Assembly (NCBI GenBank): GCA_038234855.1
Contig: JBBQSR010000001.1
Location: 1 to 37,299 of the forward strand
DNA: 37,299 bases
DNA from: Ktedonobacterales bacterium
Lineage (GTDB): Bacteria > Chloroflexota > Ktedonobacteria > Ktedonobacterales > JACDGC01
Direction: 5' to 3'
Shown: piece after piece, positions 1 to 37,299 of the stretch
How positions within the stretch are numbered: the stretch's first letter is position 1
Layout: every line of letters begins with the position of its first letter
Program-made: the position numbers and the translations under genes
The notes under the pieces: generated by a model
Told to the model about the DNA's origin: nothing
The model's input: only the letters and a program-made list of their open reading frames with translations
Database searches by the model: none

Positions 1-1
1 C

Positions 2-445
2 CTCTCGGGCGACGCGACCCCCGCCGAGCGATGGCACCCGATCCGCCCCGAGGTCGATGCGACGCTTTTCACGGGCGTCACGCTGCCCACATCCCTGCCC
101 GACTGGCTGCCCGAGGCGGATGTCGCGCACCTCGTCGGCGAATTCACGCGGACGGGGTTTCGCGGCGGGCTGAACTGGTATCGCAACATCGACCGTAACT
201 GGGAACTGCTGGCGGCGTATAGCCAAGCGCCGATCGTGCCGCCGACGCTCTTCATCTGGGGCGACCGCGATCCGCTCTTCGAGATCCCCGCCGTGCGTGC
301 CCAGGTCGCGCACCTGGGCGACGCCGTCCCCCGGCTGCAAACGGTGCGGCTGGCGGGCTGTGGCCATTGGGTGCCGCAAGAGCGCGGCCCCGCGACGAAT
401 GCTGCACTGCTCGCTTTCCTGGCGCAAGATGGCTCCCCGGCCTGA
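2..445 (+). CDS. alpha/beta-hydrolase fold protein, epoxide-hydrolase-like; C-terminal part, 5' end lies outside the window
   Basis: Frame 2 is open from the window edge to TGA 443-445. The translation contains GFRGGLNWYRNIDRNWE (cap-domain NWYRN motif of epoxide-hydrolase-type enzymes), LFIWGDRDPLF and GCGHWVPQE (catalytic His region). Confidence 0.75.
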   Translation, partial: LSGDATPAERWHPIRPEVDATLFTGVTLPTSLPDWLPEADVAHLVGEFTRTGFRGGLNWYRNIDRNWELLAAYSQAPIVPPTLFIWGDRDPLFEIPAVRAQVAHLGDAVPRLQTVRLAGCGHWVPQERGPATNAALLAFLAQDGSPA

Positions 446-646
446 AGGATGCGCCATGCTTGTGGCGGCTGTGCGCCCACCGTCGCGCCCGCGCGCATCG
501 GTCGCTTGTATGATCCGCCCTCCCCTTCGGATACAATGCTTCGTGTGACTGGCTACACACGTTCATTCGTTCTCGTCAGCAGCGAGCGCCAATCGCGGTC
601 GGTTTTCGGGGGCGCAGGGTGCGCCGTGAAAGGAAGGGAACTCAGC

Positions 647-1924
647 ATGGCCGAGCCATCCGCCACCACGACCGCTACGGTGGCTGCCCCAGGGGCAACC
701 GCCACGGACAGTCGTTGGCCCTCGACGCAGGTGACGTTGCCCATCGTGGCGATCTTGGGGTACACCGCGTTTTTCATCAGCGGCTTTGGGGTGGTTCTCA
801 GAGATTCGAACACCCAGGCGCTGCCCATCTACATTTTCCTGGGACTTTTATTGCTGGCGTTGCAGACGATCATCTCCGAGACGCGCACGGCGTCGCGCTT
901 CCTCTATGTCTTCCTCACCAGCGGGTTCGCGCTGGTTTATGCCGCTGAGGTCTATTTCAATCGCGTCGATAACTTCGCGCGGGCCTCGTGGTTCTACTTC
1001 ACCATCAATGTGTTGCTCGTGATCGTCTTCATCTATGACGCGGTGGCGCGGCGCTTGCCGAGGCAGCAGCACATCAATGGCGAGCCGATGAGCGCACGGC
1101 AGATGCAGATCGCGCCTTTCTCCTTCGCCTCGTTCGCGACGGATTTCGCCGGGCTGGCGGTGCTCTTTTACACCACGTATGGCTTGCTGAACCTGATCGC
1201 CTCCATTCCCATCGGGCAAGATGGCAACCCCATCGTCATCACCATCAAGCCGCCCATAGGCAGCGTGTCGTCACTGGCACAGCTTGACCTGGTGGGAGGC
1301 TTCAGCGCGTCGGCGGTGGCGCTGCTGCTGACGGGCATCGTGGGCGTGCTGGCAGTGGCCGGGCAAAACAACGTGCGCGCTTTCGTGGGCGACGCAGGCA
1401 AGATCGCGGCGGTCGCGGCGAATCAGGTATTGCTGTCGCTGCGCCTGGTGCTGGGGCCGCTGGTGTGGCTCATTCCGTCCTTCGCGCTGGCGAGCTTCTC
1501 GGAGCGCTTCGTGCAGTACCTCAACAACAACGCGGCGGTGCGGAACACGAGCATCGGCGATCTCTTCAATCCCTTTACCCCGGTGGCGGTGCAGCACTAT
1601 CCGCAAGCGTTCGCGAATGTCGGGCTGCTGCTGTTGGCGGCGGCGGCGGTGATGCTGGCGGTGGCGGTGGTCGAGCACAACGGGGCCATCATCCAACGCA
1701 CGCTGCGCTTGCTCGGGGTCGCGGGCATCACGGTGTCGGTGGTGCTGTTCCTCTTCATCTTTAGCTTGGCGGCGGTGAATGCCGTGCTGTTGGTCTTCAA
1801 TCCCGACGCGCGAGCACCGTTCCAGGTGGGGGGCGACACCCTTCTCGCGTTGGGTGCCGCGATTGTCGTTTTCGCGTATACCGCCATCACGGGACGTGGG
1901 CAACAACCGACCACGACAGCCTAA
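647..1924 (+). CDS. hypothetical polytopic membrane protein
   Basis: ATG 647 lies 8 nt after AGGAAGGG (631-638). The 425-aa product is dominated by long hydrophobic segments, and I recognise no family motif. The 449-646 extension in the ORF track is Arg/Cys-rich and lacks an RBS. Confidence 0.7.
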   Translation: MAEPSATTTATVAAPGATATDSRWPSTQVTLPIVAILGYTAFFISGFGVVLRDSNTQALPIYIFLGLLLLALQTIISETRTASRFLYVFLTSGFALVYAAEVYFNRVDNFARASWFYFTINVLLVIVFIYDAVARRLPRQQHINGEPMSARQMQIAPFSFASFATDFAGLAVLFYTTYGLLNLIASIPIGQDGNPIVITIKPPIGSVSSLAQLDLVGGFSASAVALLLTGIVGVLAVAGQNNVRAFVGDAGKIAAVAANQVLLSLRLVLGPLVWLIPSFALASFSERFVQYLNNNAAVRNTSIGDLFNPFTPVAVQHYPQAFANVGLLLLAAAAVMLAVAVVEHNGAIIQRTLRLLGVAGITVSVVLFLFIFSLAAVNAVLLVFNPDARAPFQVGGDTLLALGAAIVVFAYTAITGRGQQPTTTA

Positions 1925-1955
1925 CGGGCATCGTTCACGAGCCATGCCTTCCTCG

Positions 1956-1985
1956 CCACACTTCCCTGCCACAAGGGAAGTGTGG
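1956..1985 (+). terminator. hairpin downstream of the membrane-protein gene
   Basis: Perfect 11-bp stem CCACACTTCCC / GGGAAGTGTGG with an 8-nt loop, 32 nt after the stop, followed by TATCATTTGC (weak T tract). Confidence 0.55.
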
Positions 1986-2006
1986 TATCATTTGCTCCCC
2001 GTTGTA

Positions 2007-2015
2007 TGCTATGAT
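2007..2015 (+). promoter_or_regulatory. extended -10 promoter element TGCTATGAT
   Basis: TGnTAnnAT motif about 84 nt upstream of ATG 2099. The identical 9-mer recurs at 3580-3588. Confidence 0.4.
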
Positions 2016-2098
2016 GTCCCCCAATGTAGGGACGCCGCACCTGTTGCCAACCGTGCACTGACGCGTCTCAGGCCATCACCGTTGAGAGGGCGCTAACC

Positions 2099-3466
2099 AT
2101 GGAGTTCAACCCCGAAGTCATTGGTGATATCGCCATTCCGCCAAGCGACGCCAGCACACCCGCGCCAGAGGCCCCGCTCGCCGAGCCAGCGCCGCTCACC
2201 ACGCGCCAATCGCTCGTCTATTCGAGCGGCAACGCTGGGAGCGGCGTCTTTTCGGCGCTCAACCTCTATGCCCTGCCGTTGTTCCTCGCCTCGCTCCACT
2301 TCCCGACCGTGCTCATCAACCTCCTCAGCAGCACGCACTCATTCGAAGGCACGCTCATTCAGCCGCTGGTGGGCACGTGGAGCGACCGCACCTGGCATGA
2401 TCGCCTGGGTCGTCGCCGCATCTTCATCGTCCGCTTCTTGCCTATCTCGGTGGCGTTGCTGGCCCTGACGCCGTTCATCCAGCCCTTCGCGGGGCTGCTG
2501 CCGGGCGTTCCGCTGCTGGCCGTCCAGATCGCGGTTTTTGCCTGTGTCTTTTTGTTTTCTGTGACCTTCAATGTCATGTACGATCCCTATAACGCGCTTC
2601 TGGCCGACATCACACCGCAGCGCCAACGCGGCAGCCTGAATAGCATTTTCCAGGCGATTGGTGCCGCAGGGCAGGTCATCTTTTTGCTCTTGGGCATCGC
2701 GCTGGGGATCGTTGGGGTGGGGGCCGAGCCGCTCTTCATCGGTGCGGCGGTCATCATCGCGCTGGTCTTCATTCCGTCGGTGATGGGCATCCGCGAGCCG
2801 CGCAACCTGCCGGGCCTCAAGGCATCGCACCGCTATCGACTGCGTGACTATTGGCAGAGCCTCAGCGGCGATCCGCAGGTGGCGTTTTACTACGCGACGC
2901 AATTGCTGCTGTGGCTGGGCATCAACGCCATCAGCATCAACCTGACGCGGTTCGCGCAGCAGGTCTTGGGGCTGCCAGATGCGCTCACCTTGGTCTTGCC
3001 GCTGGTCTTGCTGATCAGCACCTCGCTCACCTATCTGCCGCTCATCCGGGTGGTGAACCGCGTCAACCTCAAGATGCTCTTTCTGGGCGGCGTCATCTTG
3101 ATGGCCGGGGCCTCGGTGGCGGCGATCTTTACCCAGTCGGTCGTGCTCATCTGCGTCATCTTGGCGGTCGCTGGGGTGGGCAATGCCGCCCAGACCGTCG
3201 CGTCTTTTCCCCTGCTGACGCGTGTCGCCTACCCCGACCAAATGGGCTTATATACGGGACTCAACACGGCCACGACCTCGATTTCCGCGCCGCTCTCGGC
3301 GGTCGTGTCGGGGGTCATCATCGACCGGTTCCACTTCACCGCGCTCTTTCCCCTGCTGGCGGTGATGTTCTTGCTGGCGCTCATCCCCCTCATCTTCCTC
3401 AATGTCGAGAAGTCGCACGCCGCGCAACTGCTGCGTCAGGGCGCGGTCACAACGGCGGGGAGCTGA
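2099..3466 (+). CDS. MFS transporter, GPH/SLC45-like (MFS_2) sugar:cation symporter type
   Basis: 455 aa with about 12 hydrophobic helices. The loop motif GTWSDRTWHDRLGRRRIFI after TM2 is typical of glycoside-pentoside-hexuronide / SLC45-like MFS proteins. Confidence 0.85.
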   Translation: MEFNPEVIGDIAIPPSDASTPAPEAPLAEPAPLTTRQSLVYSSGNAGSGVFSALNLYALPLFLASLHFPTVLINLLSSTHSFEGTLIQPLVGTWSDRTWHDRLGRRRIFIVRFLPISVALLALTPFIQPFAGLLPGVPLLAVQIAVFACVFLFSVTFNVMYDPYNALLADITPQRQRGSLNSIFQAIGAAGQVIFLLLGIALGIVGVGAEPLFIGAAVIIALVFIPSVMGIREPRNLPGLKASHRYRLRDYWQSLSGDPQVAFYYATQLLLWLGINAISINLTRFAQQVLGLPDALTLVLPLVLLISTSLTYLPLIRVVNRVNLKMLFLGGVILMAGASVAAIFTQSVVLICVILAVAGVGNAAQTVASFPLLTRVAYPDQMGLYTGLNTATTSISAPLSAVVSGVIIDRFHFTALFPLLAVMFLLALIPLIFLNVEKSHAAQLLRQGAVTTAGS

Positions 3467-3492
3467 TGCACGCGCCTGGACGAAGTTAATAG

Positions 3493-3534
3493 CCCTGTAT
3501 GGAATGGGGTTCCGGAACCCCATTCCATACAGGG
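3493..3534 (+). terminator. perfect 42-nt palindrome (21-bp arms) after the MFS gene
   Basis: CCCTGTATGGAATGGGGTTCC / GGAACCCCATTCCATACAGGG, 27 nt after the stop. There is no T tract, so it may be a terminator or a protein-binding site. Confidence 0.5.
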
Positions 3535-3579
3535 CTTCCTAAGGAGCGGTTGAGGCCGATGCGGTCTTTCACGCGTTTA

Positions 3580-3588
3580 TGCTATGAT
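3580..3588 (+). promoter_or_regulatory. extended -10 promoter element TGCTATGAT
   Basis: Same 9-mer as at 2007-2015, about 54 nt upstream of ATG 3642. Confidence 0.4.
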
Positions 3589-3641
3589 TTACGGAAAAGC
3601 CAGCCACAATGCCATGCCCTATCGCTGAAATGAGGAGCACC

Positions 3642-3893
3642 ATGAGCCAGATCTTGCATATCTCTGAGGATGCCTATCGCATCTTAGAATCGCTCGCAGC
3701 GCGCGAGGGGCACACCCCCGCCGAGATCGTCGAATCCTGGGCGGTGGCGCATGCCCCGCGCGATCCCCAGACGCAGCCGCGCTATTACACCACCGATGAG
3801 TGGTTTCGGCACCTGGGCGTCAGTGAAGAGCGTATCGCGGCATCTAAGCAACGAGCCGCCAAAGTCGCTGAGGATAACAATGCCGACGCATGA
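3642..3893 (+). CDS. putative type II antitoxin (small acidic protein)
   Basis: 83-aa ORF with GAGGAG just upstream. Its stop overlaps the start of a RelE/ParE-like gene by 14 nt. In-frame starts at 3609 and 3630 are also possible. Confidence 0.6.
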   Translation: MSQILHISEDAYRILESLAAREGHTPAEIVESWAVAHAPRDPQTQPRYYTTDEWFRHLGVSEERIAASKQRAAKVAEDNNADA

Positions 3894-4173
3894 CGAAGAA
3901 GACACCTTTTGGCGTGATTGGGATCGTCTTTCCGAGGAGCGTCAAGATACGTTCCTGGACGCCACGCGAAAAATGGTCGAGGATATCAAGGCTGGGCGGG
4001 GCTTTCGCAAGGGGTTGCGCGTCAAGGGCGTGCAGGGGCACGCGGGCATCTATGAGATGACGTGGGCACCGGATGGCCGAGCGACATTCACCTCTGGCAC
4101 GTCGCCCGTTGCTGGCGAGACGCACATCGTTTGGCGGCACATCGGCGATCACGACATCCTGAAAAATCCGTAG
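3880..4173 (+). CDS. RelE/ParE-superfamily type II toxin
   Basis: 97 aa. The C-terminal pattern GIYEMTWAPDGRATF...IVWRHIGDHDILKNP is the W-x-x-IG-x-H-D/E signature of RelE/ParE-like toxins. ATG 3880 overlaps the upstream small ORF. Confidence 0.7.
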   Translation: MPTHDEEDTFWRDWDRLSEERQDTFLDATRKMVEDIKAGRGFRKGLRVKGVQGHAGIYEMTWAPDGRATFTSGTSPVAGETHIVWRHIGDHDILKNP

Positions 4174-4238
4174 GGGCTAGCCATTTGTCCAGGCGCATCA
4201 CTAGGCGGATTGGTGATGTAGGGGGGCGGGGCGCTGCG

Positions 4239-4282
4239 GCATACTATGAACAGTGACGCGAAGATATCGCGCAGTAGTATGC
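4239..4282 (+). promoter_or_regulatory. nested palindrome overlapping a -10-like TACTAT, upstream of the protease operon
   Basis: Outer arms GCATACTA (4239-4246) / TAGTATGC (4275-4282). Inner arms CGCGA (4257-4261) / TCGCG (4267-4271). Lies 26 nt upstream of ATG 4308. Confidence 0.4.
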
Positions 4283-4307
4283 AGAACCAATAAAGGGAGC
4301 AACCCCC

Positions 4308-5222
4308 ATGACGACCCCAACTCAGGCCAACACCTCGTTGACCAATTTCTCAGATGCCCTGGCAGGCGCGGTGGAAACCGCCGCCCAGGCCGTCGTGAGC
4401 GTGAATGCGCGTCAGCGCCTTTCCTCCACCGGCGTGCTGTGGCGCGCGGGCATCGTCGTCGCCGCCGACCACACCATCGAGCGCGAAGATGACCTGACCG
4501 TGACCCTGCCCGACGGCACCACCAGCACCGCGACCCTCGTCGGGCGCGACCCCAGCACCGACCTCGCCGTGCTGCGCATCGACAACACGACAGCGGCCCC
4601 CGCGCAGATCGGTGACACCAGCACCGTGAAGGTCGGCCACTACGTCATCGCCCTTGGTCGCGCGGGCGGCACGCTCAGCGCCAGCGGCGGCGTCGTCAGC
4701 GCCATCGGCAATGGGCGCACCGGCAGCGGCGCGCAGATCGACCATTTGCTGCGCCCAGACCTGACCATGTACCCCGGTTTCTCGGGCGGGCCATTGGTCG
4801 ACGCGCAGGGCCAGGTGGTCGGCATCACCACGTCGCATCTGTCGCGGGCGGGCGCGGTGGCCATCCCCACGGCGACCGTGAACACGGTGGTAGACCAGTT
4901 GACGACGCGCGGCAAGATCGCTCGTGGCTACCTGGGCGTCAGCATGCAGCCGGTGCGCATCCCCGATGCCATCAAAACGGCGCTCAACCTCACCACGAAT
5001 GGCGGCTTGATCGTCATCGCGGTGGAGACGGGTTCGCCCGCCGAGCAGGGTGGGTTGCTGATCGGTGATATCCTGATCAGCATCGAGGGCGCGTCCCTCA
5101 GTGACACCAGCGATGTGCAGTCGCTGCTCGGTCCCGACAAGGTCGGCAAGCCTGTCGCCATCCGTGTGGTGCGCGGCGGTGCCGATGCCACAGTCAACGT
5201 GATCGTGGGCGAGCGGCCCTAA
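4308..5222 (+). CDS. S1C (HtrA/DegP-like) trypsin-type serine protease with C-terminal PDZ domain; no signal peptide
   Basis: Catalytic triad contexts AADHTI (His), DLAVLRI (Asp) and GFSGGPLVD (Ser). PDZ-like GLLIGDILISIEG. RBS AAAGGGAG lies before the ATG. The N-terminus is hydrophilic. Confidence 0.9.
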   Translation: MTTPTQANTSLTNFSDALAGAVETAAQAVVSVNARQRLSSTGVLWRAGIVVAADHTIEREDDLTVTLPDGTTSTATLVGRDPSTDLAVLRIDNTTAAPAQIGDTSTVKVGHYVIALGRAGGTLSASGGVVSAIGNGRTGSGAQIDHLLRPDLTMYPGFSGGPLVDAQGQVVGITTSHLSRAGAVAIPTATVNTVVDQLTTRGKIARGYLGVSMQPVRIPDAIKTALNLTTNGGLIVIAVETGSPAEQGGLLIGDILISIEGASLSDTSDVQSLLGPDKVGKPVAIRVVRGGADATVNVIVGERP

Positions 5223-5245
5223 CTCTTCACGAAGATTTTGGACAC

Positions 5246-5294
5246 GAAGGACACGAAATCCCGCGAAAGACGCGTATCGGAGGACGTGTCCTTC
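5246..5294 (+). promoter_or_regulatory. intergenic hairpin carrying GGACACG repeats between the two protease genes
   Basis: 10-bp perfect arms GAAGGACACG (5246-5255) / CGTGTCCTTC (5285-5294), with an inner CGCG-AAAGA-CGCG hairpin. A direct GGACACGAA GGACACGAA repeat sits at 5240-5257. Confidence 0.4.
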
Positions 5295-5338
5295 ATCGCC
5301 CCGCTTGATTTTTGCAAGCAGGAGATAGACAAACCTAT

Positions 5339-6223
5339 ATGATTGCGACAAAAGCAGTGATTTCAACGACCCTCGGGGCCGACCTCGCGGAGGCGACCGA
5401 GGCGGTGCAGCGATCCACCGTGCAGGTGCGCGGGCGCGGGCCGGGCGGCGGCTCGGGCGTCATCTGGAGCGCGGATGGCCTCATCATCACCAATGCCCAC
5501 GTGGCGCATTGGCAGCACGGCGACGTCGAGCTGTGGGATGGCCGCGTCTTCCCCGCCGAGGTGATCGCCCGCGATGACGAGCGCGACCTCGCCGCGCTGC
5601 GCATCAAGGCGACGGATTTGCCCGCCGCGCCCATCGGCGATTCAGATGCCCTGCGCGTCGGCGAATTGGTGATGGCGGTGGGCAATCCGCTCGGCATCAT
5701 CGGCGCGCTGACGGTGGGGATGGTGCATGCCGCCCCGACCGGCCAGGCGCTGCGTGGCCGCAACTGGGTCCAGGCTGATGTGCATCTGGCCCCCGGCAAC
5801 TCGGGCGGTCCCCTGACCGATGCCCGTGGCCGCGTCATCGGCATCAATAGCATGATCGCGGGCGGGCTGGCCCTGGCCGTGCCCAGCAACGCGGTGCAAG
5901 CCTTCCTCAGTCGCCCGGCGGCATCGGAGCGCCCCATGTTGGGCGTGGCGCTGCAACCGGTCGATCTGGGTGCGGGCCGTCGGGGCATGCTGATCTTCGC
6001 GGTCGTGCCCGAGAGCGCGGCGGAGGCGGCAGGCCTCATCATCGGCGACATCTTGACGGGCGTCGATGGTCGCCCCTTCGCGGGGCCTGAGGACTTCGCT
6101 GCGGCACTGAATGCCGCCCGCGATGGCGCGCCCCTGCCGCTGGATGTGCTGCGCGGTGGTAAGCCCCAGCGCGTCACCGTCACCATCACCCAGGCGTCAG
6201 CGCCTGCCACGGTGGCCGCGTGA
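5339..6223 (+). CDS. S1C (HtrA/DegP-like) serine protease with PDZ domain; paralogue of 4308-5222, no signal peptide
   Basis: Triad contexts TNAHVA, DLAALRI and GNSGGPLTD. PDZ-like GLIIGDILTGVDG. ATG 5339 has AGGAGA 13-14 nt upstream; the track start at 5312 is a TTG without an RBS. Confidence 0.9.
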   Translation: MIATKAVISTTLGADLAEATEAVQRSTVQVRGRGPGGGSGVIWSADGLIITNAHVAHWQHGDVELWDGRVFPAEVIARDDERDLAALRIKATDLPAAPIGDSDALRVGELVMAVGNPLGIIGALTVGMVHAAPTGQALRGRNWVQADVHLAPGNSGGPLTDARGRVIGINSMIAGGLALAVPSNAVQAFLSRPAASERPMLGVALQPVDLGAGRRGMLIFAVVPESAAEAAGLIIGDILTGVDGRPFAGPEDFAAALNAARDGAPLPLDVLRGGKPQRVTVTITQASAPATVAA

Positions 6224-6864
6224 TTCGCGTGCTGGTCGCCGCCGCGCAAGACGTGGTACGCGCCGGATTGGAAGCCCTGGTGGCTTCCGATCCGGCTCTC
6301 GCCATTGTCGGCAGATCGCGGGCCGGGGCGGCGCTGATCCGCGACATCACCGATGCCGCGCCAGATGTCGTGCTGCTGGAACTGGGCTGGCAGGGCGGCG
6401 AGGTCGACTGGGCCGCGCTGCCGCATGACGACCTGACGCACATCCCCGCGCTGGTCGTCCTCAGCGACGACGCCCAGGGCACGTGGGTCGGCCAAGCCCT
6501 CCGCGCGGGGGTGCATGCCGTGCTGCCCCGCGACGCCACAGCGCACGAGATCCTCACCGCCATGCAGGCGGCATCATCGGGCCTCGTCGTGCTGCCTGCC
6601 CTCACCATCTCGGCGCTCTTGGCGGCGCAGCCCGTCCCCGCGCGCACCGCCACCACCAGCACCGGCCAGACGCTGACGGCCCGCGAGATCGAGGTGCTGC
6701 GCATGCTGGCCGAGGGCCTGGGCAATAAGATGATCGCCCGCGATCTCGGCATTTCCGACCACACCGTCAAATTCCACGTCGGCTCTATCCTCACCAAGCT
6801 CGGGGCTGCCAGCCGCACCGAGGCGGTGACGCTGGGCGCGCGCCAGGGGTTGATCTCGCTGTAA
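6220..6864 (+). CDS. NarL/LuxR-family response-regulator-like transcription factor with degenerate (pseudo-)receiver domain
   Basis: C-terminal LuxR HTH: LTAREIEVLRMLAEGLGNKMIARDLGISDHTVKFHVGSILTKLG. The N-terminal receiver fold has VAAAQD in place of the DD pocket and VVLLELGW in place of the phospho-acceptor Asp. GTG start overlaps the protease stop (GTGA). Confidence 0.9.
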   Translation: MIRVLVAAAQDVVRAGLEALVASDPALAIVGRSRAGAALIRDITDAAPDVVLLELGWQGGEVDWAALPHDDLTHIPALVVLSDDAQGTWVGQALRAGVHAVLPRDATAHEILTAMQAASSGLVVLPALTISALLAAQPVPARTATTSTGQTLTAREIEVLRMLAEGLGNKMIARDLGISDHTVKFHVGSILTKLGAASRTEAVTLGARQGLISL

Positions 6865-6871
6865 GCGACGA

Positions 6872-6917
6872 AACGCCGCAGCATTGGGTGGCTGAAACCA
6901 CCGGATGCTGCGGCGTT
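6872..6917. terminator. bidirectional terminator hairpin between convergent genes
   Basis: 13-bp perfect arms AACGCCGCAGCAT / ATGCTGCGGCGTT, extended by GGTGG/CCACC. Flanked by an A-rich 5' side and TT on the 3' side. Confidence 0.75.
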
Positions 6918-6924
6918 CGGCGGC

Positions 6925-8541
6925 TCAGTGCGCCGCCACGCTCGGCTGTGCCGCCGTCCCACCAGGGGAGGCGGGGGCCGCGCTCCGCCGCGCGGTGGAT
7001 TCCCATTTGCCTGGCCAGCCCGGCAGGAAGGCCGACAGCACCGTCGCCACCATCGCGATGATGAAGGTCGCCAGGTACGCATGCTGCAAGCCCGTGATGT
7101 ATTGGCTCTGGAAGTTATGGATGGCCGCCAGGATCGCCTGCTGCTGGGCCGGGGGCAGCTTCGCGATGTCGCCGCTCGACGGGATGTTATTTGGGATCTT
7201 GATGGTGATGGCCGTCGTGAGGATGGTCGCCAGCACCGCGACGCCGATGGACTGCATCGTCTGCCGCGTGGCCTGCACCAGCGGGGTCGCGCGGTTCAGG
7301 CGGGCGGGCGGCACATCGCGCAGCGCCGCCACCTGGCTGTTTTGGATGATCAAGCCGATGGCGATGCCGCGCAGCACCAGCAAGAAGCCGATGTATTTGA
7401 GGTCTGTGTTCAGCTTGATCTCCGACAATTGATAGGTGTTGAAGGCGATCAAGAGGAAGCCGATGACGATGGGGAGGCGCGGGCCGATGCGGTCCGAGAT
7501 GCGCCCCGCGACGACGGTGGAAACGGCGGCGGCCAGCGCCAACGGCAGCAGCGTCAACCCCGCCTGAAGGGCCGACTGCCCGCGCAAGATTTGCAGGTAC
7601 AGCGGCAACAGGAACTCCGCGCCGAAAAGCGCGATGGTGCCCACCAGCGCCGCGACATTGGCGATGGCGAAGGTCGGGATGCCGTAGAGCCGCAGATCCA
7701 ACAGCGGTTGCCGCGCCCGCAGCTCGAAGAACGCGAAGACCGCCAGGCTCACGATCCCGATCAGCAGACACAACAGGACGCGCCCGTCGGTCCAGCCCGC
7801 GCCCTGCTCACCAGCAATCGACGCCCCCAGCAAAATGGAGCCGAAGCCCAGCGCCGAGAAGATGATGCCGGGCACGTCCGCCTTGTTGTCGCGCGAGCCG
7901 GGTGTTTCGCGCAGGAAGTTCAGACCGATGGAGATGCCGACCGCGCCAATGGGGATGTTGAGATAAAAGATCCACGCCAGCAGATTGTGGTCGACCAGCA
8001 AGCCGCCCAAGATCGGCCCCATGGCGGGCGCGAAGACCAGCACGATGCCAAAGATGCCGAAGGCCGCGCCGATCTCGCGCGGGGGAAAGGTGCGGAAGAG
8101 CAGCGCCGTCCCCAAGGGCAGCGAGATGCCGCCGCCGATGCCCTGGATCGCGCGGGCGATGATCAGCAACGTCAGCGTCGAAATCTTCAGTCCCCCGATG
8201 TCGGCGCTGAAGTCGATGGCGGTGGCGACGCCGCACAGCAGCGAGCCGATGACGAAGAGTGCCAGCCCCCCCAGGTAGATGCGTTTGACGCCGAAGCGGT
8301 CGCCCAAGAAGCCCGAGAGCGGTGTGGCGATGCCCAGCGCCAGGGTATAGAGGCTGATGACCCACTGCGCCTCGTTGGTGGTGACGTTGTAATGCTGTTG
8401 CAGGGTCTTGAGCGCGACATTGATGACGGTGGAGTCGAGGATGACCATAAACAGGCCCACGACCACCGACACGAGGACGCGCCATTTGTAATTGGCATCG
8501 GTTCCCGCTGGAACGGCTCCCGGTGCTGCGCTTGTTGCCAT
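6925..8541 (-). CDS. MFS transporter, DHA2 (EmrB/QacA, 14-TMS) drug-efflux family
   Basis: 538 aa. N-terminal motif WRVLVSVVVGLFMVILDSTVINVALKTL and about 14 hydrophobic helices. RBS AGGGAG lies 8 nt before the ATG. Sits downstream of a TetR gene. Confidence 0.9.
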   Translation of the reverse strand: MATSAAPGAVPAGTDANYKWRVLVSVVVGLFMVILDSTVINVALKTLQQHYNVTTNEAQWVISLYTLALGIATPLSGFLGDRFGVKRIYLGGLALFVIGSLLCGVATAIDFSADIGGLKISTLTLLIIARAIQGIGGGISLPLGTALLFRTFPPREIGAAFGIFGIVLVFAPAMGPILGGLLVDHNLLAWIFYLNIPIGAVGISIGLNFLRETPGSRDNKADVPGIIFSALGFGSILLGASIAGEQGAGWTDGRVLLCLLIGIVSLAVFAFFELRARQPLLDLRLYGIPTFAIANVAALVGTIALFGAEFLLPLYLQILRGQSALQAGLTLLPLALAAAVSTVVAGRISDRIGPRLPIVIGFLLIAFNTYQLSEIKLNTDLKYIGFLLVLRGIAIGLIIQNSQVAALRDVPPARLNRATPLVQATRQTMQSIGVAVLATILTTAITIKIPNNIPSSGDIAKLPPAQQQAILAAIHNFQSQYITGLQHAYLATFIIAMVATVLSAFLPGWPGKWESTARRSAAPASPGGTAAQPSVAAH

Positions 8542-8552
8542 TGCTTCGCTCC

Positions 8553-8568
8553 CTTATCGCGTGATAAA
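8553..8568 (-). promoter_or_regulatory. candidate TetR operator (TTTATC-N4-GATAA palindrome) just upstream of the efflux gene
   Basis: The minus strand reads TTTATCACGCGATAAG, immediately downstream of a -10-like TTATCAT (8568-8574). Near-identical to the palindrome at 9264-9279. Confidence 0.5.
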
Positions 8569-8592
8569 TGATAACGGCGTTGGTGCGCCTTT

Positions 8593-9231
8593 TTATGCGG
8601 TGCTGGTTGGCCGCGTGACCATGCCATAGATCAACACGTTCACCACCGCGTCGGGCGCTTCGTGGATGAGGTCGTGGTGCGTCCCTTGTCCCTCGCCTTG
8701 CGTGGGAAAGTTCGAAACCGCGCTCAGCAGCAGATAGGTCGCCATGCGCGGCGAAACGCCACTGACCGTGGGGGAGGCCAAGAAGCCATCGCGGATGCCC
8801 TCCTCGAAGATCCCCATGATCGGCGCGAGGATGCTGGCGCGAAAGATCTCGCTCAGTTCGGCGCGTGTCGCGGGCTGCACCTCGTGCTGCATCTCATGGA
8901 TGTGCAGGCCAAAGTTCATCTGCTGCGCCTGCCGCAGATAGGCCACTACATGCCGCAACCGCTCCAGCACGGATTCGCTTTGTCGCGCGGCGATGCGTTC
9001 GAGCGCTGCGCGACAGGTAGCGGCGTAGTCACGCTGCACTTCGAGATAGAGCGCCTCTTTATCGACGAAATGATAGTAGATCAGCGGCTGTTTGACGCCG
9101 CTGGCCTCGGCCACCATCCGTGTCGTCACCGCGCGAAATCCCTGCTCCATGAAGAGTTGGCGGGCCGCACGCAAGATGGCGGAACGCGTCTCTTCGTGGT
9201 CGGCACGGGGAACGAGCGGCGGTCGGGGCAT
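8593..9231 (-). CDS. TetR/AcrR-family transcriptional repressor
   Basis: N-terminal HTH: ILRAARQLFMEQGFRAVTTRMVAEASGVKQPLIYYHFVDKEALY. 212 aa. RBS GAGGAGG lies upstream. Confidence 0.9.
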   Translation of the reverse strand: MPRPPLVPRADHEETRSAILRAARQLFMEQGFRAVTTRMVAEASGVKQPLIYYHFVDKEALYLEVQRDYAATCRAALERIAARQSESVLERLRHVVAYLRQAQQMNFGLHIHEMQHEVQPATRAELSEIFRASILAPIMGIFEEGIRDGFLASPTVSGVSPRMATYLLLSAVSNFPTQGEGQGTHHDLIHEAPDAVVNVLIYGMVTRPTSTA

Positions 9232-9263
9232 CGTGTGATAGGTCCTCCTCTGTGGCGCACGTC

Positions 9264-9279
9264 TTTATCTCTTGATAAA
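9264..9279. promoter_or_regulatory. candidate TetR operator (TTTATC-N4-GATAAA perfect palindrome) in the tetR promoter region
   Basis: TTTATCTCTTGATAAA. Flanked by TTGACT on the minus strand (revcomp of 9291-9296) and abutting a perfect TATAAT on the plus strand (9280-9285). Confidence 0.5.
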
Positions 9280-9467
9280 TATAATGCGGCCAGTCAAGGG
9301 TGCCTCACAAGGCTCGCCCACCGACCATTTTACGTGCGCCATATCGCGGCTCGCAACTGGGGGGTGGGATAGTGCGCGGCTTGCGCGGCCATGGCGTGTG
9401 TGGTGCTTGGGGAGCCAGCTTCATTTGTCATGCGTGCGTGGGTGCGCGCGGTTTCTGCCAGATAGCA

Positions 9468-9695
9468 CAAACGGCGAGATCGTCTAAACGATCTCGCCGT
9501 GCGATGATGAGGACCAAAAGAAAAAAAACGAGAGACAGCACCGCAGCCCAACAACCCTACTGCAACAACCACCCACGCTACGGACTATCTCTCAAAGGCT
9601 CGCCACATTCCAAACGAAGTGTTCACGACCACCACACACACCCAGCCACAACCACCACCACCAGCTTCACAGCCAGCACACCACCTCGGGGAACT
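9468..9695 (-). ncRNA. candidate GU-rich small RNA (hypothetical)
   Basis: Minus-strand extended -10 TGCTATACT (revcomp of 9702-9710). It is followed by about 200 nt that is almost G-free on the plus strand, i.e. GU-rich on the minus strand (GGTGGTGGTGGTTGTGG, GGGTGTGTGTGGTGG). Then come a T8CT4 run and a perfect 13-bp hairpin (9471-9500). No credible ORF. Confidence 0.25.
9471..9500. terminator. perfect 13-bp stem hairpin in the non-coding gap
   Basis: ACGGCGAGATCGT-CTAA-ACGATCTCGCCGT. On the minus strand it is followed by TTTGTGCTAT. Confidence 0.45.
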
Positions 9696-9784
9696 GTTTA
9701 GAGTATAGCACACCTTCCCCCCGAAAACCATGGACGTTTAGTCAGATTGGGCAAATTTTCCGCAAGTTCGTCCAGTTTGCCAAG

Positions 9785-9830
9785 AAAGTGGGACGATTCC
9801 CCCGATATTTTAGGGAAATCGCCCCACTTT
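9785..9830 (-). terminator. terminator-like hairpin downstream of the MCP gene
   Basis: Imperfect inverted repeat AAAGTGGGACGATTCCC / GGGAAATCGCCCCACTTT, 30 nt past the TAA at 9860-9862. The stem ends in CTTTCTT on the minus strand. Confidence 0.5.
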
Positions 9831-9859
9831 CGCGCGTTATGTCAAATCAATGCCGCGAG

Positions 9860-12121
9860 TTAGGCGGCGTGACGGCGGCGCTGCGTCGACTGTCCCTTCT
9901 GCGCGTGGATGCCGCCACGCGGGGGGGCACCCGTCGCGTCTTCCAACTGGAAGACGTCTACGGCCTGGCTCAGGCTCGACGCCAACTCGCTCAGCGTCTG
10001 CGTCGCGGCGACCGTCTCTTCTACCTGGGCCGCCATCTCCTCGGTCGCGGCAGAGACTTCCTCGGCGGCGGCGCTATTTTCCTCGCCGACGCTGGCGACG
10101 ACGTTGATCGCCTGGCTGATGTGCTCGGTGCTCTGCACCATCTCTTGCGCCTGGGCCTCGGTGCGGGCGACGCGCGCCACGCCTTCTTCCACCTGGGTCA
10201 CGCCCAGCTCCATCGCCTCCACCGCCAGGGTGGTTTCGCGCTGCGTCTCGCGGATGATCTCTTCGATCTCCTTGGTGGCGGAGGCGGAACGCTCGGCGAG
10301 CTTGCGCACCTCGTCGGCCACCACCGCGAAGCCACGCCCGTGCTCGCCCGCCCGTGCCGCCTCGATGGCGGCATTCAGCGCCAGCAGGTTGGTTTGGCCA
10401 GCCAACTCATCGATGGTCTGGATGATCTGCCCAATCTCTTGCGAGCGTTTGCCCAGTTGGCGGATGCGCTCAGAGGTGAGGCTGACGCTGCCCTTGAGGG
10501 CATCCATCGTCTGCATTGTTTCCAGCGATTCCGTCTGGAGCGCGGTGCTCTGCTGGGCAAGCTGCTCGATCTCTTGGGCGGCCTCAGCGAGCTGAGCGCT
10601 CTGGCTCTGCGCGCCCGTGGCGACCTGCTGAATGGTCTGGGCCACCTGCTCGGTCGCGTGGCCCGACTGTTCGGCGGCCTCGACGATCTGGTGCGACGCG
10701 GTGGCGACGCCCGCGCTCATCTCGTGCACATGGCCCACCAAGGTGCGCAGATTTTCGATCATCACATTCAGCGCCTTCGCCATGATGCCCGCCTTGGGGT
10801 TGCCCTCATAGCGCGACATCATGTAGTCGATGCGGGCCAGGTCGCCATCGCCGACGCGCTGCGCGATCTCGGCATACTCGATCTGGCGATGGACGATCTT
10901 GTTGAGCGATTTCGCCAAGATGCCCTTTTGCGGGTCGCTGGCGTAGCGCGCCTCGATGGCATCGATGGGGGACAGTTCGCCATGGGCGAGCAACTCAGCC
11001 GATGCGACGAGTTCGCGCAGATTGTCGGTCATCTTCACCAGCGACTTCGCCAGTTCGCCGGTCGACTTGGGCTTGCCCTCGTAGCGTGCCGAGATGTATG
11101 CCAGGTCAGGCACTTCGCCATCACCGATGCGGTGGGCCAACTCGGAATATTCTTGCTGGCGATGGATGATCGTGTTGAGCGACTTCGCCAAGATGCCCTT
11201 TTGCGCGTCATTGGCGTAGCGCGCCTCGATGGCATCGATGGGATGCAATTCCCCCTCGGCGAGGTGGTTCGCGCTGGTGACCAATTCGCCCAGGTTCGTC
11301 AGGAACCGCTGGAAGGCGAGCGTCACCTGGCCCATCTCGCTCTGCCCGCCATAGCGCGCTACCACGTCATCTATGGTGAATTGTTCACCGTCCGCCACGC
11401 GGTTGGCGATGGCGCTCAGCTCGCTCAGCGGGCGCGCGAATTGGCGAGCGATGACGAACCCGAGCAGGATCGCCAGCCCGCTGGCCAGCACCAGGACGAT
11501 GGCCAACGTCCACCGGAGTCGCGCGAACGTGTTGAGCGCATCGGCCCGCGCGGCATCGGCGCTCTGCTGGTCGAGCGTTACCAGCGTGTTGAGGTCGCGG
11601 CTCAGGGCATCGCCCTGGGGAATCAGCTTGGTGCGCAGTAGGTTCGCCAATTGGGCGTTGGCGTTACTCGTCGTGGACGACACGAGCGGTGTCAGATCGC
11701 TGAGGGTCGTGAGCCAGCCGGTCAGGCTCGTCTGAAAATCGCTGACGCCCTGCTGCTGCTGTGCGCTGTGCGCGAGGGCCTGGTACGTCGCGAAATCGCT
11801 CGTAAGCTGTTGCTTGTCCGTCTCGACTAATTTCATATCCGCCGCCGTCGCGGTGGAGTCGGCGTCCAGGGCGGCCTGGCGGAAGTCGCGGCCCGTCTTG
11901 TAGATGTCTGCGCGGGTCTGGGTCAGCGCTCTGACGCCCGGCAGGTTGCGATCCGTGATCTGGGTGGTTTGGCCAGCCATCTGGCTCATGCCCCAGATGC
12001 CGATGCCGCCGACCACCACCATGAAGGCGCAGGTCACCAGGAATGCCCCGATCAGCAGGGGTTGGGTGCGGACGTTTCGGAGGCTGGATCCGTTGCCAGG
12101 GGTCGTGAGTGTGGGAGTCAT
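9860..12121 (-). CDS. methyl-accepting chemotaxis protein: 4HB-type sensor, poly-HAMP array, MA signalling domain
   Basis: Signalling hairpin [37 protein letters not shown]-terminal TM, periplasmic helical region, second TM. Five HAMP-like repeats. ATG 12121 has GAGG 6 nt upstream; an in-frame ATG at 12133 is the alternative start. Confidence 0.9.
10720..11270 (-). repeat. internal tandem duplication (273-bp period) inside the MCP gene
   Basis: GTTGAGCGAyTTCGCCAAGATGCCCTTTTGCG...GCGTAGCGCGCCTCGATGGCATCGATGGG occurs at 10901 and 11174. It encodes two 91-aa di-HAMP-like units ([21 protein letters not shown]...). Confidence 0.8.
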
Positions 12122-12164
12122 CGAAAACCTCATGTATGCATGGAGTCGTCATCCATGACAGCAA

Positions 12165-12181
12165 GGGCGCGCGTCGCGCCC
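12165..12181 (-). terminator. GC hairpin after murE
   Basis: GGGCGCG-ACG-CGCGCCC on the minus strand, followed by TTGCTGTC. Lies 65 nt downstream of the murE stop. Confidence 0.35.
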
Positions 12182-12245
12182 CCCGTGTTGCTGTCCTCTA
12201 TCGGCACATGGGCTTATCGCCTGAAGTTCCCTAAATGTGCCCCCG

Positions 12246-13811
12246 CTAGTCCTCGCCTTGCGGGGCGGGCCGGAGGGCGGCCAGGGCCTCGCGCGCGACC
12301 TGGCGGTCGTCCCACGGCAGCGACGCGGTGCCGATGACGATGCTCTGCTCGTGGCCCTTGCCGCACAGCACCACGGTGTCGCCCGTCCTTGCCCGCGCGA
12401 AGGCCAGTGCGATGGCGTCGCGTCGCCCCACCTGCATGGCGAAGTCATCGCCCTCCGTCGCCCCGGCGGCGAGCGCCCCCGCGGCGATCTCGCGCAGGAT
12501 GGTCGCGGCGTCCTCGGTGCGGGGGTCTTCGTCGGTGATGACGAAATAGTCGGCATATTCAGCGGCGACCGCGCCCATCTCGGGGCGCTTGGTGTGGTCG
12601 CGGTCGCCCGCCGAGCCAAAGACGGCGATGAGCCGCCCGCGCGTGAGCGGGCGCAGCACCGTCAGCACCTGGCGCAGACTTTCCGCCGTGTGGGCGTAAT
12701 CGACGATCACGGTGAAGTCTTGCCCCGCCGCGACGCGCTCCATCCGCCCTGGTACGCCGCCAAAGTCGGCCAGCGCGCGGGCCATCTGCGCAGGCGTGGC
12801 CCCTTGGCTCCAACACGCGGCGATGGCGGCCAGGCAATTCGCCACGTTGAAACGGCCCACCAGCGGCGATGCCACCGGGAAGGTCGCGCCATCGGGCAGC
12901 GTCACGTCGAAGCGGTTGCCGTCAGCGCGCAGGTCCAGGTGCCGCGCGTTGACATCTGCCCCCGGATTATCGATGCCATAGGTGAGGATGGGCGCGCGAC
13001 AAAAGCGGCTGAGGTAGGCATAGCTCGCGTCATCGGCATTCAGCACGCAGACGCGCGGCACGATGAAAGGCGGGCCTGGCTCCTTGGTTTGCTGCGGATC
13101 GACCCGCTCAAAGAGCATCGCCTTCGCGCGCCAATATGCCTCTTTGCTGCCAGGCACTTCGAGATGTTCGCTGGTGATGTTCGTCACCACCGCCACGTCA
13201 TAGGCGATGCCCGCCAGTCGCTCTAGCTCTAGCCCGCTGGAGGTCGATTCGATGACGGCGTAATCGACGCCGCCCGCCACCATCTGCGCCAGCACGTCTT
13301 GCAGTTCGGGCGCTTCGAGGTTGGTGAAGCGTGTCTCGTTCGCGATGCGCCGGGGACCGATCTTGAAATCGACCGTGCTGGTGAGGCCACTGGTGTGCCC
13401 GGCTTCGTCCAAGATGGCGGCGATGAGGTTGACGGTGCTGGTCTTGCCATCCGTGCCGGTCACGCCGATGACGGCCATCCGCCGCGAGGGCTGGTCCGCG
13501 AGGGCACAGGCCAGCAGCCCCAGCGCCCGCGCGGGAAGGTCGACGCGCAGGTAGCCGACCCCCTCGGGCAGCGCCAGCGCGGCTCGCTCGGGCGACCCCA
13601 CGATCACGCTCGCCCCGCGCGCCACGGCCTCCGCGATGTAGGCGTGCCCATCGGCGCGGTGGCCGGGCCGCGCCACGAAAAGCGCCCCCGGCACCACCGC
13701 CTGGGAGTGATAGGTGATGGCCGTCACCTCGACCGTGTCCGAGCGCGGTCCGTCATAGGTGAAGGTGATGTCCGCGTGGTCAAAGCCGCGCAACAGTTCA
13801 GCGAGACGCAT
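12246..13811 (-). CDS. murE: UDP-N-acetylmuramoyl-L-alanyl-D-glutamate--diamino-acid ligase (MurE)
   Basis: 521 aa. Mur-ligase P-loop GVTGTDGKTST, DYAHTAESL, and a C-terminal specificity region ITDEDPRTED (canonical meso-DAP enzymes have DDNPRTE). Confidence 0.9.
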   Translation of the reverse strand: MRLAELLRGFDHADITFTYDGPRSDTVEVTAITYHSQAVVPGALFVARPGHRADGHAYIAEAVARGASVIVGSPERAALALPEGVGYLRVDLPARALGLLACALADQPSRRMAVIGVTGTDGKTSTVNLIAAILDEAGHTSGLTSTVDFKIGPRRIANETRFTNLEAPELQDVLAQMVAGGVDYAVIESTSSGLELERLAGIAYDVAVVTNITSEHLEVPGSKEAYWRAKAMLFERVDPQQTKEPGPPFIVPRVCVLNADDASYAYLSRFCRAPILTYGIDNPGADVNARHLDLRADGNRFDVTLPDGATFPVASPLVGRFNVANCLAAIAACWSQGATPAQMARALADFGGVPGRMERVAAGQDFTVIVDYAHTAESLRQVLTVLRPLTRGRLIAVFGSAGDRDHTKRPEMGAVAAEYADYFVITDEDPRTEDAATILREIAAGALAAGATEGDDFAMQVGRRDAIALAFARARTGDTVVLCGKGHEQSIVIGTASLPWDDRQVAREALAALRPAPQGED

Positions 13812-13912
13812 GAGGGCGAGTGATCCTTTTTCCCGTGATGCGTCTATGATAACCGATCAGGGCATGAAATGCGAGGGCGATGGTGATGCCAGCACCCCAA
13901 TCGCCCCACACG

Positions 13913-14512
13913 TTACCGCTGCGTCTTGCCCCGTCCGAGCAGGAACCACGCCCCCGGCAGGATGATCACCGCCAGCACCAGCTTGATGGCGTCGACGGCG
14001 AGGAAGGGTTCGACTCCGCCCTGATAGGCCACCGAGAACGACAGGTGCAGAGTTCGCATCAGCCAGGCGACGCCCAGCGCGTAGATGACCAGATTACCCA
14101 GCACCATCGCCAGCGCCATCAACCAGGGGGTGCGGTCCCAGCCGCGCTCGGCCAGCCAGCCCACCAGCGTCGCCGCCACGATGAAGCCGACCAGATAGCC
14201 CCCCGTCGGTCCCGTCAGCCGCGCCAGCCCGCCGCTGCCCGCCGCGAAGAACGGCAACCCCGCCAGGCCCGCCACCACATAGGTCAGCAGCGCCAGCCCG
14301 CCACGTCGCCAGCCCAGCGCCGCACCCACCAGCAGCACGCCCAGCGTCTGTCCGGTGTGGGGCACCGGCACCTGATGGTCTGACAGTTGCGCCAGCGCCG
14401 CCACCGCCGCCGCACCGCCCAGCACCAGCAGTCCGTCGCGCAATAGCCCCACCTGTTGTGCCTGGGGACGGGGAAACACGAGATCCGCGAAGGTTCGCGT
14501 CGTTGTAGCCAT
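13913..14512 (-). CDS. bioY: biotin transporter S-component BioY
   Basis: 199 aa from ATG 14512, with AAGGAG 13 nt upstream. Contains VPVPHTGQTLGVLLVGAALG and GPTGGYLVGF, the typical BioY motifs. The longer 390-aa track ORF is an upstream read-through artefact. Confidence 0.9.
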   Translation of the reverse strand: MATTTRTFADLVFPRPQAQQVGLLRDGLLVLGGAAAVAALAQLSDHQVPVPHTGQTLGVLLVGAALGWRRGGLALLTYVVAGLAGLPFFAAGSGGLARLTGPTGGYLVGFIVAATLVGWLAERGWDRTPWLMALAMVLGNLVIYALGVAWLMRTLHLSFSVAYQGGVEPFLAVDAIKLVLAVIILPGAWFLLGRGKTQR

Positions 14513-14553
14513 GAAAGCGAGAAGCTCCTTTACGATAATTGCCGAAGCACGAG

Positions 14554-14559
14554 CATTAT
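14554..14559 (-). promoter_or_regulatory. -10 box TATAAT for bioY
   Basis: The minus strand reads CTGCGCTATAATGCTCG, about 40 nt upstream of the bioY ATG. Confidence 0.4.
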
Positions 14560-14764
14560 AGCGCAGGAATCGCCCGACCGCTATCCGCGTCGCGATGAGG
14601 CGACGGGCGCGCCGTGGCGAGTCCGCGTGTGGGGGCGTCCGTCGCCGTGCCCGCCTGGCATGGCGGGTTGGGTGAACTTTTCGCTCGCCCTGCCGATCAA
14701 GTGATGCATCGCACGTTAATGCGCGACGGATCGCCCGCACCACACCGAATAGAGGAGTCAGGGC

Positions 14765-16465
14765 ATGTCGACGCGCACCACTACTTTTCGCCTGAAAGAT
14801 GTTTCGATTGGCGCGAAACTCACCGTATCCACCCTGTTGCTGACCTGCATCATGTTGATCGTTGGCGGCATCGGCCTGTGGGGCATGAGCCGCATCCAGG
14901 CGAACCTGGATAGCATCACCACCCAGCAGATCGCCAAGGTGCGCACCATCAATGCCATTCGCCTGGACTACCTGGCGGTGAGCGCCGACGCGTATCAATC
15001 GGTCGTCACCACCGACCCCGCGACGCTGCGGCAGACGCTGAATGATTTCATTCGCGCGCTGAATGCCTTGGATGCCGACACCCAAAGTTACCTAGCCATG
15101 CCGCACAACGCGGGTGAGCAGTCCTCTGTCACCTTCCTCAAGACGAACCTGCCCACCTATATGAAGAACGTGCGCCCGCTGGCGACGCTCGCTCTCAATA
15201 ATCCTGCGGCATTCGTGGCGGCGCTACGCCCCGCGCTCAGTGGTCATGTCGATCAGTTTTACGTAGACTTCCAAGCGAAGCTTGATGATCTGCTGGCCTC
15301 GCTGAATGGCTACGTCCACCAGATCCGCGACGATTCCAGCGCGGCCTTTCACCAGCTCATCGCGGTGCTGGTGGCGATCATGGCGGTGGGCGCGGCGCTT
15401 TCGGTCTTCATCGGCTGGTTCATCACGCGGCTGATGGTGCGTCCCCTGAACGCGACCGTGGCGGTCATCCAGGCCATCGCTGGGGGCGACCTGCGCCCGC
15501 TGGATGACTTTACCCGCGACTATGGCAGCCGCGACGCGTTTGGTCGCCTGGCCTTCGCCACGGGGGATATGGTCGATCAGTTGCGGTCGCTGCTGACCAA
15601 TGTGCGCCAGACCATGCGACGCTTCACCGAAACCGCCGCGCTCATCGCCGACGCGGTGCAAGGCTCGACCGGGGCGACCGAGCAGGTCGCGCAGACGGTG
15701 CAGGGGGTCGCCAGCGACGCCAGCCACCAGTCGCGCGAACTCGCCCACGTGGTGCAAGAGGTCGACGAACTGGGCCGCGTCATCGCCGCCTCGCAGCAGC
15801 AGGCCGAGTCGACCGCGCAAAACATGCAGACCATCAACCACAACAATCAATCCACCGCGCAGATCGTCAAGGGCCTGGGTGAGCGGTCGGCGGAGATCGG
15901 CCACATCGTCGAAACCATCACCGAGATCGCCGAGCAGACCAACCTGCTGGCGCTGAATGCCGCCATCGAAGCGGCACGGGCGGGTGAGCAGGGACGCGGC
16001 TTCGCGGTGGTGGCCGACGAGGTGCGCAAGCTCGCTGAGCGTTCCGCCGCCGCCACCAAGGAGATCGGCGGCATCGTGCGCGAGGTGCAGCAGTCCACCA
16101 ACAAAACGGTCGAGGTCATCGAGGGCGGCATGGTCGAGATCCAGCAGGGGCTAGAGCGCACCGTCGTCGCCTCGCAGCAACTGGAGGTCATCACCACCAG
16201 TTCACAGGCCATCAATGCCGCCATCGCTCAGGTCGCGACCATCAGCGAGCAAACCAGCGCGTCGAGCGAGAGCGTCTCTGCCGCCATCGAGGAGATCACG
16301 GCGCAGATGCTTGAGGCCAGCCGCGCCACCGAGCAACTGACCCGCTCGACGCAAGACCTGGAGCACAGTCTGACGGCCTTCCGCTTCACCGATGCCGCGC
16401 CGACCACCGCGAACGCGTCAAATGCCCCGCGTCCGCTCGCCTTCCCCGCCCGCCGCGCGGCATAG
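14765..16465 (+). CDS. methyl-accepting chemotaxis protein (4HB sensor, single HAMP, MA domain)
   Basis: 566 aa. RBS GAGGAG lies 7 nt upstream. Signalling hairpin [36 protein letters not shown]. Paralogue of 9860-12121. Confidence 0.9.
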
Positions 16466-16482
16466 CCGGGACGGCGCACGCG

Positions 16483-16529
16483 AAAAAGCCCCCGACCCAT
16501 CCATCATTGGCGATGGCGGGTACGGGGGC
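16483..16529 (-). terminator. rho-independent terminator of the small Cys-rich gene (possibly bidirectional)
   Basis: The minus strand reads GCCCCCGTACCC...GGGTCGGGGGC followed by TTTTT. Lies between convergent genes. Confidence 0.6.
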
Positions 16530-16547
16530 GCGGTGTATGGCGCGATA

Positions 16548-16814
16548 TTAGCGGGCTTCGACGGTGACGGGCTGGGCCTTGGCGGCGCGGTGCGTGGCCA
16601 GGCGCTGCTCGGCGCGGGCGGCGGCCACGGGCGTCACACCCGTGGGTTGCGTCTTGCCGATGTAGCCCGAGCGCAGCTTGGCACCTTCGCGCCAATAGGC
16701 ATACCAGTACGGGCCATGGCCCGCGCCGTTTTTGCAGGTGCCGCAGGTCGGCTTGCCGCACTTGCGGTACTGCAACTGATACGTGATGTGCTGATCGGTC
16801 GGTAGTTTGGACAT
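16548..16814 (-). CDS. small Cys-rich (zinc-ribbon-like) protein with CGKPTCGTC...HGPYWYAYW motif; resembles DUF6788-type proteins
   Basis: 88 aa from ATG 16814, with GGGAGA 7 nt upstream. Sequence: YRKCGKPTCGTCKNGAGHGPYWYAYWREGAKLRSGYIGK. The family name is from memory and is unverified. Confidence 0.6.
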   Translation of the reverse strand: MSKLPTDQHITYQLQYRKCGKPTCGTCKNGAGHGPYWYAYWREGAKLRSGYIGKTQPTGVTPVAAARAEQRLATHRAAKAQPVTVEAR

Positions 16815-17103
16815 AAGAACGGTTCTCCCATCATTTTTGCACCGGTCGACAATGGGGCGAGGAGGGGTCAGGGCGGGGCTTCCTTGCATGAGGCGTTCCG
16901 CTGTGATGAAACGCTCTGGCGCATCCGCGCGGGGGACGTCGCTCTCGGTGATGCATTCAGGATATCATCGCTCCCTGACCAGGGGATGAAAAGCACAGGA
17001 ACGCGGCTGAACATCTTGTCATAAAACGCCCTTGTGTAGGCCCATTCGCCCCCATTCCCTGTCTCTTTAGTCATCTTGCCTAACGGCCCCCTGGCACACC
17101 GCA

Positions 17104-17112
17104 TGGTACAAT
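17104..17112 (+). promoter_or_regulatory. extended -10 element TGGTACAAT
   Basis: GCATGGTACAAT lies 40 nt upstream of ATG 17152. The same GCATGGTACAA string recurs at 21059-21069. Confidence 0.45.
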
Positions 17113-17151
17113 GCCCCTGATAGCTCGATTTCGCCAGGGGGAAGCACGCCG

Positions 17152-18411
17152 ATGCGTACCGTGCCGCTAGATTACCTCATCGTTTCTCAGCGCACCAGCA
17201 CGACCCTGGTCCAGCTCGCCGACGCCCTCACCACCCAGCGCCTGGGGATGCTGGAGACGTTGCCGGGCAGCGACGACGCCGAGGGGGCCATCCGCGCGGG
17301 CCGTCAGCGCGTGGGCGTGGGCCGCCTGGCGCTGCGCGAGACGCTGGGCCGCGTCGAGGCGACCTTCACCGTGGAACGCCACGCCCAGCCCGTCACGCAG
17401 GGTCTGGCACCCGAGGCGCTGGATCGCCTGCTGGGCGGCATCGTGGGTGCGGAGGCCGCCATCGTGCGCGCGGGCACGCTCGCCATCGACGCGCATTTCA
17501 CCATGGTCGATCCGGATCTGCCGTGGTGCCTGCGCTGGGCCGCCACCTGCCTGGCCGCGCTGGCGAGCGGCTGCGATGGCATCGTGGTGGATCTGGCGGC
17601 GCAGCGGTGCCAGCCCCCAGCCGTGGTCGCCCGGCTGCGCGACGCCGCCCCCCTGGCCCAGATCGCCCTGCACAACGAACCCTGGGGGCCTGAGACGCGC
17701 TGGCTGCACACCCATGGCCTGCAAAAGTTTGGCCAGCCCGAGCTCGAGATGGTCGGCGTGCCCCAGATGCTCGAAAGCTACGGCGCGGCGGTCCTGCGCA
17801 GCGTGGCGGAGCCGCTGGCCGCCGCCCCTGCCGCTGCGGGCGTGGCCCTGCGCGCGGGCATGGCGGTCGAGTGCGACGGAGCGGGTACCCTGCTCACCCG
17901 CAACGCCCCGGCGGATGCCGACCATCAGGCCCCCTATGGCCGCTTGCGTTTGGTGACGCACCCCGTCCCCGGCCAGGAACCCGGCAGCGACTCCGCCGAG
18001 GTGGTCGTGGCCGCCGCCCTCGCCGCCGCCAATGATGCAATGGCCGCGCGCGACGGCCAGAGGGCGAGCGAGATCACCGACCGCGTGCTGGTCGCATTGC
18101 CCGACCACCCCGGCGCGCTGGCCCTCAAGGCGCGGCTGCTGCTGGCCCAGGCACAACCAGGGGACGCGCTGGAGATCGGCACCTTCCTGGCGACGCACGC
18201 GCCGCGCGACCCACGCGGTCCCCTGGTGATGGGCATGGCGCTGCTCGCCCTTGGTCGCCCGATGGAGGCGCTGGCGGCCTTTGACCGCGCCATCACGCGC
18301 GACCCCGAGGACCCCGCCGCCTATGAAGCCCGCGCCCGTCTGTACGACCGCCTGGGCCAGGGCTACGCCGCCGCCGCCGACCGCGCCCGCGCCAAGATGC
18401 TGCGTGCCTGA
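17152..18411 (+). CDS. hypothetical protein: N-terminal unknown domain plus C-terminal TPR repeats
   Basis: 419 aa. The central WLHTHGLQKFGQPELEMVGVP is reminiscent of DUF4261/DUF4026-type domains (recollection only). The C-terminus has 3-4 TPR-like repeats (ALALKARLLLAQ..., MALLALGRPMEALAAFDRAITRDPEDPAAYEARARLY). Confidence 0.75.
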   Translation: MRTVPLDYLIVSQRTSTTLVQLADALTTQRLGMLETLPGSDDAEGAIRAGRQRVGVGRLALRETLGRVEATFTVERHAQPVTQGLAPEALDRLLGGIVGAEAAIVRAGTLAIDAHFTMVDPDLPWCLRWAATCLAALASGCDGIVVDLAAQRCQPPAVVARLRDAAPLAQIALHNEPWGPETRWLHTHGLQKFGQPELEMVGVPQMLESYGAAVLRSVAEPLAAAPAAAGVALRAGMAVECDGAGTLLTRNAPADADHQAPYGRLRLVTHPVPGQEPGSDSAEVVVAAALAAANDAMAARDGQRASEITDRVLVALPDHPGALALKARLLLAQAQPGDALEIGTFLATHAPRDPRGPLVMGMALLALGRPMEALAAFDRAITRDPEDPAAYEARARLYDRLGQGYAAAADRARAKMLRA

Positions 18412-18438
18412 CCGCTGCGAGCGATGATTTTCCCCCGA

Positions 18439-18468
18439 TTGACCACAGGCCCCCGCGCGTGTTATCGT
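18439..18468 (+). promoter_or_regulatory. sigma70-type promoter TTGACC-18-(TG)TTATCGT
   Basis: TTGACC at 18439-18444, TGTTATCGT at 18460-18468, about 48 nt upstream of the kinase start. Confidence 0.45.
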
Positions 18469-18515
18469 GAGAGAGCATAGCTGGTCGGCAATGGCCGCCG
18501 CGTGCAGGGGGGTGG

Positions 18516-21035
18516 ATGATGTCACGAACAACCGCAGCGGGGGGGCAAGCGCAGCCCTCCGCCATCATGCCAGCGGATGGCCCCGATGCCCGCATCTTCG
18601 AGTCGGCCATCAAGCGCGCCCTCGAAACGCTGAACGCCGACGGCGGGGCCATTGCCACGCTGGATGACACCCGCCGCATCATGGTCGTGCGTGTGCGCGG
18701 GGTGCATCCCCGGCTGCAACCGATGCCCACCGCGCGGCACGGCGCACGCTCGCGCCCCCTGCCGCAGAACCCCATCGAGGAAGCGGCCACCACCGTGCTC
18801 CCCGCCACGCACCTCTGGCGCATCTATCGCAAGGGCGAGCGGCTCATCGGCACCGTCTGGCAGACCGGCGAACCGGTCATCATGAGCGGTGATGAGGTGC
18901 GCGGCCTCCCTAGTGGCAGCACCGCCGAGGACCCCACCGCCGCTTGGCACATGGCCGTCCCCATCTTCGCCGCCACCGTCGATGAGGGCGAGATCGCCCG
19001 CGAGGACCCCCCGGTCATCGGCATCATGTCGGTGTATGTCAACGATCCCCAGTGGCGCTTCTCGCAAAATCATTTGCATCTGCTGCAAGCCCAGGCGAAT
19101 ACGCTCGACCTCGCCCTGCGCCTGGCCCAGGTAGACCGCCAAGAGCAGCGCCACCGCCGCCTGATCGCCCTGCTGCAAGAGCTGACGAGCGACGTGCCCA
19201 GCTACTTCGACATGTCCAACTTCTACGAAACCTTCTCGGAGCGCATGTACATCGCCATCAAAGGGATGATGGATACGGAAGCCTTCGCGCTGGCGATCCC
19301 CTATGTGCATCCGGCGCAGGGCGACAACACCCTCAGCCTCTATGGCATCACCGAGCGCGACCAGCGCCTCGGCACGCACACCCTGCGCGGTGAGCAAGCC
19401 CCCTGGTGGTCGTGGGTGCGCACGGGCCGCACCGTCACGCGCATCACCGAGGAAGAGCGCGCCAACAGCCCCGAACTGCGCGCCCGTCCCTGGGGCAGCC
19501 AAAATTACATGGATTCGCAGGTCTTCGTGCCGGTGAAGGCCCCATCCGGCGTTGTCGGCGCGCTGCTGGTCGCCAGCTCGCGCGTGAACGCCTATAACGC
19601 CGAGCAGGTGACGCTCTTGGAAATGGCGGGGCGCTTCATCGGCCTAGCCATCGAGCATGCCCAGATGCGCGCGTCGCGCCGCGCGGGCAGCACCCAGGTG
19701 ACGGATAGCGAGCGCGCCCTCTCGGTGCTGAATAACGCCCTCCTTGGGCTGAATGCCACCCTCGACACCGACCTCATCATGAGCGACCTCGTTCAGCAAG
19801 CCTCGGAACTGACGCGCGGCCAGGTCTGCGCCTACTTGGAATATCTGCCCCAAACCGATGAACTGGTCGTCCGCGAGGTCGCGCAGAATAAGGATCATCC
19901 CTACCCCGAGGCGCTGGGGCAAAAGTTCCCCGTCGGCGATGGTCGCCGCCGCGCCGCCATGGAGGGCCAGGTGCAGTCGCTCGAAGACCTCACCCCCGAC
20001 CATGCGCGCGGCGACAGCATCGGCACCCTGCTCGAGCATTACCACGTGCGGGCGATGCTGGTGATGCCCGTCATCCACAAAGAGACGGTGACGCGGCGCG
20101 ACAAGGTGCTGGGGCTGCTGGCCGTCTACGCCCCCGACCAGCACGCGCTCTTTCCCCCCGCCGAGATCATGAATCTGATGGCGCTCGGCCACGTCGCCGC
20201 CTCGGCGCTGAATAACGCCCGCACCTATGCCCAACTGCGCGAACTCGACAAGCTGAAAGATGAATTCATCCTCACCGCGTCGCACGAGTTTCGCACGCCG
20301 ATGAGCGCCATCCAGGGCTTCAGTTGGCTGATCCAGCGGCGCTATGAGACGATGTCGCCCGACCAGGCGAAGCACTGGGCCGGTGAGATCATGCGCGCCA
20401 CAGAGCAACTGAAAGACATGATGGATACCCTCACCGAGTCGTGGCGCACCAAGAGCGTGCAGGTGCCCCAACTGGCCGAGGTCGATGTCGCCACCACGGT
20501 GCAGCTCGCCATGGAGATCTCTTCGGGCCTGCTCGCCGCCGAAAACCACGCTGTGCAATCCACCGTCCCCGCCGATCTGTGGGTGCTGAGCGAGCAAGAC
20601 CGCCTGCGCCATGTGCTGTCGAATCTGCTGGTCAACGCCGCGAAATATTCCACCACCGGCTCGCAGATCACCGTGACGGCCTCGGTCAAGACGACCGCTG
20701 AATTGCTGGCGCTGCCCCGCGAACGTGGCGTCATCACCGATGAGAGCGGCGAGGACGAGCCGATCACCAACGTCACCCCCGCTGCCGCTGGCCCCTGGGT
20801 GGTCGTCAGCGTGCACGATCAGGGCATGGGCATCACCGCCGCCAACCAAAAGCGTCTCTTCGCCAAATTCGTGCGGCTGGAACTGACGACGCACGTGCGC
20901 GGCACCGGCCTGGGCCTGTACATCTGCCGCCGCTACATCGAGGCCATGGGTGGCGAGATCTGGGTCGAGAGCGCCCCCGGCCAAGGATCGACCTTTTCGT
21001 TTTGTCTGCGCCAAACCACCCGCCCGACGCCCTGA
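18516..21035 (+). CDS. soluble sensor histidine kinase with three GAF-like domains
   Basis: 839 aa with no hydrophobic helices. H-box LTASHEFRTPMSAIQGFSWL, N-box LLVNAAKYS, G1 HDQGMGI, G2 GTGLGLYICRRYIEAMGG. The ATP-binding domain carries a roughly 40-aa insert. Confidence 0.9.
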   Translation: MMSRTTAAGGQAQPSAIMPADGPDARIFESAIKRALETLNADGGAIATLDDTRRIMVVRVRGVHPRLQPMPTARHGARSRPLPQNPIEEAATTVLPATHLWRIYRKGERLIGTVWQTGEPVIMSGDEVRGLPSGSTAEDPTAAWHMAVPIFAATVDEGEIAREDPPVIGIMSVYVNDPQWRFSQNHLHLLQAQANTLDLALRLAQVDRQEQRHRRLIALLQELTSDVPSYFDMSNFYETFSERMYIAIKGMMDTEAFALAIPYVHPAQGDNTLSLYGITERDQRLGTHTLRGEQAPWWSWVRTGRTVTRITEEERANSPELRARPWGSQNYMDSQVFVPVKAPSGVVGALLVASSRVNAYNAEQVTLLEMAGRFIGLAIEHAQMRASRRAGSTQVTDSERALSVLNNALLGLNATLDTDLIMSDLVQQASELTRGQVCAYLEYLPQTDELVVREVAQNKDHPYPEALGQKFPVGDGRRRAAMEGQVQSLEDLTPDHARGDSIGTLLEHYHVRAMLVMPVIHKETVTRRDKVLGLLAVYAPDQHALFPPAEIMNLMALGHVAASALNNARTYAQLRELDKLKDEFILTASHEFRTPMSAIQGFSWLIQRRYETMSPDQAKHWAGEIMRATEQLKDMMDTLTESWRTKSVQVPQLAEVDVATTVQLAMEISSGLLAAENHAVQSTVPADLWVLSEQDRLRHVLSNLLVNAAKYSTTGSQITVTASVKTTAELLALPRERGVITDESGEDEPITNVTPAAAGPWVVVSVHDQGMGITAANQKRLFAKFVRLELTTHVRGTGLGLYICRRYIEAMGGEIWVESAPGQGSTFSFCLRQTTRPTP

Positions 21036-21061
21036 GGGCGCTGGCAATGCGCCGCCCCGCA

Positions 21062-21070
21062 TGGTACAAC
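21062..21070 (+). promoter_or_regulatory. extended -10-like element TGGTACAAC
   Basis: GCATGGTACAAC lies about 70 nt upstream of ATG 21139. Confidence 0.35.
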
Positions 21071-21138
21071 AGAGGGGGCAGATGCCGCGCCCTCATTCCA
21101 TGCGCACCCGCAGAGCATAGGAGCAAGCAGAAACAATT

Positions 21139-21516
21139 ATGAGCAATCCAGATACGCGCCCCACCATCCTGGTCGTTGATGACGATAGTGCCATTCGTGA
21201 CATGTTAGGCGATGTCTTGAAGCTCGAAGGCTACACCGTGGAAACGGCGAAGAATGGCCAAGAAGCCATCGACATTGTAACTGGACAGCCCACGACGGTG
21301 CGCGTCATGGTGCTCGATCTGTTGATGCCCATCATCGATGGCGCGGGCGTTGTGCGTTGGCTCATTGAGCACAACGATATTCGCGCGCGAACCAAGATCA
21401 TTTTGATATCCGCCAACCATGTGCTACGCGCATCGATGGACCTTGTGCGCGATGGTGAACTCGCTAAACCGCTTGGGGTCGATTCGCTGCTGGCGCTCAT
21501 TAAAAAACTGTCCTGA
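21139..21516 (+). CDS. stand-alone receiver (CheY-like) response regulator
   Basis: 125 aa. ILVVDDDSAIRDM (acidic pocket), VMVLDLLMP (phospho-acceptor Asp), ILISAN, ELAKPL (Lys). No output domain. Confidence 0.9.
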   Translation: MSNPDTRPTILVVDDDSAIRDMLGDVLKLEGYTVETAKNGQEAIDIVTGQPTTVRVMVLDLLMPIIDGAGVVRWLIEHNDIRARTKIILISANHVLRASMDLVRDGELAKPLGVDSLLALIKKLS

Positions 21517-21573
21517 GCCTGGGTGCGCGCCCGATCATCGCTTTCGCGTACCAGCCGCCCGCGCCATACGGCA

Positions 21574-21989
21574 TCATTCCATGGCAATCGCTTCGATCTC
21601 CAGCAGCCAGGGCGACGCCAGGGTCTGCGCGACGATGACGGTGAGCGCAGGTTGGTGAGTCCCCAGGTAGCTACGGCGAATCTCGCCATTGGCCGTTGCC
21701 TGCTCCCTGTCGGTCAGGAACGTCGTCACCTTCACCAGATTCGCCGTCGTCATGCCAGCGGATTGCAAGATCGCCACGATGTTGCGCCACACCGCATGGC
21801 ACTGGTCCGCGAACGCTTCGGGGACCTGTCCATCCGGTAATTCGGGGATCTGTCCGCTGATGAAGAGCATGCGCGTCCCCTGCTGTACCTCAAGGCCGTG
21901 CGTGTAGCCACCCTTGGGGCTGGTGCGGTGGCGGGATTATGCGCGATGATGTCCACGAATAACCACCTCTTATCGGATGCGTTGTTCAT
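21574..21989 (-). pseudogene. RidA/YjgF/L-PSP family protein interrupted by a 1-nt frameshift
   Basis: ATG 21989 gives MNNASDKRWLFVDIIAHNPATAPAP, then the frame is lost. The other frame continues KGGYTHGLEVQQGTRMLFISGQIPE... to stop 21574. The junction lies in a C4 run (plus strand GGGG, 21916-21919); one extra C would restore a contiguous RidA sequence. Confidence 0.7.
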
Positions 21990-22258
21990 ATTCGGTGCGC
22001 GTCCCTATCCATACCCATTGTATTTCATTGCCATTCATGAGACCTAGGGTACGGTAAAGCGAATTTATGCGCGCCGACCAGAGGGAAGGAGTGCCGCTTC
22101 TTACTTGTTTGAATTGAATGCCAGGGTGCAAGGGGTTTTGTTTCTATAACAAATAGACATCGCGCGCCTGTTGCTGCACGGTTTTGGGGAGACCATCCAA
22201 TAATACACGAAACTACTTGGTGGTGCGTGAACGATACGTTACAACGATACGTTACCAT
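21970..22258 (-). pseudogene. decayed RelE/ParE-family toxin gene
   Basis: A non-track frame reads FRVLLDGLPKTVQQQARDVYLL*KQNPLHPGIQFKQVRSGTPSLWSARINSLYRTLGLMNGNEIQWVWIGTRTEYEQRIR. In-frame TAGs sit at 22213-22215 and 22144-22146. A 13-bp tandem duplication at 22231-22256 shifts the ATG (22256-22258) out of this frame. The ATG overlaps the antitoxin stop (ATGGTAA). Confidence 0.7.
22231..22256 (-). repeat. 13-bp tandem duplication at the 5' end of the toxin pseudogene
   Basis: ACGATACGTTAC at 22231-22242 and again at 22244-22255, with one spacer base (13-nt period). Confidence 0.9.
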
Positions 22259-22473
22259 GTATCGCTCACGTCTTGCAGGGTACGCTTGCGTTCCCCTTCT
22301 TTGGCTTCGGCCACGAGTTGATCGAAAAACGCCTGTGATTCGGGGCGCGCGAAAAGCTCATCCCAACGCTTATCATCAGCAAGTTCTTGGGCAAACGCTT
22401 CGGCCCACTGGTCCTGTTGCTCCGTGGGAAGTTTTTCGATTTCAGCGACGAGTGCTCGCAATCTTTCCGTCAT
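22252..22473 (-). CDS. putative type II antitoxin (intact), partner of the decayed toxin
   Basis: 73 aa. RBS AAAGGAGG lies 7 nt upstream. EIEKLPTEQQDQWAEAFAQELADDKRWDELFARPESQAFFDQLVAEA follows the pattern of small helical antitoxins found upstream of RelE/ParE toxins. Locally low GC. Confidence 0.55.
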   Translation of the reverse strand: MTERLRALVAEIEKLPTEQQDQWAEAFAQELADDKRWDELFARPESQAFFDQLVAEAKEGERKRTLQDVSDTW

Positions 22474-22495
22474 CGCACAACCTCCTTTTTCCGTT

Positions 22496-22504
22496 ATGAT
22501 ATCA
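22496..22504 (-). promoter_or_regulatory. extended -10 element TGATATCAT for the antitoxin module
   Basis: The minus strand reads TTGTTGATATCATAACGGAAAAAGGAGG, about 22 nt upstream of the ATG. Confidence 0.4.
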
Positions 22505-22535
22505 ACAATGACGAGGTTGCGCTAGATGAAACGGC

Positions 22536-25500
22536 TCACTCCTCGTCGGTCCCCAGCATCGCGGCAATCTCGGTTAGACAGCCCGCGCGGTCCTCGATCC
22601 AGCGGCGATAGGGCAGGCGATGCACTTGCCAGCCAGCGCGCTCGAGGATGGCTTGGCGGGCGACGGGGTCGATGCCGTCGGGCAGGGGATTGGCAGGGGG
22701 GACGCCATCGCACTCGATGGCGATGGTCGCGTTGCGGTGCGACGCGACGAGGGGGATCTGGAAGCCCGCCACGGGGTAGTCGAAGTAGGCGGTGTAGCCC
22801 TGGTCGCGCAGCGCCCCGGCTAGCTCGCCCACGAAGCCGTCGCGCGCGGCTTGCTCGGCCTCCTCTTCCTCCTCCAGCAGGTCGGCGGCATATTGCAGGT
22901 AGAGCGTCAGCAGATGTTCGCTGGGTAGGCCCTTGATGTCGAGCGAGGTGAAGATCACCTGGCGCTGGCGGGCACGCGTCACCGCGACGTTGAAGAGGTT
23001 TTCTTGGTTGAGGAAGGTGATGGTCGCGCGGTGCGAGGTCGGGTCTACCACGAAGCTCAGCAGCATCACATCGCGCTCGTCACCCTGGAAGGTGTGCGCC
23101 GTACCGACGGCGACCTGATGGTCTTGCAGCGTGCGCGGCTTCAGCTTCGCCGCCAGTTGCTTGTTGAGGTAATTCACCTGATCGCGGTAGGGCGAGAGGA
23201 TGCCGATGCTGGTCTTGCTGCGCGCGTCGCGCTTGGCCTCGGCCTTGGCGATGCGCTCGATCTCTTTGAGGATGGCATCGACTTCCTCGACGTTGTAGCC
23301 CTCTTTGCGGCGCTTGCCATTGGGGACTTTCTTCAGTTCCACGCTGCGGAGGCCGATGGTGTCGGGCCGCTTGCTCATGATGCGCAGCGACCCGCCGTAG
23401 AACTGGCGATTGCTGAACTCGATGATCTGCGGCATGCTGCGGTAATGCTCATCGAGCAGGATCACGTCGTCCTGGGTGGGCAGTGCCTGGTTCACCGCGT
23501 CGAGCAGGCTGTTGGTGCGGTAGTTCCATTGTTCGCGCTCGATGGCGGTCAGGCCATGCTGCGTGGCGATGGCGCGCAGGCGATCCTCGCGCAGGAAGGA
23601 GAGGTGGCGCAACTGCTTCGGGTCGCCGCAGACGACGGCATGGTGCGCGCGGTACAGCAGCGGCAGCGCGCTGGCGATGTCGCACTGCGACGCCTCGTCG
23701 ATGATGACCAGATCGAACATCTCGCGCACCAGCGGCAGGAACTCGGCGACGTGCTGGTTGGTGACGGCCCAGATGGGGAAGGTCCGCAGCAGCGCGCGAA
23801 AGTCCATCTCGCGGAAGATGGCGTCTTGCGCGGCATCGGACTTCGCGTTGAGCGCGGTCTGGAAGGCGGTGAGGGCGCGGCGGTCGGTGCGCAGCGCCTG
23901 GGCCAGCGCGTCGCGGCGGCGCACGGCCAGCAGTTCCGCGACCAAGTGGCCTCGGTCGTCGCGGGCGCGGGCATAGCCGGTGAAAAGGGCGTTCAGGTCG
24001 CCGTGGCCTTCCAGCGCGCGGGTCGTCGCCAACCATTGCAGCCGGGCACGCTCGCGCTCGGCGATCTGGGGGATGCGGTCGCGCTGCTCCTCGGCGATAT
24101 CCAGTTCGTTGCAGAGGGCGGTCATCTGGTTTTGGCCGCGCCGCTGCATGGCCCAGCCGACCAGTGGCGCGGTGTTTTCGCCGAGCTTGCGCGCCTCTTC
24201 GTAGCGCCGCAGGATCTCGTCGGGACCGATGGCGGCGGCGGCCTCGCGGGCATAGTTGGGCGTGTTGAATTTGTCGAGGTCCATATGGGTGCCGGTCCAG
24301 GTCAGTTCCAGGTCCAGCACGGCGACGATCTCGCGGCTGAGCCGCTCCATCTCGTCGTCGGCGGTGCGCAGCCGATCCTCCAGCATGGCGACCTCGCCGG
24401 GGCGCGCGGCCTGGGGCATCCCCTGCGGGCCGGTGTTGGTGAGCAGGCCGTTCAGCCAGCCGCGCATCTCTTCGCGGTGGCCCCGGTCGCCGCCCCGCAA
24501 GATGAAGGTCTGCGATCCCAGGTGTGGCTGTAACTTTTCGATGACGACATCGACGGCTTTATTCATCTTCGAGGTGATGAGGACGGTTTGGCCGCGCGCG
24601 ACGGCATCGAGCACCACCTGCGCGGTGGTGAAGGATTTGCCGGTGCCGGGGGGGCCGATGACGAGCGACAGCGGGCGGGTGCGGCCATGGCGCACGACCG
24701 TCTGCTGCGCCAGGCTCAGTTCGGCGGCGGCGAAGATCGGCTCGACATCTTTGCTGGGGTCGCCGTTGCGTTCGGCGGCGGAGAGGGCCTTGTCATCGAA
24801 GATGGCGGCGAGCGGCGTGGAGGTGTCGCCCGTCTGACCGAGCAGTTGCAGTTCCGTCAGCACGCCCTTGGCCTCGGTGGGGCGCGCGGCCAGCAACATG
24901 GCGGAGGCGCAGACCAGGCGCATCGGCCCGCTCATCGCCGCGCGTAGCTCTTCTTCGCTCATCAGCGTGGGGAAGGCGCGTAGTGTCTCGGTGTCGAGAT
25001 CGGGCAGCAGTTCGCCAACCAGGCTGGCGAGTTCGCGCAGGGCGTCGTCGGCGAAGGGCGGCGCGGGCACCTGCGAGAGAATCGCCTCGGCATAGGCCTG
25101 GGCCTGTTCGTCGCTCTCGGCGTCGATGAAGGTGGAGAGCAGCGGGAAGTTGACATGTTGCTCATCCAACGCGACCGAGACGAAGGACTGGCTGCCCTCC
25201 AGTTCGACGCGCGCGGGGTAGTAGAGCAGTGGGGCGCAGAAGCGTTCGCCCGCGTTTTTGCCGCGCGCCAGCCCCTTACCCACCAGGAAGACCGAGCCGT
25301 AGATGAGATATTTTTCGCGGCGGTTGATCTCCGCGGCGTTGTGGACCTCGATGCCCGTCTTCACTGGGACGCTCATGCGCGTGTCGGCGGCGGTCAGCAA
25401 CGTCTCGGTGCCCGACGCGAAGACGCGATAGTCCGTCTGCTCGAAGACATCTTTGAGGATGCCCCCGCGCGCGTCCGCAGCGAAGCAGTCGTGGAAGTAC

Positions 25501-25619
25501 CGCGCGACGCGCAAGAAACCCTGCGAGGCATTCGCCGGAGGAGCCTGCCCCGCCAGCGACACCCCAAACGGATCGGGCGCGGTGGTGGATGGCGTGGATT
25601 GGGCATCGAGACGTGTCAT
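22536..25619 (-). CDS. Upf1/DNA2-like SF1 helicase (DUF4011-like N-terminus, AAA_11/AAA_12 core) fused to a C-terminal DUF559/Vsr-like PD-(D/E)xK endonuclease domain
   Basis: 1027 aa. Walker A GPPGTGKS (nt 24633-24656), motif II IIDEASQ (about 23685-23705), VCGDPKQL, LDEHYRSMPQIIEFSN, GTAHTFQGDERD, NVAVTRAR. C-terminus: FDYPVAGFQIPLV...ATIAIECDG...ARQAILERAGWQVHRLPYRRW. RBS GAGGAGAAG. Confidence 0.9.
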   Translation of the reverse strand: MTRLDAQSTPSTTAPDPFGVSLAGQAPPANASQGFLRVARYFHDCFAADARGGILKDVFEQTDYRVFASGTETLLTAADTRMSVPVKTGIEVHNAAEINRREKYLIYGSVFLVGKGLARGKNAGERFCAPLLYYPARVELEGSQSFVSVALDEQHVNFPLLSTFIDAESDEQAQAYAEAILSQVPAPPFADDALRELASLVGELLPDLDTETLRAFPTLMSEEELRAAMSGPMRLVCASAMLLAARPTEAKGVLTELQLLGQTGDTSTPLAAIFDDKALSAAERNGDPSKDVEPIFAAAELSLAQQTVVRHGRTRPLSLVIGPPGTGKSFTTAQVVLDAVARGQTVLITSKMNKAVDVVIEKLQPHLGSQTFILRGGDRGHREEMRGWLNGLLTNTGPQGMPQAARPGEVAMLEDRLRTADDEMERLSREIVAVLDLELTWTGTHMDLDKFNTPNYAREAAAAIGPDEILRRYEEARKLGENTAPLVGWAMQRRGQNQMTALCNELDIAEEQRDRIPQIAERERARLQWLATTRALEGHGDLNALFTGYARARDDRGHLVAELLAVRRRDALAQALRTDRRALTAFQTALNAKSDAAQDAIFREMDFRALLRTFPIWAVTNQHVAEFLPLVREMFDLVIIDEASQCDIASALPLLYRAHHAVVCGDPKQLRHLSFLREDRLRAIATQHGLTAIEREQWNYRTNSLLDAVNQALPTQDDVILLDEHYRSMPQIIEFSNRQFYGGSLRIMSKRPDTIGLRSVELKKVPNGKRRKEGYNVEEVDAILKEIERIAKAEAKRDARSKTSIGILSPYRDQVNYLNKQLAAKLKPRTLQDHQVAVGTAHTFQGDERDVMLLSFVVDPTSHRATITFLNQENLFNVAVTRARQRQVIFTSLDIKGLPSEHLLTLYLQYAADLLEEEEEAEQAARDGFVGELAGALRDQGYTAYFDYPVAGFQIPLVASHRNATIAIECDGVPPANPLPDGIDPVARQAILERAGWQVHRLPYRRWIEDRAGCLTEIAAMLGTDEE

Positions 25620-25677
25620 ATGGTCTTCTCCTCAACGGCTGCTGGCCTGGTTCCCCGCGCATGCGAGCGCACCACTA

Positions 25678-25706
25678 ACCATACCGTGACACAAGAGCAG
25701 CGTCAA
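25678..25706 (-). promoter_or_regulatory. sigma70-type promoter TTGACG-17-TATGGT for the helicase gene
   Basis: The minus strand reads CTTTGACGCTGCTCTTGTGTCACGGTATGGT. The -10 lies about 58 nt upstream of ATG 25619. Confidence 0.5.
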
Positions 25707-25826
25707 AGATCCTAGGACTTCTGGCAAGGGGCGATGGGAGCATCTGGGGGACATCTTCGTTGTCTATGCTTGCTGCGTCAAGATCGGGCGGGTGTGAGGC
25801 ACGCACCTGTCTTTTGGCGGGGGGCA

Positions 25827-25835
25827 TGCTACAAT
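25827..25835 (+). promoter_or_regulatory. extended -10 element TGCTACAAT
   Basis: Identical 9-mer at 26850-26858 in front of the paralogous gene. About 85 nt upstream of ATG 25920. The leader contains an 8-bp stem, CGGGCATG (25837-25844) / CATGCCCG (25873-25880). Confidence 0.5.
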
Positions 25836-25919
25836 TCGGGCATGATGGCGTATCGGGTATCATCACCTGAACCATGCCCGGTGCTCACTTCATCTACGCA
25901 GAGAAAGGTATCATCGCCC

Positions 25920-26735
25920 ATGTCGAATCCGACCGAACCCGAGAGCGTGCCCACCACGCAGCCGTTTCAGCCGCCTCCCGGTGAGGGCATGGTGACGCCG
26001 CCCCCCGCGAATGCCTATCCGGGGTATCCGGCGGGCTACCAGCCCAACACCACACCGCCCGTGACGCCCAGCCCCGCGCCGCGCCGCCGGGGTGCCGGGG
26101 GGGCCATCGTCGCAACCCTGGTGATCCTGGCCGCGTTGGCCGGTGGCGGCCTGTATGCCCTGGGCCGCAATGGCACGGGGCCGCTGGCGAATATCGTCGC
26201 CACGGCGACCATCGCCGCGACCGCCACGCCCACGTCGCCGCCGACCGCGACGCCAACCCCCACGCCCCCGGCTGGCTATTCCTATTTCATCGCGACGGAC
26301 CGCAGCTATCGCATCGCGTATCCCGTGGGCTGGGTGCCGCTGGAGCAGACGGCGAATGGCGTGACGGGCCTCATCATCGCGTCGGACCTGAACGCGACGA
26401 ATATCTTCCTGGTCTTTCCCTCGCCGCAAAAGGTGCAGCCGAGCCAATATCAGGCTTTCCTGACGCAGGTGCTGAACTCGCTGCCCATAAAGAATCAGGT
26501 CGCGGATGTCAAGCTGAGTAGCACGACCACCACGGCCACCCTGGGCGCGAACACCTGGACGAGCGACACTGGCACCCTGACCTTGCAGGGCAAGCCTTAC
26601 AGCGGCACCGTGCTCGGCACCGATTGGAAGACGGGCACTTTCCTGGCTGTCTATGCCGCGCCGACCGCGACCTTTACCGCGACCGAGCAGCAATATTTCA
26701 CGACGATGGCGACGAGCCTCACCATCTTCCCCTAA
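25920..26735 (+). CDS. single-pass membrane protein: Pro-rich cytoplasmic tail, TM, PT-linker, extracytoplasmic beta-rich domain (PsbP/Mog1-like by impression)
   Basis: 271 aa from ATG 25920, with GAAAGG upstream. TM is GAIVATLVILAALAGGGLYAL; linker is ATATPTSPPTATPTPTPP. The C-terminal domain is shared with 26947-27894 (SY.IAYP..W, LGANTW, APTATF). Confidence 0.8.
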   Translation: MSNPTEPESVPTTQPFQPPPGEGMVTPPPANAYPGYPAGYQPNTTPPVTPSPAPRRRGAGGAIVATLVILAALAGGGLYALGRNGTGPLANIVATATIAATATPTSPPTATPTPTPPAGYSYFIATDRSYRIAYPVGWVPLEQTANGVTGLIIASDLNATNIFLVFPSPQKVQPSQYQAFLTQVLNSLPIKNQVADVKLSSTTTTATLGANTWTSDTGTLTLQGKPYSGTVLGTDWKTGTFLAVYAAPTATFTATEQQYFTTMATSLTIFP

Positions 26736-26756
26736 CGACGTTCGCGCTACCAAGTA

Positions 26757-26795
26757 GAGGGCGGCAGGGCTGGCTGTGGCTGGCCTTGCCGCCTC
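26757..26795 (+). terminator. terminator-like hairpin after the first paralogue
   Basis: GAGGGCGGCAGGG...CCTTGCCGCCTC: about 12 bp with one bulge, 14-nt loop, no T tract. Confidence 0.35.
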
Positions 26796-26849
26796 GTCGT
26801 GTCGCGCGTCAGCCGGTGCCATTCGCGATTGTACACATGCTTGATTCTT

Positions 26850-26858
26850 TGCTACAAT
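26850..26858 (+). promoter_or_regulatory. extended -10 element TGCTACAAT, with TTGTAC 18 nt upstream
   Basis: TTGTAC at 26829-26834, TGCTACAAT at 26850-26858. The leader has overlapping stems: 26863-26871/26902-26910 and 26897-26904/26918-26925. Confidence 0.5.
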
Positions 26859-26946
26859 GCGACCAGCATCATTGGTCTTCCTTGATCATCTTCCTTGCGC
26901 GTGATGCTGGGCAAGCGTCACGCGCAGGTGAAAGGTATCGTCATCC

Positions 26947-27894
26947 ATGTCGTATCCTCCGTATGGTCAGCCCAATCCGCCGCCGGACTATAACCCCAAC
27001 GCGCAGCCGCCCAACGTGCAACCGCCGAATCCAGGGCAGGGCGGCCCATCGTCGCCGTACCCGCAGCCGAGCGGCTATCCCCAACAGCCCTATCCGCAGC
27101 AGCCTTACCCGCAGCAAGACGGATACCCGCAGCCAGGGGGATATCCACCGTCACAGCCCTATCCGCAGGGCTATCCACCGTCGCAACCGTATCCCCAGCA
27201 GGGCGGCTATCCACCCAATTATCAGCAAGGTGGCGCGCCAGGGCTGCCCCCACCGCAAAAGAGCGGCTCACCCGTCGCGCTGATCGTCGGCATCTTGGCG
27301 GCGGTCATCGTGGTGACGCTCATTGGCGGACTCCTCATCGTGGGCAAGGGCGGCGCGGGTCCGCTTGCCGCGCTCGGTGCCACCGCGACGCCGGTGGGCA
27401 CCGCCACGCCGACGCCGTTGCCGCCTACACCGACCGCGATCCCTGCCCCGGCGGGCTTCACCACCTACACCGCGAAGGATGGCAGCTACAGCATCGCGTA
27501 CCCGAGCGACTGGACGCCCTCACCTGCGAATTCAAGCCTCACCGCAGTCTTTCTCTCGCCCGACCTGCAAGACTATTTCCTCACACTATCGTTTCCGGGG
27601 CTGCAACCAACCTCACAATATCCCTCGTTGGCATCAAGCTTCGCAAAGGGATTGGGGGCGACAAATGTGAAGTTGTCGCCGACGTTCACCCACGCGTCGC
27701 TCGGAGCCAACACGTGGAATAAAGAAACGGGGACGATGACCTACACTGGTCAGGCGTACACTATCGACATCCTCGGGACGGACCACGCAGGCAGCACCTT
27801 CTTCGTCCTCTATTTCGCGCCAACCGCGACGTTCAAGTCCGTCGAAACCACCGACTTCACGGTGATGACGACGAGCGTGGCCTTCAAGAAATAG
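26947..27894 (+). CDS. single-pass membrane protein: Pro/Tyr/Gln-rich repeat tail, TM, PT-linker, extracytoplasmic domain; paralogue of 25920-26735
   Basis: 315 aa. N-terminal ~104 aa of YPQQP / GYPPSQPYPQ repeats. TM is VALIVGILAAVIVVTLIGGLLIV; linker is TATPVGTATPTPLPPTPTAIPAP. The upstream GAAAGGTATCGTCATCC-ATG resembles the paralogue's GAAAGGTATCATCGCCC-ATG. Confidence 0.8.
   Translation: MSYPPYGQPNPPPDYNPNAQPPNVQPPNPGQGGPSSPYPQPSGYPQQPYPQQPYPQQDGYPQPGGYPPSQPYPQGYPPSQPYPQQGGYPPNYQQGGAPGLPPPQKSGSPVALIVGILAAVIVVTLIGGLLIVGKGGAGPLAALGATATPVGTATPTPLPPTPTAIPAPAGFTTYTAKDGSYSIAYPSDWTPSPANSSLTAVFLSPDLQDYFLTLSFPGLQPTSQYPSLASSFAKGLGATNVKLSPTFTHASLGANTWNKETGTMTYTGQAYTIDILGTDHAGSTFFVLYFAPTATFKSVETTDFTVMTTSVAFKK
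27058..27234 (+). repeat. coding low-complexity tandem repeats (YPQQP / GYPPSQPYPQ)
   Basis: For example GGATATCCACCGTCACAGCCCTATCCGCAG is followed by GGCTATCCACCGTCGCAACCGTATCCCCAG. The repeats are in frame within the CDS. Confidence 0.8.
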
Positions 27895-27916
27895 CGCATC
27901 GACTGCGCCGCAACCA

Positions 27917-27962
27917 CGAGCCAGCCACCAGAGACAATCGCTCGTCTCTGGTGGCTGGCTCG
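27917..27962. terminator. strong bidirectional terminator hairpin
   Basis: Perfect 19-bp arms CGAGCCAGCCACCAGAGAC / GTCTCTGGTGGCTGGCTCG with an 8-nt loop. Lies between convergent genes and ends 2 nt from the MFS stop codon. Confidence 0.8.
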
Positions 27963-27964
27963 TT

Positions 27965-29209
27965 CTATCGTGTGCCGCGCGGCTCACCCGGCAAGCTGAA
28001 GAGCCACAGTGACGCCAAGATAAGACCCACGGACCCCAAGCCCAGCGTCAGGCGCAGCCCCAGGTGCACGCTCGCCAGCGCGGCCAGCACCGCCCCCAGT
28101 GGCAGCGCCGCCTGGGCCAGCAGGCGTGATGCCCCCAGCACGCGCCCCAGCGTGGCAGGCGGCACCGCCGATGCGACCAACCGCGCACCACAGATCTCAT
28201 ACAGCGCGGCGGCGGCGTCGCCGAATCCCTGCGATGCCACGAGCAGCAGTGCGCCCCCGGCCAGCGGCGTCAGCAACGCGCAGCCGCCCGCGACGAGCGC
28301 CGCCCCGCCGATGAGCCGCTCGACCGACCAGCGACGTGCCAGCGCGGGGGCCAGCAACGCGCCCCCCAGCGCCCCCACCCCGCCCGCCGAGATGCACAGC
28401 CCCAGCACCAACGGAGCCAGCCGCAACTCGCGCAGCAGATACAGGCTATAGAGCGCGGCAAAGGCCCCGCCACTGAAGCTGCGCGTCACCGCCGCCAGCG
28501 TCAGCGAGCGGATGGTGGCATCGCCCCACAGCACACGCCAGCCCGCGCGCAGGTCGCGCCAGAACGTTCCGGTGCTGGCCTGGGGCGGCGGCTCGCGGTG
28601 GTGCACGCGACCCAGGCACAGCGCCGAGACGAGGTACGACAGCGCATCGCCCGCCATCGCCCCTACGGGTGTGAGCACCTGGATCATCCCGCCCGCCAGC
28701 GCGGGGCCACCCGCCTCGGCCAATGCGCGGCTGGCGCTCAGCCGACTATTGGCCGCCACCAATTGCTCATCGGGCAACAGCACCGGCAGATATGCCCCCT
28801 GCGCCAGATCGAAGATGACGCTCAACAGCCCCACCGCCACCGCGACAGCGACCAAGACGCCCCAATCGAGTCGGTGCAGCACCGCGCCGAGCGGCACGAT
28901 CAACAGCAGGGTCGCGCGGGCGAGATCCGCCGCGATCATGAGCGGGCGACGACGTAGCCGGTCGACCCACACGCCCGCGACCAGTCCCAGCACGAGGGTG
29001 GGCGCGGCTTCGAGGGCGACCAGCGCGCCCATTTGCAGCGGCGAGGCGTGCAGCGTCAGCACCGCTAGGGTGCCCAGACCAATGCTGGTGAGATACGAAC
29101 CAAAAGTCGAAACCGACAGACCCGACCAGAGCCACGCGAAATCGCGGCTGAGCAGCCAGCGTTTGCCGCCGCGCACCCAACGGATACGCGCCGCAGCGAG
29201 AGGTGACAT
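27965..29209 (-). CDS. MFS transporter, MFS_3 / EntS-like family
   Basis: 414 aa from ATG 29209. Contains RDFAWLWSGLSVSTFGSYL and the loop motif VWVDRLRRRPLMI, with about 12 hydrophobic helices. The 445-aa track ORF adds an unlikely N-terminal extension. Confidence 0.85.
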   Translation of the reverse strand: MSPLAAARIRWVRGGKRWLLSRDFAWLWSGLSVSTFGSYLTSIGLGTLAVLTLHASPLQMGALVALEAAPTLVLGLVAGVWVDRLRRRPLMIAADLARATLLLIVPLGAVLHRLDWGVLVAVAVAVGLLSVIFDLAQGAYLPVLLPDEQLVAANSRLSASRALAEAGGPALAGGMIQVLTPVGAMAGDALSYLVSALCLGRVHHREPPPQASTGTFWRDLRAGWRVLWGDATIRSLTLAAVTRSFSGGAFAALYSLYLLRELRLAPLVLGLCISAGGVGALGGALLAPALARRWSVERLIGGAALVAGGCALLTPLAGGALLLVASQGFGDAAAALYEICGARLVASAVPPATLGRVLGASRLLAQAALPLGAVLAALASVHLGLRLTLGLGSVGLILASLWLFSLPGEPRGTR

Positions 29210-29406
29210 GCCATTACTCCAACCTGTACGCCGAACAGACACCCAGGTGTCATAGCGAAAGACGAAGGGCACAGGGAGGCGTCGTTGGCTGGAGATGGCC
29301 ATGAAAGCGGGGCGTCGCCGCAGAGGGCAGACGCCAGCATAGGGGAAACACGGCAGGAATAGGATGTCAGTACACCAGGAAACCCGCCACCAGACGCAAC
29401 GACGCG

Positions 29407-29436
29407 CTAGTGGCAGTGGCGGATGGTCTTGCCCAT
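29407..29436 (-). CDS. possible 9-codon upstream ORF / leader peptide (MGKTIRHCH)
   Basis: ATG 29436 lies 4 nt after GAGGTGAT (revcomp of 29441-29448), which is fully complementary to the canonical anti-SD. It is about 200 nt upstream of the MFS start. A chance ORF cannot be excluded. Confidence 0.2.
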   Translation of the reverse strand: MGKTIRHCH

Positions 29437-29527
29437 CGGGATCACCTCGTGGAGATCAATGTTTTGCTCTAGTACCGCACACAACGCAAGCGAACGTCAA
29501 GTGACCGCTACATCGGCAGGCCGCGCT

Positions 29528-29548
29528 GCTGGGCAGACGTTGCCCAGC
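29528..29548 (-). terminator. hairpin after map
   Basis: GCTGGGCA-ACGTC-TGCCCAGC on the minus strand, 10 nt after the map stop. No T tract. Confidence 0.4.
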
Positions 29549-29558
29549 CCAGCGCGTC

Positions 29559-30383
29559 CTACGGGTGTGGCAACGCCCAACCCTCGCCATCCGGGCCGCT
29601 GGTAAGGATGTCGGGGCCGGTCGCCGTCATGGCGATGGTGTGCTCGAAGTGGGCGCTGGGCAGGCCGTCGCGCGTGACCACCGTCCAATGATCCGCCGTG
29701 ACGCGCACCTCGCCTGAGGCTTGGTTGACCATCGGCTCGACGGCGATGACGATGCCCGGTTCCAGCGTGAAATCTTCATCGCGCTCGAAGTGGCGGTCCG
29801 AGTAATTGGGCACACGCGGATCTTCCCATAGCCCCCTGCCGATGCCATGGCCGGTCAGGCCAAAGTCGCCACGCACGATCGCCAGTCCCTGCCCGCGCAC
29901 ATAGCCGTCGATGGCCTTGGCGATGGTGCTCCAGCGCACTCCGGGCCGCATCATGCCCAGGGCCAGCGCCAGGGCTTCCTCGGTGACGCGCAGCAGGTGT
30001 TGCTGGCGCGGAGCGATGGCCCCGACCGCGTGCGTCTGGGCGGCGTCGGAGCACCACCCCTGGTAGCGACAGCCGATGTCGACGCTGACGATGTCGCCCA
30101 CCCGCAACGTGCGCGGGCCGGGGATGCCATGCACCACGGCGTCATTCACCGAGATGCAGGTGGTCGCGGGGAAGGGCACCACGCCCGCCACCCCCTTGAA
30201 GAGCGGTTTGGCCCCCCGCGCGAGGATGTGGCTTTCGACTACGGCATCGATCTCCGCCGTGCTGACGCCGGGGCGCACCCACTGCGCCGCCAGTTGGTGC
30301 GCCTCCCAGGTGATGAGGCCCGAGGTGCGCATCAGCGCGATCTCCGCCGCCGATTTCCGCTGGATGACCATTGCGCGCTTCAT
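29559..30383 (-). CDS. map: type I methionine aminopeptidase
   Basis: 274 aa. All five metal ligand contexts are present (SVDIG, CSDAA, GHGIG, AVEPMVN, FEHTI). The ATG overlaps the stop of the upstream HTH gene (ATGA). Confidence 0.9.
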   Translation of the reverse strand: MKRAMVIQRKSAAEIALMRTSGLITWEAHQLAAQWVRPGVSTAEIDAVVESHILARGAKPLFKGVAGVVPFPATTCISVNDAVVHGIPGPRTLRVGDIVSVDIGCRYQGWCSDAAQTHAVGAIAPRQQHLLRVTEEALALALGMMRPGVRWSTIAKAIDGYVRGQGLAIVRGDFGLTGHGIGRGLWEDPRVPNYSDRHFERDEDFTLEPGIVIAVEPMVNQASGEVRVTADHWTVVTRDGLPSAHFEHTIAMTATGPDILTSGPDGEGWALPHP

Positions 30384-30646
30384 CTGCTTACCTCGCTCGG
30401 CTCTTGTTCCCACGCCAGCAAATCGGTTGTCGTGACCGCCAGGTAGCGGTTGAAAAACGCCAGCAAGCGGTCGATGGTCTGGTAGTCGATGCGCTGGCTG
30501 CGTCCCGTATTCAATGCCGTGAGCACGCTCAGGCTGACGCCGCTTTCCTGCGCCAAGAGGCGCAGACTCACCCCTGCCTGTCCATGTAGTGCGCGTTCGA
30601 CATTCACCCGCGCGAGCAGTAGCCGCAACCGACACGATATGGTCAT
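30380..30646 (-). CDS. XRE/Cro-C1-type HTH transcriptional regulator
   Basis: 88 aa from ATG 30646, with GAGAGG upstream. VSLRLLAQESGVSLSVLTALNTGRSQRIDYQTIDRLLAFF matches the HTH_26-like Cro/C1 pattern. Confidence 0.75.
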   Translation of the reverse strand: MTISCRLRLLLARVNVERALHGQAGVSLRLLAQESGVSLSVLTALNTGRSQRIDYQTIDRLLAFFNRYLAVTTTDLLAWEQEPSEVSR

Positions 30647-30686
30647 CTCCACACCTCTCACCCCTAAGGGGCATCATCTACGTCCC

Positions 30687-30714
30687 ATTATACTGCATTG
30701 TGGTGGGATGTCAA
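30687..30714 (-). promoter_or_regulatory. near-consensus sigma70 promoter TTGACA-16-TATAAT
   Basis: The minus strand reads GCTTGACATCCCACCACAATGCAGTATAATGGG, about 40 nt upstream of ATG 30646. Confidence 0.65.
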
Positions 30715-30875
30715 GCTATTCTATCGCGATGAGCGTTCGCCTCGCGGGAAACGCTCTCTGTAACGACGTGGTGCTCGTCGGCGCTGAATGGGGTGATCTC
30801 GCCCCCTTGCCAAAATCAGCCCGAAGCGACAGAATGGGCATGCAGAGATTCTTTGATGCAAGGAGCCATTTCCCC

Positions 30876-31553
30876 ATGCCATTGGTGTTACCTGAAAGCT
30901 GGCAGCCGTTGCTCGCCGAAGAGACGCAGAAGCCCTATTTCGCCGCGCTGGAACGCTTCGTCGATGACGAACGCAGCAAGCACAGCATCTTTCCCCCCGA
31001 GGCGGATGTCTTTAACGCGTTGCGCTACACGCCCTATGACGCGGTGAACGTGCTGCTGCTGGGGCAAGACCCGTACCACGATGACGGCCAGGCGCATGGC
31101 CTGTGCTTCTCGGTGCGACCAGGGGTGAAGCCGCCCCCCTCGCTGCGCAACATGTTTGGCGAGATGAAAAGCGATGTGGGCGCGAAATTCCCGAACAACG
31201 GCTACCTGGTGCCCTGGGCCGATCAAGGCATCCTCTTGCTGAATGCCGTGCTGACCGTGCGCGCCCACGAAGCGAACTCACATAAGGATCACGGCTGGGA
31301 AACCTTCACCGATGCCGTCATTCGCAAGGTCAACGAGAAGACGGATCAGGTGATCTTCGTGCTGTGGGGCAGCTACGCCCGCAAGAAGGCCGCGCTCATC
31401 GACACGGCGCGCCATGTCATCATCGAGTCCGCGCATCCCTCGCCCCTCTCGGCGAATAGCGGCTTCTTTGGCAGCAAGCCCTTCTCGAAGATCAATGCTG
31501 CGCTGCGCCGCGCGGGCAAGCCTGAAATCACCTGGCAATTGCCCGATCTGTAG
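30876..31553 (+). CDS. ung: uracil-DNA glycosylase, family 1
   Basis: 225 aa from ATG 30876, with AAGGAG 12 nt upstream. Motifs LLLGQDPYH, GLCFSV, LLLNAVLTV and AHPSPLSA align along the length of E. coli Ung. Confidence 0.9.
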   Translation: MPLVLPESWQPLLAEETQKPYFAALERFVDDERSKHSIFPPEADVFNALRYTPYDAVNVLLLGQDPYHDDGQAHGLCFSVRPGVKPPPSLRNMFGEMKSDVGAKFPNNGYLVPWADQGILLLNAVLTVRAHEANSHKDHGWETFTDAVIRKVNEKTDQVIFVLWGSYARKKAALIDTARHVIIESAHPSPLSANSGFFGSKPFSKINAALRRAGKPEITWQLPDL

Positions 31554-31569
31554 CGGGTGTGAGCGCATC

Positions 31570-31622
31570 GCACGAGGCGGCGGGTGTTCAGGCGCGGTTT
31601 CCCCCGCCCGCTGTCCTCGTGC
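31570..31622. terminator. hairpin between convergent ung and GNAT genes
   Basis: Outer 8-bp arms GCACGAGG / CCTCGTGC enclose a GC-rich inner stem (GCGGCGGG...CCCGCCCGC). Confidence 0.5.
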
Positions 31623-31649
31623 CATGCGCAGAGACGCTCAGCCCATTCG

Positions 31650-32063
31650 CTACCTGCCAGTGGGAAATTCGAGGATGCCGCCCAGCCCCGTCGCGAAGCC
31701 GCAGCGTTCGTAAAAGCCTTGCTTTTCTGGCAGATAATCGACATGGACGATGCTGATGCCTGCCGCCTGGCACTGCGCGAGGGCGGTGCGGATCAACGAC
31801 AGCCCATGCCCCTGACCCTGGTAACTGGGATGCACGATGACGTCGAGCAGCACCGCGTGGTACACGCCGTCGCTGAGGATGGCGCACCATGCGACCAACA
31901 TGCCATCCTCAGCGCGCCCACTGATGGTGGCCCAATAGCCCTGGAATGCAGCAGGGTAATCGCTCTCTTGGCGGTCCCAGCCCACCGCTGCACGCAGATC
32001 GCCGAGTTCCGTTGGCGTCGGGTGCTGGTTCACGGTAAAGGTCACGTCACGCATGGGCATCAC
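31650..32063 (-). CDS. GNAT-family N-acetyltransferase
   Basis: 137 aa. The acetyl-CoA motif A context is VHPSYQGQGHGLSLIRTAL, and the C-terminus has FYERCGF. Confidence 0.85.
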   Translation of the reverse strand: MMPMRDVTFTVNQHPTPTELGDLRAAVGWDRQESDYPAAFQGYWATISGRAEDGMLVAWCAILSDGVYHAVLLDVIVHPSYQGQGHGLSLIRTALAQCQAAGISIVHVDYLPEKQGFYERCGFATGLGGILEFPTGR

Positions 32064-32682
32064 GCGCGATCAATGTCACTAGCGCCACCAGGCTCGACGG
32101 CACCCCCTGAGATTCCGCCCAGGCGACCATGCCATTGCCGCCAATGGGCGTCCCCAAGCGCCAGTGTCGCCAGGTGGGCCATGCCGCCCTGCGCAGTCGC
32201 AGCACCACGCAGAGCACGCCCCCCGCGATCAGGAAGCGCCCCCCCAGCATCACGAATGGCGGCGCACCCTGCACCGCGTAGTGGATCGCCAGGTAGGTTG
32301 ACCCCCAGATGAGGTAGACCGCCAAGAGACTCGCCAGCACCGCCTCAGTGCTGGCGAAGCGCACCTGCACCAGATAGCCGTCCTCACTGGCGATAGGGTG
32401 CACCTCTTGCATCTCGGGCCGCGCGGCCAGCGGCTCCCCCGTCGAAAATGATCTCAACCGTTCGTCGGCTCGCCCCGAGATGAAGGCCAGCAACCCCAGG
32501 TCCAGCGCGCGGGGGGTCAGTCGCGCCTTGTCGCGCTGGATCGGTTGGCGTGTTTCCAGCTTGCGGACGCGTTCCCAGATGGTGAAGGGGGCCATGCACA
32601 ACTGTCGCGCGCTCTCAGTGTTGCTGGTACGCGCGTCGCGCTGAAGAATCGCCAGTAGGTGTCGGTCAGTGGCAGCAATCAT
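32047..32682 (-). CDS. chimeric ORF: Lrp/AsnC-family regulator fused in frame to a truncated EamA/DMT (YedA-like) N-terminal fragment; probably a decay or fusion product
   Basis: aa 1-~125 carry the HTH_AsnC pattern (DRHLLAILQRDARTS...RVRKLE...RLTPRALDLGLLAFI...EVHPIASEDGYLVQVRF). aa ~126-211 read LAVYLIWGSTYLAIHYAVQGAPPFVMLGGRFLIAG...GGNGMVAWAESQGVPSSL, matching the first ~3 TM helices of YedA-type DMT proteins with an internal gap. RBS GGAGGA. The 3' end overlaps the GNAT start by 17 nt. Confidence 0.6.
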   Translation of the reverse strand: MIAATDRHLLAILQRDARTSNTESARQLCMAPFTIWERVRKLETRQPIQRDKARLTPRALDLGLLAFISGRADERLRSFSTGEPLAARPEMQEVHPIASEDGYLVQVRFASTEAVLASLLAVYLIWGSTYLAIHYAVQGAPPFVMLGGRFLIAGGVLCVVLRLRRAAWPTWRHWRLGTPIGGNGMVAWAESQGVPSSLVALVTLIARDAHA

Positions 32683-32799
32683 TCGCGCATCCTCCTGATA
32701 GAGAGCATATGCGGCGGAAAATGGGCGAAACGCAAGCGGTATAGCCTGGCCGCTCAGCCGCCGAGCATCGCGTTGGCGATGGCTGGCAGAGGATGCGTG

Positions 32800-34311
32800 C
32801 TAGACGCGCGCGGCCTTGGCGAAGTCTTGCTCGACCAGTTCGGCGGCGATCTTGCCCGACAGCATTACCAGGGGCAGCCCGCCGCCAGGGTGCACGCTGC
32901 CCCCCGCGAAGTAGAGGCCGGGGATGCGGCTGCGGTTGCCGGGGCGCTGGAACGGCGCGAAAAGCGAATTCGACGAGAAGCCGTAGATCGCCCCGCGCTG
33001 CGCGCCATAGCGCGTTTCCAGATCGTTGGGGGTGATGATCTGCTCATACACGATGTGGGCGCGCAGGTCGTTCAGCCCCATCCGTTCCAGCTTCTCGATG
33101 ACGAGGTCGCGGTACGTCTCGCGCTCGGCGGCCCAACTGAACTCGGCGCTGAGATAGGGCGCGTTGACCAGCACGAAGAGGTTTTCGCCGCCTGGCGGGG
33201 CCTGGGTCGGGTCCGTTCGTGACGTAGCACAGACATAGATGGTGGGGTCGCGCGGGGCCACCAACCGCGTAAAGATGTCGATGAACTCTTCGCGGTAGTC
33301 GTGCGAGAAAAAGATGTTGTGGTGCTGCAACTGCTCGAAACGGCAATCCGTCCCCAAGAGCAGCACGAAACCGGAAAGGGATGGCTCCATCGCTTCCAGG
33401 CGGTCCAGCGTGGTACGTGGGCGAAAGTCGGCGGGGACGAGGCGGCGATAGGTGGTGGCGATATCGACATTTGCGATGACCGCGTCGGCGGTGTAGACCG
33501 TGCCGTCGACCAGTTCCACGCCCGTCGCTCCCTTGCTCGGCTCGCAGCGGATCTGGCGCACCGGGGCGGCGGTGTGCACGGTCGCGCCGACCTTCGCCAG
33601 CAGCCCCAGCAGGGCTTCGGCGATCTGGTACATGCCGCCACGTGGGTACCACGCGCCAAAGCCATATTCTACATACGGGATGATGGCATAGACAGCGGGC
33701 GTGCGATAGGGCGAGGAGCCGTTGTAGGTCGCGTAGCGGTCAAAGAGTTGCCGCATGTGGGGGTCGCGAAAGTAATTGCGCACCAAGGCGTCGAGCGTCA
33801 GGGGGGCGAGGACGCGCCCGATATCTTGCGGGCGATTTAGCCGCTGCAAGAAGGCGCTGCCTATCCGCTTGGCCTCTAGGGGTGAGTAAAGAAAGGGTTG
33901 CGCCGTCACCTCATAGACCCGCCGCCCATAGTCGAGGAAGCGGGGAAAGTTGTCGGCGTCGCGTTCGCTGAACTCGGAGATCGCCGCCATCATGCGCCCC
34001 TCATCCGAGGAGGCGTCGAAGATGATGCCATCGGGGTAGAAATAGCGACAGATGGGGTCGAGGGGCAGCAGTTCCAGTTCGTCGTCGAGCGAGGCACCAG
34101 CGGCGGCGAAAAGGTCACGCGCGACATCGGGCATGGTCAACAGCGAGGGGCCGGTGTCAAAGCGCCACTCGCCATCCTCCACCAGATTCAGCTTGCCCCC
34201 GACGCGCGCGTTGCGCTCGAAGATCTGCACCTCGTGCCCTTGCGCCGCCAGACGAATCCCCGCCGCCATGCCGCCGACACCCGCCCCGATGATCGCGATG
34301 CGCTTGCTCAC
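32800..34311 (-). CDS. phytoene-desaturase (CrtI) family FAD-dependent oxidoreductase
   Basis: GTG 34311 has GGAGGGG 8 nt upstream and gives MSKRIAIIGAGVGGMAAGIRLAAQGHEVQIFERNARVGGKL (Rossmann dinucleotide fold). The C-terminal signature is LYFAGGSVHPGGGLPLV. The exact substrate (CrtI, CrtD or CrtN) cannot be determined. Confidence 0.85.
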   Translation of the reverse strand: MSKRIAIIGAGVGGMAAGIRLAAQGHEVQIFERNARVGGKLNLVEDGEWRFDTGPSLLTMPDVARDLFAAAGASLDDELELLPLDPICRYFYPDGIIFDASSDEGRMMAAISEFSERDADNFPRFLDYGRRVYEVTAQPFLYSPLEAKRIGSAFLQRLNRPQDIGRVLAPLTLDALVRNYFRDPHMRQLFDRYATYNGSSPYRTPAVYAIIPYVEYGFGAWYPRGGMYQIAEALLGLLAKVGATVHTAAPVRQIRCEPSKGATGVELVDGTVYTADAVIANVDIATTYRRLVPADFRPRTTLDRLEAMEPSLSGFVLLLGTDCRFEQLQHHNIFFSHDYREEFIDIFTRLVAPRDPTIYVCATSRTDPTQAPPGGENLFVLVNAPYLSAEFSWAAERETYRDLVIEKLERMGLNDLRAHIVYEQIITPNDLETRYGAQRGAIYGFSSNSLFAPFQRPGNRSRIPGLYFAGGSVHPGGGLPLVMLSGKIAAELVEQDFAKAARV

Positions 34312-34394
34312 GCCCGTTGCCCCTCCGTGCTGGTTCCCTTCTCTCCATAGTAGCACAGGGGGGCCGAGAAAGGAGATGAGCGGCGCACAATGGG

Positions 34395-35372
34395 CTAGTC
34401 AGCCAGCAGGGGCGGCGCGGCGATGGAGACGCTCTGGCTGCGGACGCGCACCAAAAAGTCATTGGCGGTGCCGTAGTCTGGCAGATCGGGCAGCGGTGAC
34501 GTGGCCATCAATGCCTCGAATTGCCGTTGCAGCGTGTTCGCCCAGTTCGAGCTTTCCTCGAAGGACATGCGCCCCGTGCGGATCGCCAACAATTCCGTCC
34601 CGTGCTCGTGGGCCGTCACATCCAGTTCCCCCGTGCGGGCGGCGCTGATGCCCGAGAGCAGCAAGCGTACCAGATGCATGGTGTGGCGGGGCTGGGGTTG
34701 CTCGCCTCGGTCGCGCGCCCGCATCATCTTGCGAAACTGGCTCATCACATAGCCGGTGAAGGTGGTGAAGATCAGCTTCGACGGGAAGGCGTCGCGGATC
34801 GACCGCAGGTCGCGCCCCAGGTCGCTGGTCGCCGTGATGGCGGGCGTGTAGAGCGTTTCCAGGACGGCGGGGTTCGCTGCCAGGCCCAGCCGCACGAACT
34901 TTTCGACCTCCCAATAGACCTCTTCGATGGGTGGCCCGCCGGTGGTGGAGGGCCGCTGCATCTCGATCTGTTCGAGCGGTTTATAGAGCGACCAGTGCAA
35001 CGCGGCGGGCGGCAGATAGACCCCGCGTACGCCATCTTCCTCGGTGTCGGCGTCGTCCAGGCCATAGGCCCGCGCGCCCACCCGCACCCGATAAAAGACG
35101 TAATCGGTCCAGTTGACGTGGTCGGGGGCCAGCATGTCCAGTTCAGCGGTCATCAGCGTGCGCCGCACGATCAGGTGGCGGCGCGGCAGCGTAAAGACCG
35201 CGCCATCCGAAAAGCGAACGGTATAGGGTTCGTCGGTTCCCTCCAACGCCTGGGTTACTTCGCCGATGTAGCCAGGTTTGCGGTTGGTCGCCTGACCCTC
35301 GGCGGGCAGGTGCGTCCCGGCGCGCAGTACGACCTGGGTGCCGGGGGTAAGGCGAGATACTTCTCGATTCAT
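34395..35372 (-). CDS. RlaP-like (Pfam Nuc-transf PF10127-type) nucleotidyltransferase with an N-terminal SH3-like extension
   Basis: 325 aa. Pol-beta-type NTase motif region VGARAYGLDDADTEEDGVRGVY (canonical GSxxYG...DSDxDxRGV). The ~75-aa N-terminus carries a PGYIGEV...EPYTVRFSDGAVFTLP pattern reminiscent of DUF1918-type SH3-like domains. Family names are from memory. Confidence 0.65.
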   Translation of the reverse strand: MNREVSRLTPGTQVVLRAGTHLPAEGQATNRKPGYIGEVTQALEGTDEPYTVRFSDGAVFTLPRRHLIVRRTLMTAELDMLAPDHVNWTDYVFYRVRVGARAYGLDDADTEEDGVRGVYLPPAALHWSLYKPLEQIEMQRPSTTGGPPIEEVYWEVEKFVRLGLAANPAVLETLYTPAITATSDLGRDLRSIRDAFPSKLIFTTFTGYVMSQFRKMMRARDRGEQPQPRHTMHLVRLLLSGISAARTGELDVTAHEHGTELLAIRTGRMSFEESSNWANTLQRQFEALMATSPLPDLPDYGTANDFLVRVRSQSVSIAAPPLLAD

Positions 35373-35472
35373 GGAATAAATCCTTCAGCGTTGCGTGCGT
35401 CAGATCGAGGTGCGCGGGGAGGGAATCCAGCGGTGTTCGCTTCCTGGCATGCCTGATAGTCGCTCTGTTCTA

Positions 35473-35481
35473 ACGATAGCA
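35473..35481 (-). promoter_or_regulatory. extended -10 element TGCTATCGT overlapping a GATAG-N5-CTATC inverted repeat
   Basis: The minus strand reads AGATAGTTTTGCTATCGTTAG, about 100 nt upstream of ATG 35372, in an AT-rich patch. Confidence 0.4.
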
Positions 35482-35559
35482 AAACTATCTTACAAAGCGG
35501 ATTACAGGTATCTGAGATCTTATACAAACTATCGGCAAGCCATGCCGCTTCGGTAGGGC

Positions 35560-35619
35560 ACCAGGGGGAAACCCCTGCGATTTCCCTGGTCGCAAAGACC
35601 TCCGGCGCGACGCTGCGCC
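35560..35619. other. cluster of small hairpins with competing pairings in a divergent intergenic region
   Basis: CAGGGG-GAAA-CCCCTG (35562-35577, a GNRA tetraloop). The alternative 7-bp pairing ACCAGGG (35560-35566) / CCCTGGT (35584-35590) reuses the same 5' arm. A further hairpin is GGCGC-GACGCT-GCGCC (35604-35619). Confidence 0.3.
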
Positions 35620-35800
35620 TAGTGAGCGCCATTCAGCAGTGAAGAGGCATTCATATAGAATGTGAGCATTTCGCGCCCCATAATTCACACTCACGGGACC
35701 AATGGATGAGGTGAGGGGGAGGGCGGCACCCCTGGCAGTGGGGCGGCACTTTGGATTATACTGCAAACAGAGAGATGAGCGCGCAAGGGAGGCGAAGGCG

Positions 35801-36571
35801 ATGGGCAACGACGCTGCGGATGCGGTGCCACACGTCATGATGCAGACGACCGTTCCCCTGCCGATGCTGGGGGGCGAACTGCCCCTGTTGGTGACGGTCG
35901 ATCAGCGGGGCTACGTGCCCGTGGCAGCCCTGTGTCACCTGATGGGCGTGCGCCCCGAAACCTATCTGGCGAAGTGGCAACGCGCCCCCTTTTGGTCCGA
36001 GGCGCTGAAATTGCCCTGGCAAACGCCCGCGCGTGGTCGCCGCGCCGTCTGGTGCCTGGAACGCCACGCCCTGAAAGACGCCATCAAGACCATCGATTGG
36101 CACGGCATCGAGCCAGCCCGCCGCGAGCAACTGATGACCTTCTCGCAAGAATATGAGACGCTGCTGCAAGAGAGCTACGCCGGACTGCTCGAAGAATATC
36201 GCGCCTTTCGCCGGATGCTCTATCGTCTGCTGACGACCTACGCCCGCATTGCGGAACGCTTGCAATCTTTCCGCGAACGGCTGGGGCTGATCCTCAGCCG
36301 TCACGCGATGGACCAAGTGGGCGCGGTGCTGGATGAGGGCGAGCAGATCATCAGCGTCGGGGCCGACTTCGCCGCCGCGCATGTCCGCGCCATCGAGGGG
36401 GCCGACACGCTGCAAACGCTGGCGCGCGGTGCCCAGGACGCCACCGTGACCGAGGTGACGATTCCCCCCATCAGCCGGGCCGATTTCGACGCGCTCAGTC
36501 AGCACCTCGACCGATTTTCCGCCTGGCAAGATCGCTTCGACGCCTTCTTGCATCGCTATGGCATCTCGTGA
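35801..36571 (+). CDS. hypothetical protein (possible N-terminal DNA-binding-like region plus helical C-terminal half)
   Basis: 256 aa from ATG 35801, with GGGAGG 11 nt upstream. GC3-rich coding pattern. I recognise no family. The C-terminal half is Leu/Arg/Glu-rich helical sequence. Confidence 0.6.
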   Translation: MGNDAADAVPHVMMQTTVPLPMLGGELPLLVTVDQRGYVPVAALCHLMGVRPETYLAKWQRAPFWSEALKLPWQTPARGRRAVWCLERHALKDAIKTIDWHGIEPARREQLMTFSQEYETLLQESYAGLLEEYRAFRRMLYRLLTTYARIAERLQSFRERLGLILSRHAMDQVGAVLDEGEQIISVGADFAAAHVRAIEGADTLQTLARGAQDATVTEVTIPPISRADFDALSQHLDRFSAWQDRFDAFLHRYGIS

Positions 36572-36608
36572 CTTCCCGCTTCTTGACGAATGATGTGCCC
36601 CAAAACCG

Positions 36609-36617
36609 TGCTAATGT
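36609..36617 (+). promoter_or_regulatory. extended -10 element TGCTAATGT
   Basis: 57 nt upstream of ATG 36674. Same TGCTA core as the other predicted promoters. Confidence 0.35.
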
Positions 36618-36673
36618 TCGTGATTGCCTCGTCTTGCTTAGAGCATTGATGCTTGTTTCATAAAGGAGATAGT

Positions 36674-37299
36674 ATGCTCAGCGCCCCCTCCATGCCGCCG
36701 CTCACGTCCCCGCCCATCGCGCCGCGCACCCCACCTGTCGCCGAACGATGCAGCACCTGGCTGCGGGGGCATGCCGCAGGCGTGGCGGCGGGGGGCATCA
36801 TCTTGGTGGCGGTGCTGGTGCGCGTCGCGCTGGCGGCGGCGGGCTGGCCCGGCAGCAACAGCGACGATGCCACGATGGGGATCATCGCGAAACACATTCT
36901 GGTACGCGGCGAACACCCGATCTTCTTTTATGGGCAAGCCTACATGGGTACCATCGAGGCCTATTTGGGCGCGGGATTCTTCGCCGTCCTCGGCATCTCG
37001 GCCTTCGCGCTGAAGTGTGGCCTGATCCTGCTCTACGCGCTCTTCATGGGGGCGATGTATGCGCTGCTGCGCGCGACCTTCACGCCGCGTGTGGCGCTGG
37101 TGGGGCTGCTGCTGCTGGCCGTGGGGTCCGATGAACAGCTTGCCCTGCAACTGGAAGCCTATGGCGGCTACCTCGAAACGCTCCTCTTCGGCGCGCTGCT
37201 GATCGTGACCGCGATGTGGCTCATCCGCCGCTCTGACGCTCCCCCGCGCACCTGGTCGCAGTGGGGTCGCTTCGCCCTGTGGGGCCTCCTCGCGGGCAT
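36674..37299 (+). CDS. GT39 / ArnT-PMT-like membrane glycosyltransferase, N-terminal part (runs off the window)
   Basis: ATG 36674 lies 5 nt after AAAGGAG and the frame is open to the window end (absent from the track because it has no stop). Translation: ...GWPGSNSDDATMGIIAKHILVRGEHPIFFYGQAYMGTIEAYLGAGFF..., the typical N-terminal loop-1 motif of family-39 glycosyltransferases, followed by TM helices. Confidence 0.75.
   Translation, partial: MLSAPSMPPLTSPPIAPRTPPVAERCSTWLRGHAAGVAAGGIILVAVLVRVALAAAGWPGSNSDDATMGIIAKHILVRGEHPIFFYGQAYMGTIEAYLGAGFFAVLGISAFALKCGLILLYALFMGAMYALLRATFTPRVALVGLLLLAVGSDEQLALQLEAYGGYLETLLFGALLIVTAMWLIRRSDAPPRTWSQWGRFALWGLLAG

What the first reader, a model, noticed from the sequence alone, without database searches (positions are those of the whole stretch)
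22536..25706. Upf1-like SF1 helicase fused to a C-terminal DUF559/Vsr-like nuclease: candidate single-gene nucleic-acid conflict (defence) system
Sequence: one 1027-aa ORF has its own TTGACG-17-TATGGT promoter. It combines three parts.
- A ~300-aa N-terminal region of the kind found in DUF4011 proteins.
- A complete SF1B Upf1/DNA2-type helicase core: GPPGTGKS, IIDEASQ, VCGDPKQL, GTAHTFQGDERD, NVAVTRAR, with a long helical insertion between motifs I and II.
- A ~90-aa C-terminal PD-(D/E)xK module of the DUF559/Vsr type (ATIAIECDG ... ERAGWQVHRLPYRRW).

Established knowledge: helicases of this clade (COG1112, AAA_11/AAA_12) fused or paired with nucleases are the effectors of Nhi and Mokosh anti-phage systems. 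Those use an N-terminal nuclease or a PLD domain.

Inference: I know of no characterised function for the DUF4011-helicase-DUF559 arrangement. The gene lies directly beside a low-GC toxin-antitoxin remnant, a typical defence-islet neighbour.
Basis: partly seen in the sequence, partly recalled or inferred. Interest (0 to 1): 0.7.

Follow-up and report, generated by a model that had tools for sequence, protein, structure and literature searches.

The report
Compact Hhe-like helicase–nuclease, native gene
This is a real 1027-residue gene for a Upf1-type helicase fused to a Vsr-like nuclease domain, a shorter uncharacterised cousin of the known anti-phage protein Hhe, but it behaves like a native, strongly conserved chromosomal gene, not a gene of a defence island.

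Summary
It has four parts:
- a divergent DUF4011-type N-domain;
- an SF1B Upf1/Sen1/DNA2-like core;
- a 235-aa all-helical insertion;
- a C-terminal MTES_1575 (Vsr-family) domain.

This layout is not unknown: it is that of Hhe, a validated single-gene anti-phage system, and CoCoNuT III-B helicases also carry a directly fused Vsr domain. The protein is not a member of either. It scores 130 bits against a cutoff of 2000 for Hhe, lacks DUF3320, and has no McrBC partners.

It belongs to an uncharacterised compact family of ~900-1070 aa (651 clusters at 50% identity), found mainly in a Ktedonobacterales subclade and in Bacteroidota/Saprospiraceae.

Evidence against a typical defence gene:
- 13 of 13 neighbourhoods are housekeeping, with no assembled defence system.
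- Composition is native (GC3 0.87).
- Purifying selection is strong (dN/dS 0.04).
- There are no close plasmid or phage copies.
- Microsynteny is partly kept within its clade.

The adjacent toxin-antitoxin remnant is a foreign low-GC scar in a variable insertion spot. The canonical first catalytic Asp is Pro956 here; each clade keeps two carboxylates at shifted positions. The biological role is unresolved, and I favour endogenous nucleic-acid surveillance over defence. Interest is modest.

The parts
22536..25619 (-). Complete gene, 1027 codons plus stop: a compact DUF4011-like / Upf1-like SF1B helicase / Vsr-like (MTES_1575) protein.
   Evidence: ORF listing. 100% identical protein in the database and about 100 full-length orthologues. 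Pfam, PADLOC and NCBIfam hits. AlphaFold model with pLDDT 83.8 and pTM 0.75.
25539..25619 (-). aa 1-27: disordered, poorly conserved N-terminal tail.
   Evidence: pLDDT below 50 for residues 1-27. dN/dS 0.24-0.50, the highest of any segment in the comparison with L003 and exceeded only by the short aa 901-927 linker in the comparison with L001.
24720..25538 (-). aa 28-300: N-terminal alpha/beta domain, a divergent DUF4011-type domain with conserved C45, D49, R51, E102, CAPL 128-131, N157 and GVLxEL 252-257.
   Evidence: Invariant columns. DUF4011 Pfam hit in 7 of 18 family members but not in the query. hhalign E 2.6e-4 against DUF4011 N-termini. No PDB fold match, best E 0.098. One BFVD match to another 'AAA domain protein', E 6.6e-6. 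The profile finds 651 clusters. dN/dS 0.05-0.15.
24486..24719 (-). aa 301-378: first part of RecA-like domain 1A, with Walker A GPPGTGKS (aa 322-329, window 24633-24656; K328).
   Evidence: Pfam AAA_11, AAA_30 and AAA_19. Invariant I321-T331. PDB matches to UPF1/NAM7 residues.
23781..24485 (-). aa 379-613: all-helical, coiled-coil-like insertion between motifs Ia and II, in the position of the Upf1 stalk/1B-1C. No OB-fold strands are predicted.
   Evidence: DSSP on the model shows only helices, e.g. 409-450, 510-537 and 542-578. Walker A to motif II spacing is 316 aa here, 241 aa in compact relatives and 534-978 aa in Hhe-like proteins. dN/dS 0.04-0.32.
22920..23780 (-). aa 614-900: rest of domain 1A (motif II DEASQ 641-645, motif III GDPKQL 665-670) and RecA-like domain 2A (motif V FQGDERD 844-850, motif VI VTRAR 880-884).
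   Evidence: Pfam AAA_11 and AAA_12. Invariant columns. PDB SEN1, IGHMBP2, UPF1 and DNA2 sequence matches. Foldseek E 1e-22 to 1e-13. dN/dS 0.016-0.08.
22839..22919 (-). aa 901-927: acidic linker (helix 903-913, EEEEEAEQ).
   Evidence: Model secondary structure. Variable between genera, with dN/dS 0.6 against L001 and L002.
22539..22838 (-). aa 928-1027: Vsr-family REase-fold domain (Pfam MTES_1575) with a remodelled acidic site. Pro956 stands where canonical domains have Asp; Glu969 and Asp971 form 'IECDG'; G952, G972, R994 and W1007 are invariant.
   Evidence: Pfam PF18741, 48.3 bits against a gathering score of 38.2. Alignments of the three clades and of canonical MTES_1575 domains. dN/dS 0.06-0.20, so the domain is under constraint. 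No PDB sequence relative.
25628..25633 (-). GAGGAG ribosome-binding site, 8 nt upstream of the ATG.
   Evidence: Read directly from the sequence.
25678..25706 (-). Promoter-like TTGACG-17-TATGGT in the 114-bp divergent intergenic region. Not distinguishable from chance.
   Evidence: Scan found 1 site where 0.9 +/- 0.8 are expected in shuffles.
22252..22473 (-). Not part of the helicase unit. Intact 73-aa antitoxin-like ORF with its own AAAGGAGG ribosome-binding site, 63 bp downstream of the helicase stop; foreign composition.
   Evidence: ORF and sequence. GC3 0.527 against 0.75-0.87 in neighbours. No Pfam or NCBIfam hit. Absent at the same site in L003.
21985..22215 (-). Not part of the helicase unit. 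ParE/RelE-like toxin pseudogene with in-frame stops.
   Evidence: Frame translation LPKTVQQQARDVYLL*KQNPLHPGIQFKQV...IQWVWIGTRTEYE. Pfam ParE_like E 3.4e-4, 21 bits, below the gathering score of 24.4. GC 0.476.

Best explanation
What it is (shown, confidence about 0.9): a stand-alone gene of a Ktedonobacterales (Chloroflexota) genome. It encodes a compact member of the DUF4011 / Upf1-like SF1B helicase / Vsr-like nuclease superfamily, with the same domain order as the anti-phage protein Hhe. It has a much shorter helical insertion and no DUF3320 tail. It belongs to a distinct, uncharacterised family of ~900-1070 aa.

How it most likely works (inferred from the families):
- The two RecA-like domains hydrolyse ATP and translocate 5'->3' on single-stranded DNA or RNA, as Upf1, Sen1, IGHMBP2 and DNA2 do.
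- The helical insertion forms a stalk that regulates or oligomerises the motor.
- The N-terminal DUF4011-type domain binds or senses the substrate.
- The C-terminal Vsr-fold domain, held by a flexible acidic linker, nicks or cleaves the nucleic acid met by the motor. It would use a two-carboxylate metal site that in this clade has moved onto one strand (E969 and D971, with Pro at the canonical Asp position).

Biological role (inferred, confidence about 0.45): a native, vertically maintained chromosomal function in endogenous nucleic-acid surveillance or genome maintenance, such as processing of aberrant DNA/RNA structures, flaps, R-loops or damaged ends. I do not think it is a mobile defence-islet gene. 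The neighbouring TA remnant is unrelated.
For: Identity:
- Pfam AAA_11, AAA_12 and MTES_1575.
- All helicase motifs are invariant.
- Foldseek and PDB matches to the Upf1-like clade.
- DUF4011 link through family members and hhalign.
- Collinear layout with Hhe-like proteins, differing in insertion and tail length.

Native and conserved:
- About 100 full-length orthologues at 55-96% identity, all in Ktedonobacterales metagenome-assembled genomes.
- A second orthologue-like identity gradient in Bacteroidota/Saprospiraceae.
- 651 clusters carry the N-domain, almost all ~910 aa.
- GC3 0.874 and codon-usage correlation 0.88 with neighbours.
- dN/dS 0.040 at dS 0.57 against the L003 orthologue, lower than the flanking RidA (0.116) and the Pro-rich genes (0.07-0.22). 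Every domain is constrained, including the C-domain at 0.06-0.20.
- Partial microsynteny with Pro-rich membrane paralogues down to 78% identity.

Not in defence or mobile context:
- 13 neighbourhoods across at least 3 phyla are housekeeping: rpL20/L35-pheST, GAPDH, BCKDH, rpoA/ribosomal genes, dcw cluster, his operon, pur genes, heme synthesis.
- PADLOC on 111 neighbours gave only generic or transposon hits.
- No close relatives in plasmids, phages or IMG/VR; the best is 27-28% identical.

Precedent: a large DUF4011 gene is a core gene of every P. aeruginosa isolate (10.1101/2022.11.11.516204).

Nuclease probably retained: the wider family has D at the strand-2 position in 94% and D at the first strand-3 position in 91% of 101 representatives. 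The two Ktedonobacterales clades each keep exactly two carboxylates (D/A/D, and P/E/D), strictly conserved within each clade.
Against: - All experimentally characterised or well-argued prokaryotic proteins with this module combination (Hhe, Mokosh, CoCoNuT III-B, PADLOC candidate PDC-S37, NCBIfam ProA) are defence proteins.
- The family is patchy across phyla and seems absent from cultured Ktedonobacteria. One search shows a gap from 55% to 39% identity. This is typical of accessory genes.
- Known defence models detect few systems in Chloroflexota, so absence of recognisable defence neighbours is weaker evidence there.
- Synteny is lost beyond about 78% identity.
- Purifying selection does not exclude defence.
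- No direct evidence for any housekeeping pathway, and no conserved partner gene.
- Loss of the canonical Asp (P956) could mean the nuclease is inactive in this clade.
- Polarity, substrate (DNA or RNA) and cleavage are inferred, not shown.
Confidence: 0.45

Rival explanations
1. Single-gene anti-phage (or anti-plasmid) system, a 'mini-Hhe'. The helicase senses phage replication or recombination intermediates, or phage-induced changes. The Vsr-like nuclease then degrades phage or host nucleic acid, possibly as abortive infection. It is encoded in the core genome, not in an island.
For: - Same domain order as Hhe. The best PADLOC and NCBIfam hits are PDC-S37 (1e-53), ProA (6e-56), MkoC/MkoA and Hhe.
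- Hhe works as a single gene and is triggered by phage DNA-metabolism functions (PMC11482910).
- CoCoNuT III-B also fuses Vsr to an Upf1-like helicase with a coiled-coil insertion.
- Patchy phyletic spread across Chloroflexota, Bacteroidota, Verrucomicrobiota and Melainabacteria.
- The 3' flank of the gene collects TA-type selfish modules in the window and in L001.
Against: - Scores are far below the curated cutoffs: 130 of 2000 for Hhe and 190 of 1500 for ProA. Only the helicase and REase parts align.
- 13 of 13 neighbourhoods are housekeeping, with no assembled defence system (and the neighbourhood calls).
- Native composition and dN/dS 0.04.
- No plasmid, phage or provirus copies.
- Orthologue-like gradients in two lineages.
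- The canonical catalytic set is not conserved.
Confidence: 0.3
2. Helicase/translocase with a catalytically dead Vsr-fold domain. In this clade the C-domain has lost the essential first Asp (Pro956) and serves only as a nucleic-acid-binding or protein-interaction module. The protein then remodels DNA, RNA or RNP without cutting. This is about mechanism and is compatible with either biological role.
For: - Pro956 replaces the Asp that is present in 94% of the wider family and in canonical MTES_1575 domains. The YH and RDRDR motifs are missing.
- No acidic position is invariant across the family.
- Inactivated PD-(D/E)xK domains retained for binding are documented in CoCoNuT CnuC proteins (PMC11090510).
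Against: - Every clade keeps exactly two carboxylates at neighbouring strand positions, strictly conserved within the clade: 16 of 16 P/E/D and about 73 D/A/D. This looks like active-site migration, not decay.
- Glu969 appears in the same clade that lost Asp956.
- The C-domain is under purifying selection (dN/dS 0.06-0.20), although a binding role would explain that too.
Confidence: 0.2
3. The helicase and the adjacent toxin-antitoxin remnant form one defence islet or functional unit.
For: The antitoxin-like ORF starts 63 bp downstream on the same strand, with no predicted terminator in between.
Against: - The TA segment is compositionally foreign: GC 0.48-0.54 against 0.67.
- The toxin is a pseudogene.
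- In the 96%-identical orthologue locus L003 the same site holds a NUDIX gene, a split tyrosine recombinase and another ORF instead.
- No other orthologue has this TA pair.
Confidence: 0.03
4. Component of a CoCoNuT-type (McrBC-linked) type IV restriction system.
For: Upf1-like helicase with a coiled-coil-like insertion and a directly fused Vsr-like domain, as in type III-B CnuH.
Against: - No McrB/CnuB GTPase, McrC/CnuC (DUF2357), CnuA or CnuD gene in the window or in any of the 12 other neighbourhoods.
- The N-terminus is DUF4011-like, not a Sul7s-like wHTH.
- No OB-fold strands are predicted in the insertion.
Confidence: 0.01

Closest known systems
Hhe (HheA), single-gene anti-phage system (NCBIfam NF042953 'DUF4011 domain-containing anti-phage protein Hhe'; PADLOC PDLC02194)
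   Same: Same order of modules: a DUF4011-type N-domain directly before Walker A, an Upf1-like SF1 helicase with a large insertion between motifs I and II, and a Vsr-family MTES_1575 REase-fold domain after motif VI. It is a single gene with no obligatory partner.
   Different: - About 1000 aa against about 1300-1900 aa.
- Insertion of 316 aa against 534-978 aa.
- No DUF3320/wHTH tail.
- Only 130 bits against a cutoff of 2000, aligned to model positions 1255-1677 of 1797.
- The N-domain is barely recognisable as DUF4011.
- The canonical ID...ECDG...YH...RDRDR nuclease motifs are reduced to P...ECDG.
- It lies in housekeeping contexts and is compositionally native.
PADLOC candidate PDC-S37 and NCBIfam 'anti-phage protein ProA' (NF058533)
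   Same: Best-scoring defence-library models (1e-53 and 6e-56). They share the C-terminal half of the helicase plus the REase-fold domain, query aa ~622-1022.
   Different: The models are 1550 and 1903 positions long. The query covers only about 410 positions. The ProA score is 190 against a cutoff of 1500. The N-terminal and central parts are not shared.
CoCoNuT type III-B CnuH (PMC11090510)
   Same: UPF1-like SF1 helicase with a large helical, coiled-coil-containing insertion after Walker A. A Vsr-like PD-(D/E)xK domain is fused directly to the helicase without a wHTH adaptor.
   Different: CnuH is encoded with CnuB/McrB, CnuC/McrC, CnuA and CnuD, and none is present here. It has an N-terminal Sul7s-like wHTH and an OB-fold, whereas here there is a DUF4011-like N-domain and an all-helical insertion (neighbourhood calls).
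Mokosh (MkoA/MkoC) and Nhi helicase-nucleases
   Same: Upf1-like (COG1112, AAA_11/AAA_12) helicase core coupled to a nuclease. MkoC and MkoA models hit the helicase core at 8.5e-49 and 8.2e-47.
   Different: Mokosh uses a PLD-family nuclease, and type I has a second gene. Nhi has an N-terminal nuclease. There is no PLD hit in Pfam and no Nhi hit in PADLOC.
Eukaryotic Upf1 / Sen1(SETX) / IGHMBP2 / DNA2 SF1B helicases
   Same: Closest solved structures (Foldseek E 2.7e-22 to 3e-14). All SF1B motifs are present, and an accessory insertion in domain 1A lies between motifs Ia and II. DNA2 likewise combines the helicase with a PD-(D/E)xK nuclease.
   Different: Only 13-17% identity. The accessory domains differ: no CH domain, and no 1B beta-barrel is predicted. 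The nuclease is C-terminal and Vsr-type, whereas DNA2 has an N-terminal RecB-type nuclease.
Core-genome DUF4011 gene flanking defence hotspot cDHS1 in Pseudomonas aeruginosa (10.1101/2022.11.11.516204)
   Same: A DUF4011-family helicase gene that is a conserved chromosomal gene and sits at the edge of a variable insertion region.
   Different: It is a large canonical DUF4011 protein in a different phylum. Its own function is equally untested. The variable region here is a small insertion spot, not a large hotspot.

Membership tests
Upf1-like SF1B helicases (Pfam AAA_11 + AAA_12) | Both Pfam domains above the gathering score, and helicase motifs I, II, III, V and VI intact. | tested here: met
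   AAA_12 103.9 bits and AAA_11 71.9 bits, with a cutoff of 27. Motif residues are invariant in 41 sequences.
Upf1-like SF1B helicases (Pfam AAA_11 + AAA_12) | Fold similarity to solved Upf1, Sen1, IGHMBP2 and DNA2 cores. | tested here: met
   Foldseek E 2.7e-22 (SETX) to 3e-14 (DNA2) with a model of pLDDT 83.8. phmmer against PDB gives 6e-16.
Upf1-like SF1B helicases (Pfam AAA_11 + AAA_12) | 5'->3' ATP-dependent translocation or unwinding on ssDNA or RNA. | not testable with these tools
   Needs biochemistry.
MTES_1575 / Vsr-family REase fold (Pfam PF18741) | Pfam score above the gathering score. | tested here: met
   48.3 bits against 38.2; aa 929-1021 cover profile positions 1-95 of 96.
MTES_1575 / Vsr-family REase fold (Pfam PF18741) | Canonical acidic set: D on strand 2 and E-x-D on strand 3, plus the YH and RDRDR motifs, as in DUF4011 proteins. 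| tested here: not met
   The query has P956 / E969 / D971 and lacks YH and RDRDR. The main Ktedonobacterales clade has D/A/D, and the wider family has D/D/hydrophobic.
DUF4011 (Pfam PF13195) | A Pfam hit of the N-terminal region. | tested here: inconclusive
   No hit for the query at E <= 10. 7 of 18 family N-domains hit, best E 4.6e-5. hhalign E 2.6e-4 at 42% probability, collinear, with a shared CAPLL-x-P motif. Same position directly before Walker A.
Hhe (HheA) | Full-length match above the curated cutoff (NCBIfam NF042953, 2000 bits). | tested here: not met
   129.6 bits. The best stretch covers model positions 1255-1677 of 1797. PADLOC Hhe E 2.7e-26 over 1355-1776 of 1911.
Hhe (HheA) | Domain order of DUF4011, then SF1 helicase, then Vsr-like nuclease, in one polypeptide. 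| tested here: met
   with the caveat that the DUF4011 link is weak.
Hhe (HheA) | Long central insertion and C-terminal DUF3320/wHTH extension, with size about 1300-1900 aa. | tested here: not met
   1027 aa. Insertion of 316 aa against 534-978 aa. Tail of 144 aa against 172-333 aa. No DUF3320 Pfam hit.
Hhe (HheA) | Anti-phage phenotype. | not testable with these tools
   Needs phage challenge.
Mokosh | PLD-family nuclease domain (MkoB or the N-terminus of MkoC). | tested here: not met
   No PLD family in Pfam at E <= 0.1. MkoA and MkoC models align only to the helicase core.
Nhi | Match to Nhi models, with a nuclease N-terminal to the helicase. | tested here: not met
   No Nhi model among PADLOC hits at E <= 0.1. 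The nuclease-fold domain is C-terminal.
CoCoNuT type III-B | UPF1-like helicase with a helical coiled-coil insertion and a directly fused Vsr-like domain. | tested here: met
   definition from PMC11090510.
CoCoNuT type III-B | Operon with CnuB/McrB GTPase and CnuC/McrC, plus CnuA and CnuD. | tested here: not met
   No such genes in the window or in 12 other neighbourhoods.
Defence-island resident gene (guilt by association) | Orthologues enriched next to known defence systems or mobile elements. | tested here: not met
   111 neighbours of 7 loci were scanned with PADLOC. The only hits were TnpB, a sigma54 activator, an ABC ATPase, a Schlafen/AlbA protein 6 kb away and one MNT-like NTase. Pfam contexts are housekeeping. 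The sample is small (13 loci), and defence models are poor for these phyla.
Type II toxin-antitoxin (ParE/RelE), neighbouring remnant | Intact toxin and antitoxin ORFs with family matches. | tested here: not met
   The toxin has in-frame stops. ParE_like scores 21 bits, below the gathering score of 24.4. The antitoxin-like ORF is intact but has no family hit.

The most novel reading that the evidence does not exclude
The compact ~900-1070-aa family (DUF4011-like N-domain, Upf1-like helicase, Vsr-like domain) is not an immune gene. It would instead be a domesticated, lineage-conserved bacterial counterpart of eukaryotic Upf1/Sen1/DNA2-type enzymes. It would act as a housekeeping helicase-nuclease for genome maintenance or RNA/R-loop surveillance in Ktedonobacterales and Saprospiraceae. 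Its Vsr-type active site would have migrated between strands during evolution. That would give the first endogenous role for a bacterial Upf1-like helicase-nuclease, and a non-defence branch of the Hhe superfamily.
Probability: 0.4. Interest if true: 0.6.

Novelty: new variant of a known kind. Interest (0 to 1): 0.35.

Why it matters
The architecture itself is not new: Hhe and CoCoNuT III-B already show it. The case for a new defence system is therefore weak.

What is of some value is a coherent, uncharacterised compact family of 651 clusters. It keeps the Hhe module order at half the size. It sits in the native core-like genome of two bacterial lineages under strong purifying selection. It shows an apparent relocation of the Vsr-type catalytic carboxylates.

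- If it is defensive, it is a minimal Hhe that would be easier to study than the ~1800-aa protein.
- If it is not, it marks a housekeeping branch of a superfamily now annotated wholesale as anti-phage. That matters for automated defence-system annotation and for understanding what bacterial Upf1-like helicases do.

Tried and rejected
- Promoter claim: the scan finds the site, but at chance frequency, so it is not used as evidence.
- Direct DUF4011 assignment of the query: no Pfam hit even at E <= 10. It is kept only as a family-level remote relation.
- Fold of the N-domain: a separate AlphaFold model (pLDDT 80) gave no PDB match (best E 0.098, TM 0.12). It gave one BFVD match to another helicase-associated 'AAA domain protein'. 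The fold remains unassigned.
- C-domain against PDB by sequence: nothing.
- Dcm-Vsr-like pairing: one distant homologue (L021) lies 40 bp behind a C5 DNA methyltransferase. The pairing did not recur in 12 other loci, so I rejected it as a family feature.
- Conserved partner gene: all-against-all clustering of ORFs within 6 kb in 21 loci found no family-wide partner. It found only Pro-rich membrane paralogues within the query's own clade.
- TA-helicase unit: rejected by the L003 comparison.
- CoCoNuT membership: rejected for lack of McrBC partners.
- Genome-collection scan for prevalence: the pattern-based scan returned only 12 loci. Presence or absence across all Ktedonobacterales could not be measured.
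- Taxon names for the wider family: cluster look-up gave almost no names.
- 'ProA' and PDC-S37: no paper found.
- Look-up of the window's own contig: not on record.

Full report
**1. Observation**

The window contains one 1027-codon ORF at 22536-25619 on the minus strand. Its product is 100% identical to a database protein from a 37,299-bp NCBI contig. It has about 100 full-length orthologues of 1017-1142 aa and 55-96% identity. Nearly all come from Ktedonobacterales (Chloroflexota) metagenome-assembled genomes.

- Walker A GPPGTGKS, aa 322-329, with K328;
- DEASQ, aa 641-645;
- GDPKQL, aa 665-670;
- FQGDERD, aa 844-850;
- VTRAR, aa 880-884.

Pfam gives AAA_11, AAA_12 and MTES_1575 (aa 929-1021, 48.3 bits against a gathering score of 38.2), but no DUF4011 hit.

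The TTGACG-17-TATGGT site exists at 25706-25678. One such site is found where 0.9 are expected by chance, so it carries no weight. A GAGGAG ribosome-binding site lies 8 nt before the ATG.

**2. Anatomy**

An AlphaFold model built on the family alignment is confident (pLDDT 83.8, pTM 0.75). It shows these segments:
- a disordered tail, aa 1-27;
- an alpha/beta N-domain, aa 28-300;
- RecA-like domain 1A, split by a 235-aa all-helical insertion (aa 379-613, with helices up to 42 residues);
- RecA-like domain 2A;
- an acidic linker;
- a small C-terminal domain, aa 928-1022, with a helix / three strands / helix / strand / helix order.

Foldseek places the core with SETX/Sen1, UPF1, IGHMBP2, Aquarius, DNA2 and ZNFX1, at E 2.7e-22 to 2.2e-13. 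phmmer against PDB sequences agrees.

The N-domain was modelled alone (pLDDT 80). It has no PDB fold match (best E 0.098). It has one BFVD match, to another 'AAA domain protein' (E 6.6e-6).

Its link to DUF4011 is indirect but consistent:
- 7 of 18 family N-domains hit Pfam DUF4011, best E 4.6e-5.
- hhalign against the N-termini of bona fide DUF4011 proteins gives a collinear match. Query 88-167 aligns to target 83-162 at E 2.6e-4 and 42% probability, around a shared CAPLL-x-P motif.
- The domain sits directly before Walker A in both groups.

**3. The family**

A profile of the N-domain was searched against 1.84 billion representative proteins. It finds 651 clusters, 329 of them at E <= 1e-30. 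The top 150 are almost all 900-940 aa, with the domain at the extreme N-terminus.

These proteins align with the query from about aa 40 to about aa 1020, so the three-part architecture is shared. A search with one of them shows an identity gradient from 85% to 38%, largely in Bacteroidota/Saprospiraceae genomes.

Motif spacing shows one layout of variable size:

| Group | Walker A to motif II | Motif II to VI | Tail after motif VI |
|---|---|---|---|
| ~910-aa relatives | 241 aa | ~240 aa | 141 aa |
| Query | 316 aa | 240 aa | 144 aa |
| Hhe-like DUF4011 proteins | 534-978 aa | ~240 aa | 172-333 aa |

**4. Relation to known systems**

PADLOC and NCBIfam hit the following, but only over the helicase and REase parts and far below the curated cutoffs:

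| Model | E-value | Score and cutoff |
|---|---|---|
| PDC-S37 (PADLOC) | 1e-53 | 180.5 bits |
| ProA (NCBIfam) | 6e-56 | 190 bits, cutoff 1500 |
| MkoC (PADLOC) | 8.5e-49 | 164.5 bits |
| MkoA (PADLOC) | 8.2e-47 | 158.1 bits |
| Hhe (NCBIfam) | 7.9e-38 | 130 bits, cutoff 2000 |

- Hhe is a validated single-gene defence system 'containing helicase and nuclease domains' (PMC11482910; 10.1101/2024.04.14.589459). It is annotated as a DUF4011 protein (PMC11232893).
- MTES_1575 was defined as a Vsr-family REase fused to an SF1 helicase (PMC3710099).
- CoCoNuT type III-B CnuH is a UPF1-like helicase with a coiled-coil insertion and a directly fused Vsr-like nuclease. It always occurs with McrB and McrC homologues (PMC11090510). 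No such genes are present here.

The protein is thus a compact variant of a known architectural kind and a member of none of the named systems.

**5. The nuclease domain**

Canonical MTES_1575 domains in DUF4011 proteins read ID...IECDG..YH...RDRDRLR. The pattern differs between groups:
- In 101 representatives of the compact family, the strand-2 Asp is present in 94% and an Asp at the first strand-3 position in 91% ('xD...IDLIG'). The third position is hydrophobic.
- The main Ktedonobacterales clade has D/A/D ('VDVV...IACDGD').
- The query's clade has P956/E969/D971 ('IPLV...IECDG'), strictly conserved in its 16 members.

Only G952, G972, R994 and W1007 are invariant.

Each clade nonetheless keeps exactly two carboxylates. 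The domain is under purifying selection, with dN/dS 0.06-0.20. I read this as active-site migration, not decay. That reading is an inference; a binding-only domain is a live rival.

**6. Genomic context**

The window's neighbours are:
- a GAF histidine kinase;
- a response regulator;
- a RidA gene;
- two Pro-rich membrane-protein paralogues;
- an MFS transporter;
- an M24 peptidase;
- a UDG-family gene.

Nine orthologue or relative loci on long contigs lie among housekeeping genes:
- rpL20/rpL35-pheST and GAPDH;
- BCKDH and homogentisate catabolism;
- rpoA and ribosomal genes;
- mraZ and the dcw cluster;
- TruB;
- the histidine operon, ending 15 bp upstream of the helicase gene;
- purine synthesis;
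- heme synthesis;
- SusCD.

PADLOC on 111 neighbours gave only generic or transposon-derived hits:
- the Cas12f/Csx1 hits are an IS605 TnpB;
- the RtcR hit is a sigma54 activator;
- the AriA and mad hits are an ABC-transporter ATPase;
- the pAgo hit is a Schlafen/AlbA protein 6 kb away;
- the PDC-S09 hit is an MNT-like nucleotidyltransferase.

No close relatives occur on plasmids, in phages or in IMG/VR; the best is 27-28% identical.

Clustering of all ORFs within 6 kb in 21 loci found no family-wide partner. Within the query's clade, the Pro-rich paralogues recur upstream down to 78% identity.

**7. The TA remnant**

Sixty-three bp downstream of the helicase lie an intact 73-aa antitoxin-like ORF and a ParE/RelE-like pseudogene with in-frame stops. 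The pseudogene hits Pfam ParE_like at E 3.4e-4, below the gathering score.

The segment is foreign in composition. GC is 0.48-0.54 and GC3 is 0.53, against GC3 of 0.87 for the helicase.

In L003 the helicase is 96% identical and the backbone MFS - Pro-rich x2 - helicase - ... - RidA is shared. The same site there holds a NUDIX gene, a split tyrosine recombinase and a 371-aa ORF. The helicase therefore belongs to the conserved backbone, and the TA remnant is a scar in a variable insertion spot. This recalls the core DUF4011 gene that borders hotspot cDHS1 in P. aeruginosa.

**8. Selection and composition**

Against L003 the helicase shows dN/dS 0.040 at dS 0.57. The flanking genes show 0.116 (RidA), 0.217 (Pro-rich 1) and 0.074 (Pro-rich 2).

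Per-domain values against L001 and L002:

| Segment | dN/dS |
|---|---|
| Helicase core | 0.06-0.08 |
| N-domain | 0.15 |
| C-domain | 0.20 |
| Helical insertion | 0.23-0.32 |
| Acidic linker | 0.6 |

Codon usage correlates at 0.88 with the neighbours. The gene is native and constrained throughout.

**9. Verdict**

The domain reading is right. The novelty claim is wrong because Hhe exists. The defence-islet argument is not supported.

Best explanation, with role confidence 0.45: a native, stand-alone, compact Hhe-like helicase-nuclease acting on endogenous nucleic acids.

Main rival, at 0.30: a core-encoded single-gene defence protein, a 'mini-Hhe'.

The evidence cannot decide between them. 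The decisive tests are a full phyletic and synteny census, phage and plasmid challenge with K328A and E969A/D971A mutants, and nuclease and helicase biochemistry.

Noticed in passing
window 21871-22535, compared with L003 6277-9337: The segment just 3' of the helicase gene is a variable insertion spot. The window has a low-GC antitoxin plus ParE-like pseudogene. The 96% orthologue locus has a NUDIX gene, a split tyrosine recombinase and a 371-aa ORF. The L001 orthologue has an MNT-like nucleotidyltransferase (PADLOC PDC-S09) there.
   Followed up: yes
window 25734-26735 (+) and 26947-27894 (+); L003 2064-3008 and 862-1878; L002 6224-9669 (three copies); L001 4492-5409: Tandem paralogues encode Pro/Gln-rich N-terminus, one TM helix and a ~170-aa C-terminal domain, with no Pfam hit. 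They recur upstream of and divergent from the helicase gene in the query's clade, down to 78% helicase identity. Their function, and whether they are linked to the helicase, is unknown.
   Followed up: partly
L021 8765-9961 (+), next to the helicase homologue at 10001-12721 (+): A C5 DNA methyltransferase (PF00145) ends 40 bp before a distant (31%) family member on the same strand. This recalls Dcm-Vsr coupling. It was not seen in 12 other loci.
   Followed up: partly
window 22536-25619 against flanks, compared with L003: Synonymous divergence of the helicase gene (dS 0.57) is 2-4 times lower than that of the flanking genes in the same genome pair (RidA 1.16, Pro-rich 1.22 and 2.66). This could reflect stronger GC3/codon bias (GC3 0.874) or recent recombination. 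It is not resolved.
   Followed up: no
window 21574-21870 (-): The RidA/L-PSP ORF is only 98 aa and starts at Pfam profile position 20 of 121. The L003 copy is similarly short (88 aa). Its 5' end may be truncated or mis-started next to the insertion spot.
   Followed up: no
window 23004-24533 (+) and other long antisense ORFs: A 509-aa ORF lies antisense to the helicase gene. It is one of the shadow ORFs typical of 65% GC DNA, not a gene.
   Followed up: no
protein hits P0017, P0083, P0085, P0093, P0102: Several orthologues on long contigs (33-650 kb) are truncated to 569-999 aa or lack the C-domain. These may be frameshifted pseudogenes or assembly errors. Real gene loss in some genomes would argue against an essential role.
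   Followed up: no
L020 5361-6611, 14520-15758, 20191-21573: One clade-B orthologue locus carries an IS605 TnpB, an IS110 transposase and a TIR_2-domain protein within 10 kb of the helicase gene. It is the only locus with several mobile-type genes.
   Followed up: partly
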